From contig CAWGBN010000006.1 in the NCBI GenBank assembly GCA_963820825.1, forward strand, positions 512,001 to 576,000: a stretch of 64,000 nucleotides of DNA, read 5' to 3'. Below are positions 1 to 64,000 of the stretch, piece by piece (positions within the stretch are counted from its first letter, which is position 1; every line of letters begins with the position of its first letter). The notes beneath the pieces are model-generated. The model saw nothing but the letters and a program-made list of their open reading frames with translations. It was not told the origin of the DNA and did no database searches. The translations under genes and the position numbers were made by a program. This DNA is from Vulcanimicrobiota bacterium (GTDB taxonomy: Bacteria; Vulcanimicrobiota; Vulcanimicrobiia; Vulcanimicrobiales; Vulcanimicrobiaceae).

Positions 1-1767
1 ATCGAGAATGTCGATCTTGCCGGAATTGGTGTTCGTCCACGGCGTGACGGTCGTTCCGCCGCCGGCCAGGCTGTAGGTGAGCCGGTAGTCGAAACTGCGA
101 TGGGCCGGATCGGCCATAAACAGCGGCCAGTCGACTTCCGGATTCTGCGACGTGAGGACGGCGCTCGGCTGCAGGTTGATGCCGTTGGCCGCGTCCACGT
201 AGCGGCACTCAACCTCGACGCTCGTATAGCGGTCCCACGGAAAGCCGAAGGCCCGGATTGGGATCACGGTCACGCCGTAGAGGTCGTTGCGCGGCTCGAC
301 GTCGAGCACGTCGCCGACGACCGTAAGATCTTTGCTGACCAGCTTCCCGGGCCGCTGGGTGGTATCAACGTTCTTGAAGTTGACCGTGTAGTTGTAGGTG
401 ACGGGACGAACCATTTGACCGTTGGCGAGAACGCTGCTCCAGTCGACCGATGCCGGTGTCCCGCTGCTGGTCAGTGAAACGGACTGCACGCTGCCGTTAT
501 ACGTCAGGTTGACGTCGATCGAAGCGATCGAGTCGTCCTGAAAGTCGGCATACGATAGTACGGCCACCTTGCGCCGCGCGAAGAACGGATTGTCGAGGTC
601 GACTCTGGTGATGAACTGCGAAAGCGGGATGCCCTCCCGCTGCAGCTCTGCCAACAGACCGGAAAGGTGCGCCTGCGGATAGATCGTGCGAAGTACCGCG
701 GTGCGCTCGGTGACGTCAAAGTTCAACGCCTTCTGGTCGGTCCGCGACAAGTCGACCGACTTGTATGAAAAGCAGGCCGTCGCGGCCGCGCCGCCGGTGA
801 GCGCGATGTCGCTGATGTTGTCGACGGCTTGATTTACCTTGCTCCAGTCGTCCGGCTGATTCGGGTTCGGTGGCGGAAGGCTCGACTCGAAGAAATTCGT
901 CTTGACCAGCTCGTAGCATTCCGCAACCGCACGATCGCGATCGGAGGTTCCGGTGCTGCCCAAGTCGGATTCGGTGACGAACGTGTCGACCTGTATGTTG
1001 ATGACCTTCTCTTCGATAAGCTTGTCGACCGTGTGCTCGATCTGGCTCGAGAAGAACAGAAACCCTCCGCTGTACTGCTGATCGAGATAGGTTTGAACGC
1101 GGTTCCAGTCGGCCGTCATATGCACGTGAAACGCGGGACGCAGCCCGAGAAACTGCAGCGAGTAGATGACGGCGATCGGCGCGAGTTGTCCTTGCAACGC
1201 CTGCTCGAGGATGGTCGCGCCGTATTGGTCGAGCTGCACGGAAAACGTCGCTTGATTGTCGCCGTACAGCGCGGGTTTGGCCGCGTTCTCGATCTTCACC
1301 ACGAACTGCGGTCCGGCGGCGGCCGGCGGCGTCGTGGTCGTCACCGCCGCTGCAGTGGGCGTCGCGGATGCGCTCGCGCCGGTCGAGCCGGTGCTCCCCG
1401 CCGGTGCGGCGGCATCGCCGCTCTCCGCGCCGAGCATCAGGAGCTTTACCGCACCGTCGACGAACGTTACCGGCGAAAGGCGCGGCGTGCTGTTGAGGTT
1501 GAGCTGGCGTTCGATCTGGTTGGCGACCTCCGATAGCGCCGCCGGATCGATGCTGAGGTTGACGTCGAAATCGATGAATCCGCCCGTCCCCGCGCTGCCT
1601 TCATACTCGATCAGCTGGATTTGCGGCGACGAAGCTTTGGTAACCGGGTCCTGTACCATCGTCAGATGCGGCATCATCGGAAGGTAATAGAACTGCAACG
1701 GATCGGATTCGTCCGGAAATACCGAGACGCCGTTGATCACGAAGTACGGTGGATTGAGGTACAGCAT
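1..1767 (-). CDS. Uncharacterised paralogue A of the four-gene cluster; its 3' end runs off the window (>589 aa)
   Basis: Absent from the ORF track because there is no stop in the window. Manual translation from ATG 1767 gives MLYLNPPYFVINGVSVFPDESDPLQFYYLPMMPH...GTGGFIDFDVNL...VKIENAAKPALYGDNQATFSVQLDQYGATILEQALQG...LDNPFFARR...TVTPWTNTNSGKIDILD, open to base 1. It aligns by eye with 1789-4071. Confidence 0.9.
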   Translation of the reverse strand, partial: MLYLNPPYFVINGVSVFPDESDPLQFYYLPMMPHLTMVQDPVTKASSPQIQLIEYEGSAGTGGFIDFDVNLSIDPAALSEVANQIERQLNLNSTPRLSPVTFVDGAVKLLMLGAESGDAAAPAGSTGSTGASASATPTAAAVTTTTPPAAAGPQFVVKIENAAKPALYGDNQATFSVQLDQYGATILEQALQGQLAPIAVIYSLQFLGLRPAFHVHMTADWNRVQTYLDQQYSGGFLFFSSQIEHTVDKLIEEKVINIQVDTFVTESDLGSTGTSDRDRAVAECYELVKTNFFESSLPPPNPNQPDDWSKVNQAVDNISDIALTGGAAATACFSYKSVDLSRTDQKALNFDVTERTAVLRTIYPQAHLSGLLAELQREGIPLSQFITRVDLDNPFFARRKVAVLSYADFQDDSIASIDVNLTYNGSVQSVSLTSSGTPASVDWSSVLANGQMVRPVTYNYTVNFKNVDTTQRPGKLVSKDLTVVGDVLDVEPRNDLYGVTVIPIRAFGFPWDRYTSVEVECRYVDAANGINLQPSAVLTSQNPEVDWPLFMADPAHRSFDYRLTYSLAGGGTTVTPWTNTNSGKIDILD

Positions 1768-1788
1768 TGCGTTCGCAGTCGCTTTCGT

Positions 1789-4071
1789 TTACGACGGCGT
1801 GCTTACGGGCGGCGTGCTCGCCGGCGGATTGAGCACGAGGTCCGTGTCGGTGCTGCTCGCGGGAGCCTGTTTGATGACCGCCGGTGGATTCGTGGCCATG
1901 TAGTAGGTGGCGGTATAGGTGTAGGCCACCTTGGTGGGATCCTTGGTGTAGAACGTCCACGACGGGGGCGTCGCGCCGGTCGATTTTAGTACGATCTCCT
2001 GCTGCAGCGCGATGTTGTTGGCCGGATCCGAATACTGGAACTCGATCTGTACCAGTTTGATCTGCGTAAAATCGAGCAGTGCGGTGTCGGGAGTGACCGT
2101 AACGATCGTCTGGTCCGGCGGACCGAAGGTGACGAGCGTGCCGGTCGCGGGCGTGTCGGGAATATTCTCCTGCGTCTGATTCTTGTACGAGACCACGCCG
2201 CTGTAACTCACTTGTCCGTTTGCGGCGGGGATCATCAAGAACGTCCAGTCGTGCGTGCGGTTGGCTGCGCTGAACTGGTACTCGCTGCTTTGCGTGTACT
2301 TGTTCGTCGCGTCCGTATACGTCATCCGCAGGAAGATGTTGTCGATCGAGTTTGCAAAGTCGCCTTCGCTGATGAACGTGACCGTCTTCGGAATGAAGAT
2401 GTTGTTGATAAACAACTGCTGTGTGTTGTCTTGTTTCGGCGCGGTCACTACTTGCGTGCCGTCGGTCAAGACGTAGGTCACCGTGTACGTATACTGCTTG
2501 TCCACCGGCTTGAGTATAACGACCACGAGCGTTGCGGTGCGCGTGTTCTGATCGAATGCGAATTCTCTGCTGATCGCGGCTCCCGACGGATCGGTGTCGG
2601 GGTATTGCAGCGCGACTTGTACCTGCTTCACCGTCGTCCAATCCACGTTGCTGACGGTCAGGTTGACGTACAGCACGCCCATCGTGCCGACGTCGAGCGT
2701 GGTGACCTGATTCTGAGTGGTGTAGACCGGTGAAGCGTAGGCCTTGCTTTGATCCGCGTAGTTGACGTTGAACTGATACTGGTAATGCATATCGCCGCTG
2801 ACGGTATCGGAATCGAATTTAAGCACGTCGTCGGGCTTCTTGAAGGTGAACCCGGCAACGGTCGGCGGATTGCTCTTGGTGTACTGGCAGTTCACGTCCA
2901 CGCTGACGATGTTGAACGTTTGGAAATCCGCATTGCACTGCATCGTCGCGTGAATTTGCGCAAAGAATGGATCGTTGGCGTTGATCGTCTCGGCGTACTG
3001 CTCGAAGTTGGCGACGTTGGGCAGCGTGCCTTGCTGCACCGTCTCGTAGGCGATGCTGTCGCGTTCGTTGTAATGCTCGTAGAAGCTAAACGAGGCGAAG
3101 CTCGTTTCGTCGCGCGACACGTGCTCCATTCCGTCGTCGCCGCGGTTTTGGCCGAGGTCGCTGCCGACGCTGCTGCCCGTCACGCCGGCGCCGCTGCTCG
3201 ACGAGCTCGAGCCGTCGCCGCTGGTCCCGCCTGAGCTGCTGGTCGCGTTCGAGGCGGCCATCACGCTTTGTACCGCGGTGTTGAGCTGCTGCCAACCCCA
3301 GTTCACGAGATCGTCGTGCAGTTTTTGAACGGTCGAGTCTCCGGTCGGCAAGCCGGTGAAATCGAAGCTCACGCCGCCGCAGTCGGCGCTGACGAAGGCT
3401 TCGCGCATCTTCTCCTGCTCGGTGTTGTCGCCGCTGTCCCAACTGCCGCCGCTCTTGTCGATCGTTTGATGGAACGAGGCGAACTTCACCGCGTCGAACC
3501 AAACCGTTCCCGTAACCGGCGGCAGTGCGGCGGTATAGGTCAGATCGTAGGCGATCTGAACGACCCCGCCCTTGCCTTGCATGGCTCCCTCGACCACGGC
3601 GGCACCCTCGGGCGAGAGCTCGGCGGTGAACGAGCAGATCATCGAACCGAGCAGCGACGGCTTTCCGGCGCTCTCGATCTTCGTCACGAGCGCGCCGCCG
3701 CTGTCCAGCAGCGTTAGCGCTGCCGTCCCCTTGGTGAAGCTCGGCATCGAGATTTCCGCGCTGACGGGGTTGCCTTGAGCGTCTTTGATTCCGCGCGACT
3801 GGACGAGCTTGTCGAGCTCTTGCTGCGCGGCTTTCATTTGATCCGGCGGTATGACGAAGACCGAGTCGAAGATCAAGAAACCCCCGCCTTTGCTCCCGTC
3901 GGGCCGGTCGACCGGCATCAAATACTTGATGAAGTTCAAGACCGGTTTATTCGTCTTGGGATCGATGCGGAAACCCGGCTCACTCGGCATTGCATAGAAG
4001 ACCGCCGGGCGCGAGTCGTCTTCGTAGATGGTGAGGCCGGCGATCAGATGGGCGGGATATAGGCTCAGCAT
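1789..4071 (-). CDS. Uncharacterised paralogue B, 760 aa: core domain, Ser/Gly linker and about four tandem beta-rich repeats
   Basis: Long ORF with SD AAGGAG before ATG 4071; shares motifs with paralogue A; no signal peptide seen. Confidence 0.9.
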   Translation of the reverse strand: MLSLYPAHLIAGLTIYEDDSRPAVFYAMPSEPGFRIDPKTNKPVLNFIKYLMPVDRPDGSKGGGFLIFDSVFVIPPDQMKAAQQELDKLVQSRGIKDAQGNPVSAEISMPSFTKGTAALTLLDSGGALVTKIESAGKPSLLGSMICSFTAELSPEGAAVVEGAMQGKGGVVQIAYDLTYTAALPPVTGTVWFDAVKFASFHQTIDKSGGSWDSGDNTEQEKMREAFVSADCGGVSFDFTGLPTGDSTVQKLHDDLVNWGWQQLNTAVQSVMAASNATSSSGGTSGDGSSSSSSGAGVTGSSVGSDLGQNRGDDGMEHVSRDETSFASFSFYEHYNERDSIAYETVQQGTLPNVANFEQYAETINANDPFFAQIHATMQCNADFQTFNIVSVDVNCQYTKSNPPTVAGFTFKKPDDVLKFDSDTVSGDMHYQYQFNVNYADQSKAYASPVYTTQNQVTTLDVGTMGVLYVNLTVSNVDWTTVKQVQVALQYPDTDPSGAAISREFAFDQNTRTATLVVVILKPVDKQYTYTVTYVLTDGTQVVTAPKQDNTQQLFINNIFIPKTVTFISEGDFANSIDNIFLRMTYTDATNKYTQSSEYQFSAANRTHDWTFLMIPAANGQVSYSGVVSYKNQTQENIPDTPATGTLVTFGPPDQTIVTVTPDTALLDFTQIKLVQIEFQYSDPANNIALQQEIVLKSTGATPPSWTFYTKDPTKVAYTYTATYYMATNPPAVIKQAPASSTDTDLVLNPPASTPPVSTPS

Positions 4072-4092
4072 GGCTCTCTCCTTATGTCCGTA

Positions 4093-5955
4093 TCATGGTG
4101 TTGTCGCGGGAACGGGCGTAAGCGCCGGCTGGGCGCTCGCGGCACTGGCCGATACCGGCGTACCGTCGGCAGCTAGCATCAGCGGTGTGAAAGGTGACTG
4201 CAGCGCCGACCACGCTCCGGCCGGCGCACTCCCCGTCGCCGACTTTCTATAACGGTAGCCGGCTTTGAATGGTGACGAGGCGACGTAGCCCCAGTCGGCG
4301 GATGGTTGGTCCGCGGTTAGCAGCAGTTGCGCGGGAGGCGCGCCGGCGTCTTCATCGTCCTGCGCGATCGCATCGAGCATCAACGCACGATCGCCGCTGC
4401 GCAGTGCCGCGCGAATCGTTACCCGGTGCGGTCCGAACTCGGCAAATGCAGGAAGATCGAGGTCGATGCGCCCTGGTGCGAGCGGCCCGAGCCCCAGCGG
4501 TGCACTTCCGTCGAGCGGCGCGGCGCTCACCGTCAGCGACGGGTCGCTTGCACTGCGCGGCACGGCCATCGAAGCGCCGGTGATCTTTGCGTTGAGAACG
4601 GCCGCAACCCGATGCTGCGCGCCATCGAGTGCATACGTCAGCGTCAGCGTCAGAACGGCAAGCGAGAGCAAGCGGTTCGCGGCGGTCACGTGCGCGAACG
4701 CGACCGGGAAGTCGTCGGCCCCGAGCTGCACCCACGACGAGCTGCGTAGTTGGGGCGGCATCGCGAACTCGCGCACCATTCCCGCGGCGGCAAGCACCGC
4801 AAATCCCGATAGCGTATACGACAGCGTCTCCGCGGGACTGATTTGAAACGTAAGGGAACCGTCGTCATCGGGTTCCGTAAACGCGATCGTCTGCGCGATG
4901 CTGCTCGGTCGAAGCGGTGGATTCGCCGCGACGTTTGCGGTGACGCCGATCGCCGGTACGCCGATGCGGTTCGGCGGCAGATTCGCGTCGACGTCGACCT
5001 TACAGAGTCCCACCTGTAATGCGGGAACGCTGACGTTGCGCACGAGCGCCGCCGTGCCGTTGCGTGCGGCGAATGCGCGCAGCACCGTCAAAATGTCGAG
5101 CATCAGCACCCATTGCCGCCGGCCGATCGCCGGTTGGCTCAAATCCCACTGCACGGCTCCCAACGGCAGCGCTGAGGGGTCGGCGAATGCGACGAAGGAT
5201 GGGTCGGAGCTCGCCGGAGCCGGCGCGCGCGACGCGTACGATGCCAAGATCCGATCGGCGACCGCCGCCGCGAAATCGCCCGTCGTCGCGTCGCCTGCAA
5301 GAATTTTCAGCGGAAACTTTTCCGGCGTGCCCGTAAATGCGGCCAGTACGTCCGGGGCCGAGAGCAGACGTCCCGTCGTGCCCGCGAGCAACGAAGCGAC
5401 GAGCTTCTCCGGCTCGAACGCAACCGTCGTCTCTACCCGGGCGGCAACGCCGAGGGCGTCGAATTCCACCCGTGCACCGAGAAGCAGCGAGCCGCCGGCG
5501 ATCGCGCCTTTGATGAGCTCGCCGGCGTCGGCCGAGAGGCGCGTCGTCCAGCGCGCAAAATCGGCCCCGCTAAAGCCGAGAGGAATCGGCGCGAGCGCGT
5601 CGCTCGATGGTGCGACCTCGCCGGCGGTCGGATAGAGACGTGCAAAACCTCCCGCGGCTGCGATCGGCGTCACCGTCGCGGCGGCGTCGAGCGGCCGAAC
5701 CACGGCGAGCGCGGTATCGAGCTCGAAGTCGCCCGCGAGCGAAAAATCGAGCACCGCATACTGACCGGCCGCGCTGAAATCGCCGGCGCGTTCGACCAGA
5801 TCGAGGGTAAACTTTGGGCTCGCGTCGGCATCGAGCGCGAGCGAGAGCTGTTGCGGCACGACCGCGTAACTTCCGTTTTGGAATGGCGCAAACGCAGTGA
5901 CGCCGGCGGTCGAAATCGGCGCCGAGAAGTCCGGCAAGCCCGAAAACGCGCTCAT
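4093..5955 (-). CDS. Uncharacterised paralogue C, about 620 aa
   Basis: Likely start ATG 5955 (MSAFSGLPDF) overlaps the upstream TGA (TGATG). Carries a divergent copy of the core motif (RWTTRLSADAGELIKGAIAGG). Confidence 0.85.
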   Translation of the reverse strand: MSAFSGLPDFSAPISTAGVTAFAPFQNGSYAVVPQQLSLALDADASPKFTLDLVERAGDFSAAGQYAVLDFSLAGDFELDTALAVVRPLDAAATVTPIAAAGGFARLYPTAGEVAPSSDALAPIPLGFSGADFARWTTRLSADAGELIKGAIAGGSLLLGARVEFDALGVAARVETTVAFEPEKLVASLLAGTTGRLLSAPDVLAAFTGTPEKFPLKILAGDATTGDFAAAVADRILASYASRAPAPASSDPSFVAFADPSALPLGAVQWDLSQPAIGRRQWVLMLDILTVLRAFAARNGTAALVRNVSVPALQVGLCKVDVDANLPPNRIGVPAIGVTANVAANPPLRPSSIAQTIAFTEPDDDGSLTFQISPAETLSYTLSGFAVLAAAGMVREFAMPPQLRSSSWVQLGADDFPVAFAHVTAANRLLSLAVLTLTLTYALDGAQHRVAAVLNAKITGASMAVPRSASDPSLTVSAAPLDGSAPLGLGPLAPGRIDLDLPAFAEFGPHRVTIRAALRSGDRALMLDAIAQDDEDAGAPPAQLLLTADQPSADWGYVASSPFKAGYRYRKSATGSAPAGAWSALQSPFTPLMLAADGTPVSASAASAQPALTPVPATTP

Positions 5956-8075
5956 CAGCCGCTCGTCTGCACGTAAAAGGAGTCCGCGTTCGACGAGGTC
6001 CACTGACCCTGCGTTGTGCCGGTCGCGCTTACGAGATCGACGTGATAGCGATAGTAGGACGTATCCCCGGTCCCGACGACGTACGCCTTGATTGGGACGG
6101 CGAGCGCGACCGTCTGCGTCATCAGCCCGGAAGCGTCGGCTTGCGTGGAGGAATCAAAATCGACGGTCTGGCCGCTGTCGAAGACGACTTGAACGGCTTT
6201 CGGCGGTGGCGTTGCGCCGGCCGGATCGGCCGCAAACATCGAGGCGAACGCCATGACTTTCACGGTGCGTTGTACCGGCCCAACGACCTGATTCGACATG
6301 ATGGCGTCCCAGAGTGCGCTAGGATCGGCCTTGACGCTGGTATGCCCGAAGTCGATCACGACGGTACAATCGCCGGCCGCGCTTTGACCCGCGTCGCCGC
6401 CGTGCGTCGCGAGTCCGACCGCTTCACCGAGCAGGTTCCCCAGATCGCCGGGATTCTGGGGAAGCATACGTATCTTGAGGGTTACGCCGTTGGTGCCGGT
6501 CGTGGCGCTCGCCGGTACGAGATCGACCGGCGGCGTCGGGGTCAGCGTCTGCCCGAGGTCCTGTACTTTGACCGTCGGTTTTCCGGAGACCGGATCGACC
6601 GGCCCTTTCATGATTGCTGCAGGCAGGCTGTCGACGTGCACGGGACTCTCGACCACGTTGGAAATCACGACGTCGAACTCGCTCTGCTCCGCGTCGAAGG
6701 TCGAATTGGCGGCGAGCACGCTGCCGGCGAAATCTCCCGCACGCAAGCTGAAATGAATCGACTCGGTGTCGGACCCGATCGTTACCGTCACGACGCCCGA
6801 AAAGAGTTGGCTGACCTCGTCGAAGAGCGCCGCGTATACTTGTTGCAACTGCGCGAGGGAGAGCGCGATCGAGCAGCTGATGCCGCCGGCGATGTCCACA
6901 ATGGCCGAGCTTTGCGCGACGAGCGCCGGTCCCGATCCATCGCTGGCGGGCAGAGTCAACTGCAACGCGGTGTTGCTCGCTTCGAAGAGATGCATTCCGG
7001 GCAGGACGCTCGCGCGTAGCTCGTTTTGCCACCACGCCGCCGCATTGGCGATTCGATCGGGATTCCAAATGGGGATGGCCAGAAACGAGAGCGTGAAGCG
7101 CATCGTGCCCGCGTCGCCGCCGGTTGCAGCGATCGTGATGTTGGGAGCGTGCGGAGCATCCTGCTGCCGGCTGATCTGGAACGTGTCCGGGAGATAATAG
7201 ACTTGGCTCGGCTGGCGCGCGTCTTGATAGTACGGATACGAGCGGTTGTCGTGCGCGTAGGGCACTTGCGTAACGTTCCACGTCGACTCCCCGCTGCCGA
7301 CGCTGCCGAGCAGCGAGAAGATGTTCTTGTCGAGCACGGGATCGAACGTGAATGGAATCGGGGCATCGATGGCCGTAACGCTCTCGCGGTAGAGCGTCTG
7401 CGCCGTACCCTCCGCCGCGGCAGTCGGAGCTGCGACCGGAAACGAACGCCGGACGATCAGCTGCGCCTGTGCCGATGGATCGGTCATCGCCCGGTAAATC
7501 GAGTCGCGGGCAGCCGGATCGGTGACGGTCAGCGAGAGCGTAAGGTTCGAGCCATCCGACGGTGTCGCGGTGAAATCCCAGTTGGCGGCGAGCCCCTGCA
7601 GATTCGCCGTCAGCAGATAGCGCGTCGTCGTCGGGTCGATCCGCAGAGCGCTGCTCACCAGCGATGGATCCGTAACGTCGGCCAATCCGACGGTGAGGAC
7701 GAACCCGTCGGTATTGGCCACGAACGAGACGTTGTAGCTCTGCGCGCCGCCGCTGCCGATCGTCGCGATCGCGTACTTGGCGAGAAAGTGCTTCTTCGTA
7801 GCATCGGCCGGATCTTCGAAGAGCGTGTCGGCTTTGGGCGTCGCATCCGGCGCGATCAGCGTCGGCAACGAAAAGTTCGAACGCGGAAGCGGGCGACCGA
7901 GCTGCCATCCGACGAAGGCAGGATTGCGCATGTAGAGCAGCGCCGGATTCGCCATGCTGCGCGTTGGAGAGTGAGCGACGGCAGTCGATACCACGACCGG
8001 TCGCGCGACGGTCGCTTGGGGGGCGGTCGAGGGCAACGTTCGGGATGCGCTGCCGTGGAGAGTCATGAATGCCAT
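5955..8075 (-). CDS. Uncharacterised paralogue D, 706 aa, apparently with two copies of the core domain
   Basis: Long ORF; YYQDARQPSQVYYLPD and ISCSIALSLAQLQQVYAALFD match the A/B motifs; SD-like GAGGT upstream. Confidence 0.85.
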   Translation of the reverse strand: MAFMTLHGSASRTLPSTAPQATVARPVVVSTAVAHSPTRSMANPALLYMRNPAFVGWQLGRPLPRSNFSLPTLIAPDATPKADTLFEDPADATKKHFLAKYAIATIGSGGAQSYNVSFVANTDGFVLTVGLADVTDPSLVSSALRIDPTTTRYLLTANLQGLAANWDFTATPSDGSNLTLSLTVTDPAARDSIYRAMTDPSAQAQLIVRRSFPVAAPTAAAEGTAQTLYRESVTAIDAPIPFTFDPVLDKNIFSLLGSVGSGESTWNVTQVPYAHDNRSYPYYQDARQPSQVYYLPDTFQISRQQDAPHAPNITIAATGGDAGTMRFTLSFLAIPIWNPDRIANAAAWWQNELRASVLPGMHLFEASNTALQLTLPASDGSGPALVAQSSAIVDIAGGISCSIALSLAQLQQVYAALFDEVSQLFSGVVTVTIGSDTESIHFSLRAGDFAGSVLAANSTFDAEQSEFDVVISNVVESPVHVDSLPAAIMKGPVDPVSGKPTVKVQDLGQTLTPTPPVDLVPASATTGTNGVTLKIRMLPQNPGDLGNLLGEAVGLATHGGDAGQSAAGDCTVVIDFGHTSVKADPSALWDAIMSNQVVGPVQRTVKVMAFASMFAADPAGATPPPKAVQVVFDSGQTVDFDSSTQADASGLMTQTVALAVPIKAYVVGTGDTSYYRYHVDLVSATGTTQGQWTSSNADSFYVQTSG

Positions 8076-8216
8076 GGACGGCCGCTAAACCTCGAAAACA
8101 GACCGGGGGCTACCAGATTACACTAACGGGCCATGCTTGCCAAGGCTGCGGTCGTTCGCCTTACCGAACGCGCTCGCTCGCTCGCTAAGGGTCCCGGCGG
8201 ACTTTAGTTCCGGCCG

Positions 8217-8570
8217 CTACCCGTGAATGCTGTAGAGTTGCTGCAGTTGGTACGGATTCGCCGTTTGGGTCGTATAGTTGACGTTGATCGTATCGTCGTA
8301 AACCACGGTGATTTTGTTTCCACGCGCTCCGTACTTCACGGTCTCAACCCAGGTTGCCGGATCGCCGCTGATCTGAACGGCGCTCTGCGAGATACTCTGC
8401 ACGGTTTGGGATACCTGAGTCTGGGTACCGCTCTGGCTCTGCCACGCCGGCACGAGATGCGGGAAGCCGCAGTAAAGGGTCCCCGAAGCGCCCTGGAACG
8501 AGAAGACGATCATCACGCCGTCGTCCCACTCAATGGTTACGCCGATCTGCGAGGCGGTCTGCTGGCTCAT
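8217..8570 (-). CDS. Hypothetical protein, 117 aa, Gln/Ser/Thr-rich
   Basis: GGAGG SD upstream of ATG 8570 (MSQQTASQIGV). Confidence 0.7.
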   Translation of the reverse strand: MSQQTASQIGVTIEWDDGVMIVFSFQGASGTLYCGFPHLVPAWQSQSGTQTQVSQTVQSISQSAVQISGDPATWVETVKYGARGNKITVVYDDTINVNYTTQTANPYQLQQLYSIHG

Positions 8571-8659
8571 ATCTCGACCTCCACAACATGCTGGTTTTCG
8601 AGCAGCATAGCCCACTCGATATCCCGCGAGCAAGCAGTTTTCGACAAAGGCGTACTTCC

Positions 8660-9373
8660 TTATTCTAGGGGTGCCGCTTGCTCAGAACTCGGAGTTTTCC
8701 GAAACCGCTCCCAAAGACCGACCAAACCGGTCGTGATGCTGACCACGATCCCAATAAGTCCAATGTTTGAGGAGATCGGTTCGGGCGGCGTGGGCACGAA
8801 AACGGGGATATCGACCTCGCGTGAGTCCACGACGTGTTGCTGACGGTCTAGGGCTTGCAGGACCATGGTGATCACATGGTTGCCGGGTTCGGTCGCCATC
8901 AAATTCCAGCGCCAAGGCGGAGCCGGAGGAGGTGCTTTTGCGCCGAGGCTGCACTCGGGCGCGAGCAGCGTTTGCCGCGTGCGCGCCGCGTCGCCAATTC
9001 TGTCAACGGTGAAGCCGGGTGCGTCGACGAGTACTTGATAGGCCACGATCGTGCTGCCGGAGCATCCGGTTCCCGTCGTCAGCGGTCGCAACGCCAGCGT
9101 AATCGTTTCGTACAGGGCAATCGACTCAGGGTCTTTGACGATATCCTGGGGCCCGTTGGGGAGCCACTTACTGCCGTCGATTTGGGTCGTAATATCGTTG
9201 AATGGCGGCTGCGTCAACGCGATCTCCACCGAGTTGAAGCGGTACGCCTTAGCCGCGAGCTGTATGTCCCGGTCGTAGAGCCACCAGCGCACCCCCACAA
9301 TGCCTGCCACGATCGCGGCGATCGCGGCGATCGCGAACCAGATGCGCGACGACGACCGCCGTGGAGAGACCAT
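8660..9373 (-). CDS. Hypothetical membrane protein: N- and C-terminal TM helices around a beta-rich domain
   Basis: Hydrophobic segments IWFAIAAIAAIVAGIVGV and IGLIGIVVSITTGLVGLW. Confidence 0.7.
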   Translation of the reverse strand: MVSPRRSSSRIWFAIAAIAAIVAGIVGVRWWLYDRDIQLAAKAYRFNSVEIALTQPPFNDITTQIDGSKWLPNGPQDIVKDPESIALYETITLALRPLTTGTGCSGSTIVAYQVLVDAPGFTVDRIGDAARTRQTLLAPECSLGAKAPPPAPPWRWNLMATEPGNHVITMVLQALDRQQHVVDSREVDIPVFVPTPPEPISSNIGLIGIVVSITTGLVGLWERFRKTPSSEQAAPLE

Positions 9374-9384
9374 CGAACGATCCC

Positions 9385-9810
9385 TTACGCCGCGTCGACG
9401 TAGCAGCTAACGGATTGGACTGCGCTTCCCGTCGAAGCGAACGGCGAGACGAACTTCAGCGTGCTTCCCGAGGAGCGCAAGACCCCGTATTGGGAAACGG
9501 CCGAACTGCCGTTGCGCAGGGCACAGCGAAAGCGTACCGCGGTTGCGCCGGCGGGAGCGGTATACTTCAGCGTAACGTTGACGAAGTAGTTCACATTGCC
9601 GGCCGGAGACGGCTCGAGCACGAAGGAACAGCTCGTGATTGCGACGCCGTGGCCGCTTCCGGAGTCGGAACATGGCATCGGCGGTGCCGGCGATCCGGCG
9701 GCACGAGCGGGGAGGGAGGCAATCGCACCCGTTCCGAGCGCCACCGCCGCCACGACCGCCGGCAGCCGGCGTGCTAGGTAAAGTAATATCGCGATCATCA
9801 TCTTTACCAT
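9385..9810 (-). CDS. Small secreted Cys-containing beta-rich protein
   Basis: Signal-like N-terminus ending PARA; start codon uncertain; resembles 12379-12783. Confidence 0.65.
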   Translation of the reverse strand: MVKMMIAILLYLARRLPAVVAAVALGTGAIASLPARAAGSPAPPMPCSDSGSGHGVAITSCSFVLEPSPAGNVNYFVNVTLKYTAPAGATAVRFRCALRNGSSAVSQYGVLRSSGSTLKFVSPFASTGSAVQSVSCYVDAA

Positions 9811-9916
9811 GTATTCTAGCGTCAGGAGATTATGAACTTCAAGCAAACGGAGAGTCCCACACCTCTCCAAAAAGTCGTCGACCCGAAGTCGGGCTTGGCG
9901 CTCATTCGGCGCTAGC

Positions 9917-10624
9917 GTGTTTGCAAACAGCGATCCGGCAAAGCGCGCGGTGGGCTACGCCGCGGTCGACCGCTTCGTTCGCGACGGCGCGTGCATCGGG
10001 CTTGGAACCGGCACGACCGCATACTGGGCGATCGAACGCGTCGGGCAACGTGTCGCTGCGGGGGAGAAGATCTCCGCGGTTCCTACCTCGAGCGAGACCG
10101 AACGACTCTGCCGTCAACTGGGAATCCCGATTGCGGCGCTGCTGGATCGACCGATGGCAATCGCGATCGACGGGGCGGACGAAGTCGCGCCCGATTGGTC
10201 GCTGACGAAGGGCGGCGGCGGCGCGCTCTTTCGCGAGAAGGTCGTGGCATTCTCGGCCGAGCGATACGTCGTGATCGTTACCGAAGCGAAGCTCGTTCCC
10301 GCCTTGGGCCGCTTTCCGCTGCCGGTCGAGATCGTCCAGTATGCCGCGCCGTACGTTCGGCGCGAGATCGAGCGGTGTTTGGCCGGCGTCGAGGTGAAGC
10401 GGCGCGAAACCGGCGGAGAGCCCTTCGTAACCGACAATGGGAACTGGATCTTCGATTGCCACTTCGGGCGAATCGAGGATCCGCCAACCCTCGACGCGGC
10501 CTTGCGCGCCGTTTCCGGCGTCGTTGCGACGGGGATCTTCGCCGGTATAGCAGACGAAGTGCTGGTCGGCGACGACAACGGCCAAGTCCGCTCGCTCCCT
10601 CGCGTGAAGACTTTGAGAAACTAG
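9917..10624 (+). CDS. rpiA: Ribose-5-phosphate isomerase A
   Basis: GLGTGTT, IDGADEV, KGGGGALFREK and TDNGN motifs. Confidence 0.95.
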   Translation: MFANSDPAKRAVGYAAVDRFVRDGACIGLGTGTTAYWAIERVGQRVAAGEKISAVPTSSETERLCRQLGIPIAALLDRPMAIAIDGADEVAPDWSLTKGGGGALFREKVVAFSAERYVVIVTEAKLVPALGRFPLPVEIVQYAAPYVRREIERCLAGVEVKRRETGGEPFVTDNGNWIFDCHFGRIEDPPTLDAALRAVSGVVATGIFAGIADEVLVGDDNGQVRSLPRVKTLRN

Positions 10625-10693
10625 CTTCACGAGCTATTCTCAGGCTCGGCATAGCATGGCGCCCAGAGTCTACCTAAAACGGGAGCGAGTACC

Positions 10694-12070
10694 ATGCTGA
10701 TTCCGAACGACAGATATACCGGCCGCATTTGCGCGGCGTTGCTCGCGGCGAGCGCCGCATCACTCTCCGGGTGCTACAGCGCAGCCGTATCGGGCATGCC
10801 GCCTTCGGCACCGATCAACGCGCTGCGCAAAACGGCGAGCCCGATCAAGCACGTGGTCTTCATCATTCAGGAGAACCGGTCGTTCAACAATCTCTTCATG
10901 GGCTATCCCGGCACGGCCACGCAGAGCTACGGCTACGATACCTCCGGCAATAAGATCGACTTGCAACCCGAAGATCTCTCGACCATCTGGGATATCGACC
11001 ACTCCGCGAACGCCTTCTTCGCCGCGTGCGACGGAACGGGGAGCCTGCCGGGAACCGATTGCAAGATGGACGGCTGGAACAACGAGATTTCGACGCTGCA
11101 TCACCCCCCGAACCCCGCCTACTCCTACGTGCCGCGAAACCAGATCACGCCGTATTGGACGATGGCGCAGCGATACGTCCTCTCCGACGAAAACTTTACT
11201 TCGAGCCTCGATGCGAGCTTTTCGTCGCATCAGTACGCCGTCGCGGCATACGCGCACCGTGCGGTGAATGGCCCGAGCGGCGACTGGGGTTGCGAGGGCG
11301 ACAAGAGCGACACGATTGCAACGCTCACCGATGCGCGTACGTACGGTCCACGCGTCGCGCCGTGTTTCGACTCTCCGACGCTCGGGCGCGAGGCAGACAA
11401 GGCGGGACTGACGTGGCGCTTTTACGCCGAGGCGGTCGGCGACCTCGGCGGTATGTGGTCTGCATATCAAGCCGACCGCGAAGTCTATAAAGGCGCCGAT
11501 TGGACGAGGAACGTCATCAGCCCGTCGTCACGCTTCCTGACCGACGTCGCAAACGGCCAACTGGCGAACATCACCTGGATCACGCCGACCTTTGCCGCGT
11601 CGGATCATGCCGGTTTTCTCGCCGGCGAGGGACCGGCATGGGTCGCCTCGCTCGTCGACGCGATTGGGAAGAGCAAGTATTGGAAGAGCACGGCAATCTT
11701 CATTACCTGGGACGACTGGGGCGGATTCTTCGATCCGGTTCAACCGGTCTTCATGGATTACGACGGACTCGGTTTTCGCGTACCGCTCATCGTCGTGTCA
11801 CCCTATGCGAAAAAAGGATCGGTCACGCACGTCCAATACGAAACGGCCAGCGTGCTGCGCTTCATCGAAGGTAACTTCGGCTTGCGGCAGCTCGGCGCCA
11901 GCGATACGCGCGCGAACGATCCGGGAAAGGATCCCGCGATCTTCGATTTCCAGCAGCCGCCGCGGAAGTTCAAGAAGATTCCGGGGGCGCAGCCGTCGCA
12001 GTTTTGGGAGCGGTTGGAGCGCTCGTCACGAACGCGTTACAAATCGGTAGAGATCCTCGGCAGCGATTAG
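10694..12070 (+). CDS. Phosphoesterase / phospholipase C family protein (alkaline phosphatase superfamily), probable lipoprotein
   Basis: [24 protein letters not shown] and GFRVPLIVVSPY motifs; LSGC lipobox-like sequence. Confidence 0.9.
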   Translation: MLIPNDRYTGRICAALLAASAASLSGCYSAAVSGMPPSAPINALRKTASPIKHVVFIIQENRSFNNLFMGYPGTATQSYGYDTSGNKIDLQPEDLSTIWDIDHSANAFFAACDGTGSLPGTDCKMDGWNNEISTLHHPPNPAYSYVPRNQITPYWTMAQRYVLSDENFTSSLDASFSSHQYAVAAYAHRAVNGPSGDWGCEGDKSDTIATLTDARTYGPRVAPCFDSPTLGREADKAGLTWRFYAEAVGDLGGMWSAYQADREVYKGADWTRNVISPSSRFLTDVANGQLANITWITPTFAASDHAGFLAGEGPAWVASLVDAIGKSKYWKSTAIFITWDDWGGFFDPVQPVFMDYDGLGFRVPLIVVSPYAKKGSVTHVQYETASVLRFIEGNFGLRQLGASDTRANDPGKDPAIFDFQQPPRKFKKIPGAQPSQFWERLERSSRTRYKSVEILGSD

Positions 12071-12261
12071 ACGATGTCGTCCGGCTCGCCGTGGTGCTCG
12101 TCCCGTTGGTCGCCGCGATTCTCGTCGGCGGTACTCTCGCCGTACTTATCTTCCTCGGCGCGCACCGCTCGCGCGGGATCGACGGGTTGCTCCTCGCGCG
12201 GCACGACGTCGGGCGCAATAACGTCGTCGTCCGTATCCCGATAGGGTAATCCGCTGCTCAT
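12067..12261 (-). CDS. Small acidic hydrophilic hypothetical protein, 64 aa
   Basis: MSSGLPYRDTDDDVIAPD...; fills the intergenic gap and its stop overlaps the stop of the PLC gene. Confidence 0.5.
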   Translation of the reverse strand: MSSGLPYRDTDDDVIAPDVVPREEQPVDPARAVRAEEDKYGESTADENRGDQRDEHHGEPDDIV

Positions 12262-12378
12262 GCTCTTCACTCTACCCGATTCGACCGTCCGGCTCCGGCG
12301 TCTCCTGCAGGGATGATTATCGGGAGGAAGGAAAGCCGCCACCTGCTTACTTCGCATTCGCTAGGGAGAGAGAACCGC

Positions 12379-12783
12379 ATGAAATCTTTCGGTCGCCTGT
12401 TCGCGGTGGCGCTCGTGGGCATCGCTGCCGCAACGGCATCGATGGCGCCGGCGCAAGCCGCCGCGCCGATCCTCATTAAGAGCTGCACCGTCAACAAACC
12501 GAAGCCGCTCAGCCATCAGGCGAGCGGCACGCACATTGTCTACGTCAACCTCGGCAAAAAGACGGCGGCGAGCGTGACGTTCTTGGTCGGCTATCGTAAC
12601 GCGCAGAGCCACTATCTGCGCCGCGTGGAGGACGTCGGTTCCTTCGCGCCCGGTGCGACGATCGATCACACTCTCAGCCTCTACAACGACGTCACCTATT
12701 CCGGCGCACAGACGAGTCAGTGCGCGGCGATCGAGGTGAAGTGGGCCGGCGGCACCATTTGGATGGCGCCATCCTCGCACTAA
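12379..12783 (+). CDS. Small secreted beta-rich protein, 134 aa
   Basis: GGAG SD; signal peptide MKSFGRLFAVALVGIAAATASMAPAQA; two Cys; DVGSFAPGATIDH. Confidence 0.8.
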   Translation: MKSFGRLFAVALVGIAAATASMAPAQAAAPILIKSCTVNKPKPLSHQASGTHIVYVNLGKKTAASVTFLVGYRNAQSHYLRRVEDVGSFAPGATIDHTLSLYNDVTYSGAQTSQCAAIEVKWAGGTIWMAPSSH

Positions 12784-12802
12784 CGTTCTAGCAGGGAACA
12801 GC

Positions 12803-12838
12803 AAGAGGCCGGTCGCTCGGATCGGCCCCTTCTTTTTT
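12803..12838 (+). terminator. Rho-independent terminator
   Basis: Stem AAGAGGCCGGTC / GATCGGCCCCTT (one G-U pair, one mismatch) followed by CTTTTTT. Confidence 0.75.
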
Positions 12839-12844
12839 GGCGGG

Positions 12845-13519
12845 ATGGCTTTCTCGGCTGTCGAAGCGCGAAGCGTGCGCGTCGGATTGCGGACGATCGT
12901 CTCCCTCGCATTGTGCGCCGCAGCCGCCGGGGCGGCGATCGCCCATCTTGCGATCGACGTCGTCGGCGACTACGTTCTCGCCAGCGACAGCTACGACCAT
13001 CTTCGCCACGGCTCGCGCGAGCTGCTTACCGGCATCGCGCTCATCGTCGCCGCCGTTCTGGCGGCGCAAGGGCTGCGGATCTGCTGCGAGATTGCGTCCA
13101 AAAACCGGACCCGTTTGCTTCGCCCGTCGCTCCCACTGCCGGAGACCATCGGTATGCTTGCCGGCGCGGCAACGGCGAGCCTCGCGATCGTGCCCGGCAT
13201 GGAGTATCTCGACGGGCGGCTCGACGGTATGCCGGTGCGCGGCATCGCCGACGCATTCGGCGGTTCGATTCCGCTCGGTTTGGCCACAACACTGGCCTGC
13301 GCCACGCTCGTCGCCATCTCGGTTTACGCCTTCGCTCGCTGGTTGATCTCGCATCGCGATTCCGTCGCGACGATCATCGAGACGCTCTTGCGCCGCAGCG
13401 TCGAGAACGATCGGCCGCAAGAGTACGACCTCACTGCGCAGCGGGTAATGGTCCGCCGGCGCACTCCCAACGCGCTTCGCCTCGCTAAGCGCGGACCTCC
13501 TCAGACTCGCTTCGCGTAG
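12845..13519 (+). CDS. Multi-pass membrane leader protein with C-terminal RGPP motif (putative translation-arrest regulator)
   Basis: About four hydrophobic segments, a His/Asp loop, and a C-terminus LRLAKRGPPQTRFA; 42 bp upstream of a TonB-dependent receptor. Confidence 0.8.
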   Translation: MAFSAVEARSVRVGLRTIVSLALCAAAAGAAIAHLAIDVVGDYVLASDSYDHLRHGSRELLTGIALIVAAVLAAQGLRICCEIASKNRTRLLRPSLPLPETIGMLAGAATASLAIVPGMEYLDGRLDGMPVRGIADAFGGSIPLGLATTLACATLVAISVYAFARWLISHRDSVATIIETLLRRSVENDRPQEYDLTAQRVMVRRRTPNALRLAKRGPPQTRFA

Positions 13520-13555
13520 CCAACCCCAAACAACCGAAGCACTCGTCTACAGGAG
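13497..13555 (+). promoter_or_regulatory. Putative mRNA hairpin that occludes the Shine-Dalgarno of the receptor gene
   Basis: Nested complementarity: CTCCT 13497-13501 with AGGAG 13551-13555; AGAC 13503-13506 with GTCT 13545-13548; GCTTCG 13509-13514 with CGAAGC 13535-13540. Confidence 0.65.
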
Positions 13556-13561
13556 CACTCC

Positions 13562-16147
13562 ATGGGAATTCCAGTCGCATGCGTTCGCGCGTGCGTTTCC
13601 TTAGCACTCGCGGCCGCCATTTCAACGGCCGGCATCGGCATCGCGCAAGCGCAGAGCGCTGCGCTCGACGTTACCGGCTCGGTAACGGCAAACGACGGAA
13701 CGCCGATCGCCGGAGCATCGGTCGTCCTCTCATCGTCGGGAGCGTCGCAGGGCGCTCGAAGCGACGCGAGCGGTCACTTCGTCATTCACAACCTGCGCCC
13801 GGGCACGTACGCGCTCCACGCCGCCGCGCCCGGATACGAAACGATTTCGCAACGCACCGTTACGGTCGATTTCGTCAGCGCGACGCTCACCGTCACGCTC
13901 TCGCCGGCGACGACGAACTCACTCACCGTCATCGGCGAGGTGCGAGCCTCCGCCGGTGAAACGGTTTCCACCGCGTCGGCTCCAAGCGTCACGCTCAGCG
14001 CGCAAGACGCCGCCGCCGCCGGGGTGACGAGTGCGGGAGCGATGATCTGGCCGCAACTCTCGGTAACGCCGGTCATTCCGTTGGGCGGCGGCAGCAACGC
14101 AACGCAGACGTTTGCCGTGCGGGGTCCGGACCCGACCGAAACGTTAGTGGACATCGACGGGCATCAAATGAACAACGGCAACACCGGCGACTTTGATCTT
14201 TCACTGCTCGATCCGGCGGCGTTGCAAGAAGTGCAGGTCATATACGGCATCGCTCCGTCGTCGCTGATCGGTCCGAATACGATCGGCGGCGGAGTCAACA
14301 TCCTCACGCTGCAGCCGAGCATCGCTCCGCATTCGCTGCTCCGCTTCTTCGGTGGATCGTACGGCACGTTCGGTGGAACGGTGCAGACTACGGGAACGGA
14401 CGATCGCTTCGGCTACGCCGTCTCGCTTCACGCCACCAGTTCGCTCGGCTCGGTGAATCAAACCGTGGTGGCGCCGCCGCCGGGTGGAACGCCGCCGGGC
14501 CCAGGCGGCGACGCGCGTCCGCTCGACGATCAGGAGGAGACGCCGCAACAAGTCGGCAGCAGTTCGTATGGCAACTCCATTCTGACCAAGCTGCGCTATC
14601 AACTCGGCGGCCCGACCGGCTACGGCTACATCCAATTCAATTTCCGCAACGAGAACGTCAGCAAAGACGAGTCGGCTCTGCTCACCAACTACACGCCTCC
14701 GGGCTTTAGCGGCGGCGGTGGCGACGCGCTCCATTTCGGGGCGGCCCGGCCGCTCGACGACGACGAAACGACCAGCGGCTATCAGAGCTTCGCCGGGACG
14801 TGGCTCCAGGCGCATCAGTCCAACTATGGATTCGACGCGCAAGTGCCGTTGGGAGGCGCGCAGGTGAACGGCGCGCCGGCAACGCTCCTGCAGTTCAGCC
14901 ACCTGACGTCGGTCGCCTCACAGTCGGTCGCCGGTCCGGGTGCCGAGACGATGCAGTATCTCTACAATCAGCGCGATCTGCTCGGCGACGATTGGCTCGA
15001 GGTCGATCAGCACTTCAACACCGGGATGCTTTCGTTCAAGTACGATCTCGGTACGGAGAGCCTGACGACCAACTACGTGCAAGGGCAGGTCGTCGCCGAG
15101 GCTCGTCCGATCGGCGGCGGTTTTGGGCCGACCGGCCCGGCGGTGGCGCCTGCACTGATACTGCCGGCAGTTCAGCCGCCGATTCAAACACTCGGACTCT
15201 CGCAGACCGAGCGCTCCGCCGTGTTACGATACAACGGCGACCCGACCAGCCACATTCACTATTCCATTGCGGCATATCAAAGCAACTTCAGCACGTTCGG
15301 AACGAGCTTCGATCCGCGCGCCGGTTTCGTCTGGACGCCGACGGGGAACACCGCGGTGCGCGCTTCGGTCGGTACGACCTTCCAGACGCCGCAGCTCTCC
15401 GAACTCGTGGTGCCGCCGCCGCAGGATCGGGTTCCCGTTGGGGGCGTGATCTACACCGGCAACCCGAATCTGCAGCCCGATCATGCAACCGATTACGACC
15501 TGGGCATGGAGCAGATCTTTGGAAAAGCGCATCATCCGCTGCACCTCTCGATGGATCTCTACCAGACGAATCTGCGCTCGCCGTCGAGCCAGCTCAACGT
15601 CATTCCGGTCCCGCATTGCGAACATAAGCACGTGCCGTGTCCGATCAGCATGCCGGTCAACGCCGGCAACGGCGTCTATCGCGGGATCGACGTTCACGCC
15701 GATCAACAACTCGGCGGCGACTTCCACATTCGCGCGGGATGGGACGTCGACAGCTCGTTTTTGACCGTGATTCCGGTCTCCGTCCAAGACGGAACGCTCG
15801 CCGCCGGAGAGCAGTCGCTTGGGCAACCCCTGCACAAGGCCTATCTGGCGGTCGAAGAGCAGCCGCCGCAGGGCTTGAACTACGGCGCCGAGCTCAACTA
15901 CGAGGGCTGGTACAACGAGCTGAACCGCTCGCCGTATGCAACCCTCAACGCGCACGTCGCCTACACGCACGACGGTTTCGAGTACGGTCTGTACGGAACG
16001 AACCTCACGAACGTTTACGCCGACCCGTTCACGGTCGTCGGCGGCGGATTCGTCTATGGCGGAATCCCGGGCGCTCCGGTCATTCCGACCAATTCGTTCG
16101 TCTTGCAGGGCGCTCAAGTCATCTTCGTCGTGACGAAGTCAATCTAG
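13562..16147 (+). CDS. TonB-dependent receptor with N-terminal carboxypeptidase-regulatory-like domain
   Basis: Signal peptide; GTPIAGASVVL domain; plug motifs (FAVRG, TLVDIDG, IGGGVNI); GNPNLQPD; C-terminal beta-strand. Confidence 0.9.
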   Translation: MGIPVACVRACVSLALAAAISTAGIGIAQAQSAALDVTGSVTANDGTPIAGASVVLSSSGASQGARSDASGHFVIHNLRPGTYALHAAAPGYETISQRTVTVDFVSATLTVTLSPATTNSLTVIGEVRASAGETVSTASAPSVTLSAQDAAAAGVTSAGAMIWPQLSVTPVIPLGGGSNATQTFAVRGPDPTETLVDIDGHQMNNGNTGDFDLSLLDPAALQEVQVIYGIAPSSLIGPNTIGGGVNILTLQPSIAPHSLLRFFGGSYGTFGGTVQTTGTDDRFGYAVSLHATSSLGSVNQTVVAPPPGGTPPGPGGDARPLDDQEETPQQVGSSSYGNSILTKLRYQLGGPTGYGYIQFNFRNENVSKDESALLTNYTPPGFSGGGGDALHFGAARPLDDDETTSGYQSFAGTWLQAHQSNYGFDAQVPLGGAQVNGAPATLLQFSHLTSVASQSVAGPGAETMQYLYNQRDLLGDDWLEVDQHFNTGMLSFKYDLGTESLTTNYVQGQVVAEARPIGGGFGPTGPAVAPALILPAVQPPIQTLGLSQTERSAVLRYNGDPTSHIHYSIAAYQSNFSTFGTSFDPRAGFVWTPTGNTAVRASVGTTFQTPQLSELVVPPPQDRVPVGGVIYTGNPNLQPDHATDYDLGMEQIFGKAHHPLHLSMDLYQTNLRSPSSQLNVIPVPHCEHKHVPCPISMPVNAGNGVYRGIDVHADQQLGGDFHIRAGWDVDSSFLTVIPVSVQDGTLAAGEQSLGQPLHKAYLAVEEQPPQGLNYGAELNYEGWYNELNRSPYATLNAHVAYTHDGFEYGLYGTNLTNVYADPFTVVGGGFVYGGIPGAPVIPTNSFVLQGAQVIFVVTKSI

Positions 16148-16292
16148 CACGGAGCGCACGGCAGATGTCCGACGAGACGATTAAAGTGACGTTCCAGATC
16201 AGGCCGACCGCGAAGGGCCGGCTTCTCGCGCCGAACTTCATCGACGCACTCGAAACCGACGTGAAGGAGGCGCCTAGGGCGATCGCGCGCTC

Positions 16293-17108
16293 TTAGAAGA
16301 GCATCGTCTGAAAATCGCCGACGCGCTCGAAGCCGACGCGCCGGTAGAGTGCGATCGCGCGTTCGTTGAAGTCGTTGACGTAGAGCGAAAGCGTCGGCGA
16401 AACGTCGAGCATCCGATCGCAGAGCGCGGCGAGCGAACGGGTCGCAAGGCCGCGCCCTCGCAACTCCTCCGGCGTCCAGATTCCCTGTAGCTGAATCGTC
16501 TTGGTGCACCAGGGGCCGATGTTGCAGAAGAAGCAGATGCGGCCGTCGGCTACGCCCACCCACCATAAGTTTCGTTCGATCATTTCGCGAATGCCCGCGC
16601 CGAACTCCGGAGCGCCGCGCCGGGGATCGTAGGCGAGTTCCTGCCGGACCATCTCGGCCGAGCTTTCGGCGACGGCACGCCATTCGTCGAGGCCCGCGTG
16701 CCGCACGGTTATTCCGCGGCGCTCGTGGCGGCGCAGGTTGGCGCGATCGACCATCATTACGTATTGGCGATCGCGTACCAGGCGCGGCGGAGCGTGCCAC
16801 GCGCGAACGGCCTGCCAGTATTGCGCAACGGTCTCGCGCGGTCCGACGATCATGCGTTCGCCGCGATGGCGTCTGGCGTATTCACCGAAATCGCCGACGA
16901 CCGCCGGTTCGGCGGCGAGCACGAGTTGACGTCCCCAGTAGGCGACGCCCAGCACCTTCCCGCGCTCGAGCGCAACCGCAACGTGCTTTCGTTCGGAGAG
17001 CGACGGATTGTGCAAGAGCACGTGAGAGAGGAAGACGTTGAGATATGGCGAGCGCGCGAGATACTTCAATGCCGGCGCTCGCGTCGCCTCAGAAATTGAT
17101 TCGATCAC
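16293..17108 (-). CDS. GNAT family acetyltransferase
   Basis: WTPEELRGRGLA and NERAIALYRRVGF. GTG 17108 overlaps the upstream TGA, so the N-terminal extension in the ORF track is spurious. Confidence 0.9.
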   Translation of the reverse strand: MIESISEATRAPALKYLARSPYLNVFLSHVLLHNPSLSERKHVAVALERGKVLGVAYWGRQLVLAAEPAVVGDFGEYARRHRGERMIVGPRETVAQYWQAVRAWHAPPRLVRDRQYVMMVDRANLRRHERRGITVRHAGLDEWRAVAESSAEMVRQELAYDPRRGAPEFGAGIREMIERNLWWVGVADGRICFFCNIGPWCTKTIQLQGIWTPEELRGRGLATRSLAALCDRMLDVSPTLSLYVNDFNERAIALYRRVGFERVGDFQTMLF

Positions 17109-17614
17109 GGAGCGGAGAGATTTGCGTCCATCAGCGGTTTGCTCGTCGGTTCTTTGCTGCCCCCATCGGGCTCGAGGGTGACGGAAACCTCGGCGGTCGA
17201 ACGCGCGTCGGCAGGGAGAACGATCAGCGCGACGCCGCGCGCATCGGGCAAGAAGGTGGGCGATGCCAGCGGTTTGGTCGATCCTTTTGGCGTCGTCCAC
17301 GCTTGATAGACCTTGCCGTGCGGCGGTTCCGGCACCGCCCGCAGCGCGAGGTAGATCCGGCTCCCGTGCGTGACGACTTCGCCTGCACCGAACTGATAGT
17401 GGCGAGCGTGCGTATCGAGCACGTCGAAGAGCGCGGTGCGTTCGCCGGCCAGGTTGCGAGCGAGCGCAATCGATCGCTCGGAGAGATGGGCGAGCTCCCG
17501 CTGCTGCTGTTTGATCTGTCCGAGCAGCGAGATGTTCGCAATCGACGAAATCAATGCGATCGCGAAGCAGGCTGCGGCGACGAGATATACCGGCCATGCC
17601 GTTGCGGACTTCAC
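17105..17614 (-). CDS. Anti-sigma factor RskA-domain membrane protein
   Basis: TM helix, coiled coil, PPHGKVYQAW and VTLEPDGGSKEPT. Confidence 0.8.
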   Translation of the reverse strand: MKSATAWPVYLVAAACFAIALISSIANISLLGQIKQQQRELAHLSERSIALARNLAGERTALFDVLDTHARHYQFGAGEVVTHGSRIYLALRAVPEPPHGKVYQAWTTPKGSTKPLASPTFLPDARGVALIVLPADARSTAEVSVTLEPDGGSKEPTSKPLMDANLSAP

Positions 17615-17677
17615 CTAAAGTATCTTCCCATGGCATCTTCGAGGCCCTCCGCCGGGCCACGTCGTAAGTCTGCCGCC

Positions 17678-18085
17678 ATGGAAGCGCTCGACGAGCTGCG
17701 GGCAAAGATCGCCGATTTTCCGGGCTATGGCGACGACCTCAAGTTGCGCCGCTCCGACGAATACGTTCGCGCGTATCTCGGGGAGGCACTGGCCGGGATC
17801 GGTACGCGCTGCGAGCTGGCGCCCGACGTGCGCCAGCGCCTCGACGACCTGCTGCTGCGCGTCGAGTTCGCCGATGCGCGTGCGTTTGCGACGCACCGCG
17901 TCGCGGGAGCGAGCGAACCGCGCGACGGCGTCCACGCCGTAGCGGAGGCGGACGTCGCGACCGTCGCACTCGCCGATCGCGCGGCATCGATCGATGGAGT
18001 ATCGGCGCCGCTTTTCTTCGACGACGTCGTCGCCGTTCTCGGCGAGCGCGACGCGGCGATCCGCGCCGCCATGAAGATGGCGTAG
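17678..18085 (+). CDS. Hypothetical helical protein, about 135 aa
   Basis: MEALDELRAKIADFPGY...; its stop overlaps the GTG start of the GH20 gene. Confidence 0.7.
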   Translation: MEALDELRAKIADFPGYGDDLKLRRSDEYVRAYLGEALAGIGTRCELAPDVRQRLDDLLLRVEFADARAFATHRVAGASEPRDGVHAVAEADVATVALADRAASIDGVSAPLFFDDVVAVLGERDAAIRAAMKMA

Positions 18086-20025
18086 TGCTCGTCGCGGCTG
18101 CGGCGACGTTGCTGCATCTGATCCCTCGTCCGGTTCGGGTCGAAGACGTCGGCTGCGCCCGCGCGGCGAGCGTTCCGCGAAGCATCGCGGCCGGGTTCGA
18201 TCCCGGAGCGCGCGACGAGCTCGACGAGCGCTGGCGCGCGCTCGGCATCGGCGCGCTGCGCGTCGTCGCTTCCGCCGACGCGACGATCTCGGTGCGTCGC
18301 GACGCGTCGCTTGCGCCGCAAGCCTATCGCCTGATCGTCGAAGGAGGACGCGCGACGATCGAGAGCGCCGACGCCGCCGGGGCCTTCTACGGAGCGATGA
18401 CGCTCGCACAGCTTCCCGCGCGCGCGAACGGCCGTTGGTCGATACCGTGCGCGCGCATCGTAGACCGTCCGGCGTTGCCGTGGCGAGTTCTCTCCGACGA
18501 CGTCTCGCGCGGTCCGCTGCCGACGATGCGGTACTTCGAGGAGCGAATCCGCACGATCGCCGCGTTCAAGATGAACGGATACTCGCCGTACATGGAGCAC
18601 GTCTTCCTCAGCCCGACCGATCCGCTTCCGGCGCCGCTCGACGGCATCACGCCGGAGCAGCTCAAAACGCTGACGGCATACGCCGCGCGCTTCCACGTCG
18701 CGCTGATTCCCGAGCAGCAGAGCTTCGCGCACATGCACAACACCTTGCGCGTCGAGCAGTATGCCGGTGCCGCAGAGCTGCCGCACGGTTTCCTCTTGGC
18801 GCCGAACGTCGCGCTCTCGATGGAATACCTCGAGCGGATCGTTCGCCAAGAGCTCGCCGCGGTCGGCCGCCCGCCGTTCTTCCACATCGGCTCCGACGAG
18901 ACCGCGACGCTCGGCCTCGGCACGACGCAGGCATACGTCGCGCAACGAGGGCGCTCGCAAGCCTACGCCGAGCATATCGTCGCGATGAACGACCTGATCG
19001 CGCCGTCGGGGGCGCGAATTATGTTGTGGGATGACGGAATCGAAAACGATCCCGGAATCATGAAGCTGATTCCGCGTAGGGCCGTCATCGTCAACTGGCA
19101 CTACGGGAACGAGCCGAGTTTCGAGCGGTACATTCAAACGATCGCGCGCGGCGGCTTCGAGCAGATGGTCGCGCCCGGCGCGAGCAATTGGAACGAGATC
19201 TTTCCGGCAGTCGACACGGCGCTCGCGAACGAGCGCCGCTTCATCGACGAGGGAAAGGCGGCGCGCGTCCTAGGCCTCTTTCAAACCGTTTGGCACGACG
19301 ACGGCGAGACGCTTTACGAAGCGACCTGGTATCCGGTCATCTATGCAGCAGCGGCGGCCTGGCAGAACGGCGACGTCGCGCCCGAAACCTTCGCGCAGGA
19401 CTTTCCAAGTGCGTTCTTCGGCGTCGACGACGCGAGCTACAGTTCCGACGCCGCCGACCTCGCGACCGTGCTGCGCGACTTAGAGCCGGCCGATGGTGCC
19501 TACGGTCAGACCGACGCGCTCTTTTGGGCCGATCCCTTTGATCCGCTCGCGCAAAGCCAAATCGCCAACGTCGATCTGCGCCAAGTGCGCCTTGCGGCAG
19601 AGCGCGTCGAGCAGGATCGCTATTTCAGCGTTCCGCCGCTCCACGCGAACGCCGCATTCGTGATGTTTCTCGCGGCGCGGCGCTACGACGCGCTTGGGCG
19701 GAAGTTTCAAATGGCGACGGAGATGCGGTCGATGTACGCCGATGCCGTCGCTCACGCGGCATCGGATCCCGATCGCGCCGAGCGCGACCTATTCTGGTGC
19801 AAGTACTGGATGTGGGAGCTGCGCGACGCCTACGAAGGGCTCGCGCCGCTCTACGACCGCGCGTGGCAGTACGAGAGCCGCGGAGGCCATCTGGCGAGCA
19901 ATCTCGAGCGCTATCATCTCGCCGCGCAGCGGGCGATCGCGTACGCCGACGCCTTCTATCGGGTAACGCGGAAGTACGTGCAGAGCAAGACGCTACCACC
20001 GTTCGAGAGCGTGGTCACGCCCTGA
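18085..20025 (+). CDS. Beta-N-acetylhexosaminidase, GH20 family
   Basis: IVDRPALPWR, DDVSRG, and catalytic FHIGSDE. Confidence 0.9.
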   Translation: MLVAAAATLLHLIPRPVRVEDVGCARAASVPRSIAAGFDPGARDELDERWRALGIGALRVVASADATISVRRDASLAPQAYRLIVEGGRATIESADAAGAFYGAMTLAQLPARANGRWSIPCARIVDRPALPWRVLSDDVSRGPLPTMRYFEERIRTIAAFKMNGYSPYMEHVFLSPTDPLPAPLDGITPEQLKTLTAYAARFHVALIPEQQSFAHMHNTLRVEQYAGAAELPHGFLLAPNVALSMEYLERIVRQELAAVGRPPFFHIGSDETATLGLGTTQAYVAQRGRSQAYAEHIVAMNDLIAPSGARIMLWDDGIENDPGIMKLIPRRAVIVNWHYGNEPSFERYIQTIARGGFEQMVAPGASNWNEIFPAVDTALANERRFIDEGKAARVLGLFQTVWHDDGETLYEATWYPVIYAAAAAWQNGDVAPETFAQDFPSAFFGVDDASYSSDAADLATVLRDLEPADGAYGQTDALFWADPFDPLAQSQIANVDLRQVRLAAERVEQDRYFSVPPLHANAAFVMFLAARRYDALGRKFQMATEMRSMYADAVAHAASDPDRAERDLFWCKYWMWELRDAYEGLAPLYDRAWQYESRGGHLASNLERYHLAAQRAIAYADAFYRVTRKYVQSKTLPPFESVVTP

Positions 20026-22019
20026 GCGCGGCACTCATACTCGTCGTCTTTGCGATCTTCGCGGTGCTGATGTATCGGCGTTGGATGCCCGCGCTCGTCG
20101 CCGTTCCGGCCATGGCGATTATCATGTCCCTCGTCGCCGGGGTTCCGGCCGTACGGCTCGGCAGCATCGTTACCGCCGGCGCGGTGCAGCTCGCGCCGGT
20201 CTACGTTGCGGTGATCTTTGGCGCGCTGCTCGGCCGCGTGACGATCGAGACCGGGATCGCGCGCACGATCGTCGATCTCGCCGCCGAGTACGGCGGGGAG
20301 CGCCCACTCGTGCTTTCGCTCGGCTTCTGCGCGATCGTCGCGGTGCTCTTCACCTCGCTCTCGGGCCTCGGCGGCATCATCATGGTCGGATCGATCGTGC
20401 TCCCGATCATGATGACCGCGGGCGTGCCGCGCACCATCGCCGCAACGCTCTTCTTAATGGGATTTGCGCTCGGCTTCATCTTCAACATTGCGAACTGGAC
20501 CTTCTATACGAAGTACTTTGGCGTGAGCGCGCCGGAGCTTATCCGGTATGCGATCGTGCTTGCCGTCATCGACGCCGTCGCGCTGGTCCTCTACGCGGCG
20601 ATCTCGTTTCGCCGCGAGCGCGGTTACGCGACGTGGGCCGTTCGCGCCGAGCCGGAAGAGCGTCCGCGCGTCTCCGCAATTGCGCTGCTGACGCCGGTCC
20701 TCCCGCTCGTCCTGTACTACGCGTTGCGGATCGAGGCGGCGCCGGCCTTTCTCGTCGCCGCGCTCTTCGGCGTCGTCGTCACCCGCCCGAGCGAGGCGGT
20801 GCCGCGCCTCGTCGCCGCGGCGATCCGCGGCATCGAGGACGTCGCTCCGGCAGTGCTGCTCTTCATGGGCATCGGAATGCTGCTCGTCGCAACGCACGAG
20901 CCGCAGTTCGCCGCAGCGTTGCAGCCGCTGGTCTCCGGAGGCTGGCTTCGCAACCCGTATGCGTACGTGTTGCTCTTCGGCGTAGCGAGCCCGCTGGTGC
21001 TCTATCGCGGACCGCTCAATCCCTTCGGCGTCGGGATCGCGATCTTCACCGCGCTCTTGGCGGCGCACGTCTTGCCGCCGGTCGCGATCGTCGCCGCGAT
21101 CATGGCCGTCGTCCAAGTCCAGAACGTCTGCGATCCGACGAATACCGCGAACGTCTGGATTGCCAACTTCACCGGCGTGCCGATCGACGTCATCACCAAA
21201 CGCACGCTCGGCTATCAAACCGCGGTCGCCGTCGCGGCGACCATCGTCGTGGTCGTCGCCTCGCCCGCGCTTTTCGGGCAACGTCCATTTACGGCCCTGA
21301 TCTCCGCTGCGTCGGCGCAGGAGATGCTGCCTGGATTCTACGCGCCGGCTGCGGCGAAAGATCGCATCGCGGTCGACGATGACGGAACGCCGCTCGCGCG
21401 CGCCGCGGCCGATGCCGTCGGAGCGGCGCTCGCGAGCGGTCCGTGGCAGACGATCCGCGTGCACGAAGATCCAAATGCGAGCGACTGCGTCACGAGACGC
21501 TACGCCGCCTACGTCTACGTAACGGCGACGACGTTCTCGCTCGTCGAAGGCGACGACGTCGACGTCGGCGTGCGCCTGCAGGATTGCGGCGGATGGATCG
21601 TCTCGGAATGGCACGATCACGAAGTCGTTGCGCCGCCGCCCGGAGCCTCAACGGCGCGGCGGCTCGCGCTCCAAGGCGTCGACCGCCTTCATGCGTGGGC
21701 AACCGGCGACCCCGTTCGCAGCGCGAATCTCTTCGGTACCGGCGTCGCCGCGCGGGCGGGCGATAAGCCGACCTATTTCTACGCCTTTTTCAGAAGCGGT
21801 GACGGCAATCTGCGCGCGTACGTCCGTGCCGGCGGTCCCGCGTACGTTGCGGGCTTGCGCTCGGGCGACGTCATCGAAGATATCGACGGTCTGCCGTGGT
21901 GGCAGTACGGTACGTTTCAATCCGAGCGTCTCGCCTACGACGGCAAGCCGCACCGCTTTGAAATCGCACGGGGGAAGCGGCAGATCGAGATCACGCTCGG
22001 TGCGCCGTTTACCGCATGA
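20022..22019 (+). CDS. Multi-pass transporter fused to a C-terminal soluble region ending in a PDZ-like domain
   Basis: About 430 hydrophobic residues, then a soluble region with YVRAGGPAYVAGLRSGDVIEDIDG. Start uncertain (CTG overlapping the GH20 stop). Confidence 0.8.
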   Translation: MSAALILVVFAIFAVLMYRRWMPALVAVPAMAIIMSLVAGVPAVRLGSIVTAGAVQLAPVYVAVIFGALLGRVTIETGIARTIVDLAAEYGGERPLVLSLGFCAIVAVLFTSLSGLGGIIMVGSIVLPIMMTAGVPRTIAATLFLMGFALGFIFNIANWTFYTKYFGVSAPELIRYAIVLAVIDAVALVLYAAISFRRERGYATWAVRAEPEERPRVSAIALLTPVLPLVLYYALRIEAAPAFLVAALFGVVVTRPSEAVPRLVAAAIRGIEDVAPAVLLFMGIGMLLVATHEPQFAAALQPLVSGGWLRNPYAYVLLFGVASPLVLYRGPLNPFGVGIAIFTALLAAHVLPPVAIVAAIMAVVQVQNVCDPTNTANVWIANFTGVPIDVITKRTLGYQTAVAVAATIVVVVASPALFGQRPFTALISAASAQEMLPGFYAPAAAKDRIAVDDDGTPLARAAADAVGAALASGPWQTIRVHEDPNASDCVTRRYAAYVYVTATTFSLVEGDDVDVGVRLQDCGGWIVSEWHDHEVVAPPPGASTARRLALQGVDRLHAWATGDPVRSANLFGTGVAARAGDKPTYFYAFFRSGDGNLRAYVRAGGPAYVAGLRSGDVIEDIDGLPWWQYGTFQSERLAYDGKPHRFEIARGKRQIEITLGAPFTA

Positions 22020-22741
22020 AGCCGACCGAGCGTTTCGGCACGCGCGCGAAAGCCTATGCCGCGTTTCGTCCGTCGTATCCATCGGCTGCGATCGACGCGG
22101 CGCTCGACGGTCTGGGCGACCCGAAGACGCTGACGATCGCCGATCTTGGCGCCGGCACGGGAATCTCGGCACGGCTCTTTGCCGATCGCGGCGTCTCGGT
22201 GATCGCGATCGAGCCGAACGCAAAGATGCGCGGCGCGGCCGAGCCGCACGGGTCGGTCACGTGGCGCGAGGGGACGGGCGAGCAGACCGGTCTTGCCGAT
22301 GCAAGCGTCGACGCGATCGTCGCCTGTCAGGCCTTTCACTGGTTCGCAACGCCGCAAGCGCTGCGCGAGTTCCGGCGGGTTGCGCGCCGGCGCGCCGTCG
22401 TGCTGCAATACGAGCGCGACGAGCGGGACGAATTCACGCGAGCCTACGGCGACATCATGCGAGCGTACGCAACCGACGATACCGAAGATCTCCGCCGCCG
22501 CGCGCTGGAGTTTTTCGCCGCGTTCCCCGGCGCAGGGATCACGCGCAGCGAGCATCGCTCGCGCCAGCGGCTCGATCGCGCGGCGCTGCTCGGGCGCGCG
22601 GCCTCGTCGTCGTACCTTCCGCAGACCGGTCCCGATGCGGAACGCTTGCGACGCGACCTGCACGAGCTCTTCGACCGGTACGCGCGCGACGGATACGCCG
22701 AACTCGCGATGGTGACGTACGCGCTCGTCGCCGGCTGGTAA
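22016..22741 (+). CDS. Class I SAM-dependent methyltransferase
   Basis: ADLGAGTG and QAFHWF. Confidence 0.9.
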   Translation: MKPTERFGTRAKAYAAFRPSYPSAAIDAALDGLGDPKTLTIADLGAGTGISARLFADRGVSVIAIEPNAKMRGAAEPHGSVTWREGTGEQTGLADASVDAIVACQAFHWFATPQALREFRRVARRRAVVLQYERDERDEFTRAYGDIMRAYATDDTEDLRRRALEFFAAFPGAGITRSEHRSRQRLDRAALLGRAASSSYLPQTGPDAERLRRDLHELFDRYARDGYAELAMVTYALVAGW

Positions 22742-22742
22742 C

Positions 22743-24893
22743 GTGGAGCGCTCGGGGCAGCGGCGGATCCGCGTCGGCATCGACGTCGGCGGGACGTTCA
22801 CCGACGTCGTGGCCGTCGATGCCGCGACGCGCGCGCTGCTCGCGGTGGTCAAGGTGCCGACGACGCACGACGCGCCCGAGGGCGTCGCCGCCGGGATCGT
22901 CGCGGGCATCGCGCGACTGCTCGCCGGCGCGTCGATCGACGCGCGCGACGTCGCCTTCATCGCGCACTCGACGACCCAGGCGACCAATGCATTGCTGGAG
23001 GGCGATCTCGCCCGCGTCGGCGTGATCGGTCTGCTCGATGGTTTGTCGTGGCTTGCGAAGCGGCAGATGCACTTTGGGAGCGTTCCGCTCGCGGGGACCG
23101 CGCCGTTCGCGCCCGACTTTGCCTTCGCTCGGGCGAACGACGAACGATCGGTGCGCGCCGGAATCGACGGGCTCCTCGCGCGCGGCGCGCAGGCGATCGC
23201 GGCGAGCGAAAGCTTCGGCGTCGACCGGCCCGCGAACGAATCGCTCGCCGTCGAATACGCACGCGCCCATGGCCTCGATGCGACGAGCGGACATGACGTG
23301 AGCACCGCCTACGGTTTGCGCGCGCGCACGCGAACCGCCGCGCTCAACGCCGCGATTCTCCCCAAGATGGTGCGTACCGCGCGCGTGACCGCGGGCGCGG
23401 TCGAGCGCGCGGCGATTCCCGCGCCGCTAATGGTGATGCGGAGCGACGGCGGCGTGATGGACGTGCGCGAGATCGAGCGGCGGCCGATCTTGACGCTGCT
23501 CTCGGGTCCGGCCGCGGGCGTCGCGGGCGCGCTGCTCTACGAGCGGTTGAGCGAAGGAATCTTCATCGAGGTCGGCGGCACGAGCTCGGACTGCTCGGCG
23601 ATTCGCGCCGGCCGCCCGCAGATGCAGCCGGCCCGCATCGGCGGCCATCGCACGATGCTGCGCACGCTCGACGTGCGGACGCTCGGGATCGGCGGCGGCA
23701 GCATGGTACGGCTCGAGGGTAAGGCAATACGCGATGTCGGACCGCGCAGCGCGCACATCGCCGGCTGTCTGTACGCCTCATTCGTCTCGCCGGATGCACT
23801 CGACGGTGCGCGGGTAGAACGCATCGCGCCCACCCCACGCGACGCGGCCGAATACGCGGCGCTCGTCGCGAGCGACGGAAGGCGCATCGCGCCGACCGTA
23901 ACCTGTGCGGCAAATCTGCTCGGAGCGATTCCGTCCGGCGCCTTTGCCGCCGGCAACGCGGAGGCGGCACGCCGCGCCTTCGAGTTGCTCGCGCACCATC
24001 TCGGGGGCGATCCGCTCGCGCTCGCTCGCGACGTCCTCGCAATTGCCGCCGAAAAGGTGCAAGCGACGGTCGAACGGCTCGTCGCCGAATACGAGCTCGA
24101 GGTTGGGTCGGTCTCGATCGTCGGCGGCGGCGGCGGCGCGGGTGCGCTCGTTCCGGCGATCGCGCAGCGGATGCGGACTCCCTATCGGATCGCGCGCGAC
24201 GCGGAGGTGATCGCGCCGATCGGCGTCGCGCTCGCCCTGGTGCGCGACAGCGTCGAGCGAACGATCGCCGCGCCGTCGCCTCGCGAGATCGCACGGATTC
24301 GCCGCGAGGCGGCCGATCGCGTGATCGCCGCCGGCGCCTCGCCCGACCGCGTCGAGGTCGAGATCGAAATCGATACGCAGCGCAATCGCGTTCGGGCGAC
24401 GGCGTCGGGTGCGACGGCGCTCGTCGAATCGGCCGCAACTCTCGCGACGACCGAGGACGAACGCCGCGTCGCCGCCGCCGACTCGATGCGCTGCACGTCC
24501 GGCGAGCTCGAGCGGGTCGAGCTGACGCCCTCGCTATCGGGATATTGCCGGCGACGCGTCGAGAGCGCGGCGCTGCGGCGTCGGCGCGAGATCGGCGATC
24601 TGCGCGTCGTCGACGAGCGCGGCGTCGTCCGCCTCGCACTTCGCGATCCGGTTTTGACGTTGACGAACGCCGGCGAGCTCGCTGCGCGCGTGCGCGATGC
24701 GATCGAACGCGAGACGCGTTTCGGCGACGTCGGGCGTGCGCTTCCCGCGCTCTACCTCTTACGCGGCGCGCGAATTGCGGCGTTCGAGGGCTTGACGAGC
24801 GCCGAGCAAGGCGCGCAGCTCGCCGCGGAAGAGACGCACGGCTGCGCGCCGGAGGAACGTGTCGCGCTGCTCCTCGTCGCGCGCGAGGCTTAG
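22743..24893 (+). CDS. Hydantoinase/oxoprolinase A-like ATPase family protein
   Basis: GIDVGGTFTD, HSTTQATNALL, SGPAAG and EVGGTSSD. Confidence 0.9.
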   Translation: MERSGQRRIRVGIDVGGTFTDVVAVDAATRALLAVVKVPTTHDAPEGVAAGIVAGIARLLAGASIDARDVAFIAHSTTQATNALLEGDLARVGVIGLLDGLSWLAKRQMHFGSVPLAGTAPFAPDFAFARANDERSVRAGIDGLLARGAQAIAASESFGVDRPANESLAVEYARAHGLDATSGHDVSTAYGLRARTRTAALNAAILPKMVRTARVTAGAVERAAIPAPLMVMRSDGGVMDVREIERRPILTLLSGPAAGVAGALLYERLSEGIFIEVGGTSSDCSAIRAGRPQMQPARIGGHRTMLRTLDVRTLGIGGGSMVRLEGKAIRDVGPRSAHIAGCLYASFVSPDALDGARVERIAPTPRDAAEYAALVASDGRRIAPTVTCAANLLGAIPSGAFAAGNAEAARRAFELLAHHLGGDPLALARDVLAIAAEKVQATVERLVAEYELEVGSVSIVGGGGGAGALVPAIAQRMRTPYRIARDAEVIAPIGVALALVRDSVERTIAAPSPREIARIRREAADRVIAAGASPDRVEVEIEIDTQRNRVRATASGATALVESAATLATTEDERRVAAADSMRCTSGELERVELTPSLSGYCRRRVESAALRRRREIGDLRVVDERGVVRLALRDPVLTLTNAGELAARVRDAIERETRFGDVGRALPALYLLRGARIAAFEGLTSAEQGAQLAAEETHGCAPEERVALLLVAREA

Positions 24894-26407
24894 TTCACGC
24901 GCGGCTGTTTGACCGCTAGGCGTTCTGCCTCTTCAAGCGCTACGGTACTCTTGCGTATGCCATAGGTGAAGTAGAAGACGAGTCCGACAACGAGCCAGAT
25001 CAGGAACCAGAGCCAAACAATTGGGAAGCCGTAGAACTCCGGGTTGCCGACCCGCAGGTAGTAGATCAAGCCGAACGCGGTAATCGCCGAGAGCACCGGA
25101 ATGATGTATGGTCCCAAAGGCAGCTGGAAAGATCCCTTCATTTCGGGATGACGCAGACGTAGTATCGGAACGGCGATAGAGACCAGGATAAACGCTGCGA
25201 GCGTACCCATATTGGTCAGCGAGCCCACGATATTGATCGGTGTTATCGCTGCTATAACCGCGATGCAGATGCCGAAGAAGAGCGTTGAAAAAATCGGAGT
25301 TCGCCACGTCGGGTGGATTCGCGTGAACGACGGAGGGATCAGGCGGTCGCGAGACATTGCGAAGAAGATGCGGCTCTGCCCGAACATCATCACGAGTAGC
25401 ACGGTCGTTAAGCCGGCGATCGCACCGACCGATATGATGACGCCAGCCCAGCCCAAACCGATGTAGTTCATTGCAAAAGCCACCGGATAGGCGACGTTGA
25501 GCTTGTAGAATGGCACCATCCCGTTGAGAATCGCGACCACGATGATGTAGAGAACGGTACAGACTATCAAGCTCATGATAATGCCGAAGGGTAGGTCTCG
25601 CCCGGGATTGCGAGCCTCTTCTGCGGTGGTGGATACGGCATCGAAGCCGATGTACGCAAAAAAGATGAACGCTGCGCCGCCGAGCATTCCCGCAACCCCA
25701 AACGGGAAGTACCCGCCCAAGCCCGCCGGACCGCCCGGCGGTATGTGGTAGTTGGCGCCGTTGATATGACCGACTCCGATTGCGATGAAGAAGAGAACGA
25801 TCAACAGCTTGATGGCGACTATTACGGCGTTCACCGAGCCGGACTCACGCGTTCCTCGTGCAAGCAACGCGGTAATCACCAGAATAATGCCGGCTGCGGG
25901 TAGGTTGGCATAGCCGGAAACCCCAGCCTGACCTGGGAGACCCCAGTGCGGCCCGTTCGTCCATTCGGGCGGGATGTTCAAGAAACTCAGCCCCGTTTGA
26001 TGCAATATGTTAACGAAATAACCAGACCAACCGATGCTAACGGTTGCGGCGCCAAGCGCGTACTCCAGGACGAGATCCCAACCAATGATCCACGCCAATA
26101 GCTCTCCGAGTGTCGCATATGTATACGTGTATGCGCTTCCCGAAATCGGAATCTTGCTCGAGACTTCGGCGTAGCAGAGCGCGGCGAGCCCGCTGACGAT
26201 GCCGGCGACCACGAACGAGATCGTGATCGACGGGCCCGCGCGCGTGGCCGATGCGACGCCGGTCAAAACGAAGATGCCGGTACCGATGATCGCACCGATG
26301 CCCATCGCGGTGAGCGCCCACGGCCCGAGCGAGCGTTTGAGGCCGTGCGTTTCATCGCTCCCCTCGGCAAGAATGCGCGCGAGCGGTTTTACCCGTTGCA
26401 TCAACAT
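24890..26407 (-). CDS. Amino acid permease (APC family)
   Basis: GIGAIIGTGIF, GSAYTY and FAYIGFDAV. Confidence 0.95.
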   Translation of the reverse strand: MLMQRVKPLARILAEGSDETHGLKRSLGPWALTAMGIGAIIGTGIFVLTGVASATRAGPSITISFVVAGIVSGLAALCYAEVSSKIPISGSAYTYTYATLGELLAWIIGWDLVLEYALGAATVSIGWSGYFVNILHQTGLSFLNIPPEWTNGPHWGLPGQAGVSGYANLPAAGIILVITALLARGTRESGSVNAVIVAIKLLIVLFFIAIGVGHINGANYHIPPGGPAGLGGYFPFGVAGMLGGAAFIFFAYIGFDAVSTTAEEARNPGRDLPFGIIMSLIVCTVLYIIVVAILNGMVPFYKLNVAYPVAFAMNYIGLGWAGVIISVGAIAGLTTVLLVMMFGQSRIFFAMSRDRLIPPSFTRIHPTWRTPIFSTLFFGICIAVIAAITPINIVGSLTNMGTLAAFILVSIAVPILRLRHPEMKGSFQLPLGPYIIPVLSAITAFGLIYYLRVGNPEFYGFPIVWLWFLIWLVVGLVFYFTYGIRKSTVALEEAERLAVKQPRVN

Positions 26408-26419
26408 GTCGAACCCTCT

Positions 26420-26848
26420 CTAGCGGAGGAAGCGGATGGCGAAGGGGTAGGTGTAACTGCGGCCTTCGCTTGCGGCCAGCGTTCCCAGAATGACGAAGAG
26501 AATCGAGGCCAGCACGATGACCAACGAGCCGACGGCGAAGGCGACCCAGAGCGCCGCGAGATTGAACCCGGCGGTCGTCGATCCGGCGGTGGAGAGCGGC
26601 ACGATGAAACCAAAGGTCGCCGCGAGCGCGACGATCACCGCGAGGATCGCCAGTATCGAAATCGTGATTTGGTAGTTCAGCGACGCCCGCGCGTGCTCGC
26701 CGACGAACTCCGACTCGGGCCCTTTGATCAAGTAGACGACGAGCGGTCCAAGGACGTGGCCGAACGGCAGGCCCGCAACCGCGACGAGCGCGCTCAAGTG
26801 CGCGGCCATCGCCCAGTTCCGTTCCTGCGCAACGACTTGAACTTGCAT
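26420..26848 (-). CDS. DUF4870-like membrane protein
   Basis: ERNWAMAAHLS, HARASLNYQIT and YTYPFAIRF. Confidence 0.85.
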   Translation of the reverse strand: MQVQVVAQERNWAMAAHLSALVAVAGLPFGHVLGPLVVYLIKGPESEFVGEHARASLNYQITISILAILAVIVALAATFGFIVPLSTAGSTTAGFNLAALWVAFAVGSLVIVLASILFVILGTLAASEGRSYTYPFAIRFLR

Positions 26849-26874
26849 GGCGGGTTATTTTGGAAGGCGCGGAA

Positions 26875-28221
26875 ATGGCCTGCATGCCCGATTGCGACGT
26901 CTTGGTCGTCGGCGGGGGCAACGCCGGTTGCGCGGCGGCAATCGCCGCCGCACGCCACGGCGCGCGCACGCTGCTGATCGAGCGCTACGGTTTCCTCGGT
27001 GGAACGGCGACCGCGGCGATGGTCGGCCCGTGGATGACCTTTCACTCCGCGACGGAGCGCATCGTCGGCGGCATTGCCGAGGAGATCGTCGAGCGCTTGA
27101 TGCGCAAGGGTGCCTCGCCCGGACATCTCAACGACTCCTCCGACTACGTTGCGTCGATTACGCCCTTCGACCCCGAGGTCCACAAGGCGCTGCTCTTGGA
27201 GATGATGCGCGAAGCCGGCGTCGCGATGCTGCTGCACGCGTACTTTCTCGCCGCCGAGGTCGACGACACGACGGTGACCGGCGCGACCGTTGCGACGATC
27301 GGCGGCACGCGCACCTACGGCGGAGGCATCGTGATCGATGCGACTGCCGACGCGCTGGTCGCGGCATCGGCCGGGGTGCCGACGCAGCAGGGCGACGAAC
27401 GGGGACGCGTCCAGCCGGCGACGTTGATCTTTCGCTTGAGCCACGTCGATCTCGACGAGCTCGCGCAGTACGTGCGCGAACATCCCGAGGAGATGCGCAG
27501 CTCGATTCCGCCCGCGGAGCGCACCGCGCAACGCCTTACCGCCGTCGCGGGGCTCTACTCGCTCTGGGAGCGGGCGCGCGAGGACGGCATCGTCGACGTC
27601 CAGCGCGAACTGGTCTCGTTCTTCATCTCGCCCTACCCCGACGAAGTCACGGTCAACATGACGCGCGTCGTCGACGTCGATCCGCTCGATCCTGACGACT
27701 TGACGCGGGCCGAGGTCGAGTCGCGGTTGCAGGCGATGCAGTTGTTCGAGTTCTTTCGCACCCGCGTTCCCGGGTTTGCCAACGCGCGCATCGCCGGTAG
27801 CGGCACGCAGGTGGGTATTCGCGAGTCGCGGCGGATCGTCGGACGTTACACGCTCACGCGCGACGACGTCCTGGGCGCGCGCAAGTTCGAGGACGCCGTA
27901 GCGCGCAGCGCCTATCCCATCGACGTGCACAATCCGCGTGGAAGCGGGACGACGACGCAGCGGCTCGCACCGGGTGAAAGCTACGAGATTCCGTATCGCA
28001 CGCTCGTGCCGGTCAACCGCGAGCAGCTGCTGGTCGCCGGGCGATGCATCTCAACCACGCACGAAGCGCTTGCGTCGACGCGGCTCACGCCGACGGTGAT
28101 GACGCTGGGCCAGGCCGCCGGCACCGCGGCGGCAATTGCCTGCGCCCGTGGAATACGTGTGGGCGACGTCGATACGCGCGAGCTGCGCGAACGGCTCGTC
28201 GCCGACGGAGTGATGATTTGA
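26875..28221 (+). CDS. FAD-dependent oxidoreductase
   Basis: VLVVGGGNAG Rossmann motif; GIRESRRIVG; YEIPYRTL; LVAGRCIS. Confidence 0.9.
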   Translation: MACMPDCDVLVVGGGNAGCAAAIAAARHGARTLLIERYGFLGGTATAAMVGPWMTFHSATERIVGGIAEEIVERLMRKGASPGHLNDSSDYVASITPFDPEVHKALLLEMMREAGVAMLLHAYFLAAEVDDTTVTGATVATIGGTRTYGGGIVIDATADALVAASAGVPTQQGDERGRVQPATLIFRLSHVDLDELAQYVREHPEEMRSSIPPAERTAQRLTAVAGLYSLWERAREDGIVDVQRELVSFFISPYPDEVTVNMTRVVDVDPLDPDDLTRAEVESRLQAMQLFEFFRTRVPGFANARIAGSGTQVGIRESRRIVGRYTLTRDDVLGARKFEDAVARSAYPIDVHNPRGSGTTTQRLAPGESYEIPYRTLVPVNREQLLVAGRCISTTHEALASTRLTPTVMTLGQAAGTAAAIACARGIRVGDVDTRELRERLVADGVMI

Positions 28222-28523
28222 GCCGCGCCCTTGCGCGGGCGCGCGCCTACGGCGTTGCGATTCGCTTCGCCGACCTCGGCGATTGGGGACGGGACGAGCT
28301 GCGCTCGGAGTACGACCCTGTGCTTGCGGAGATTCGGCTGAACATTCGCGTCGCCGCATCGCTTCCGGTCGAGCGGCTCGGCGAGTTCGTCGCGCTCGCG
28401 GTCGGTCACGAGCTCTACCACCATCGCGAGCGAATCGGCGAGGTGACGGTGATCGTCGATCGGCACGCGCGCGAATCCGCGGCGGCCGATTTCGCACGCG
28501 CGCTCGTGGGCGACGATGCATGA
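28218..28523 (+). CDS. Small HExxH protein (ImmA/IrrE-like zincin minimal domain)
   Basis: AVGHELYHH followed by E..ADFA; TTGA and ATGA overlaps with both neighbours. Confidence 0.7.
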   Translation: MSRALARARAYGVAIRFADLGDWGRDELRSEYDPVLAEIRLNIRVAASLPVERLGEFVALAVGHELYHHRERIGEVTVIVDRHARESAAADFARALVGDDA

Positions 28524-29428
28524 CGCTGGTTGCCGGCATCGACGGCGGGCAGAGCTCGACGGTCGCCGTGATCGGCGACGAGTCGGGACGAATTCTCGGA
28601 CGCGGCGTCGCCGGACCGGCCGATGAAGTCGGCACCGGCAGAGACTCGACGCGCCTGCGCGATGCGTTGCAGGGGGCGCTGGCGGGCGCGTTGCGCGCCG
28701 CAAAGCTTCCCAGCGAGAGCCGGTTCGATGCAATCGTCGCCGGCATCAGCGGCTACGACGGTCGCGTCTACGGACGTCCCGCCGATCTCCCGTCGGCACA
28801 CGGCTCACTCGTGCACGATACGCTCATCGCGCATGCTGCAGCGCTCGGCGGCGCCGCGGGCGTGATCGTCATCGCGGGAACCGGCTCGGTCGTCTACGGT
28901 ACGGCCGAGAGCGGCTGGTCGTGCACGCTGGGCGGTTGGGGGTATCTCTTCGGCGACGAGGGGAGCGCCTTTGCCATCGTGCGCGATGCGCTCGCGCGAA
29001 TGATGCGCGCGCAAGACGAGGGCGATGCGTCGCTCGACGAAGAGAGTCGCGCCGTCTGCGAGTACTTCGGCCTTCCGTCTCTACGGCGCCTCGTGCACGC
29101 GCTCTATAAAGGAGAGCTCAGCCGCGACCGGGTCGCGTCCTTCGCTGCGCCGGCGATGCGCTATCCGAGTCTGCGGCCGATCGCCGATCGCGGTGCCGAC
29201 CGGCTCGCGCTGCTCGTTCGCACGGCGATCGCCATGGGAGCCGCGCCGCGCGTTGCCTTCACCGGCGGCGTCTTCGCCGACAACCGTTTTGCGCAACGGG
29301 TACGCGCCGCGATACTCGACGCGCTTCCGGCAGCAACGATCGTCGAATCGCATTACGAGCCGGCCGAAGGGGCCTTATTGCTTGCCTATCACGCGATCGG
29401 ATTGGACATCTCGGAGCTTAACGGATGA
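28520..29428 (+). CDS. BadF/BadG/BcrA/BcrD-type ATPase, GlcNAc-kinase-like
   Basis: GIDGGQSST, IAGTGS and GGWGYLFGDEGS. Confidence 0.9.
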   Translation: MTLVAGIDGGQSSTVAVIGDESGRILGRGVAGPADEVGTGRDSTRLRDALQGALAGALRAAKLPSESRFDAIVAGISGYDGRVYGRPADLPSAHGSLVHDTLIAHAAALGGAAGVIVIAGTGSVVYGTAESGWSCTLGGWGYLFGDEGSAFAIVRDALARMMRAQDEGDASLDEESRAVCEYFGLPSLRRLVHALYKGELSRDRVASFAAPAMRYPSLRPIADRGADRLALLVRTAIAMGAAPRVAFTGGVFADNRFAQRVRAAILDALPAATIVESHYEPAEGALLLAYHAIGLDISELNG

Positions 29429-30111
29429 CGCTGCTCGAGCAGATGCGCGGCGGGTTGATCGTCTCGGTTCAAGCATGGCGCGGCTCGGCGCTCGACGATC
29501 CGTACGTGATTGCCGCGATGGCGCGCGCCTGCGAAGCGAACGGTGCCGCCGGCGTCCGCGTGGCCGGCGGCGATCACCTGCGAGCGGTGCGCGCTTGCGT
29601 CGCGCTGCCGATCGTGGGCCTGATCAAACGCGAGTATCGCGGCTTCGAGCCGTACATCACGCCGACGCTCGAGGAAGTCCGCGAGGTCGTCGCCGCCGGC
29701 GCCGAGGTTGTAGCCTTCGATGCGACGCCCCGCCGCCGCCCGGGAGAGATCGTGCTCGAGGATCTGATCGCGGCGATACACGCGCAGGGGCGGCTCGCGC
29801 TCGCCGACTGCGCCACCATCGCGGACGCGCGAGCGGCGGCCGGCTTGGGCGCTGACGCGGTCGCAACCACGCTCTGCGGCTATACGGCGGAGACGGCCGG
29901 TCGACGGCTGCCCGCGCTCGACCTCGTCGCAGCGCTCGGAGAGGTGCCGGCTTTTCGCATCTGTGAAGGCGGCGTCGGGTCCCCGGCGGAGGTGCGCGCC
30001 GCACTCGATGCGGGTGCCGACGCCGTCGTCGTCGGCACCGCGATCACCAACGTCGACGCACTCGTGCGCGATTTTGCAGGGGCGACGGATAGAGTTTTTA
30101 AAGAGCAGTAA
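29425..30111 (+). CDS. nanE: N-acetylmannosamine-6-phosphate 2-epimerase
   Basis: GLIVSVQA, PIVGLIKR, YITPT, TTLCGYT and VVGTAIT. Confidence 0.92.
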   Translation: MTLLEQMRGGLIVSVQAWRGSALDDPYVIAAMARACEANGAAGVRVAGGDHLRAVRACVALPIVGLIKREYRGFEPYITPTLEEVREVVAAGAEVVAFDATPRRRPGEIVLEDLIAAIHAQGRLALADCATIADARAAAGLGADAVATTLCGYTAETAGRRLPALDLVAALGEVPAFRICEGGVGSPAEVRAALDAGADAVVVGTAITNVDALVRDFAGATDRVFKEQ

Positions 30112-30132
30112 GCGTGAGGAGCGAGTTGTATT

Positions 30133-31227
30133 TTGGTTGAGAACAGAGCGCAGCCCGCGGCGCTCGGCCGCGGATTCTGGACCGCGACGGCGATTATGGC
30201 GCTACTCTCGGTCGCCGCGATCGTTTTCTGGACGACCTTTCCGCTGGAAAAGTATCTTCCGGAGGCAATCGTCACCGCAAGACAGGTCGACATCCTCTTT
30301 CGGTTCATGGCCGCAACGGGCAGCGCCCTTTGGATTTTTGTCGCAGGCTACCTCCTCTATTTCGCCATCGCCTTCCGGGCGCGGCCGAGCGACCCGCCCG
30401 ACGCGATCGGGCTGCAGGTCCACGACAACCCTAAGCTCGAGTTCTGGTGGACGGTCATTCCCTCGCTCTTCGTCATCCTGCTCTCGGTTGTAAGCGTCCG
30501 AATTTGGTACGAGGTGATGCTCGAGCCGCAGAACGGGCTCGTCGTCGAAGCGATCGGCCATCAATTCTATTTCTCGTTCCGCTACCCGCAGATCAACGGC
30601 GAGGTCACCGACGAGATGCACCTTCCGGTCAACGTGCCGGTGACGATGAACCTCACCTCGGCCGACGTGATCCACGGTTTCTGGGTTCCGGCGATGCGCC
30701 TCAAGAACGATACCGTTCCCGGTCTCGTCACGACGATCAAGTTCACACCGAAACTCCCCGGCCGCTATCACATCATCTGCACGCAGTTCTGCGGCGTGCT
30801 GCATAGCGAGATGGACAAGCAGTACCTCGTCATCGAGGATAAGCCGGCATTCGACAAGTGGTACAAGTATTGGCAGCAGAAGAACGCGCACGTCAGCAAC
30901 GCGCTGCCAGCGGTCGGCGGCGGCGCGATTTCGCTCCAAGGCGGCAACGCACCGGCCGGTAAGACGCTCTTCGCCCAAAAGTGCATCGCCTGCCACAAGC
31001 TGGCGCCGTTCAGCCAAACCCTCGTCGGCCCCGGACTCCAGGGCGTGCTGCACGATCCCGCGCATCCGAATCTGGTCAACGGGCAGCCCGCGACGCCGCC
31101 CAACGTAGCCGCGATCCTTCAGAACGGCTACACCGGGAGCATGGGTACGATGCCGAACGCGACGGCAAACGGGCTTTCGGCGCAGGATATTGCGAACTTG
31201 GTAGCATTTCTGGACTCGCTGAAGTGA
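30133..31227 (+). CDS. coxB: Cytochrome c oxidase subunit II fused to cytochrome c
   Basis: DVIHGFW; CuA motif CTQFCGVLHSEM; C-terminal CIACH haem-c motif. Confidence 0.93.
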   Translation: MVENRAQPAALGRGFWTATAIMALLSVAAIVFWTTFPLEKYLPEAIVTARQVDILFRFMAATGSALWIFVAGYLLYFAIAFRARPSDPPDAIGLQVHDNPKLEFWWTVIPSLFVILLSVVSVRIWYEVMLEPQNGLVVEAIGHQFYFSFRYPQINGEVTDEMHLPVNVPVTMNLTSADVIHGFWVPAMRLKNDTVPGLVTTIKFTPKLPGRYHIICTQFCGVLHSEMDKQYLVIEDKPAFDKWYKYWQQKNAHVSNALPAVGGGAISLQGGNAPAGKTLFAQKCIACHKLAPFSQTLVGPGLQGVLHDPAHPNLVNGQPATPPNVAAILQNGYTGSMGTMPNATANGLSAQDIANLVAFLDSLK

Positions 31228-31243
31228 GAGAATCAAGAGAAGT

Positions 31244-32918
31244 ATGGCAGTAGCAGCGGTACCTTCCGGCGGGATCGCCGACCACATCCACCCCGAACCT
31301 CAGGGGTTCGTCCGGCGATACGTCTTTTCGCTCGACCATAAGATCATCGGCATCCAGTACATCATCACCGCCTTCGTCTTCTTCATGCTCTCGGGCTTGC
31401 TGGCGGAGGCGATCCGAACGCAGCTCTACAACGCCAACGGCGGCTTCATCGCCGCCGATACCTACAACGAAGTCTATAGCGTCCACGGCAGCGCGATGGT
31501 CTGGCTGGTGATCATCCCGTTGCTGACCGGAGGATTCGGCAATCTCGTCTTCCCGATTCAGATCGGCGCGCGCGACGTCGCCTTCCCCTGGCTCAACATG
31601 CTGAGCTTCTGGATCTTCCCGGTCTCGGGCCTCATGCTCTTCTCGTCGTTCCTGATGGGGGCGCCGACCGCCGGCTGGATGGAGTATCCGCCCGTTTCGC
31701 TACAGGGAGCGGCCGGTACGTCGATGTGGGCCGCGGCGATCTTCTTAGTCGGCGTCGAGCTCGACCATGACGGGTATCAACTTCGTGGTGACGATCTTGA
31801 AGATGCGCGCGCCTGGGATGACCTTTACGCGCATGCCGCTCTTCGTCTGGGGTCAGTTTGCGACCGCGCCGCTCTTGATGATTGCGACGACGGCGCTCGC
31901 CGCCGCGCTCGCCGCGCTCTTTATCGAGCGCCAGTTCGGCGTGCCATTCTACGATCCGACCAAAGGCGGCAGCCCGGTGATGTGGCAGCACATGTTCTGG
32001 TTCTACTCGCACCCCGCCGTCTACATCATGATTCTGCCGGCCTTCGGCATCATCTCCGAAGTGCTCCCGACCTTCGCTCGCAAGCCGGTCTTCGGCTACA
32101 AGCTCATCGCCTTCTCCTCGATGGCGATCGCGCTTGCCGGGTTCATGGTCTCGGCCCATCACATGTTCACCTCGGGCCTCGCGCCGTTCTTGCAGCTGCC
32201 GTTCATGATCATCACCTTCGTCATCGGCGTGCCGACCGGCATCAAGATCTTCTCGTGGACGGCGACGCTCTTCGGCGGAAAGATCCACTACTCGACGGCG
32301 ATGCTCTTCGCGATCGGTTTCGTCGCGCTGTTTACGCTCGGCGGCATCACCGGCATCTTCCTTGCCGCGATCCCGTTCGATCTGCACGTGCACGGGACGT
32401 ACTTCATCGTCGCGCACCTCCACTACGTACTCGTCGGAGGAAGCCTTATGGGAATCTTCGCGGGCATGTACTACTGGTTCCCGAAGATGTCGGGGCGCCT
32501 GATGAACGAGAGGCTCGGTAAGTGGCATTTCTGGCTCTTTTTCATCGGGTTCAACGGGACGTTCATCCCGATGCACTGGCTCGGCATTCTCGGAATGCCG
32601 CGCGAAGTCGCGACCTACGACCCGCAGTTCCAGTTCTGGAATCGGTTCGAGACCGTCGCTTCCTATCTCATGGCGATCTCGATCCTGATCTTCTTCGTCA
32701 ACGCGATCTGGAGCATCCGCAACGGAAAGCGCTCGGGACCGAACCCATGGGGAGCGCGCACGCTCGAGTGGCAGGTTCCTTCGCCGCCGCACTACTACAA
32801 CTTCAAACACGTCCCGACCGTCTACGGACTACCGTACGACTTCTCGCAGCCGTTACCGTATAAGGGACTCGAGGACGAGCTTTCCGATACTCCGCCCGTC
32901 ACCGCAGGAGCGCACTGA
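31244..32918 (+). CDS. coxA: Cytochrome c oxidase subunit I, A2-type; split by a +1 frameshift near 31757
   Basis: DHKIIG and HGSAM in the first frame; YSHPAVY, HHMF and AHLHY in the second. Removing one G restores GVSSTMTGINF. Confidence 0.9.
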
Positions 32919-33532
32919 TGTCGGTCGCCACGCTCGCGCACGACGCGCGCGGAGAGGTCGATCAGCTCTATATCGAGACGCGCGAGCTGCGCCTGCAGGG
33001 CTTTCTGCTCTTCCTGATCAGCGACTGCGTCCTCTTCTCGTCGTTCATCTTCGCCTATCTCTACATGCGCAACAGCGGTCAGGGATGGCCGCCGCCGGGC
33101 ATTCAGCGGCTCGACGTTCCCTTCGCCGCCTGGAACTCGGTCGTGCTCTTCGGCTCGGGCGCGACGATGCATTACGCGCTCGAGAACTTCAAGCACGGGC
33201 ACTGGATGCGCTACATCTGGTTCCTGCTCGCGACGATCGTGCTCGGCGCGGGCTTTCTCGGCGGTCAGGCCTACGAGTACACGCACCTGATCTTCAGCGA
33301 GCACGTCACCTGGGCGGGGAGCGGGATCTTCGGCGCGTCCTTCTTTACGCTTACCGGCATGCACGGCTTCCACGTCTTCGTCGGCGTCTGCTATCTCGTC
33401 ACGCTCTTGCTGCAGTCGGCGGCCGGCGTCTACACGCGCGGGAAGTTCTTCGGGATCACGGCCGGTACGCTCTACTGGCACTTCGTCGACGTGATCTGGG
33501 TTGTTCTCTTTTCGATCTTCTACCTGATCTGA
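32918..33532 (+). CDS. coxC: Cytochrome c oxidase subunit III
   Basis: FFTLTGMHGFHV and YWHFVDVIW. Confidence 0.93.
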   Translation: MSVATLAHDARGEVDQLYIETRELRLQGFLLFLISDCVLFSSFIFAYLYMRNSGQGWPPPGIQRLDVPFAAWNSVVLFGSGATMHYALENFKHGHWMRYIWFLLATIVLGAGFLGGQAYEYTHLIFSEHVTWAGSGIFGASFFTLTGMHGFHVFVGVCYLVTLLLQSAAGVYTRGKFFGITAGTLYWHFVDVIWVVLFSIFYLI

Positions 33533-33543
33533 GGAGCTAACGA

Positions 33544-33759
33544 ATGAATCCGGCCATCATCGAGCGGCTCGGGGCGGTTACCGCCGGCATCGTCGTAGCG
33601 GTCGTTTCGTTCTACTCGCTCTACAAGGATTGGAAGGCGACCGGCGTCGAGAACAACGTCTTCAAGATCATGCTCTTTCTGCTCGGGCTCGGCGCGATTC
33701 TCGCAATACTGGCGGGCCTCAACGTGCTTGGATTCACGGCCCCGGCGAAGGGAGCGTAG
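33544..33759 (+). CDS. Small two-TM protein in the cox operon
   Basis: GAGGAG SD; two hydrophobic helices. Confidence 0.7.
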   Translation: MNPAIIERLGAVTAGIVVAVVSFYSLYKDWKATGVENNVFKIMLFLLGLGAILAILAGLNVLGFTAPAKGA

Positions 33760-33761
33760 CG

Positions 33762-33968
33762 ATGATCGTTCGAGACGACGAGTACCTCGATTTTAGCAAG
33801 GTTCCCGAGAGCCGCGGCATTCCGGAGGCGCTCTACCGCGTCGTCGTCGTCGGGCTTTTGATCATCTTCGCGATCGGTGCCTCCGTCTGCCTCATGTCGG
33901 GCTACGGCCACCACTGGCCCTCCGACAAGACGCTGCGCGTCCCACTCGTCAACTCCTCGCAACCGTAA
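33762..33968 (+). CDS. Small single-TM protein in the cox operon
   Basis: GGAG SD; MIVRDDEYLDF...VVVVGLLIIFAIGASVCLM. Confidence 0.65.
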   Translation: MIVRDDEYLDFSKVPESRGIPEALYRVVVVGLLIIFAIGASVCLMSGYGHHWPSDKTLRVPLVNSSQP

Positions 33969-33978
33969 GCGCAGCCTC

Positions 33979-34422
33979 TTACGGGCCGTTCGCTCCGAGA
34001 TGGACGTGATCGGGCCCGGAGTCTTGGAACGCGGTCTTGCCCGCCGCCGCCATGTTGGTTGACGTATCCGCGGTTCCGGCGAGTCCGATCTGATACGTCC
34101 AGGACGATGCGGCGGCATCGCGTAGGAACTTCTGAAAGCGAGGGTCTCCCGCGTCCAAGTAATCTTGCGGTGTCGCCGATTTCAACGGCCAGCAGTCGGC
34201 CGCATAGCCGTTGGCGTGGCAGTGCAATCCCAGGCCCGAGTCGTCGTGATGATCGCTGCGGACCGCGGTTATTTCGATGTGCCAGCCGTGTGTCTTCGCG
34301 AGATCCAACAGCAGTGCGATGAGTTGCGTTTGGGTGCGATTGGGATCGAGCAGGTCGCCTCGTTCGGTGCCGCGTTGAAAGACTAAGAGATTGACGAGCT
34401 CGTGACGAGCCTCTTGACTCAT
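33979..34422 (-). CDS. Peptidase M15-like (LAS-type Zn) cell-wall peptidase
   Basis: HCHANGYAAD (HxxGxAxD) and DHVH; AAGGAGG SD; no signal peptide. Confidence 0.7.
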   Translation of the reverse strand: MSQEARHELVNLLVFQRGTERGDLLDPNRTQTQLIALLLDLAKTHGWHIEITAVRSDHHDDSGLGLHCHANGYAADCWPLKSATPQDYLDAGDPRFQKFLRDAAASSWTYQIGLAGTADTSTNMAAAGKTAFQDSGPDHVHLGANGP

Positions 34423-34460
34423 AGTGGGCCTCCTTCAGCCGAGGTTGGATCCGGTAAGTT

Positions 34461-35153
34461 CTAAGCGAGAGCAGTCTTATAGGCGTGGACTCGCTGCCGC
34501 AACGCATCGCCACACTGCGAAACCATCTCGCGCGTCAAGGAGACGCCGTCGGGGAGTGCGACCAACGAGCCAAGATCCCATCGGCAATCGGGGTCGTTCG
34601 TGAAGCCGCACAGGTACCCGTCGGCGTTCGCGCACTCGGCGTGGGTGAGAATCGTGTGTTCGCCGAGGGTGTTTACCGTGCCGTTATCGCCCTGGTGCGT
34701 AGCACCGGCGGTAACCGTACCGAGCGCGTCGATTCCGTAGCGCGTCGCAAAAGCCGCCGCGCACGCGCAGAGGTGCTCGAGTCCGGTGAGCGTGACGGCG
34801 TCGGGTCCAAAATCGTGCTGGCTGGCACCGCTCATACCCGCGATTGAGACGCCGACCGCTCCGGTATTGCGATGCCACGTGTGCGATGCGGGTTCGTTGT
34901 TGTTGACCCCGACGGCGTTATCGCGCGGATCGTGCGTGACGATCATCTTCCAATTACCGCTTTCGTAATCGGCCTCGCCGTTATAATCGCCGAACGTGCA
35001 GCCGAACGGTGCGACCGTCCAGTGCAGATAGAGGCGCGAGATCGCCCCGCCGGGTACGGCGGGCAACGCTCCCAAGAGTGCCCGAGCCTTCTGCAAAACG
35101 TCTCGATTGACCGGTGCCGACGAATTGAAGTTTCCCAATGGATTGAAAGGCAT
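34461..35153 (-). CDS. N-acetylmuramoyl-L-alanine amidase-like protein (Amidase_2/endolysin-like)
   Basis: YLHWT, SHTWHRNTGAVGV, LTHAE and RWDL; GAGGT SD. Confidence 0.75.
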   Translation of the reverse strand: MPFNPLGNFNSSAPVNRDVLQKARALLGALPAVPGGAISRLYLHWTVAPFGCTFGDYNGEADYESGNWKMIVTHDPRDNAVGVNNNEPASHTWHRNTGAVGVSIAGMSGASQHDFGPDAVTLTGLEHLCACAAAFATRYGIDALGTVTAGATHQGDNGTVNTLGEHTILTHAECANADGYLCGFTNDPDCRWDLGSLVALPDGVSLTREMVSQCGDALRQRVHAYKTALA

Positions 35154-35172
35154 GTCGATTACCTCAAATACG

Positions 35173-36153
35173 CTACGAGTACAGAAAGCCCGATACCATG
35201 TTGTAGATCGCGGGGAAGAATATGTCGCTGTGCTGACCCGAGAGACCGCCGCCCGTCCATGCTCCCGAAGCGGCGCGCGCCGCGTGAACGGCGGTTAGGT
35301 CGACTACGACCAGCCGCTTCTTCAATGCGAACATCTCCGACGGTTTCGATGCCTCGGCTAGACTAAACGAGTCGGCTCCTTCGAACAGATCGATCGTCGC
35401 TTGAGAAGGTCCGGCGAGTCCGAGAGCCTGGCGCGGATTGAAAAGATTGGCGAGCCGGCCGGCGTCCGCGTACCAGACTTTCAGCGCGAGATCTTGCTGG
35501 GACTTGGTAACGAGCATGCGCAGATTCGGGACCCGATGGACCGACCCGTAAATATCCTTCGACTCGAGGTTGTCTTCATCCGTGGCGGGCTCGATCAGCA
35601 CGATGCGAAACTCCGTGTTCGGCGGAATTGCGATCGCCGAACCGTCGACATCGGTCTGCATATCCTGCAGCGCGGCGCAGACGACTTTGCATCCAAAGCT
35701 GTGGCCGAGCATGAAGACCCGGAGCGGAGTTCCGGCGTTCGGGCGGGCGCGAAACAACAGGCGAAGCATCGCATAGACGGCGTTCCTGCCGACGACGTCG
35801 GCTCGATGTTCCATCGTATAGAAAGTTAGGAGCTGGAGCGCCGTGAGCGGGCTCTTCGGATCTTCGGTGATCTCCGATGGCCAATGGATGCCGATTCCCA
35901 AGTTCTGACGCGGCGCGCGCGGAAAGCCGGGCGCGGCGCCTTGAAACGTTAGGATGGCCGACGCCAGCTCTACCGAGAACTGGTTATAGGTGTCCATCAT
36001 GCCGACGGCCGTAGTCGACCACCCGTGCGAGTAGATGAAGACGTCGTCGAAGCCGAACGGCGTGACCGCCATGGCTTCGTTTATGACGTCGCTCATTCGC
36101 GGATCGAAGAGAATGCCGTTTTCGTTAACCGGGACGTTGATATAGTGAGACAT
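35173..36153 (-). CDS. Alpha/beta hydrolase (lipase/esterase-like)
   Basis: YSHGW oxyanion motif; GHSFG nucleophile elbow; C-terminal QHSDI. Confidence 0.85.
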   Translation of the reverse strand: MSHYINVPVNENGILFDPRMSDVINEAMAVTPFGFDDVFIYSHGWSTTAVGMMDTYNQFSVELASAILTFQGAAPGFPRAPRQNLGIGIHWPSEITEDPKSPLTALQLLTFYTMEHRADVVGRNAVYAMLRLLFRARPNAGTPLRVFMLGHSFGCKVVCAALQDMQTDVDGSAIAIPPNTEFRIVLIEPATDEDNLESKDIYGSVHRVPNLRMLVTKSQQDLALKVWYADAGRLANLFNPRQALGLAGPSQATIDLFEGADSFSLAEASKPSEMFALKKRLVVVDLTAVHAARAASGAWTGGGLSGQHSDIFFPAIYNMVSGFLYS

Positions 36154-36162
36154 CGCCCTTCC

Positions 36163-37062
36163 CTAGCTGTCGGATTTTTGGGGAACCGTTCCTGCGCTGC
36201 GAACGTTCACGAACCGTTTCAAGGTATCGAACCAAAAGGGCGCGCCGAGCAAGATTGCGATCGCCGATATGAGCAGGCCTGCGACCTTGAAGAAGAGGTA
36301 GTGCGACCAATCGCCGCTCGTTTTTAGCGTGACGCACGGAACGGGGGGCGTGGCGGACGGCGGCGCCGCGCTCGCCGGACAGAGCGTTCCGTCGGGCCAC
36401 CCGAGGCGAATGCTCTGGAGGACGAGCGTCGTTACGTAGAGTTCCTGATTCTGCGGCGTGAGCTGGCTGGAATCTAGGACGATCGGCTTCGTCTGGAGTT
36501 GCGAGAAGAGCGCGACGGAGTCGATGTTGAAGATCGTCACGAGCGCAAGACCGATGATGGCGAGGATCACTTGCACTCGCTTGCGATACCATCCACCGAT
36601 CCGGTCCATCTCGTCGTCGTACCATTTTTCGACGCCGGCGATGAAGGCTTTATAGTCGCCGGCAGCTTGATTGGCGATGCGGCTCAGTGCGTCTTTTAGC
36701 CGACTGTCGTCGAGCGCGCCGATTCCGTTGACGGCTTGGCCGAATGCCTGGTCCAGCGACGCCGTAATTGCCGGACCGGTACTGAGCATCCCGGTTATCG
36801 CTAGACTAAACTGTTTGCTGCTCAGATATGAGGGCAGCCGATCGCCGTTAAAGGTCGCGGCGATCGAAGGTTGGGCGAAGAGTTTGTTCTTTAACTCGCC
36901 GGCGAGCGCGGCGTTTTTAGGATCGGCGACCATCGCTTTGATGCCGTCGACCAGGTTGGCGGCCCGTAGCTGCAGAGCGCCCGCGACCGTCTCCTGAACC
37001 CACGATGCAACGACGCTAAAGGTGGCGTAGACCGCGGCGAAGCCAATAATCAGCGCAATCAC
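36163..37062 (-). CDS. Uncharacterised membrane protein, about three TM helices
   Basis: GGAGG SD; LPSYL, WYDDEMDRIGGWYRK and LGAPFWFDTL. Confidence 0.85.
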   Translation of the reverse strand: MIALIIGFAAVYATFSVVASWVQETVAGALQLRAANLVDGIKAMVADPKNAALAGELKNKLFAQPSIAATFNGDRLPSYLSSKQFSLAITGMLSTGPAITASLDQAFGQAVNGIGALDDSRLKDALSRIANQAAGDYKAFIAGVEKWYDDEMDRIGGWYRKRVQVILAIIGLALVTIFNIDSVALFSQLQTKPIVLDSSQLTPQNQELYVTTLVLQSIRLGWPDGTLCPASAAPPSATPPVPCVTLKTSGDWSHYLFFKVAGLLISAIAILLGAPFWFDTLKRFVNVRSAGTVPQKSDS

Positions 37063-37207
37063 GGAGACCTCCGAAGGCGACGGCAGTAGCCCGGTGATCG
37101 TCGGGTCAGACTAGCTTACCAGGGAGGCCCTCGCCGGAGCAAGGTAAGTCTGCGCAGCTCGGCAGTACGCTCGCCTAGCCTGCTGCCGAGCGCGGAGAAC
37201 GGAGAAT

Positions 37208-37804
37208 CTATAGATCGGCGCGCCGTCCGTGGCGCGTCGCAATGCCGATCGCAAGCAGCGGCAGCTCGCCTTCGGGCAACAATCCCGTCGACTTGCCGTC
37301 GATCTTGTGGATGCCGGCGTAGAGCGAGAACTCGACGAGCGCGGGCAGGGTCGCGTTCGGTAACGGCTTCTTGCCGAGCCATTCCCATTCGTACGCGACG
37401 CTTCGATCGTCGAAGAGGGCGGCTGCGTAGCCGCAGCCGTCGACGCGCGAGCGGTCGTCGGGACCGCGGTAGCGCACGTAGCCGTCGAGAATGTAGATTG
37501 GCTTGAACGTCTGCACGTACGCGGCGAACGGCGCGACGAGCACCGCAACGAAGTAACCGCCGAAGGCCACCGCGCCCACGGCGAAGATCCACGCGATCTT
37601 GACGAGCGTCGCATCGGCGGCAACGTGTTGAGACCGCCAAACGATGCCCCACGTGAGCAGACTCATGAAGACCACGCCGAGCAGCGGCTCGATGGCGAGC
37701 GCGAATCGCCCGGTGAGTCCTCGCCAGACAATCTTCCGTTCGGCGCGCGTCCAGCGGCGGCGCACGGCCGTCTGCCAATGCGGATCCCTGCGATCGACCT
37801 TCAC
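37208..37804 (-). CDS. Hypothetical two-TM membrane protein
   Basis: GTG 37804 overlaps the acyl-CoA dehydrogenase TGA; two hydrophobic helices. Confidence 0.75.
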   Translation of the reverse strand: MKVDRRDPHWQTAVRRRWTRAERKIVWRGLTGRFALAIEPLLGVVFMSLLTWGIVWRSQHVAADATLVKIAWIFAVGAVAFGGYFVAVLVAPFAAYVQTFKPIYILDGYVRYRGPDDRSRVDGCGYAAALFDDRSVAYEWEWLGKKPLPNATLPALVEFSLYAGIHKIDGKSTGLLPEGELPLLAIGIATRHGRRADL

Positions 37805-39450
37805 GCGAGCACGCTCTCGGCAGCCGTTGACGCACGCTCGACGATCGTGCGTAGCTCGCTTCCGCGTGCAAGCGTCCCGAGCGCGCGAGCGCCGTTGCCC
37901 TCGATCCGGCTCGTCAGGAAAGCGTCGGCGACTGCGGCGGGCGCGTATTGTACGAGGAGTGCGGCCTGCCATAGCAGCGCCATGCGCTCGCTCAAGTTGC
38001 GGGCCTGTGCCTCATCGGGTTCGCAGGCAAGGTCGGTCTGCAGGCGTTGCAGCGCGCGCGTCACACGGGGCTCGCTCGCCGCAAGGGCGATCTCGCCGAG
38101 GCACGCACGCAGCGAGTCGGGCTGTTTGTGAAGGATCCGCAAGACGTCCAATGCATTGATGTTACCCGATCCTTCCCAAATCGAGTTCAAGGGTGCCTCG
38201 CGGTAGAGGCGCGGCAGGATCGACTCCTCGACGTACCCGTTTCCGCCGAGGCATTCGAGCGCCTCGGCGACGACCGCCGGCGCGCGCTTGCAGACGTAAT
38301 ACTTGGCCAGCGCCGTTCCGATGCGTTTGAGGGCGTTCGCGTCGCGGTCGATTGCCGATTCGTCGATCGCGCGCGCGACGCGCATGCAGAGAACGACTGC
38401 GGCTTCCGACTCCAATGCGAGATCGGCGAGCACGTTGCGCATGAGCGGGTGATCGGCGAGCGTTCTACCGAACGTCCGGCGATAGATCGCGTGGTGGACC
38501 GCCTGGACGAGTCCGGCGCGCACGAGCGCGGCCGAGCCGAGCGCGCAGTCCATGCGCGTATAGTTGACCATCTCGACGATCCGCGCGATGCCCTCGCCTT
38601 CGTCGCCGATGAGCCAACCGTGCGTTTCGTCGAACTCTACCTCGGCCGACGCGTTGCTGCGATTACCGAGCTTGTTCTTCAGCCGAGCGATGGCGAACGG
38701 ATTGCGCGTACCGTCGGCGAGCACGCGCGGCACCAAGAAGCACGAGAGACCACCGGCGCTCTGCGCGAGCACCAGAAACGCGTCGTTCATCGGTGCGCTG
38801 CAGAACCACTTGTGTCCGGTCAGCAGATACTCGTTTCCGGGACCGGGCTGCCCGGCTGCGACGGCGTGCGTGCGATTGGCGCGAAGGTCCGAGCCGCCTT
38901 GCTTCTCGGTCATGCCCATTCCGCAGAGCGCGGCGGACTTTTCGTCGATCGGAATCGGCCGCGCGTCGTACTCGCGCGCGGTAAGCGCGCGACCCCAGCG
39001 CGCGGCGATCTCCGGCTGCGCGCGCACGACCGGCACGCAGGCATAGGTCATCGAGATCGGGCACCCGTGTCCCGATTCGACCTGTCCCCAAACGTAAAAC
39101 TTTGCGGCGCGCCGGACGTGCGGCGACGGCAAGCGATCCTCCCATGGCGCGCCGGCGAGGCCCGCGCGAGCGGCGTACTCCATCAGACGGTGCCACGAGG
39201 GATGAAAGCGCACTTCATCGATGCGACTTCCGAAGCGGTCGTGCGTGTGCAGCTCCGGCGGATGTTCGTTTGCGTCGAATCCCAGCGCAATCGTTTCGGC
39301 GCTCCCGGCAAGCGCTCCGAGCGCTATCAGTTCCTCGCATGGCGCGGCGGTTGCTTCGCGCGCTACCGCCTCGCCGAGCGCGCGGTCGGAGGTGAAGAGG
39401 TTGTAATTCTCGAGCGCCGGCGGCTGATTCTCCACCGTATGGGTGGCCAT
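37801..39450 (-). CDS. aidB: AidB-like acyl-CoA dehydrogenase
   Basis: THTVENQP, GHGCPISMT, GMTEKQGGSD and NSIWEGSGN. Confidence 0.9.
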   Translation of the reverse strand: MATHTVENQPPALENYNLFTSDRALGEAVAREATAAPCEELIALGALAGSAETIALGFDANEHPPELHTHDRFGSRIDEVRFHPSWHRLMEYAARAGLAGAPWEDRLPSPHVRRAAKFYVWGQVESGHGCPISMTYACVPVVRAQPEIAARWGRALTAREYDARPIPIDEKSAALCGMGMTEKQGGSDLRANRTHAVAAGQPGPGNEYLLTGHKWFCSAPMNDAFLVLAQSAGGLSCFLVPRVLADGTRNPFAIARLKNKLGNRSNASAEVEFDETHGWLIGDEGEGIARIVEMVNYTRMDCALGSAALVRAGLVQAVHHAIYRRTFGRTLADHPLMRNVLADLALESEAAVVLCMRVARAIDESAIDRDANALKRIGTALAKYYVCKRAPAVVAEALECLGGNGYVEESILPRLYREAPLNSIWEGSGNINALDVLRILHKQPDSLRACLGEIALAASEPRVTRALQRLQTDLACEPDEAQARNLSERMALLWQAALLVQYAPAAVADAFLTSRIEGNGARALGTLARGSELRTIVERASTAAESVLA

Positions 39451-39465
39451 CTCCGGGCCTTCGCG

Positions 39466-40809
39466 CTAGAGCGCTCCGGCTGCTGCCTTTGCAAGTGACT
39501 GGCTGCGCTCGTCGCGCTGCGATTTCAGCGTGGCCGCGAGGATCAGCGCGATGAAGGCGAAGCCGCAGAACGCAAGGTAGGCGTTGCGGTACCCGACGAT
39601 TTCGCTCGATGCGGCGCCAAAGAGCCCGCCGGCGAGCGAACTGCCGATGATTTGACCGACGATCAAGGCCTGGCTCAACAGGCCAACCGCGGTCGCGCGC
39701 CCGCTCTCGGGGCGTCTCATTCGTAACGATGTAGCGCGTGGGGGCACCGAGCAGCGCACCGAATCCAGCGCCGGCAACGACCATCGCCAGCAAGACGGAG
39801 CGGCAGCGACGCGAACGCGAGCGCAAAGATCGCTAAGCCCAGCTCGGTGAGGACCGCGCCGACGAGCAGTACGTCGCGGCTGCCGACGCGGTCGAGCGCG
39901 CGCCCCGACACGGGAATCACCGCAACGAACGTGAAGGCGCCGAGCGCCGCGATGAAGCCGGCGGCAGCAGTATGAAAGACCCTGCGCGCCGACGAGCACG
40001 GTAGGAATGAAGAAGAGCGAGCCTTCCAAGACGCCGATCACGATCTCGAGCGCGTACGTCTTTATCAGCTGCGGCGTGTGCAGCAGCTCGAGTGGAACGA
40101 TCGGATGGGCCGCCATGCTCTCCCAAATCGCGAACGTCGCGAGAATAACGACGCCCATCACGCCGATCAGCGGACGCGATGCAATCAATCCGTCCATCAG
40201 CCCGAGCAGACCCATGCAGAGCAGCGCGAGGCCGAGAAGGTCGAGCGGGCCGCGGCGTCTCGGCGCCTCGGCCGGAACGTCGGAGATTGCGAGTGCAAAG
40301 ACGACGGCCGCGAGCGGTACGTTTGCGGCGAAGATCCAGCGCCACGAGATGAAGTGCGTGACCAGACCGCCGATGCTCGGGCCGATGACCGCGGCGAGCC
40401 CCCACGTTGCCGCGACGATGCCCAACGCCGCGCCGCGGCGGCCGGCCGGCACCACGTCGCCGATCGTCGCGGTCGCGACCGGAAATATTCCGCCCGCGCC
40501 GAGCGCTTGAATCGCGCGAGCACCAAGAAAGACGGCGTAGCTCGGAGCGGTTATGGCAACGATGCTTCCCGCCGCGAAGAGCGCGAGGCAGGCCAAGTAG
40601 ACGGGCCTGCGGCCATACCGGTCGGCAAGCGTGCTCGCCAGCGCGATCGAAAGCACCGTGACCAGCAGGTAGAGCGTGAATACCCAAGCCAAGTCGGCCG
40701 TCTGCACGCCGAACTCGTGGCCGAGCGCGGGGAGCGCCGGGGAGAGAACGCTAAGGTCGAGGGCCCCGGCGAAGACGCCGAGCGAGAGCGTCCAGAGCAG
40801 ACGGCTCAT
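39466..40809 (-). CDS. MFS transporter (DHA2-like) with three +1 insertions
   Basis: MSRLLWTLSLGVFAGALD and LADRYGRR. MFS-like sequence is recovered across frame changes near 39970, 39797 and 39710. Confidence 0.85.
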   Translation of the reverse strand: MSRLLWTLSLGVFAGALDLSVLSPALPALGHEFGVQTADLAWVFTLYLLVTVLSIALASTLADRYGRRPVYLACLALFAAGSIVAITAPSYAVFLGARAIQALGAGGIFPVATATIGDVVPAGRRGAALGIVAATWGLAAVIGPSIGGLVTHFISWRWIFAANVPLAAVVFALAISDVPAEAPRRRGPLDLLGLALLCMGLLGLMDGLIASRPLIGVMGVVILATFAIWESMAAHPIVPLELLHTPQLIKTYALEIVIGVLEGSLFFIPTVLVGAQGLSYCCRRLHRGARRLHVRCGDSRVGARARPRRQPRRTARRRGPHRAGLSDLCARVRVAAAPSCWRWSLPALDSVRCSVPPRATSLRMRRPESGRATAVGLLSQALIVGQIIGSSLAGGLFGAASSEIVGYRNAYLAFCGFAFIALILAATLKSQRDERSQSLAKAAAGAL

Positions 40810-41681
40810 CACGATACGATGCGATCGATCACCATCACCGCGCACATGAGCGCGAGATAGAGCAGCGAGTAGCGAAAGAGCTTGCGCGCCTGCAGGGTGC
40901 TTGCCTGTTCGCGCCACGTGCGAATCGCATCGAGCAGAAAGACTCCGCCGAGTACTGCCGCGGCTGCAAAGTAGAACGCACCCATGACGTGCAGGGGGTA
41001 GAGCGCCAGCGAGGCGGCAACGAGCAGGATGCTGTAGTAAACGATCTCGCGCTTCGTGCGCTCGCGGCCGCAGACGTTTGGCAACATCGGAATCTTGGCC
41101 TTCGCGTACTCCGTCTCGGTCATCAGCGAGAGCGACCAGAAGTGCGGCGGCGTCCAGAGAAAGATCAATGCGAAGAGCCCGAGCGCCGGCGTGCCGACGG
41201 TATGCGTCACCGCGGCCCAGCCGACGAGCGGCGGCACCGAACCGGCGGCGCCGCCGACGACGATGTTGAGCGGCGTGATCCGCTTGAGCCACATCGTGTA
41301 GATCACGACGTAGTAGAGATTGCCGGCGAGCGATAGCCATGCCGCGAGCGGATTGACCAGCGTGAAGAAGAGTGCGAACGAGAGCGCGCCGGTAATGAGC
41401 CCATAGACCGCACCGCTCGTTGCCGAGATGCGGCCCTGCGGAATCGGCCGCGCCTGCGTGCGCTGCATGATGCGATCGATGTCGGCGTCCCATACGCAGT
41501 TGAAGGCACCGGCCGAGGCGGCCGCGAGCGCACCTGCAAGCAGCGTCCAACCGAGCAGCGGCAGCGAGGGAAGGCCGCGAGCGGCCATCACCATCGAGGC
41601 GGCGGTCGTGATCAAAAGCAGCACGATGATTCGCGGCTTCGAGAGCTCGTAATAGTCGCGTAATCCGGCGAGCGCCGTCAT
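40809..41681 (-). CDS. ctaB: Protohaem IX farnesyltransferase (haem O synthase)
   Basis: LSKPRI, DADIDRIMQRTQARP and WTPPHFW. Confidence 0.95.
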   Translation of the reverse strand: MTALAGLRDYYELSKPRIIVLLLITTAASMVMAARGLPSLPLLGWTLLAGALAAASAGAFNCVWDADIDRIMQRTQARPIPQGRISATSGAVYGLITGALSFALFFTLVNPLAAWLSLAGNLYYVVIYTMWLKRITPLNIVVGGAAGSVPPLVGWAAVTHTVGTPALGLFALIFLWTPPHFWSLSLMTETEYAKAKIPMLPNVCGRERTKREIVYYSILLVAASLALYPLHVMGAFYFAAAAVLGGVFLLDAIRTWREQASTLQARKLFRYSLLYLALMCAVMVIDRIVS

Positions 41682-42604
41682 CGCGTGCCCCCTTCGGAGA
41701 GTGCGCCGGTGCGGCGCGGGGCAGCGTCGAGAACGGCGAAGACCGCGGCGACGAAAAAGGCCAAGAAGACCAGCGCGGCATTGACCGCATGCGCCTCGCG
41801 CAGGTCGGTCGGCAGTCGCAGCGCGACGTTGAGCAGCCCGAGCAGTACCTGCATCGCGACCAGCACGCTTCCGAGCGCAACGGCGACGCGCACGCGAACC
41901 GGAGCCGCGTAAGCCCAGGCGAGCGCCAGCGTCGCCGCAGCGCAGAGCAGCGTCGCTCCCGCCGCGAAACGGTGCAGCATCTGCACGAACTGACCGTGCG
42001 TGTAGACGACGACGTTACCGGCGCATCCCGGAATCGAAAGACAGGCGAGCCCCGCACCGCTCGAGCTGACGTATGCACCGATGCACATCGTGACGAACGC
42101 CACGCCGGCCGTGATGGCGAGCAACGACGTCATGAGCGGCGAGATCTCTGCCGTGCGCCTTGACGCATTCGCACTCGCGCCGGAGGCCGCAGCGAAGACG
42201 GCCATCGCGGAGAGCATCGCGATGAGCGCCATCGCGGTTGCCCAATGCGCCACGACCGAGAACGGGGTATTGGCGAGCCGCACGGTTTCGGCGCCGAGAA
42301 AGACCTGCAACAAAAAGACGATCGCGATCGCGGCCATCGTCGGAGCGATGAACGGCGAACGGCGTCGCTGTCGCCACGCGACGGCGATCAGCGCAAGCAC
42401 CAACGGCGCGACCGAAAACGCAAGCAGCCGGTGCGACCATTCCCAGAGCGTCCCATCCCCGAGCGGCGGGAGAAGGCGACCGTGGCAGAGCGGCCAGTCC
42501 GGGCAGGTGAGCCCTGCCCCGTTGATGCGCGTCCAGCTTCCGAGCATCAGCGTCAAGAGGGCGGCGACGTCGGCGGCGAGCGCGAGGCGCAGCAAATGCT
42601 TCAT
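41678..42604 (-). CDS. ctaA: Haem A synthase (COX15/CtaA)
   Basis: GLTCPDWPLCHG, EWSHR and QMLHR. Confidence 0.9.
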   Translation of the reverse strand: MKHLLRLALAADVAALLTLMLGSWTRINGAGLTCPDWPLCHGRLLPPLGDGTLWEWSHRLLAFSVAPLVLALIAVAWRQRRRSPFIAPTMAAIAIVFLLQVFLGAETVRLANTPFSVVAHWATAMALIAMLSAMAVFAAASGASANASRRTAEISPLMTSLLAITAGVAFVTMCIGAYVSSSGAGLACLSIPGCAGNVVVYTHGQFVQMLHRFAAGATLLCAAATLALAWAYAAPVRVRVAVALGSVLVAMQVLLGLLNVALRLPTDLREAHAVNAALVFLAFFVAAVFAVLDAAPRRTGALSEGGTR

Positions 42605-42712
42605 GCCGTCCTCAGCGTACGTCGCTCGCGCCCCATGGGCAACTACATTTGGGAGGTAAGAATTTTGACGCCCTGGGGAGGCCGCCGGTTGGTGCGGGCG
42701 AAGCGGACCGCC

Positions 42713-43156
42713 GTGAAGCGCTGGTCGGCCCTGGCAGGTTTAACCCTGGGGCTCGTCTTGCTAGTCGGATGTCGCGAAGTTCGCGTGAATACGCTCGCAG
42801 CTGGTACAACCACCGTTCTCGGAGGGGACCAAATCCTTATAGTACGCGATGCCGCCACCCTGAGCAAGCTGGGGATTCGTGCGCCGGTGCACTACAAAAG
42901 CGAGTTCGGCGTCGTATTGCTCATGGGACCGCACGAGCGCACGGGCTACAAGCAGATCGTGGAGTCGATTCGCGCCAGCGCAGAGCGCGTACGCGTCGTC
43001 GCCTTCGAACAAGCTCCCGCCGACGGCGGCGAGCCGTCGCCGCAGTATCGAAGCTACACGCTTTGGATCGTGCCAAACAACGTTTACCGGCGCGGCGTTC
43101 GCGTCGAAGTCGTTACGCCGAGCGACGAACCGATCGCCTCGACGACTCTGCCGTAG
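42713..43156 (+). CDS. Lipoprotein, possibly PrcB-like
   Basis: Lipobox LLVGC after KRWSALAGL; GPHERTGY. Confidence 0.7.
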   Translation: MKRWSALAGLTLGLVLLVGCREVRVNTLAAGTTTVLGGDQILIVRDAATLSKLGIRAPVHYKSEFGVVLLMGPHERTGYKQIVESIRASAERVRVVAFEQAPADGGEPSPQYRSYTLWIVPNNVYRRGVRVEVVTPSDEPIASTTLP

Positions 43157-43158
43157 CG

Positions 43159-44259
43159 ATGATCTCCGAACGTAAGCAGCCTTTCGCCGCCGAGCCGATC
43201 GAGGCGCTCGACGTCGCCGTCGAGCGCTTGAATTTTCTGCTCGAGCCGAACGGGGATCCGGCGGAGGCCGGCGGCATCTTGAATCCCGCCGCGACGCGCG
43301 ATTCGAAACAACGACTGGTACTCTATCCGCGCTGCGTTGCGGAAGGAAACATCTCGCGAATCGGAACGATTCGCTCGCGCGAGACGAAGGGCGGCGTCGC
43401 GCTGGAACGGCTCGGCTTCGCATTGGTGCCGGAAGCACCGTACGAGCTGCGTTCGCATCCCGGATACGGCTGCGAAGATCCGCGCGTGACCTACGTTCCG
43501 GCGCTCAAAGCGTACGTCATGGCCTACACGGCTTTCGGCCCCGACGGCCCGCGCATCGCACTGGCGATCTCCGAGGACGCCTATCGCTGGGAGCGGCTCG
43601 GTCTAGTTCGATTCGCCGGCAGCGCGAACGTCACCGGCGACGACAAAGACGCGGCATTCTTTCCCGAACCGGTGATCTCACCGAAAGGGAGGCGCTCTCT
43701 CGCCTTCTACCATCGCCCGATGTTGCATCTCTCGAGCGTCGACGGACGCGCCGCGATTCCGATGATCGAGCGCATGCCCTTCGAGGATCGCGAATCGATC
43801 CGCATCGCCTACGTTCCACTCAATCCGGCGTTGAAAGATCGCGCCAATCTCTGCAACGTCTCCGAGAGCGTCCAAGTGCTCTGCCCCGACGCGCAGTGGG
43901 GCTCGATCAAAATCGGCGCGGGAACGCCGCCGGTCCGCGTCGCGCTCGACGGCGTCGAGGGATGGCTATCGGTCTTTCACGGCGTCGATGCGATCAAAGG
44001 GAAACGCGGCCGCCCCGCGCTGCGCTACAGCGCCGGCATCGTCATTCACGATCTCGAGCGACCCGACCGGATTCTCTATCGTTCGCCCGAGCCGGTCATG
44101 ACGCCGCAGTCGCGCCACGAACTCCGCGGCGTCGTCGATAACGTCGTCTTCCCTAGCGGGATCGATCCGCGCCCCGATCTGGGAGAACGAACCTACGACG
44201 TCTATTACGGCATGGGCGATTATGCGATCGGCGCGGCCCGAATGCGGATTGATGCGTAG
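43159..44259 (+). CDS. GH130-like glycoside hydrolase/phosphorylase
   Basis: LNPAA, GCEDPRVT, DKDAAFFPE, NVVFPSG and YYGMGD. Confidence 0.85.
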   Translation: MISERKQPFAAEPIEALDVAVERLNFLLEPNGDPAEAGGILNPAATRDSKQRLVLYPRCVAEGNISRIGTIRSRETKGGVALERLGFALVPEAPYELRSHPGYGCEDPRVTYVPALKAYVMAYTAFGPDGPRIALAISEDAYRWERLGLVRFAGSANVTGDDKDAAFFPEPVISPKGRRSLAFYHRPMLHLSSVDGRAAIPMIERMPFEDRESIRIAYVPLNPALKDRANLCNVSESVQVLCPDAQWGSIKIGAGTPPVRVALDGVEGWLSVFHGVDAIKGKRGRPALRYSAGIVIHDLERPDRILYRSPEPVMTPQSRHELRGVVDNVVFPSGIDPRPDLGERTYDVYYGMGDYAIGAARMRIDA

Positions 44260-44264
44260 CCGCC

Positions 44265-44747
44265 ATGGCTCGGTATCTCGCGCTCTCGGCAGCGATCGTC
44301 TTGGGAGTCGCGATCGTCGTCGCCGGTTGGGTGAATCGCGATCTGATCCGGATCAAGATCGCATCGGTCTACGCGCGCGTTCCCGCGAAGCCGGGCGCGG
44401 CGAATCCGAGGGCGCCGCAAACCGCGCACGCCCTCCAGGGTGACGCTCCGTGGGCGCTCTCGGCGCTCCCGGAATGCCTGAGCCAGACCTCCGAATCGAC
44501 CGGCTCGCAAGCCTACGTCCGCACGCATCTCCCGGCCGGCGCGGCGCGCGTCCGGCCGCCTGCGACGCTGGTTTACGGCGATTGCAGCATTCGTATCGCC
44601 GGCGACGAAGCATACGTGCAGCGGGGCGCCGACCGGCTGCGAATCCCGCCTCACGCGGTCTTTTATCGTGCGAACGGCGTCCTTGCGTTGATACGCGAGA
44701 CGCCCGGTGGCGCCGAACTGCGCGTCTACGAGCCGGCGCAACGATGA
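44265..44747 (+). CDS. Hypothetical membrane-anchored protein
   Basis: N-terminal TM helix; position within the operon. Confidence 0.7.
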   Translation: MARYLALSAAIVLGVAIVVAGWVNRDLIRIKIASVYARVPAKPGAANPRAPQTAHALQGDAPWALSALPECLSQTSESTGSQAYVRTHLPAGAARVRPPATLVYGDCSIRIAGDEAYVQRGADRLRIPPHAVFYRANGVLALIRETPGGAELRVYEPAQR

Positions 44748-44762
44748 TGGAGTGGTTTCGAC

Positions 44763-46354
<1,592 letters not shown>

Positions 46355-46358
<4 letters not shown>

Positions 46359-46717
46359 GCGCCCGCAAAGCCGTCGGTCTGCTGATCGTTCTGCTGGCGG
46401 CGGGCTGTTCGTTCCAGAATCGCAACGAGCGCGAAGCCGACCGGATTACCCGCGCGGTCGTCGCCAACGACTTCAAGCCGGTCCAAAACGACGTGGCCAA
46501 GGGCATCGCGATTACCCGCGTGCAACTTGCCGAGTGGTCCGACGAGCTCGACGCGCAGGGCAAGCTCCTTTCGGTGAAGGAGACGACGGCGAACTGCTCG
46601 CCGGGCTGGCACTGCTTCGACGTGAAGTTTCAAAAGCACGAGTACGTTGAACGGATGCGCTTCGACGAGAACGGAAAGGTCGTCAACTGGGAATTTCACA
46701 TGGCACCGAAGCCGTAA
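46355..46717 (+). CDS. Lipoprotein, 120 aa
   Basis: GTGA overlap with prfC; LAAGC lipobox. Confidence 0.75.
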
Positions 46718-47691
46718 CGCCTGCAGATATTCGCGCGGCGGCGGAGCGGCTCGCCGGCGTCGCACATCGGACACCGGTCATTACTTCGCGGACGCTCGAC
46801 GCGCGCTGCAAGGCGCAGGTCTTCGTCAAGTGCGAGAACCTTCAGCGCATGGGCGCCTTTAAATTTCGCGGCGCCTACAACTTCCTCTCCTCGCTGACTC
46901 CGGAGCAGCGCCGGTGCGGAGTCGTCGCCTTCTCGAGCGGCAATCACGCGCAGGGCGTCGCGCTGGCGGCGAGCCTGCTCGGCGTTCCTGCGACGATCGT
47001 GATGCCGTACGATGCACCGGAGGTCAAGCTCGCCGCGACGCGCGAGTACGGCGCGCAGATCGTCTTTTACGAACGCGAGCGTGCGGACCGCGAAGAGATC
47101 GCACGAGCCATCGCCGCGCAGAGCGGCGCCGCGCTCGTTCCGCCGTTCGACGATGCGCGCATCGTCGCCGGCGCCGCAACGGCGGGGTTGGAACTGCTCG
47201 AAGATGCGAATCCGCTCGATGCGGTCGTCGTTCCGGTCGGCGGCGGCGGACTGATGGCCGGAACGGCGATTGCCGCCCATGCCGTCGATCCGGCGATTGC
47301 GATTTACGGTGTCGAGCCGCAGCGCGGCGACGACTTCGCGCAGTCGCTCGCGCGGGGCGAGCGGGTAACGATCCCCGTCCCGGTCACGATCGCCGACGGT
47401 CTGCGGACCACCTCGCCGGGCGAGCTGACCTTCGCGATCGCGCGCGAGCACACGCGCGCCGTCGTGACGGTCTCCGACGACGAGCTGCGCGATGCGATGC
47501 GCTTCGCGTTCGAACGAATGAAGCTGGTCGTCGAGCCGAGCGGTGCGGCGGGACTCGCCGCGCTCGTGCATCGGCGCATCCCCGATGTCGAAGGCAAGCG
47601 CGTCGGCGTCGTGATTAGTGGCGGGAACGTCGACGCCGAACGCTACGCGCGGCTACTTCGCGATGTCGCCACAGGAGACGTACTTGCCTAG
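46714..47691 (+). CDS. PLP-dependent threonine/serine dehydratase family protein; start codon anomalous
   Basis: In-frame AHRTPV, KCENLQRMGAFKFRGA, SSGNHAQG and SGGNVD. Confidence 0.9.
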   Translation, partial: VTPADIRAAAERLAGVAHRTPVITSRTLDARCKAQVFVKCENLQRMGAFKFRGAYNFLSSLTPEQRRCGVVAFSSGNHAQGVALAASLLGVPATIVMPYDAPEVKLAATREYGAQIVFYERERADREEIARAIAAQSGAALVPPFDDARIVAGAATAGLELLEDANPLDAVVVPVGGGGLMAGTAIAAHAVDPAIAIYGVEPQRGDDFAQSLARGERVTIPVPVTIADGLRTTSPGELTFAIAREHTRAVVTVSDDELRDAMRFAFERMKLVVEPSGAAGLAALVHRRIPDVEGKRVGVVISGGNVDAERYARLLRDVATGDVLA

Positions 47692-48060
47692 GTTCTCCGC
47701 GCTTTCGTGGACGTTGATTGCGTACGGACCGGCGAGCAGCTGATCGATCGTAAGGTTCTTGACGGTCGTGGTCGACTTGCCGTCGACGACGTTGGTGAGC
47801 GCATAGGCGACGCCTTTGATGTCCGCGCACGAGCCGTCGTGAATGTGCGCCGGCTGCGGCGTGGTCGCCGGTGCGCCGGTGAGTGCGATCACCACCTCGA
47901 CGTCGCTTCCCATCGGGGTCAGCGTCGCGGTGCCGATCTCGCCCGAGCCGTTCTGCGCGTTCATAGTGACGGTGACGCCAGAGGTTGCGGCCGACGCCGT
48001 CGAGAGTGCGCCGGCAAGCACCAGTGCGAGGGATCCGAAGAACAACGTGAATCTCTTCAT
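47653..48060 (-). CDS. Secreted CHRD-like His-motif protein
   Basis: AAGGAG SD; signal peptide; PAHIHDGSC, INVH and CGDI. Confidence 0.8.
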   Translation of the reverse strand: MKRFTLFFGSLALVLAGALSTASAATSGVTVTMNAQNGSGEIGTATLTPMGSDVEVVIALTGAPATTPQPAHIHDGSCADIKGVAYALTNVVDGKSTTTVKNLTIDQLLAGPYAINVHESAENLGKYVSCGDIAK

Positions 48061-48084
48061 GCAAGCTCCTTTTACGAAGATGGA

Positions 48085-51056
48085 TTATGGGCTGGGTGCT
48101 TTCGCGCCCTCGAGCGCTCGGACCGCTTCGAGCGCCTGTGCCGTCGGCTGCGCATCGGCGCCGTCGACGATATCGAGTAAGGTTGCGGCCTCTCCGTTCG
48201 TCCGCGAGAATGCCGCGGCGCGTTTCTCGTCGCGGGCAGCCTTCGCCGCGGCTGCACCCGCGAAGCTGCTATCCATGAGTGCGGCCAGCTCGGCCGCAAC
48301 CCGGTGCTGTTCGCGCAATGCCGCCGGTGAGATCGTCACCCGAGGATCCATCGCGACGGTAAACGTCTGCGCGAAGGTCTTGCCGTCGACGTCGAGACGC
48401 GCGGTGTAACGCCCCGGAACGACGAGCGGGCCCTGCGGCGTTCGCGGCGTATCGTGCGGCACCGCCGAGATCGGCAGATCCTGTTGGAGCGCGTGCGGCG
48501 ATGGCTCGCGCAAGTCCCAGACGAAGCGATGCATTCCGATACTCGCCGGCGGCCGCACGGACGGGCGCTCCCAGTAGGCCGGCTTGTCAAGGTTCGGAAT
48601 CGGCGCCGGCACCGGATCGTCGCTGGCATACTTGCGCACCTCGCGACCCGCGCTGTCGTAGATCGTGATGATGACCCGCGCAGCGGTTGAGGCGAGCGAG
48701 TAATCGACGATCGCTCCGTCGGGCGGATTCTGGCCGGTCGGCTCTTCGGGCGGCAGCGGCGTGTCGGGGTTCGTGCTTCGCCGCACGCGATAGGTAAGCG
48801 CCGGCGCAAAGAGATGCGTTGCCATCACCGTGTCACCCTGAGCCTGCCGAAGGGCGAGCTCGCGCAACGGTTCGACGTCGTCGAGAATCCAGAAACCTCG
48901 CCCGTGCGTCGCGACGATGAGGTCGTTGCCGTGGACGATGACGTCGCGCGCCGACGTGTGCGGCAAGTTGAGCTGAAGCGACTGCCAGTGCGCGCCAGCG
49001 TCGAACGAAACCTCGACGCCGTTCTCGGTCGCAGCGTAGAGCAGACGCGCTTCGACCGGATCCTGCCGCACGGCGTTCACCGGCTGGTTCGGCAGCCCGT
49101 CGACGATGAGTCTCCAGCTCGCGCCGCCGTCGCGCGTCACGTAGACGTACGGTCGCAGATCGTCGAGCCGGAACCGGTTGACGGCGACGAACGCGGTATC
49201 GCCGTCGAAGTGCGAGGCGTCGATTTGCGCGACCTTACTCCACGGCGTCAGCTCCGGCGGCGTAACGTTCTTCCAATGAGCCTGTCGCGAGCCTGACGAT
49301 GGATGCGTCGCGCGTGATCCACACGAGTCCGTCGTCGGTTCCGGCCCAAATCGTCCCGCGGCGCACCGGTGAGGGCGCGAGCGCGTAGACGACGCCGCGA
49401 TGCGCGCCGTGCTGCGGATCGTCGCTTTCGAACGTGCCGAGCACGGAGGGTACGCCCGGAGTCTTGCGCGTCAGATCGAGACTGACCGCGCGCCAGCTCT
49501 GACCGCCGTCGGTCGTCGCGAAGACGACGTTCGATCCAAAGTAGAGACGGCGCTGATCGAACGGGTCGAAGGCCAGGGGTTCGGTGCGGACGACGCGGCG
49601 GTCTTTCGAGCGAAATACGATCGGCGAAACTTCTTGCGCTTGGCCCGTGTGCTCGCTGAACTTCTCGACCTTTCCGCCGAAGAAGACGCCGGGGTGCAGC
49701 GGATCGGGGACGACGTAGCCGTACTCTTCGGCACCGACCGGATGCCAGTCGCGTTCGGTCGTCTCTCCCCAATCGCCGCGGCTGCGCACGCATGCCGAGC
49801 CGCTCTCCTGTTGTCCGCCGCAGACCCAATACGGAAAACGATGGTCGGCATTGACGTGATACATCTGCGCGGTCGGCTGGTTGTACCACGAACTCCACGT
49901 CGCGCCGCCGTCGACCGAGATCGCCGCACCTTGATCGGCCGCAAGGGCGACGATCCTCGGATCGCGCGGATTGATCCAGACGTTATGATAGTCGTCGCCG
50001 CCGGGAGCGCCTTTGATCGGAACCAGCGTCTTCCCGCCGTCGGTCGAGCGGTAGGTCGAGGTGTTCGTCAGATAGACCGTCTGCGGATTGGCCGGATCGA
50101 CGGCGAGCGAAACGAGATCGTTCCCGCGCTGCGCAATCTCGTCGGCATCGTTGACGCGGGTGAAGTGCGTGCCGGCGTCGTCGCTCCGGTAGAGGGCGCC
50201 GGAGTCGTCGCCGTTCGCCTCCACATCGGCATAGACGTAGACGACGTTCGAATCGCTTGGTGCTACGGTAACTTCGGTGCGTCCGATTCTCGCCGGCAAT
50301 CCGGAAGTCAACTGCGTCCACGTCGCGCCGCCGTCGCTCGACTTGAAGAGGCCGCTGCCGGCAATTTCAAACGATCCGCCGATCTCCCACGGCGCCTGTC
50401 GCGCCGCCCAGAGCGTTGCGTAAACGGTCTTCGGGATCGCGCGGATCGAGCACTACGTCGAAGCCGCCGGTATCCTCGTTTTTATAGAGCACCCGTTGGA
50501 ACGTCGCGCCGCCGTCGAGCGTGCGATAGATGCCGCGCTCGGCATTCGGGCCGTACGGGTGACCGAGTACCGCGACGAAGAGCCGCTTTGGGTCGGTGGG
50601 ATCGATGGCCATCGAGGCGATCTGCTGCCCGTCGCGCAGACCCAGATGCGTCCAGGTCGTGCCGCCGTCGGTCGACTTGTAGATGCCGTCGCCGACCGCG
50701 AGATCGGGGCGCTGCAAGCCTTCGCCGCTTCCCGCGTAGACGATTTGCGGGTTGCTTGGTGCGACGGCCAGCGCGCCGATCGACCCGGTCGGCTCGCGAT
50801 CGAAGATCGGAACCCAGGTGCGCCCGGCGTTGTCGCTCTTCCAGATTCCGCCGTTGACCGCGGCAATGTAGAAGAGGTTCGGCTGATTCGCGACGCCGTC
50901 GAGCGCGACGGTGCGTCCTCCGCGCATCGGCCCGACGAATCGCCAGCGCAACCCTTGATAGAGCGACGGCGAGAGCGTTTGCGCCGGCGCCGGGATTGGA
51001 GCCGCGGTAAAGCTGAGGACGGTGCACCCCAGAGTACATGCAAGAAGATGACGCAT
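48085..51056 (-). CDS. Secreted BNR/Asp-box beta-propeller glycosyl hydrolase (VPS10/sialidase-like); split by frameshifts near 50434 and 49290
   Basis: WRFVGPMRGGR, repeated S/TxDGGxTW Asp-boxes and ATHGRGFWILDD, spread over three collinear ORFs. Confidence 0.85.
48831..48854. repeat. REP-like palindrome in frame inside the CDS
   Basis: TGTCACCCTGAGCCTGCCGAAGGG, with CCCT and AGGG arms; read as LRQAQGD in the hydrolase. Confidence 0.6.
49277..49306. repeat. Degenerate, duplicated REP-like element at a frameshift
   Basis: TGAGCCTGTCG-CGAGCCTGACGA-TGGATGC; same GAGCCTGnCG core as 48831-48854. Confidence 0.5.
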
Positions 51057-51115
51057 GCCGGGCTGCTTACGACGCGATTTTTCGGTAATCCGCTTGTCGC
51101 GCCAACGCCTGCTGA

Positions 51116-51802
51116 TTATCGCCGGCGTTTGCCGTTGCGAGCCATTCCACGCCGCTTCGGTTGGAAGGGCGCACCGATCTTCCAATTCGTCTTACGCGGC
51201 AGCGACGTGTCGACGTCGTCGCAGCCGATTGGGGTGAACTCGCGGCAATCGCCGGGGCGTGCCTCATAGATGCCGCAGTAGTAACGCCCGCTGCGAGATC
51301 CCATCAAGAAGACGCATTGGTCGGAGATGTCGTCTCCGACTTTGCGCAGCCAGCCGACGTGATATCCGTCGGCCGAGCGGCGCTCGACGACGTACCGGCT
51401 CATCGTCTCTGCGTAACTCATTCCCAGATGATCGGCGATCCGCTGCACGTCGGCCTTGCTGACGAACGGCTCGTACCCGCTGCAGCACTCCGCGCAGCCG
51501 GGCGGGCAGGCGACGTTGTCCGGCATATCCTTTAGATTGGCGCGCGCGAGATCGATGACGCGCCCGATCGCAGCGACGAAGGTCGGGTCGTCGTTATACT
51601 TGTAGACCCATTCCCGTTTGGTGATTTCGTTGGTGTTGTAATAGCGCGACGTCTTTTCGTCGAACTCGATCGTAATGTGCTCTTCGTCGATTTCGATGCG
51701 GTTGACGTGTTCGAGCGGCCGGGCATCGAGCAGCTCGGGGTGCGTCGGCTCTCCGGTCCGTCGCGAATAGTTGCGTAAATTGATGAGGTCAATCGTCTCC
51801 AT
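51116..51802 (-). CDS. YkgJ-family cysteine-cluster protein
   Basis: CPPGCAECC, CVFL and CGIYEARPGDCREF. Confidence 0.85.
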   Translation of the reverse strand: METIDLINLRNYSRRTGEPTHPELLDARPLEHVNRIEIDEEHITIEFDEKTSRYYNTNEITKREWVYKYNDDPTFVAAIGRVIDLARANLKDMPDNVACPPGCAECCSGYEPFVSKADVQRIADHLGMSYAETMSRYVVERRSADGYHVGWLRKVGDDISDQCVFLMGSRSGRYYCGIYEARPGDCREFTPIGCDDVDTSLPRKTNWKIGAPFQPKRRGMARNGKRRR

Positions 51803-51859
51803 AACGAGTCTTCGATTCCCGTGTCTTGCGGGTGCCGCCTTCGCGAAGCGCCAAAGATA

Positions 51860-52828
51860 ATGCCCATGCAAACGGCTATCGGCGTCGACCTCGGCGGTTC
51901 TCACGTGACCGCAGCGGTGGTCACGGAGGACGGGGCAATCCACCGCCAGCATGAAGAAGATCTCGAAGACCTTCAATTCGAGGCGGTGGTCGCAGCGCTC
52001 GAGACCACGATCGGCATGGCGCTCAAGGATGCCGGCAACGTCGTCGGCATCGGCATCGGCTCGCCGGGAAACATTGACGCGGCCACCGGTTCGGTGCTCT
52101 ACAGCCCAAACTTCGGCTGGAAGGACGTGCCGCTCGGCGAGACGCTGCGCAAAAAGTTTGGAATTCCCGTCTATGTGGCAAACGATGCACGTTGTGCCAC
52201 GCTGGGCGAGTACATGCACGGGACGGGCAAGCTCACGAAGGACTTCGTCCTCTTGACGCTCGGAACGGGGATCGGCGGCGGGATCGTCGCCGGCGGTGAA
52301 CTCCTGCTCGGTCACAAGTGGGGTGCCGGCGAGGTCGGTCACCATCAAATCCGACCGACCGACGGGTTCGTTTGCAGTTGCGGAAAGATCGGCTGCTTCG
52401 AGGCACAGGCCTCGGGCACCGGGCTCATCCGGCACGCCTTTGCCGTCGCGCCCTCCTTTCCGCGCAGCGGTCTGCTCGACGTGGCGCGCGATAAGCTCAG
52501 CTCGAAGAAGATTCGCCGCGCCGCCCAGGCCGGCGACGGTCACGCGCTGGCGGCGTGGAAGAACTTTATCGCGGATCTGTCGATCGGCCTAGCCAATACC
52601 ATCGCCTTCGTCAACCCGGAGCGGATCGCGCTGGGTGGCGGCGTGTCGAGTGCCGGCGACTTTATGCTCGACGCGGTTCGTCCGCAGGTCGACGCTTTAA
52701 CGACGATGGTGCCGAAGGGGACGACCGACATCGTCGTCGCCTCGCTCGGCAACGATGCCGGTCAAGTCGGAGCGGCGGCGGTCGCGTTTCGCGGCGGCTT
52801 GGCCGCGGGCGTTACGGTTGCGGTATAA
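51860..52828 (+). CDS. ROK family sugar kinase (glucokinase-like)
   Basis: GVDLGGS, NDA, GTGIGGG, GEVGH and [10 protein letters not shown]. Confidence 0.92.
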
Positions 52829-54218
52829 CGCCCTCGCGGTTGTCGTCCTTCTCGCGGCGATCGCAGGATCGCCCGCCCGATCGCAGAGCGGCGATCCGAT
52901 TCACAAGATTCACCACGTCGTCATCATCATGCAAGAGAACCGTTCCTTCGATTCGTACTTTGGAACGTTTCCGGGCGCCGACGGCATTCCGATGCGCGAC
53001 GGCGTGCCGTCCGTCTGCGCGCCCGATCCGCAGCAGAACAACTGCGTGCGCCCGTTTCACGATACGAACGATCGAAACGGCGGAGGGCCGCACAACGCCA
53101 ACTCCGCCGTCGACGACATCGACGGCGGACGAATGGATGGATTCATCACCACCGCGCAACGGCGGACGAATCGCCGCTGCGGCGGAGTGAATCCCAACTG
53201 CGGCGGCGGCAGCGACGTCATGGGATACCACGACGGACACGAGCTCGCCAACTATTGGAAGTACGCACGCGATTTCGTGCTGCAAGACCATCTCTTCGAG
53301 CCGAACGCCTCATGGAGTCTGCCGCAGCATCTCTTTATGGTCTCGGAATGGTCGGCGTGGTGCAAGAAGATCGGCGAACCGATGAGCTGCGTCAACGAGC
53401 TCGAGGCACCCGACTTTCCGCCGGACTTCCGGTCGCGCGGCGCGCGATTCAAACCGCCCGCGCCCGGCCGCCCCGATTATGCGTGGACCGACCTGACGTA
53501 TCTTCTGCACGCGCATCACGTGAGCTGGGGCTACTACGTGATGGCCGGCGACCAGCCCGACTGTGCGAATAACTTAGACGACTGCGGTCCGGTCCAGCAG
53601 AAAGCGCATACGCCGGGCATTTGGAACCCGCTGCCCTATTTCGATACGGTCAAGCGCGACGGCGAGCTCGGCAATATTCGCGATCTGCGCGATTTCTACG
53701 CCGCGGCTCGCAACGGAACGTTGCCCAGCGTCGTCTGGCTGACGCCGGCCGGGCCGTATAGCGAACATCCGCCCGCGCTGGTCAGCCGCGGTCAGGCGTA
53801 CGTCACCGGCGTGATCAACGCGATCATGCGCGGCCCCGATTGGAAGAGCACGGCGATCTTTCTCACCTGGGACGATTGGGGCGGGTTCTACGATCACGTC
53901 GCGCCGCCGAGCGTCGACGAGAACGGCTACGGCTTGCGGGTGCCCGCGATGGTGATCAGCCCGTACGCACGCCGCGGTTTCATCGATCACCAAACGCTCA
54001 GCCACGACGCCTACAACAAGTTCATCGAAGACGACTTTCTCGGCGGCGCCCGGATCGATCCGAAGACCGACGGCCGGCCGGATCAACGGCCGACGGTCCG
54101 CGAGAGCGTCCCGATCCTAGGCGACCTGCGCCGCGACTTCGATTTCAATCAGCCGCCGCGACCGCCGGAAATTCTGCCGGGCGGAATCGTTTGGAACGGA
54201 GAGCCGCCGCCTCGATAG
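52818..54218 (+). CDS. Secreted phosphoesterase / phospholipase C family protein
   Basis: TTG start and signal peptide; [23 protein letters not shown] and [12 protein letters not shown]. Confidence 0.9.
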
Positions 54219-54277
54219 CTACCTAAACGCGCTGCGCCGGGGACGCTCGGTGTGGCGGCACGAAGGTAACGAGCGCC

Positions 54278-56792
54278 ATGGAGGTCGAGGAGCGAGCAAG
54301 CGGCGCGGAGTTCAGAACTCTGCTGCGGCGCCATCGGCTTGCCGCTGGGCTCTCGCAAGAAGCGCTGGCCGAGCGCGCGCGGATGAGCACCGAAGGAATC
54401 AGCGCGCTCGAGCGCGGGTATCGGCGGAACCCGCACCGGGAGACGCTCGTGCTCTTGATCCGTGCGCTCGCGCTGAGCGAAGAGCAGCGTCGAGAGTTTG
54501 AAGCGGCGGCATCGCGACCAGCGGCGCCGCGAGGCGCGCCCCCGGGTACCGCCGGCCGGCCGAGAGAGACGGTCGCACCGCTGCCGCTCGCGCTTACCAG
54601 CTTCGTCGGTCGCGAGACGGAAATTCGTGAGATCGCTGCGTTGGTTCGCGACCGCCGGCTCGTCACCATTACCGGTGCAGGCGGCGTCGGGAAGACGCAG
54701 ACTGCGCTGCAAGTCGGCAACGTGGTCAGCAATTCAGCCGGCGTTGCCGTTTCGTTTGTCGGGTTTGCTTCACTCGGCGATCCGTCGTCGGTGGTCCTAA
54801 CGATCGCCTCCGCGCTCGGCGTGCGGCAAACGGCTGACGAATCGCTACTCGATACGATCGCCGGGTACCTCAGGAACAAGCCCTTGTTGCTCGTTTTCGA
54901 CAACTGCGAACATCTTGTCGTGGAGGTTGCCCGCGTCGCGGAGAGACTGCTGGCGGAGTGCCATACTCTGCGCATCGTCTCAACTAGTCGCGAGCCGCTT
55001 CGCGCTGCGGGCGAATTTGCGTATCGGCTGCCGTCTTTGAGCCTGCCGACGCCCGAAATTGGCGCTACGCATGCGTGCGGAGGATATCGCCGGATTTGCC
55101 GCGCTCGCGCTCTTTCGCGATCGAGCGCGCGCCGTCGACCATCGGTTCGAGATTTCGGACGAGAACGTCTCGGTGGTTGCGGAGATCTGCCGGCGCCTCG
55201 ACGGGATTCCATTGGCGATCGAGCTCGCGGCCGCGCGAGTAAATGCGCTCTCGCTTCAAACGCTCGTCAAGAAGCTCAACGACCGATTTGCCCTCCTGGC
55301 TGGTCAAACGCGCACCGCACTCCCCCGGCAGCAAACGATGCGCGCGACGATCGACTGGAGCTACAATTTGCTTACGCCGCCGGAGCGGCGAGTCTTCGAG
55401 CGGCTCTCCGTATTCGCCGGCGGGTGCACGCTCGCTATGGCCGCGTCGGTCTGCGGCGATGACGGCCAAATCGAGGGCGAGATTTTCGACCTGCTCTCGT
55501 CACTCGTCGACAAATCGCTGATCGCGGCCGACATCAGCGGCGACGAGACGCGTTACGTCGTACTAGAGACGACCCGCCAGTACGCTCGCGAACGGCTCGC
55601 CGAGCATGGCGAGTTCGAGGCAATCGCGGAGCGCCTCGCGCGCACTTTCCTCGAGCTGAGCTGCACGATCGCCGGGTCGGAGGCCACGTATAACGCGCGT
55701 CTCGACCGATCGCCCGAGACCTTGCGCACGATGCGCGCCGAGAGTGCAAACTTCGACGAAGTCATGGAGTGGACGCTTCTGCACCGCACGAACGCGCCTC
55801 TAGGGCAGGAGCTCGCCTGGCGCGTTCCATTCCTCAGAGCGACCGAGGCGCTTCGTTGGCTTCTTTTGGCCACCGAAGCGGTCGACGAGAAGACGCCACG
55901 CTCGCTAGCCCTTTCTCTCACCATCCAGCTCGCATGGTGCTACGTCGATCTGCGCGATCACGAGCGGGCGATTGCCGCGGCTCGTGACGCGGTAGCGCAG
56001 AGCCGGCTCTTAAATGACGCCCGAGCAACGGCTACGGCGCGGCGTCTGCTCGGGCGTGCGCTCACGCATGCGTGGCAGCTCGACGAAGCGCAGCTCGAGC
56101 TGGAACGATCCCTCGCATTCTGGCGCGAATCGGGAGCTCGGCGAGCGGTCGCGACGACCTTGAGCTATCTCGCCTTCGTAGCGGTTCGTCGCGGAACTCA
56201 TTCGACGGCGCGGAGTCTCAATCTCGAAGCGCTCGAAGTGCTGCCCGAAGATGACGAGCGCACCGCCCGGCTGATCAAAGTCGAGCTCGCGCGAGCCGAA
56301 TACGGACTCGGCCGTCACGAAATGGCGCTCGCCTATTCGCGTGAGGTTCTTCCGGCGCTCGAAGCGGAGGCCACCGAAGGCGGGTTGACGTGCGTGATCT
56401 TGATGCTGAACCAATGCACCTTTTTGCTCGCGCTGGACCGCTTCGACGAGGCGGAGGCGGTCGCACAGCGAGCGCTCGCAGTCACCCTCGATCCGCAAAA
56501 TCCACGCCCGGATCTGGCACCGTACGTTGCCGGAACCCTTGCCAAGGTCGTGGTCCTCGATCACGGCCGGCCTTGCGGAACCGATCGCAGCGATCGTTTG
56601 GACATCTGCGCCAAGCTCCTGGGGTGGAACGAAGCGGTCTGCGCCGCACGCAAGGAGTCGGATCCGGATGAGACGGTCGAGGAGCTCGCGATCTTGCGGC
56701 GCGAGCTCGGCGAAGCGTGTTGCCGGGCGCTACTTAGCGAGGGCGCGCTGCTCGATCACGCCGGAGCCGTCGAGCTTATGCAGTCGCTCTAG
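54278..56792 (+). CDS. XRE-HTH + STAND/NB-ARC-like ATPase + TPR-like protein; +1 frameshift near 55057
   Basis: LSQEALAERA HTH; GAGGVGKT Walker A; LLVFDNCEH; LDGIPLAIELAAAR in the second frame. Confidence 0.85.
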
Positions 56793-56796
56793 CCTG

Positions 56797-58512
56797 CTAC
56801 ATCTGAGAGAGGCGGGCGAATCCGTGCGATGCCGCGCGCGTGACTTCGCCGATCAGCCGCCGTTCCGACGGATCGAGCTCGAGCCCGTGCGGATGCCCGG
56901 AAAAGAGCACGAACCGGCTAAGCGTTCCCCGCACAAAAATCGGAAATCCAACTGCCGGTGCCGCATCACCGGTAGGCACACGCCCGCCGATCAGCTGCAG
57001 GTCGGCGAAACGGAGCGCACCCTTCGCCTGCTCGAACGAGTCCGCCAGGCGCTCCATGTCGAGGCGTTCGAGGACGTCGTCGTCGCCCCAACCTTCAGCC
57101 GCCTCGCGCCGGAACGTCCCGTCGTCACCGCGCACGAAGACCGCTACCGATCCGATTTCTAAGCTTCCCGAAACGCTGCGCACCAGCGCCTCGTCGATCA
57201 TCTGCGCCGACTCGGTATGAACGAGACCTCTGGCAAGCTCGATCATCGTCCGGCGCGTACGATACTGCTGCGGAAAGAGATGCCGGTCGACGAAATCTCT
57301 GAGCGGCGCATAGAGCCAAGACATCAGCAGGCCGAGCACGAGTGCGGCTGCGACGTTGACGCCGATTCTCGCGACGCCTCCGATCGGAAAGAGCCGCTCC
57401 AAGCGGCCGGCGACGGACCAGTCGAGCAGGACTAACGCGCCGATCGCCAAGCTCGCGAGCACGGCGAAGATCACCGCCTTGTTCACGAAGAAGCGCACCG
57501 AAATAACGCGCTGCTTGACGATCGCATATGCCACCGCGATCGGCCCGGCAACGTTGAGCGTTAACAGGAAATTCCATAGTTCCGAAGGCACGGCGAGGCC
57601 GACGCTGTCAAAGATTCGCGTCGCGACGCTGCCCGCGTAACCGACTAGAAAGCTGGCGATTACCCAGGCCATGCGCGGCCGCTCGTCTTGCCCTTCCGTC
57701 GTGTAGCGAATGCCGAACGTGACGACCGCTAGGGCGTAGAGTGCCGTCGATGCAATCGTAAGGAGACTCTCGAAGCCGGTCGTATTCGTGCCCCGGTAGA
57801 CCAGGCCGACGTTTGCATACACGATGAATGGCGCGACGATAACCGCGAGCCACGGTAACCAGCGGTCGGCAACCGCGCCCACACCGCGCACCTGATCGGC
57901 GGGGAAGCGCAGCGCAAAGACGACGAGAGCGATGGAAGCGGCAAACCATACTATGCCGCAGTAGGCGGAGTAAGCCACAATCCAGGGCGGTGAAATGAGT
58001 GCGGTAAGAATCGGCGACCCGGTCTGCGAACCGGCTGCAAAGAAAAGAAATGCCCACGTCATTCGCGAGGGATGCGCGAGGACGAGCGCAGCCGCAACGA
58101 GGACCGTCGCGATGATGGATAAGACCAAAAGGTAGAAGAACGCAAAGTAGCTCAGCTTTACGCCAAAGCTTGAATGCCCCGAGCGCGCCACGAGCGTTAC
58201 CGCGCGCGCCGGTCCTTTAACGAAGCGAAACGTGGTTCTCGTGCCTGCAAGCGTCAATGGCCAATGAAGATATACGCGCTGCTGCGGCGTGAGTGTCGCG
58301 ACGTCGAGGCGATCGCCGGGCTTCACGCCCGCGTCGGAGGCTGCAGAGTCGGGCAGCACTGCGGCGACGACGCCGTTACTCGAAGCGACGAATCCGAATC
58401 GTGCGTAGTGGACGAACGGCGTCGCGAGGTTGACGAGGGAGGCGATTACGGGAACGCCGGCAATCACCAAGACCGCCGCGATACGCCACAGCCGACGCGA
58501 CCGTTCGCTCAC
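56797..58512 (-). CDS. Membrane sensor-like protein: PDZ-like domain, multiple TM helices and a GAF-like domain, with no output domain
   Basis: VLPDSAASDAGVKPGDRL; many TM segments; FVDRHLF; GAF-like C-terminus ending at the stop. Confidence 0.75.
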   Translation of the reverse strand: MSERSRRLWRIAAVLVIAGVPVIASLVNLATPFVHYARFGFVASSNGVVAAVLPDSAASDAGVKPGDRLDVATLTPQQRVYLHWPLTLAGTRTTFRFVKGPARAVTLVARSGHSSFGVKLSYFAFFYLLVLSIIATVLVAAALVLAHPSRMTWAFLFFAAGSQTGSPILTALISPPWIVAYSAYCGIVWFAASIALVVFALRFPADQVRGVGAVADRWLPWLAVIVAPFIVYANVGLVYRGTNTTGFESLLTIASTALYALAVVTFGIRYTTEGQDERPRMAWVIASFLVGYAGSVATRIFDSVGLAVPSELWNFLLTLNVAGPIAVAYAIVKQRVISVRFFVNKAVIFAVLASLAIGALVLLDWSVAGRLERLFPIGGVARIGVNVAAALVLGLLMSWLYAPLRDFVDRHLFPQQYRTRRTMIELARGLVHTESAQMIDEALVRSVSGSLEIGSVAVFVRGDDGTFRREAAEGWGDDDVLERLDMERLADSFEQAKGALRFADLQLIGGRVPTGDAAPAVGFPIFVRGTLSRFVLFSGHPHGLELDPSERRLIGEVTRAASHGFARLSQM

Positions 58513-58558
58513 CGTTCGCTACGCCTTCGTGCCCGCTCGCTCGGGCCCTGGGCGACCG

Positions 58559-59755
58559 CTAAACCGCGGCGGCCGTTTGCAGCATGCGCACCGCGGCGTC
58601 GTCGGAGGCCGGGATTCGCCCCGTCTCGGTGATCGAGCTGATGAGCGCCGCGATGCGGCGCGAACTGCGACGCGGCGCGACGATCTCTTGATTGTGGCGG
58701 ATCTCGGCGAGGCGCGCGGGATTCGCAATGAGCGAACGCACCGCGGTCACGACCGTCGACGCGCCCTGCAGCGCGATGAGTCCGAGGCCGTTGTGGCGCA
58801 CGAAATCGACGTTGCCGCGTTCTTGACCGGGAACGTAATCGTAAACGACGACCGGAAGCTGTGCGGCATTCGCTTCGGCGAGCGTTCCGGGACCGGCTTT
58901 GGTGACGAGGATATCCACCGCGCGAAAATACTCGGGGATCTTATCGGTGAAGCCGAGCACCTGCATCGGCGTCGGGAGGGTCGCGGAGAGTTCGCCGAGT
59001 TTCTGGGCAAGCGGTTCGTTTCGGCCGCAGACGACGACGAGTTCGATCGGCAGGCGCGCGCGTGCCAGCGCGAGCGCCGTCGAGAGCAATTTGCCGCCCC
59101 CCTCGCCGCCGGCCATCAGCATGACGACCGGCGTATCGGCCGGCAGCCCGAGCTGCGCGCGGAGATCGGCCTTGCTTCCCGTGACGTCGTCGAACTTCGG
59201 ATGAATCGGATGGCCGAGCAGTCGCAGCCGCGAGGGCAGCACGCCCCGGGCGAGCGCGCGGGCGTAGACCTCGCGCGCCGGGACGACGATCGCATCGGCC
59301 TCGGGTACGAGCCACGATTCGTGAACCTTGCCGAGATCGGTGATGACCGTCACGACGGGAACGTGCTGCATGCGCGCGTCGTCGCGCGCGCGCAGGGCCG
59401 CGTGATTGAGCAGCGGATGTATCGAAACGATCACGTCGGGCTGATAGCTGATAAAGAGATCGCGCAAGCGCTCGCGGTAGAGCGGCTCGCAGAATCGGAC
59501 GAGCGCACGGTAGCGGCGCCGGCCGTTGGTTGCGTGATAGAGGGCGCCGTAGATCGGCGGCGCGTATCGCAAGGCCATGCTGTAGCCCAGGCCGAGTTGG
59601 GTGAGCGGGAAGGCGCAATGGGCGGCGACGTCTTCGATCCGGAACTCGTAATCGTGCGGGGACTTCGTCTCTTCCAGAGCTGCGGCAATGGCGTTGGCCG
59701 CGCTGCGGTGACCGCCGCCGGTATCTGAAATCAACAGAAGGGCCCGTTTGGTCAT
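58559..59755 (-). CDS. MGDG-synthase/UgtP-like diacylglycerol glycosyltransferase
   Basis: DTGGGHRSAA, TVITD, TKAGPGTLAEA and PGQERGN. Confidence 0.9.
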   Translation of the reverse strand: MTKRALLLISDTGGGHRSAANAIAAALEETKSPHDYEFRIEDVAAHCAFPLTQLGLGYSMALRYAPPIYGALYHATNGRRRYRALVRFCEPLYRERLRDLFISYQPDVIVSIHPLLNHAALRARDDARMQHVPVVTVITDLGKVHESWLVPEADAIVVPAREVYARALARGVLPSRLRLLGHPIHPKFDDVTGSKADLRAQLGLPADTPVVMLMAGGEGGGKLLSTALALARARLPIELVVVCGRNEPLAQKLGELSATLPTPMQVLGFTDKIPEYFRAVDILVTKAGPGTLAEANAAQLPVVVYDYVPGQERGNVDFVRHNGLGLIALQGASTVVTAVRSLIANPARLAEIRHNQEIVAPRRSSRRIAALISSITETGRIPASDDAAVRMLQTAAAV

Positions 59756-59767
59756 TCGATCTCCCGA

Positions 59768-60295
59768 TTAGGCTCTGGCAGGTACCCTCCTGGTCGCACG
59801 CCTGCCGGCATTGCGCGCTCGGCGGCCGGTGCGAGCAAGCCTGGCCAAGAGCGCTCGAGCAGGCGCGTCGTAGAATCGAAAAATGTCGCCAAACTCGACT
59901 TCGGGGTTTCGGTGGTGGCCATCGTGGTCCTCGGGGAGCACGATGGCGAGCGGTCGCAGGAGGGCACGCAGCCACTCCGGCGTGCGCCAGCCGAGCTGGC
60001 CGGTGTGGCGCCACCAGACGTGAAGCTGACCCAGGGCGAGGCCCGCGAGGGCGCCCGGCCACGAGAGCCGCGCGAGCAGCGCCGCGACGGCGAGATAGGG
60101 GATCGATCCGAGCAAGCCGTCGAGCAGGACTGCCGGGTCGGTCGAGATGACCGCATGGTCGAAATAGGAGCGCCGGCGGTCGTGATGCGTTCGTAGATGC
60201 AGCGTGAACCAGAGATGCTGCGGGACGTGATAGAAGAACGTCGAGCCGAAGTCTCCGGCAACGAGCGTAACGATGAGAGCGGTTATAAACGTCAT
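59768..60295 (-). CDS. Fatty-acid hydroxylase / sterol desaturase family protein
   Basis: His boxes HVPQH, HLRTHH, HVWWRH and HDGHH. Confidence 0.75.
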   Translation of the reverse strand: MTFITALIVTLVAGDFGSTFFYHVPQHLWFTLHLRTHHDRRRSYFDHAVISTDPAVLLDGLLGSIPYLAVAALLARLSWPGALAGLALGQLHVWWRHTGQLGWRTPEWLRALLRPLAIVLPEDHDGHHRNPEVEFGDIFRFYDAPARALLARLARTGRRARNAGRRATRRVPARA

Positions 60296-61001
60296 ACTCG
60301 CGGCGATGTTGTGTGGCTGCACGGTTCATACCATATACCACACGAAGGCAGCGATTAGCGCATCGGCGCATCTGAGCCGTGCCCTTAACGTCGCGTTAAG
60401 CTGGCCCTGGCCCGCGAACGTCGACGCGCTCAAAGGCGCGATGCTCGTTCGCGACGGACCGCCGCTCGCGCATCCCGAGCTCGCGATCGCGCGAGCGATT
60501 CTTCGCACGAATCCGCGTCTCGCACCGGCTGCCGCGCTGCTCTTCGCCGGTGCGACCGCGAATGCGGCGCGCGCGAACGCGCTTGCGCCGGAGTTTCTCG
60601 GCGCCACGCTACTCCAAGAGTCTGCCTACGATCCGCGCGCGCTCTCCGCTGCGGGTGCGATCGGCATCGCTCAGTTCATGCCCGACACGGCCGCCGGCGT
60701 CGGCGTCGATCCGTACGATCCGTTCGCTTCGATCGACGCCGCCGCGGCGTTGCTCGGCGGCTACGCCGCGGCCTATCGCAATCGCTACGCCGATCCGTAC
60801 GCGACGGCGCTTGCGGCCTACAACGCCGGCCCGCTCGCCGTCGCCGCCTATCGCGGCGTGCCCCCGTACGCCGAGACGCGCGAGTATGTCGCGCTGATCT
60901 ACGACCGCTGGGCGCGCATCGTCTCGTACGAATCGCCGGTCGGCCACCCGCTACCGAGCGAGGCGCAGGCGGCTCACGAGGTGAAGAACAGGCCGAGATG
61001 A
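60273..61001 (+). CDS. Lytic transglycosylase (SLT domain); start uncertain
   Basis: QES, GAIGIAQFMPDTA, ALAAYNAG and PPYAETREYV. Confidence 0.88.
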   Translation: MRAVINVILAAMLCGCTVHTIYHTKAAISASAHLSRALNVALSWPWPANVDALKGAMLVRDGPPLAHPELAIARAILRTNPRLAPAAALLFAGATANAARANALAPEFLGATLLQESAYDPRALSAAGAIGIAQFMPDTAAGVGVDPYDPFASIDAAAALLGGYAAAYRNRYADPYATALAAYNAGPLAVAAYRGVPPYAETREYVALIYDRWARIVSYESPVGHPLPSEAQAAHEVKNRPR

Positions 61002-61480
61002 CGATCTCGCGTGCCGGAGCGGCGATACTGGTCGCCTTCACCGCGGCCGGATGTGCCTTTAATGCAAGTCCCGCCGACGGATTGCGCTTTCAAGCGCCGC
61101 CGGGCTGGCAATCCTCGCCCGGCATCATGGGCTTCATGCAGTTCTGGAAGCCGCCGGTGGGTCGTCATGAGGCGCTCATCCTCTTCAAGTCGCCCAAGCC
61201 GATCAATCCGAGCGACGTCACGGCGCAGCCGGGCGTCGACGACTCCTTGAAGAACACGACGATCCAGCGGCGCGAGAGCATCGTTATCTGCGGGCGGCAA
61301 CCGGCGATCTATATGCAGGCGCGCGGGACGTCGTCCCGCGGCGGTGACGAGTCGCGGGTGGAGATGGTGATGACCACCATCGGCGGCGCGACGTACTTCG
61401 CGCTCTACGCGCGGCCGATGGGTGTCCCGGCGAACCCGATCGCCGAAGCCGCGTTACGGGAACTCTGCCCGAAGCCCTAG
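60998..61480 (+). CDS. Lipoprotein
   Basis: TAAGC lipobox; ATGA overlap with the upstream gene. Confidence 0.7.
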   Translation: MTISRAGAAILVAFTAAGCAFNASPADGLRFQAPPGWQSSPGIMGFMQFWKPPVGRHEALILFKSPKPINPSDVTAQPGVDDSLKNTTIQRRESIVICGRQPAIYMQARGTSSRGGDESRVEMVMTTIGGATYFALYARPMGVPANPIAEAALRELCPKP

Positions 61481-61484
61481 CCGT

Positions 61485-62900
61485 TTGCCGCGCCCAAGCA
61501 TCGTAAAGCAGCTACTCTCGCGCCAGCCGTTGGGCTGGACCGCGGGCGAGGGCCAGGGACCGAAGCTGCGGCGCGTCTTGGGGTGGCCGGCGCTCACCGC
61601 GATCGGCTTGGGGACCATGCTCGGCGGCATCTTCCCGACGATCGGTGCCGGCGCGCATGCGGCCGGTCCGGGCGTCATCCTCGCCTACGTGCTCTCCGGA
61701 CTCGTAAGCCTCTGCGTCGCGCTCTGCTACGCCGAGTTTGCGTCGATGGTGCCGGTCGCCGGTAGCGCCTATACCTACGCGTATGCGACGCTCGGCGAGC
61801 TCGTCGCGTGGATCATCGGCTGGGACTTGATTCTCGAATACGGGCTCTCGCTCGCCCCGACCGCATCGTCGCTCTCCGATTACTTTCAGCACATGCTCGG
61901 CAACGTGGGGATCGTCTTTCCCGCCTGGGCGCAAACCGCGAACGTGCACGCGGCGCATCCACAGATCGATCTATCTGCCGCGATCGTCACGCTCGCGGTG
62001 ACGCTGCTCGTCGCGGTCGGGATCCGCGAGTCGGCCGGCGTCAACGGCGCGCTCGTCGTGCTTCAAATTCTCGCGATGATCGTCTTCATCGTCGCGGTCG
62101 CGCACGCGGTGCATCCGTCGAATCTTCGGCCGTTCACGCCGTTCGGCTATCACGGCGTGCTTGCGAGCACGGCCCTCGTCTTCTTCGCCTACATCGGCTT
62201 CGATACGGTGACCGTCGCATCGGAAGAGGCGAAGAATCCCGAGCGCAACGTACCGATCGGCGTGATTCTGGCGCTGACGATCGGGGGAATTCTTTACGTC
62301 GGGCTCACGCTCTGTACGGTCGGCGTCCTGCGATTCGATCGCCTCTCCGACGGCGCGGCGATGCTCGATGCGCTCGGAGCGGTGAGCAAGAGTCACACGC
62401 TCTACTGGATCGTCGCGATCGGCGGCCTCGCCGGAAATGCAACGGTGATGCTCACCTCGCTGCTCGGACAGGTGCGCATCTTCTACGTGATGGCGCGCGA
62501 TCGAATGCTGCCGCCGGGCGTCGCGCACATCCACCACGTCTTTCGAACGCCCGCGCGCATGACCCTGATCACGGGCGCGATCGTCGCCGTCTTCGCCGCC
62601 GTGCTGCCGTTGACCGAGTTGCTGACGCTGGTGAACATCGGAACGCTCGCAGCCTTCGCAATCGTCTGCGCCGGCGTCTTGGTTCTGCGGATCGTGAATC
62701 CGACGGCGGAGCGTCCTTTCCGAGCCCCGCTCTTACCGCTCTTTGCGATTGCCGGGGGCGCCTCGTGCCTCTATCTCGTCACCGGATTGCAAGTTGCAAC
62801 GTGGGTTCGCTACGGGATCTGGTTCCTGGTCGGAATTTTCGTCTACGCGCTCTACGGCTTTCGTAACTCCCGCCTGCGGGTCGAGCTGATCGAACCGTAA
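61485..62900 (+). CDS. Amino acid permease (APC family)
   Basis: GLGTMLGGIF, GSAYTY and FAYIGFD; probable TTG start. Confidence 0.93.
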   Translation: MPRPSIVKQLLSRQPLGWTAGEGQGPKLRRVLGWPALTAIGLGTMLGGIFPTIGAGAHAAGPGVILAYVLSGLVSLCVALCYAEFASMVPVAGSAYTYAYATLGELVAWIIGWDLILEYGLSLAPTASSLSDYFQHMLGNVGIVFPAWAQTANVHAAHPQIDLSAAIVTLAVTLLVAVGIRESAGVNGALVVLQILAMIVFIVAVAHAVHPSNLRPFTPFGYHGVLASTALVFFAYIGFDTVTVASEEAKNPERNVPIGVILALTIGGILYVGLTLCTVGVLRFDRLSDGAAMLDALGAVSKSHTLYWIVAIGGLAGNATVMLTSLLGQVRIFYVMARDRMLPPGVAHIHHVFRTPARMTLITGAIVAVFAAVLPLTELLTLVNIGTLAAFAIVCAGVLVLRIVNPTAERPFRAPLLPLFAIAGGASCLYLVTGLQVATWVRYGIWFLVGIFVYALYGFRNSRLRVELIEP

Positions 62901-62961
62901 GGCCGCCCAAAAAGGCCTGGGAAGAAGGGTTGCTCGGGCCCCTGCCGGGAAGCGGCGGTCC

Positions 62962-63960
62962 TTGGCTACTCACATCGCGGCCGGCGACCGATTCGAGCTC
63001 ATAACCGTGCCGCAATCCCGCGGCGTGCCCTCGTTTGCGCAAGACGTCGCGCGCGGTCTGACCTCGGAACCAAAGCGCTTGCCGTGCAAGTATTTTTACG
63101 ACGAGGTCGGATCGGCGCTCTTCGATACGATCACGCGCTTGTCCGAATACTACCTCACCGGCGCCGAAGCGGAGATTCTCTCCGAATGGGGATGGCAGAT
63201 CGTTCGTCTGCTCGACGCACCCGTCGATTTCTTGGAGCTGGGGAGCGGCAGCGCGGTGAAGACGCGATTGCTGATCGGCGAAGCGCTGCGCGTGCAGACC
63301 GAGCTTTGCTATAGTCCGATCGACATTTCGACCGAGGCCCTGCGAGCGTCGTCGCTGGCGCTCGTGGAGAGCTTTCCGACGCTTCGCGTCCGGGCCTACG
63401 CGGGCGATTACTTCGACGTGCTCGAGTCGCACGCGGTTCGCCTCGGGGGCAAGACGCTCGCGATGCTGCTCGGCTCGAACATCGGAAACTACGAACCGCT
63501 CGAAGGAGCCGAGCTCTTGCGCCTGCTCGGTGCCGCGCTGCGCTCCGGCGATGGTTTGCTGCTCGGCGCCGACCTCAAGAAGGATCGCGCGACGCTCGAG
63601 CTCGCCTACGACGATCCCACCGGCGTTACCGCGGCCTTCAACCGGAATCTGCTCGCACGCATCAATCGCGAGCTCGGTGCGGATTTCGACGTGCGCAACT
63701 TCAATCACGTCGCGCGCTACGACGCCGTGCGCGGCTCGGTCGATTCGTTTTTGGAGGCGCGTGAGAGCACAACGGTCTCCGTGCCGGCGATCGATTTGCA
63801 AGTAAGCGTTCGCTCGGGGGAACGAATTCACACGGAATCGTCGTATAAATTTAGTGACGAGGACGTCGTTGGGCTCGGCTGCGCCGCCGGCTTTGCGCCG
63901 GCATCGGCCTGGCACGACCGCGCCAACCGCTTCAGTCTGCACCTGTTAGTCAAGAAGTAA
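62962..63960 (+). CDS. egtD: L-histidine N-alpha-methyltransferase (ergothioneine biosynthesis)
   Basis: PKRLPCKYFYDEVGS, ELGSGS, GSNIGN, AYDDPTG and HTESSYKF. Confidence 0.92.
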   Translation: MATHIAAGDRFELITVPQSRGVPSFAQDVARGLTSEPKRLPCKYFYDEVGSALFDTITRLSEYYLTGAEAEILSEWGWQIVRLLDAPVDFLELGSGSAVKTRLLIGEALRVQTELCYSPIDISTEALRASSLALVESFPTLRVRAYAGDYFDVLESHAVRLGGKTLAMLLGSNIGNYEPLEGAELLRLLGAALRSGDGLLLGADLKKDRATLELAYDDPTGVTAAFNRNLLARINRELGADFDVRNFNHVARYDAVRGSVDSFLEARESTTVSVPAIDLQVSVRSGERIHTESSYKFSDEDVVGLGCAAGFAPASAWHDRANRFSLHLLVKK

Positions 63961-63970
63961 GGAGCACCCG

Positions 63971-64000
63971 ATGGTTGGCACGCGCGCGCTCTCGCGTTTT
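63971..64000 (+). CDS. Start of the next gene (partial); egtB is plausible from context only
   Basis: AAGGAG SD followed by ATG (MVGTRALSRF). Confidence 0.5.
   Translation, partial: MVGTRALSRF

Follow-up and report, generated by a model that had tools for sequence, protein, structure and literature searches.

Four large genes at the left end of the window, the stretch of 64,000 nucleotides from a Vulcanimicrobiota bacterium that was analysed here, raise the question of what kind of system is encoded by neighbours that the first-pass annotation, made from the letters alone, took for diverged paralogues forming a multi-subunit machine. That annotation labelled the genes from left to right on the plus strand, so that D and C of the present naming stand there as A and B. 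The four co-oriented open reading frames lie on the minus strand and have the sizes given there (706, 620, 760 and at least 589 aa). Gene A (5955..8075, 706 aa) opens the conserved core and is followed by gene B (4093..5955; 620 aa from ATG, or 636 aa from an upstream GTG), gene C (1789..4071, 760 aa) and gene D, of which 589 of 783 codons fall inside the window (1..1767, open at the window edge); the complete gene D (G000:C6:511416-513767, minus strand, 783 aa) has its remainder to the left of the window. The junctions read as claimed: A and B are joined by a stop/start overlap TGATG (5953..5957, minus strand, reading ggcTGATGagc) in which the ATG of B shares one base with the stop of A, and 21-nt spacers, both read in sequence on the minus strand, lie between B and C (4072..4092, with a Shine-Dalgarno-like aaggagag inside) and between C and D (1768..1788). 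The operon had been predicted to continue past the left edge, and there a third close paralogue, E, is followed by E2 and then F. Together these genes make up a horizontally mobile operon with at least seven members, A-B-C-D-E-E2-F, headed by A, B, C and D. E has a frame change in this assembly, so the system may not be active in this genome. The 141 nt upstream of A (8076..8216, minus strand) are a likely operon leader or promoter region; no consensus promoter was found in them, and promoter and terminator scans gave results at the level of shuffled sequence. No Rfam family was found in positions 1-10700 of the window, and no tRNA near the operon.

The proteins A to D are acidic (net charge -17 to -36). 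The hydropathy maxima, taken as the top 19-residue Kyte-Doolittle means (A 1.68, B 1.38, C 1.14, D 1.61), agree with the reported lack of signal peptides and transmembrane helices, and the scan found no signal-peptide-like or clear transmembrane-like hydrophobic stretch in A to D. Pfam and NCBIfam gave nothing above threshold for A to E; with E values up to 1 admitted, Pfam returned none for A, B and D and two unrelated sub-threshold rows for C, and no consistent family emerged across 40 homologues of D. Sequence and profile searches of the PDB returned nothing significant for A to E, PADLOC-DB v2 returned no family for eight proteins of the locus at E values up to 0.1, PHROGs returned no match to A to E, no relative was found in any phage record, and the ESM Atlas returned only unnamed clusters or an 'Ig-like' cluster, with no usable named match for residues 1-400. 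No longer fused forms of D were found, which is weak evidence. A search with the A family gave 42 matches, all without a Pfam domain and either unnamed or called 'hypothetical protein'. A description of the cluster was not found in the full-text literature, but the proteins have no searchable name, so its absence is unproven. The first impression that the proteins belong to no recognisable family is thus upheld by the profile searches: A to E appear to match no described family, and no known system could be named for the cluster.

Within the operon, B, C, D and E form one superfamily of ancient paralogues. D and C, the pair that had been aligned by eye, are joined by three collinear BLASTP segments (E = 2e-14, 1e-10 and 4e-6) and by a profile-profile alignment with a probability of 100%. 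The other two proteins had been called more divergent copies; this was right for the 620-aa B, which aligned with C by hhalign over 534 collinear columns (97.4%, E = 1e-11) and is, by this measure, a divergent C/D/E paralogue along nearly its whole length, but for the 706-aa A it was right for one subdomain only. Alignment of A with D gave 25.6% over 94 columns around QPSQVYYLPD, and that of A with B gave 0.9% in one profile-profile run and 72% in another. The pooled N-subdomain HMM, run against a database of 10,038 ORFs, picked out 21 of the 68 ORFs of the A family at E < 1e-3 and not one unassigned ORF; the window's own A reached only E = 0.0069. The proposed relationship of all four proteins therefore stands in the form that B is a true distant homologue of C, D and E and that A has at least one subdomain in common with them, which is probably limited to the "YYLP" subdomain of ~90 residues. 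The hhalign matches that A, B and c3 gave to the final ~100 columns of the E alignment were discounted as artefactual, because in this genome E has an out-of-frame tail.

Each of B, C, D and E has an N-terminal mixed alpha/beta YYLP module of ~390 aa with disordered loops. Tandem C-terminal repeats of ~95 aa are present in C, D and E, and no such repeat was detected in B. In C, the YYLP module (~1-365), with a Ser/Gly-rich loop, is followed by four tandem ~95-aa repeats (357-750); in D, the N-module (1-395) contains two disordered loops (115-160 and 303-330) and is followed by four predicted Ig/FN3-like beta-sandwiches (397-783). A has an N-terminal extension of ~280 aa, the YYLP subdomain at ~279-380 and then a C-terminal part, and a weak internal repeat relates residues 86-225 to 283-441. 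The longest disordered linker is that of E. An AlphaFold model was made for D only (783 aa), was used whole in the fold searches, and replaced a hydrophobic-periodicity map that was crude. In this model the C-terminal repeats are predicted to fold as four Ig/FN3-like sandwiches, and the fold matches, which were generic Ig/FN3-like ones confined to these sandwiches, have no bearing on whether the fold of the N-module is novel. The predicted row of four beta-sandwiches in the C-terminal half of D resembles those of adhesin extenders (6xi3), TIE of B. anthracis (6fwv) and alpha2-macroglobulin (6tav).

Conservation of the cluster was counted in 46 fully flanked loci, and a wider set comprised 80 related loci. 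The order A-B-(c3)-C-D-E is constant in all 46, with C, D and E together in every one, B in 45 and A in 41, and an identical gene order is found on a Pararhizobium plasmid; the clustering is conserved as supposed, and homologues never occur singly. Coupling is tight: the gap from A to B has a median of 3 nt among 59 related loci (at most 30 nt in 53 of them) and that from C to D a median of 24 nt among 75 loci, and the other medians are 25 nt (D-E), 10 nt (E-E2) and -4 nt (E2-F). A tree built from 15 loci sampled across 10 phyla has one clade for each of B, C, D and E, with all 15 loci in every clade (SH-like support 99-100), and the grouping of loci looks much alike within the four clades. 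Since there is one clade per paralogue across 10 phyla, the cluster moves as a unit. Bacteria of about a dozen phyla carry the operon, as do two genomes with an archaeal label (Methanosarcinales); it is present in 1 of 61 relatives, 7 of 301 genomes of the window's phylum and 19 of 25 Lysobacter genomes, a patchy spread that is typical of accessory systems. An obligate hetero-oligomer would be expected to show this constant order, this tight coupling and a single ancient clade for each paralogue. No evidence of the suggested pore, ring or tube emerged.

The genes behind E are variable. An accessory gene lies directly behind E at 38 of the 46 loci (E2, 32; c7F/F, 22; c6, 16), and neither the protease nor E2 adjoins E at eight. 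E2 is absent from 14 loci; c6, which is absent at the window's locus, mostly stands where E2 would be. The E that precedes E2 has a median length of 988 aa with long linkers, and the E that precedes c6 a median of 749 aa. Apart from the window's lineage and the loci most closely allied to it, nearly all linkers of E before E2 contain a conserved short motif with W, Y or F in it; the linker in the window's lineage has neither the conserved motif nor any Trp. The c6 protein is a Peptidase_C14 (PF00656, E = 1.2e-23; 84.5 bits, with the cut-off at 21.4), and the His of SGHG and the Cys of DCCH are conserved in all 20 members. The F/c7F profile matched the PDB entries 8paj (3e-10, full length), 8pak (1.1e-8), 1gsz (3.4e-7) and 6ij1 (2.6e-5), which include the single-domain cyclases 8paj and 6ij1 and also squalene-hopene cyclase. 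Its consensus LPxDADDTA, with D81, D83 and T85 invariant, contains the DxDD(TA) motif, and F/c7F is predicted to be a small single-domain class II terpene cyclase of the MstE type; F of the window's genome has DADSTA. E2 is a putative DMATS-like prenyltransferase whose similarity lies below every curated cut-off: 7 of 111 members matched Trp_DMAT (best 4.3e-6, all under the 25-bit cut-off), two of three stand-alone members matched TIGR03429 DMATS (6.8e-4 and 6.6e-3), and the top PDB row for its profile was 4yzj (E = 0.11). Fusions of E2 with the cyclase occur (~700 aa). NctPC is described as a fusion of an ABBA-barrel prenyltransferase with an MstE-like cyclase, which places a geranylgeranyl group on a peptide Trp, after which the lipid is cyclised (PMC13290415). 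By this description E2 (putatively DMATS/ABBA-like) and F/c7F (MstE-like) would form a similar pair, which may be adjacent, overlapping or fused; unlike NctPC, the pair stands behind an E of ~760-1100 aa in a five-paralogue operon, and no obvious short-peptide cluster is present.

We tentatively prefer to read A to E as a conflict machine, a hetero-oligomer in which cleavage or terpenoid lipidation would arm the E subunit; this reading is possible rather than probable. The five proteins would assemble as one soluble hetero-oligomeric particle, of which the last subunit, E, would be modified by the product of the gene or genes directly behind it. In one version, the bare caspase-like peptidase c6 would cut E; in the other, E2 and F would attach a cyclised polyprenyl group to an aromatic residue, as NctPC does on a peptide. 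More speculatively, the arming step might direct the particle to a membrane, although there is no direct pointer to membranes, and the system might be used for attack or defence, not housekeeping. Against this reading count the DADSTA of F and the linker of E without motif or Trp, both in the window's lineage, the similarity of E2 to prenyltransferases below every curated cut-off, the eight loci with neither protease nor E2 beside E, the absence of a PADLOC match and the frame change of E in this assembly. The fuller account, in which A to E are an unrecognised class of multi-subunit machine that was duplicated at least four times from one ancient YYLP-module-plus-sandwich-array protein, is carried as a unit among bacteria of about a dozen phyla and genomes under the label Methanosarcinales, has its E armed by a caspase-like cut or a cyclised C10-C20 terpenoid and attacks a membrane as an armed particle, is doubtful when taken whole. 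Five invariant large proteins of no family, in one order in about a dozen phyla, are an unnamed piece of cell biology, and profile models of A to E would group thousands of 'hypothetical proteins'. If E is lipidated with a terpenoid or processed by a caspase, lipidation or proteolytic arming would be tied to a new type of assembly; a terpenoid on E, if true, would be the first protein-scale chemistry of the NctPC type and a bacterial counterpart of sterol-type protein anchors. Because most sampled Lysobacter species carry the cluster, the question is directly testable in a culturable genus, one in which genetic work is feasible.

Several known systems share parts of this arrangement. Pore-forming toxins are encoded as paralogue operons in the tripartite Hbl/Nhe/AhlABC and the binary YaxAB/XaxAB systems, which likewise consist of diverged adjacent paralogues that are soluble, in some cases without classical signals, and thought to act jointly; however, A to E showed no sequence similarity to them, are two to three times larger, belong to sets of five or six proteins, and have Ig/FN3-like C-terminal arrays and no known membrane-inserting element. 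Bacterial gasdermin-protease operons have a caspase-like peptidase behind the effector gene, an order found here too, together with a patchy accessory spread, but A to E have no match to Pfam Gasdermin, c6 is present at only 16 of 46 loci, and c6, as a bare caspase domain of ~310 aa, appears to leave no room for a sensor domain. Neither gasdermin nor MACPF/CDC was matched in Pfam, and the fold search with the whole D model gave C-terminal sandwiches only, with the N-module barely covered. Tc (ABC) toxins are marked in Pfam by VRP1, TcdB middle/N and RHS/YD repeats; A to D have no TcA, TcB or TcC Pfam domains.

A somewhat unlikely alternative is that the proteins form an extracellular antibacterial particle that the cell releases, or that they serve contractile injection systems as an accessory or cargo module, with signal-less peptidoglycan hydrolases as cargo or release enzymes. 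Behind the operon of this genome lie an SLT transglycosylase, a Peptidase_M15_4 and a third protein, the last two with Ser/Asp-rich disordered N-termini; their relatives adjoin the cluster, rearranged, in two allied genomes, and of 43 other loci scanned, 8 have peptidoglycan-related domains in their flanks. Hydrolases of the Ser/Asp-rich type are nevertheless confined to this lineage, and a number of the wall enzymes in the flanks could have housekeeping roles. At locus L019, gp25, Baseplate_J and Tail_P2_I genes lie directly behind E, and at L046, genes for Pvc16_N, sheath and gp19 tube begin 1.9 kb past the cluster on the same strand. The likeness to eCIS of the Afp/PVC type extends to a large multi-gene accessory island of signal-less proteins, but A to E match no sheath, tube, baseplate or PHROG family and have no relative in phage records, and neither gp25 nor sheath was found in G000, the window's genome (85.4% complete; PF04965 and PF04984 searched), as would mark a T6SS, eCIS or phage-tail-like system. 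The contractile-injection link was rejected as a general rule, since such genes adjoin only these 2 of 80 loci; the earlier statement that the operon cannot be assigned to T6SS, eCIS or Tc toxins holds at the sequence level, even though two loci abut such genes. A structural assembly outside conflict, for instance a scaffold, sheath or lattice in the cytoplasm or envelope that serves gliding, predation or differentiation, is unlikely. It would suit several non-redundant paralogues, the predicted tandem Ig/FN3-like sandwiches (compare adhesins, pilins and S-layer proteins) and the nearly genus-wide occurrence in Lysobacter, but an export signal is absent, the cluster is very scattered outside Lysobacter (7 of 301 genomes in the window's phylum), the clades cross phyla in a manner that fits transfer, and the genes are linked to a caspase-like protease and lipidation enzymes.

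More improbable still is a natural-product cluster in which the product of E2 and F would be a peptide or small molecule modified with a terpenoid, and the large proteins would act as precursor, scaffold or carrier; the resemblance of the E2/F pair to the peptide-modifying NctPC, the short motif conserved within the otherwise disordered linker of E, and proteases nearby, as in peptide natural-product clusters, speak for it, and against it the five proteins of ~600-800 aa are invariant and the enzymes variable, with E2 lacking at 14 loci and mostly replaced by the caspase-like gene where that is present. A distant analogue of the alpha2-macroglobulin/TEP protease traps, with arrays of beta-sandwiches, a disordered loop resembling a bait and a toroid as a separate protein, has very little likelihood. 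Alpha2-macroglobulin, A2ML1, complement C5 and TEP1r are among the Foldseek top rows for the D model (E about 1e-7, TM at most 0.09), the model has disordered loops, and one E2-cyclase fusion has a weak TED_complement match (0.0028); however, the sandwich matches are generic, no sequence match to A to E was found, and no thioester motif is visible in the consensus of the toroid (F/c7F).

In the flanks of the cluster, three small genes (U1-U3, 8217-9870) above the leader of A lie outside the conserved cluster and were rejected as members of the system: U1 is present at 2 of 80 loci and is not syntenic, and U2 and U3 are present at none. Flanking genes seen at single loci encode TIR-SIR2, a KAP NTPase, a patatin, a relaxase and a transposase.

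The operon lies on the minus strand at the left end of the window (G000:C6:512001-576000), in a source genome assembled to 2.98 Mb in 9 contigs (64% G+C, 85% complete), and begins with four long ORFs head to tail: A (5955-8075, 706 aa), B (4093-5955, 620 aa), C (1789-4071, 760 aa) and D (1-1767 in the window and open at its edge; 783 aa at full length, from the leftward sequence). The TGATG stop/start overlap and the two 21-nt spacers described in the first-pass annotation are all found, with aaggagag in one spacer, and the four products, which it had described as lacking signal peptides and transmembrane helices, are all acidic and show no signal-like or clear membrane-spanning stretch. The two proteins that it had aligned by eye, numbering from the left of the plus strand, are D and C; BLASTP aligns them with E=2e-14 plus two more collinear segments. 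What was observed is genuine and goes well past what chance would give. The operon does continue past the left edge, with the rest of D followed by E, E2 and F in G000:C6:497001-516000 (the home locus extended leftward, L001), all on the minus strand. E, a third close paralogue, starts 16 nt past D; E2, a putative DMATS-like prenyltransferase gene (318 aa), starts 8 nt past the inferred E stop; and F, a small class II terpene-cyclase-like gene (304 aa), overlaps the E2 stop. The closest relatives of the operon genes are in MAGs labelled Candidatus Cybelea (Vulcanimicrobiota, formerly Eremiobacterota). Comparison with a Cybelea locus (L003) indicates that the 1080-aa E ORF of the source assembly shifts frame just after codon 688, at about C6 509335 (L001 12335, minus strand), and happens to continue into E2; without the shift, E would have about 758 residues. 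In six other genomes of the phylum, the frame that is open across the N-terminal E match spans 754-771 aa five times and 905 aa once. Either a sequencing error or genuine inactivation could explain the frame change. Directly upstream of A are three small ORFs (8217-9870, minus strand) with no family match, which are not conserved with the cluster in other loci; one (8660-9373) has a hydrophobic stretch at either end and another (9385-9870) has a signal-like N-terminus.

Searches of A-E against Pfam, NCBIfam, PADLOC and PHROGs, and against the PDB with the sequences and with five family profiles, return nothing significant. In a large protein collection, the best 120 of 215 homologues of D and all 42 matches of A are unnamed or hypothetical proteins without a Pfam domain, and a related plasmid cluster in RefSeq is eight hypothetical proteins in a row. 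Because no library match to any named system was found, the system is rated as of a new kind with respect to the libraries used, the fold comparison covering only the C-terminal sandwiches of D.

C, D and E are clear paralogues (hhalign, 100%). B aligns with C at 97.4% (E=1e-11) over 534 collinear columns from both N-termini, and at 98.3% in a separate run, and has sequence-to-profile cross matches with E, C, D and c3, an extra protein of about 285 aa that is present in many other genomes and equals the N-terminal domain alone (98-99% versus C and D). B is a distant paralogue of C, D and E over almost its whole length. A has no sequence-to-profile cross match at 1e-5; it scores 0.9% against B in one profile comparison and 72% in a separate run, and only 25.6% against D, over 94 columns centred on QPSQVYYLPD. 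An HMM pooled from the N-terminal ~125 residues of B, C, D, E and c3 matches 21 of the 68 ORFs of the A family at E<1e-3 (best 1.3e-7), every significant match falling within one stretch of ~80-115 residues in the middle of the protein, and finds no match among the ORFs of no family in a database of 10,038 ORFs; the window's own A scores only 0.0069. From these profile cross-comparisons and the pooled HMM, B, C, D, E and c3 form one superfamily with which A has a subdomain of about 90 residues in common, the proline of the conserved YYLP motif being the sole residue conserved there across all five families. The first-pass annotation had seen more divergent copies of the D and C sequence in the other two ORFs, which holds for B along nearly its whole length and for A in that subdomain alone. 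A also has a weak internal repeat (residues 86-225 versus 283-441, 77%).

Self-comparison reveals four tandem repeats of ~95-100 aa in the C-terminal halves of D (388-783) and C (357-750). An AlphaFold2 model of D from 40 sequences (mean pLDDT 78, pTM 0.42) contains four beta-sandwich domains at 397-783, mostly with pLDDT >85, preceded by a mixed alpha/beta N-terminal module (1-395, pLDDT about 65-89) that includes very long strands (198-220 and 347-362), a 27-residue helix (266-292) and disordered loops (115-160 and 303-330). Foldseek returns more than 300 PDB matches at E<1e-3 with TM-scores of at most 0.20; among the matches listed, these are mainly tandem-sandwich proteins (adhesin extenders, B. 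anthracis TIE, alpha2-macroglobulin, complement, TEP and pilins), and because they dominate, the C-terminal half of D is predicted to be a generic Ig/FN3-like array.

A scan of one genome per species confirmed 119 relatives; 80 loci were retained, and their ORFs were assigned with family HMMs. Of the 46 loci with at least 7 kb upstream and at least 7.5 kb downstream of D, all contain C, D and E, 45 contain B and 41 contain A; c3 and E2 occur in 32 each, F or its counterpart c7F in 22 and the caspase-like peptidase c6 in 16. The gene order is almost always A-B-(c3)-C-D-E-(c6)-(second E)-E2-c7F, and the genes are tightly packed, with median gaps of 3 nt for A-B, -1 for B-c3, 24 for C-D, 25 for D-E, 10 for E-E2 and -4 for E2-c7F.

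By record title, the relatives belong to Vulcanimicrobiota, Acidobacteriota, Pseudomonadota (alpha, beta and gamma), Cyanobacteriota, Bacteroidota, Verrucomicrobiota, Chloroflexota, Nitrospirota, Bacillota, Actinomycetota, Myxococcota and Desulfobacterota; two more MAGs carrying relatives are archaeal by their label, Methanosarcinales, alone. In a FastTree phylogeny of 62 sequences of B, C, D and E, drawn from 15 loci and 10 phyla, each of the four is a clade of its own (support 99-100), within which the loci group much alike; Cybelea, for instance, sits beside an acidobacterium and a sphingomonad, and Leptolyngbya beside a Methanosarcinales MAG. Because there is one clade per paralogue and a like grouping of loci within clades, the duplications are read as older than the spread, and the whole cluster as travelling together. 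The cluster occurs in one of 61 close relatives, that one being the source genome itself, in 7 of 301 genomes and 3 of 100 genera of the phylum, and in 19 of 25 Lysobacter species genomes, the six without it being among the smaller ones (4.4-4.8 Mb); Lysobacter offers a culturable genus for functional tests. Relatives occur on three plasmid records, and none was found on phage records. The 900-kb plasmid p2 of Pararhizobium qamdonense (NZ_CP119567.1; L082, 2380-19444) carries a more divergent version in the order A-B-C-C-D-(304 aa)-(588 aa)-E, all eight genes being annotated as hypothetical proteins.

The c6 protein, which the window's own locus lacks, consists of a caspase domain alone (Peptidase_C14, E=1.2e-23), with the His and Cys retained by all 20 of 20 members. 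Along its entire length, F/c7F matches class II terpene cyclases of the single-domain kind (8paj, 3e-10; the "prenylcyclase" 6ij1, 2.6e-5) and has the acid motif DADDTA, which is DADSTA in the source genome. The E2 family comprises 677 representative clusters, and its sole recurrent match, always under the cut-off, is to DMATS-type aromatic prenyltransferases: Pfam Trp_DMAT with 7 of 111 members (best 4.3e-6), TIGR03429 with two of three stand-alone members, and 4yzj, which ranks first in the PDB search (E=0.11). Fusions of E2 with a cyclase, of ~700 aa, exist; P0165, P0172 and P0264 (about 634-702 aa) have an E2 domain, and the C-terminal part of P0165 and P0172 matches squalene-cyclase families, an indication that the two enzymes are fused and functionally coupled. 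NctPC, as outlined in a 2026 review, joins an ABBA-barrel prenyltransferase and an MstE-like cyclase in a single fusion protein, which attaches geranylgeranyl to tryptophan in a peptide and afterwards cyclises this lipid (PMC13290415). The E2/F pair resembles a split NctPC, a likeness drawn from the published description of NctPC (PMC13290415). Two types of E occur, a longer one before E2 (median 988 aa, linkers up to ~230 residues) and a shorter one before c6 (median 749 aa, linker of a different kind). Apart from those of the window's lineage and of the loci most closely allied to it, nearly all E2-type E linkers contain, within otherwise low-complexity sequence, the motif GDPxDRVxxIxG followed after about 10 residues by [W/Y/F][R/H]GxLxRP (L036, 12402-15818; L040, L060, L027 and many more loci); this motif, which the window's own lineage lacks, is a candidate for the site that the prenyltransferase-cyclase pair would recognise or modify.

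All of this fits a picture in which ancient paralogues, encoded by an accessory, mobile cluster, would form an obligate assembly of several subunits, and the original proposal of a multi-subunit machine appears reasonable on these genomic comparisons. The last subunit, E, may be armed post-translationally by cleavage or by a terpenoid lipid. The reading favoured, at low confidence, is a conflict machine that would act on membranes. Its main rival is a released antibacterial particle tied to wall hydrolases or injection systems. The flanks bear on both ties: behind F in the source genome (L001 7637-10484 = G000:C6:504637-507484, minus strand) are three signal-less genes of wall-enzyme type, for an SLT transglycosylase, a Peptidase_M15_4 protein and a protein of 400-500 aa that belongs to no family, the second and third with disordered Ser/Asp-rich N-termini of ~100 residues found only there and in L003, and among 141 flanking ORFs from 43 loci, peptidoglycan-related domains occur at 8 loci. 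Genes for gp25, Baseplate_J and Tail_P2_I lie directly behind E on the same strand in Leptolyngbya (L019, 15205-18889), and Pvc16_N, sheath and gp19 tube genes start 1.9 kb past the cluster on the same strand in a Methanosarcinales-labelled MAG (L046, 18904-23073); contractile-injection genes recur at no other locus, and neither sheath nor gp25 is found in the 85% complete source genome. Less likely than either are a structural role or a macroglobulin-like trap, on both of which the generic sandwich array of D would bear, and a natural-product role, on which the prenyltransferase and cyclase would bear.

A third kind of protease is linked to the cluster: in three loci, one from an acidobacterium and two from alphaproteobacteria (L009, L010, L012), a Peptidase_S8 subtilase gene (448-507 aa) immediately precedes A in the same orientation. 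Single flank cases are TIR-SIR2, a KAP NTPase, a patatin, a transposase and, behind E in L017, a TrwC relaxase.

Follow-up and report, generated by a model that had tools for sequence, protein, structure and literature searches.

The window, that is, the whole stretch of 64,000 nucleotides that was analysed, carries a gene for a small membrane protein, here called the leader, and close behind it a gene for a TonB-dependent receptor (Table 1). The open reading frame of the leader is a real gene; GTG 12875 may be its true start, as many homologues begin there. The translation ends in ...AKRGPPQTRFA, and the receptor start, ATG at 13562, lies 42 nt past the leader stop. The initial annotation, which proposed that the Pro-Pro codons of this tail can hide the Shine–Dalgarno (SD) sequence of the receptor, had every coordinate right: the end of the reading frame, RGPP at 13490–13501, and the SD at 13551–13555. 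The CTCCT that it placed within the Pro-Pro codons lies at 13497–13501. The terminator-like hairpin (12807–12827) with a T run that it noted upstream of the leader is also present. Such sites are not in excess in the region (4, versus 3.5 in shuffles), and a conserved upstream terminator was rejected, as a hairpin with a T run was found by strict criteria in only 14 of 60 related loci.

Table 1. Features of the leader–receptor locus (positions in the window)
Feature	Position	Strand	Basis or remark
Terminator-like hairpin and T run just upstream of leader	12807..12836	+	Stem 12807–12827, then CCTTCTTTTT
Leader (sensor) gene	12845..13519	+	224 aa; four predicted membrane helices; KRGPP, then 5 terminal residues
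His/Asp cluster H34, D38, D42, D48, Y50, D51, H55, S57, R58	12944..13018	+	Outer end of helix 1 and loop 1
Second conserved outer loop, M119, E120, D123 ... G139, G140, S141	13199..13267	+	Conservation
Fourth membrane helix, residues 142–168	13268..13348	+	Ends 47–49 residues before first Pro of RGPP
R-G-P-P codons CGC GGA CCU CCU, presumed arrest site	13490..13501	+	Residues 216–219 of 224
Same codons as 5' strand of helix over receptor SD	13490..13501	+	Pairing prediction
SD-sequestering hairpin	13493..13561	+	RNAfold, comparison, covariance model
Hairpin pairs GGA/UCC	13493–95/13559–61	+	RNAfold
Hairpin pairs CUCCU/AGGAG	13497–501/13551–55	+	RNAfold
Hairpin pairs AGAC/GUCU	13503–06/13545–48	+	RNAfold
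Hairpin pairs GCUUCG/CGAAGC	13509–14/13535–40	+	RNAfold
A/C-rich hairpin loop	13515..13534	+	8 A, 9 C, 2 G, 1 T
Stop codon of leader gene	13517..13519	+	5 codons past Pro-Pro
Shine–Dalgarno AGGAG of receptor	13551..13555	+	Sequence
TonB-dependent receptor gene	13562..16147	+	861 aa; signal peptide, CarboxypepD_reg, Plug, and barrel domains

The leader protein matches no Pfam family (E ≤ 0.01) and no NCBIfam family, and its neighbours in the ESM Atlas are likewise without family. Homologues number 254 at E ≤ 1e-3, and a search of 1.84 billion proteins places the family in 233 clusters at 50% identity; among close homologues the mean column identity is 64% over the whole four-helix domain. Four hydrophobic helices are indicated by hydropathy and also by a low-confidence AlphaFold model (pLDDT 62.8), in which long helices span residues 15–47, 56–86, 98–123, and 142–169. 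Foldseek found nothing in the PDB that resembles this model at E ≤ 0.001 (best, 0.89), and no conclusion is drawn from the comparison. We propose from the predicted topology that the leader is an inner-membrane protein with both ends in the cytoplasm and the His/Asp cluster outside.

Most of the best-conserved residues of the family sit in that cluster. Across 111 sequences with 22–38% identity, D38, D48, D51, and H55 are invariant, and H34, D42, Y50, S57, and R58 are at least 90% conserved. The cluster is a putative periplasmic site for a ligand or a metal. In the second outer loop, D123 is invariant in the wide family, and M119 and the Gly-Gly-Ser sequence are conserved at 90% or more. CxxC is absent from the leader; an adjacent cysteine pair, C80 and C81, is invariant among close homologues only and is not kept in the wide family. 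The distance from Gly-Gly-Ser to the arginine of the motif is 77–79 aa in 120/120 close homologues and 76–79 aa in 122/131 distant sequences (242/251 overall), so that the spacing between helix 4 and the motif is constant within 1–2 residues.

The proposal of the initial annotation was staked on conservation of the motif and of its pairing, and both are conserved. K-R-[GA]-P-P is found in 120/120 close homologues among the matches listed, with exactly 5 residues following in 113. R[GA]PP is present in 136 of 150 cluster representatives, 1–14 residues from the end in 118; judging by the ends of the other 14, these are probably fragments or calls with a frame shift. R216, P218, and P219 are invariant in the 111 divergent sequences, and the tail after the motif has 5 residues in 67 of 70 short-tail copies. 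RGPP is under-represented in the source genome, with 7 occurrences observed and 19.3 expected. Both RGPP and RAPP arrest ribosomes in many sequence contexts, and of the stalling tetrapeptides RGPP is reported to be the strongest and the one most avoided (PMC12992588).

The synonymous codons of the motif are strongly skewed. Among 66 copies, the first proline is CCT in 56 (85%), the second is CCT in 48 (73%), and the glycine is GGA in 50. By comparison, CCT makes up 5.5% of proline codons in the genome, 6.8% at other leader prolines, 8.1% at the invariant P117, and 6.1% in the receptors, where CCTCCT accounts for 1.0% of Pro-Pro pairs. All 7 loci with CCG at the first proline carry CTC CTG two codons downstream, which supplies a substitute CUCCUG; the receptor SD pairs with this substitute site in 8 loci, namely those 7 and L061. 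That the presumed stall codons double as the strand predicted to hide the SD would explain why rare CCU and GGA codons are retained in a genome of 64% G+C.

The nested AGAC/GTCT and GCTTCG/CGAAGC pairs around an A/C-rich loop, noted in the initial annotation, belong to the minimum-energy structure given by RNAfold for the source sequence, which is exactly the nested hairpin of Table 1 (−23.2 kcal/mol). Taken alone, this hairpin is not more stable than chance (z = −1.08; 27 of 200 shuffles are at least as stable), and on average the loci of the family fold as stably as control intergenic regions do (−19.4 versus −20.0 kcal/mol). The SD is fully paired with the last 24 nt of the leader plus its stop in 59/62 loci, versus 2/23 control gene pairs of the same genome. 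A covariance model of the helix matches 13490–13565 with 32.2 bits, its sole match within the window.

The predicted helix also covaries across homologues, as the initial annotation had suggested should be examined. The sequences compared are related and so do not count as independent events. In a swap test on 36 representatives, cognate arms pair at −17.15 kcal/mol and non-cognate arms at −14.04 kcal/mol, a difference equalled in 0/20000 permutations. The covariation scores are 0.233 versus 0.104 in shuffles (0/500) for a hand-checked alignment of 20 sequences and 0.194 versus 0.108 (0/500), with slid controls at no more than 0.081, for a covariance-model alignment of 58 sequences that is itself fitted to the structure. 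In an ungapped extension, 217 of 384 cells are paired versus 190.4 ± 6.3 (0/5000). Pairs changed on both sides are not above shuffles in the 58-sequence alignment (10 versus 8.6; 91/500). RNAalifold on a plain MAFFT alignment of 64 sequences gave no consensus helix, only 2 trivial pairs; because MAFFT misplaces the bases 5' of the SD, the anchored counts, the swap test, and the 20-sequence and covariance-model alignments were used. The predicted fold pairs the SD with neither the Pro-Pro codons nor the substitute site in 4/64 close loci, and about 4 of the 17 distant loci with a recognisable gene give no clear pairing. Among distant members the codons used for R-[AG]-P-P vary widely, and the anti-SD is found in the tail codons or past the stop. 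In the long-tail paralogues, which have no nearby stop and whose leader frame runs over the receptor start site, CGCGGACCUCC pairs with GGAGAUUCGCG, a pairing that takes in the SD together with the G that opens the GUG start. As judged from these comparisons, the layout is above chance, being kept, with compensating changes, in more than 60 related loci.

The gene pairing is conserved as well. The downstream gene is on the same strand, and the spacer is 27–56 nt across loci. Of the close loci tested, 63/63 have CarboxypepD_reg and 62/63 have Plug in the downstream reading frame; of the distant loci tested, 13/13 have both domains. The spacer contains 37.9% C and 10.5% G, versus 32% each genome-wide; a Rho gene is present in the source genome. 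In that genome, the four-helix gene is recognisable upstream of just 2 of the 11 Plug matches, and R[AG]PP strings upstream of other receptors occur in arbitrary frames only. Comparison with NCBIfam and the PDB places the receptor in no characterised subfamily: NCBIfam gave sub-threshold matches only (haem, B12, CirA, and others), the PDB similarity to Cir and BtuB is at the level of the plug, and neither allowed a cargo to be assigned. The available text of a paper on lanthanides (PMC10875860) contains nothing on the leader–receptor module.

Comparison of related sequences establishes the gene family, the motif, the gene pairing, the predicted helix, and the fixed spacing. The arrangement most likely acts as a translational switch built into the locus, and copper-sensing leaders offer known examples of this kind. 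On reaching Pro218 and Pro219, the ribosome would stall, like those on other RAPP/RGPP arrest peptides, presumably when Pro218 occupies the P site and Pro219 the A site, an assignment made by analogy with toeprinting of CruR (PMC12992588). The R-G-P-P codons, otherwise paired with the receptor SD and the bases before its AUG, would then be buried in the ribosome, and for the duration of the stall the receptor start site would be free and the receptor made. Upon release, the ribosome would terminate 5 codons on, the helix would re-form, and the receptor would be switched off. We infer both the stall and its consequence for the receptor; the signal is the most inferential element. As a single explanation, a leader and receptor (13562–16147) that form a two-gene module kept in one Eremiobacterota family and operate by such a stall-driven switch is probable.

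What would set the release is a more tentative matter. The four-helix domain would just have been inserted at the time of stalling, with helix 4 ending 47–49 residues from the proline, and it may, with somewhat less than even likelihood, govern release, the trigger being cargo of the receptor, perhaps a metal ion or chelate, that binds the outer His/Asp cluster so that folding pulls on the nascent chain. The ligand of the sensor domain is a guess. It would be bolder still, and rather unlikely, to regard the domain as a transmembrane signalling device made of one protein, which while attached to the ribosome would read periplasmic cargo through its His/Asp residues and transmit the reading as a pull on the nascent chain, thereby setting the time for which the anti-SD is hidden, with no kinase, sigma factor, or transcription factor. 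In the long-tail paralogues, the sensor may never be finished and may act as a nascent chain only, because there is no nearby stop and the frame runs over the receptor start.

Other readings of the same layout can be weighed against this switch. In plain translational coupling, any passing or terminating ribosome would open the helix, the leader would be an ordinary inner-membrane uptake partner, and RGPP would be at most a constitutive pause that fixes the ratio of the proteins, with no signal to control release. Conservation throughout the four-helix domain of the sort seen in functional proteins (mean column identity, 64%), a leader stop just 42 nt from the receptor AUG, and the ordinary stability of the hairpin would all suit such coupling. 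It has no need, however, of a fixed ruler between helix 4 and the motif, nor does it readily accommodate paralogues without any nearby stop or the invariance of R[GA]PP in tails that have otherwise diverged. The scarcity of RGPP in the genome (7 versus 19.3) and the report that no other stalling tetrapeptide is as strong or as much avoided (PMC12992588) weigh in the same direction, and coupling alone is unlikely. Transcriptional control might instead predominate, the stalled ribosome mainly blocking Rho at a site in the C-rich spacer, release leading to termination before the receptor, and the SD helix being secondary. The base composition of the spacer and the presence of Rho would fit, but 27–56 nt is short for a Rho loading site, and the paucity of G may merely avoid competition with the helix. 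Such a mechanism has been demonstrated for CruR (PMC9426467), where RAPP is written in frequent codons, whereas an RNA helix is indicated in the present family by the rare anti-SD codons and by the compensating changes. Primary control through Rho thus seems quite improbable.

It is very unlikely that the leader is a monitor of membrane insertion, reporting Sec or YidC capacity in the manner of MifM or SecM with no sensing of receptor cargo. Its membrane helices and the 47–49 residues between helix 4 and the stall site would suit release by force, as in the force profiles recorded for insertion-driven release of stalls. Yet the gene under presumed control encodes an outer-membrane receptor in all loci tested (63/63 and 13/13) and in none a component of Sec or YidC, and the outer His/Asp residues are invariant here, whereas to our knowledge the known monitoring substrates require no conserved polar cluster. 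That RGPP is a mere by-product of a CCUCC anti-SD strand, with no role for the peptide, is scarcely credible. The codons of the motif do coincide with the anti-SD strand in most close loci, but R-G-P-P is kept in loci with CCG CCC or CCG CCG, despite relocation of the anti-SD, and the codons of R-[AG]-P-P vary in distant loci, where the anti-SD is in the tail codons or beyond the stop. The by-product reading is largely refuted by these two groups of loci.

If the stall-driven switch is correct, the reach of control by RAPP/RGPP would widen beyond small exported leaders to include a polytopic membrane protein whose sensor domain is conserved, in a phylum, Eremiobacterota, that has almost no genetics. 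The recent survey of such peptides asks how arrest outside the Sec group is released, and whether by mechanical force (PMC12992588). For the question of release, the module would be a clean test case, having a fixed helix-to-motif ruler, invariant His/Asp residues, and natural variants with a moved anti-SD or an absent stop. Its design is compact, as the four stalling codons are themselves the strand that would hide the ribosome-binding site of the next gene. The module also marks a class of CarboxypepD_reg-type TonB-dependent receptors, whose regulation could reveal the imported cargo.

In SecM–secA, MifM–yidC2, VemP–secDF2, and the ApdA/ApdP systems, a ribosome stalled near the end of an upstream reading frame opens a hairpin over the next SD, and release is governed by a membrane or secretion signal that the nascent chain carries. 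These substrates regulate the Sec/YidC machinery, and their N-terminal parts are poorly conserved. The leader resembles them in that the downstream SD lies in a predicted hairpin, the opposite strand of which a stalled ribosome would reach; it differs in its target, an outer-membrane receptor, and in an N-terminal domain with invariant polar residues.

CruR (Bp2923, DUF2946) precedes the TonB-dependent transporter BfrG in Bordetella pertussis (PMC9426467; PMC12992588) and arrests when Pro3 occupies the P site and Pro4 the A site (PMC12992588). Its ligand relieves the stall, and termination is then Rho-dependent (PMC9426467). The account of CruR on which the initial annotation drew agrees with that publication, and the contrasts it saw, namely multiple membrane helices (four are predicted here), no CxxC, and a His/Asp loop, are borne out. 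In both systems, the upstream gene ends in R-A/G-P-P a few residues before the stop, and a sensor motif lies at a conserved distance from the arrest motif, 45 aa from CxxC to RAPP in CruR (PMC9426467) and 76–79 aa from Gly-Gly-Ser to arginine here. CruR has 145 aa and is exported by means of a signal peptide, and it carries a CxxC motif, whereas the leader has 224 aa, four helices, a His/Asp cluster, and neither CxxC nor DUF2946; where CruR uses Rho termination and frequent codons, rare CCU codons here form a helix that covers the SD. For CutF (DUF2946), upstream of cutO in Rhodobacter capsulatus, stalling melts a stem-loop that shields a ribosome-binding site (bioRxiv 2025.02.05.636593), and the nascent protein senses the periplasm. 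CutF is an exported, non-homologous protein whose stalling is induced by copper, and its target is a detoxifying oxidase rather than an importer. Three traits of the DUF2946/CruR/CutF group (a DUF2946 match, CxxC, and an exported form of about 120–150 aa with a cleavable signal peptide) are lacking in the leader, and its protein is a new family, not homologous to CruR or CutF.

With the broader RAPP/RGPP class, the leader shares a motif near the C-terminus, membrane segments, and a close downstream gene on the same strand; arrest at the motif is predicted, as is motif-dependent control of the receptor, which the conserved and covarying SD helix supports indirectly. The survey of that class (EMBO J 2025, PMC12992588) covers proteins of fewer than 300 aa that carry a localisation signal and, close to the C-terminus, RAPP or RGPP; the genes downstream of them include those of TonB-dependent receptors. 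Nearly all of its receptor leaders have a signal sequence, where the leader has four membrane helices; several of its Streptomyces lividans arrest peptides do have membrane segments (PMC12992588). Its RAPP list includes, in row 8329, one relative of the leader family (222 aa, RAPP, TonB-dependent receptor next). No mention of the family was found in the main text, where “Eremiobacter” has 0 matches, or in the 10 supplementary files searched, also with 0 matches (PMC12992588). The suggestion in the initial annotation of a new sensor class goes too far, since leaders of the RAPP/RGPP type before TonB-dependent receptors were surveyed in 2025, a relative of this one among the source sequences (PMC12992588), and melting of a shielding stem-loop by a stalled ribosome is described for CutF (bioRxiv 2025.02.05.636593). 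The kind of control is already published, in CruR, CutF, and the 2025 survey; the leader family itself is new.

The codons of the RGPP motif near the end of the leader gene can pair with the Shine–Dalgarno sequence (SD) of the receptor gene behind it. On re-reading the window, the positions that the initial annotation had assigned to the leader, the motif, CTCCT and the SD were all borne out. CTCCT is complementary to AGGAG, which lies 6 nt 5′ of the ATG of an 861-aa ORF with CarboxypepD_reg, Plug and TonB barrel domains. The nested hairpin proposed there is indeed the RNAfold minimum-energy fold (−23.2 kcal/mol); when the folded stretch spans the Arg codon to the AUG, GGA 13493-95 also pairs with UCC 13559-61. 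By itself the hairpin of the window does not fold above chance in RNAfold (z = −1.08; a fold as good arises in 27 of 200 shuffles).

Features of the leader–receptor locus (positions in the window)
Feature	Position	Strand	Remarks
Terminator-like hairpin	12807-12827		followed by a T run
Leader ORF	12845..13519	+	224 aa, C-terminal end ...AKRGPPQTRFA
R-G-P-P codons	13490-13501	+	CGC GGA CCT CCT
CTCCT	13497-13501	+	leader-side (anti-SD) strand
Leader stop codon	13517-19	+	
AGGAG	13551-55	+	SD of the receptor gene
Receptor ORF	13562-16147	+	861 aa

The terminator-like hairpin that had been placed upstream of the leader is present, and a search of the same region for a sigma-70-like promoter found none. 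The annotated ATG of the leader lies 10 nt past the T run and is not preceded by a good SD (12836-12877); the position of GTG 12875 is the start in many homologues. Just upstream on the same strand (12313-12783, +) an ORF encodes a 156-aa protein that has a signal peptide but matches no Pfam or NCBIfam family. In 54 of 65 related loci a homologous ORF occupies the same position, and this protein may be part of the same uptake system. Convergent to the receptor gene are ORFs at 16293-17705 (−) and 17105-17614 (−), for a GNAT/DUF4081 acetyltransferase and an RskA-type anti-sigma-K C-terminal domain. These look like ordinary genes, so the module ends after the receptor here.

The leader protein has no family in Pfam or NCBIfam. 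A word-indexed search returned 254 homologues at E<=1e-3, the best 120 of them at 58-100% identity, and a profile run against 1.84 billion proteins gave 233 clusters at 50% identity. All taxon names on the relatives are Eremiobacterota or Vulcanimicrobiota, the exceptions being a few MAGs with odd labels. Matches occur in 140 of 401 genomes sampled from the phylum: 135/296 in the window's own family (75/79 in its genus) and 4/30 in a second family, with no match in the remaining 19 sampled families. The window's genome holds two leader copies, 4 TonB_C matches and 11 Plug matches. In close loci a receptor-like ORF of about 820-870 aa follows after a 27-56 nt spacer. A domain scan of 63 of 65 downstream ORFs, two near-duplicates being left out, found CarboxypepD_reg in 63/63, Plug in 62/63 and the barrel in all full-length ones; CarboxypepD_reg and Plug also lie downstream in 13/13 distant members.

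The motif is nearly constant in this family. Among the best 120 homologues 118 carry KRGPP and 2 KRAPP, followed by a tail of exactly five residues in 113. A short-tail copy is found in 69 of 74 genomic loci; 69 of the 70 copies have RGPP and one RAPP, and the tail is five residues long in 67. R[GA]PP is present in 136 of the best 150 cluster representatives (83 RGPP, 53 RAPP), and the other 14, their ends judged by eye, look like fragments or frame-shifted calls. Across 111 aligned sequences with 22-38% identity to the query, D38, D48, D51, H55, D123, R216, P218 and P219 are invariant. In the long ORFs of the window's genome RGPP is under-represented (7 observed vs 19.3 expected).

Four long helices, at residues 15-47, 56-86, 98-123 and 142-169, are predicted from hydropathy and by an AlphaFold model of low confidence (pLDDT 62.8). 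Since the N-terminus, loop 2 and the tail carry positive charges, both termini are probably cytoplasmic; H34/D38/D42/D48/D51/H55 and M119/E120/D123 would therefore face the outer side. Between GGS, where helix 4 starts, and the motif Arg the distance is 77-79 residues in all of the best 120 close homologues, and 76-79 in 122 of 131 distant sequences despite the poorly conserved tail between. From the end of helix 4 to the first Pro there are 47-49 residues in 115 of the best 120.

In a genome with 64% G+C, the codons of the motif stand out. CCT is used at the first Pro in 56 of 66 copies and at the second in 48, and GGA at the Gly in 50. Genome-wide, CCT makes up 5.5% of Pro codons, and CCTCCT 0.7% of Pro-Pro pairs; in the same loci the share of CCT is 6.8% at other leader prolines, 8.1% at the invariant P117 and 6.1% in the receptor genes, and GGA encodes 12.7% of leader glycines. 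Where the first Pro is CCG (7 loci), CTC CTG always stands two codons further on, and the SD is predicted to pair with this substitute in 8 loci, these seven and the related locus L061. Predicted folds of 64 distinct sequences place the SD core fully on the Pro-Pro codons in 50, partly in 2 and on the substitute site in 8; in the other 4 (loci L012, L027, L035 and L071) it pairs elsewhere or is unpaired. Full pairing of the SD with the last 24 nt of the leader plus the stop is predicted in 59/62 loci vs 2/23 control pairs, the controls being same-strand gene pairs of the window's genome that have a GGAG and are similarly spaced. Mean folding energies are alike (−19.4 kcal/mol for the loci vs −20.0 for the controls); it is the geometry of pairing that is special, not its stability.

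Covariation favors the same helix. In a swap test with 36 representatives, cognate arms gave −17.15 vs −14.04 kcal/mol for non-cognate arms (0/20000 permutations as good), and an anchored ungapped count of six pairs beyond CUCCU/AGGAG found 217/384 cells paired vs 190.4±6.3 (0/5000). A 20-sequence alignment had 82.4% of cells paired vs 74.0±1.0, 7 pairs with both sides changed vs 3.6, and a covariation score of 0.233 vs 0.104 (0/500 each; covariation score of slid controls <= 0.103). For 58 distinct sequences the score was 0.194 vs 0.108 and 82 cells had both sides changed vs 31.3 (0/500 each), while the number of pairs with both sides changed was not significant (10 vs 8.6; 91/500); a single member supplied the structure that was tested, the larger alignment was fitted to it, and related sequences do not count as independent. 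No helix emerged from RNAalifold on the raw MAFFT alignment. A covariance model built from the 20 sequences found 60 sites in 724,523 nt, with the listed coordinates at the 3′ end of leaders, and its sole match in the window is 13490-13565; in its alignment 88% of the 9-bp SD helix is paired, with compensating changes in 4 pairs.

The Phe-Ala end of the tail and the stop are conserved (13508-13516 and relatives). The Phe-Ala codons GCUUCGC form an inner stem with the spacer that covaries too (helix 3, 58-sequence alignment), so conservation of the tail may be driven partly by RNA. In the related loci L013, L014, L015, L022 and L059 a longer spacer (55-56 nt) after the leader stop carries a doubled SD (CAGGAGTACAGGAG), and an extra local hairpin GACUCC...GGAGU masks its first copy; this arrangement might work as a two-step switch.

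If the motif acts as in CruR, ApdA and ApdP (PMC12992588), the stalled ribosome would hold Pro218 in the P site and Pro219 in the A site. It would then enclose the Arg and Gly codons together with the two Pro codons. By the size of its footprint, a ribosome holds the mRNA for roughly a dozen further bases, and helices 13493-13506 could therefore not form; the SD, 40 nt further on, would be left free. Once the ribosome reached the stop codon the anti-SD strand behind it would already be released, so that only a stall would keep the site open for long. Relief of the stall by the cargo, as by copper in CruR, would be sensible logic for an importer, and cargo binding to the His/Asp cluster is tentatively proposed as the trigger, at somewhat less than an even chance. 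The fixed ruler would place helix 4 just outside the exit tunnel of the stalled ribosome, which fits release by the force of insertion or folding, as known from force-profile work.

Long-tail paralogues occur in 16/74 loci and in the window's own genome. They run for 19-186 codons past R[GA]PP without a stop, and often stand right after the first receptor in a tandem leader-receptor-leader-receptor array (33 loci). Their receptor ORFs, four of them complete at ~917 aa, begin 49-58 nt past Pro-Pro in a different frame. The long-tail helix pairs CGCGGACCUCC with GGAGAUUCGCG; its reach over the SD, the spacer and the initial base of the GUG start codon explains why CGC and GGA are preferred besides CCU. 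These copies show that the constant feature is the stall site and not the stop codon. The copy in the window's genome (L002, G000:C6:585149-585772, ~9 kb past the window end) has KRAPP (AAG CGC GCC CCT CCC) and 126 codons without a stop; its CCCTC complements GAGGG, the SD of a receptor gene that begins in a different frame 52 nt further on. Distant members have the anti-SD within the motif, among the tail codons or shortly past the stop; of 17 distant loci in which the gene could be recognised, ~12 have such an anti-SD and ~4 have no clear pairing.

Plain translational coupling, with no regulated stall, would leave the invariant motif, the ruler and the stop-less copies unexplained. The idea that RGPP is a by-product of the RNA is contradicted by loci in which peptide and anti-SD are uncoupled. 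A Rho-dependent output, as in CruR, finds some encouragement in a C-rich, G-poor spacer (37.9% C and 10.5% G vs ~32% each in the genome; 13520-13550 and the spacers of 63 loci) and in a genome that encodes Rho, but so short a spacer speaks against it, and both codon choice and covariation favor the helix. The C-rich spacer may be a Rho loading site or may reflect avoidance of competing pairings. That the leader monitors Sec or YidC is unlikely, given the target gene.

CruR and CutF both belong to DUF2946 and have a signal peptide and CxxC, and copper relieves the CruR stall; the present leader protein, in contrast, has neither DUF2946 nor CxxC, and four predicted membrane helices in place of a signal peptide. 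The EMBO J 2025 survey (PMC12992588) treats RAPP/RGPP proteins of <300 aa that are encoded upstream of TonB-dependent receptors as widespread, almost all of them with a signal sequence. Its RAPP source list includes one distant relative, followed by a TonB-dependent receptor and in the same cluster as P0198, a relative in our family; "Eremiobacter" does not occur in its main text or the 10 supplementary files searched, and a full-text literature search found no paper on the leader family. We file the leader family as a new, non-homologous family and a design variant of the known RAPP/RGPP kind.
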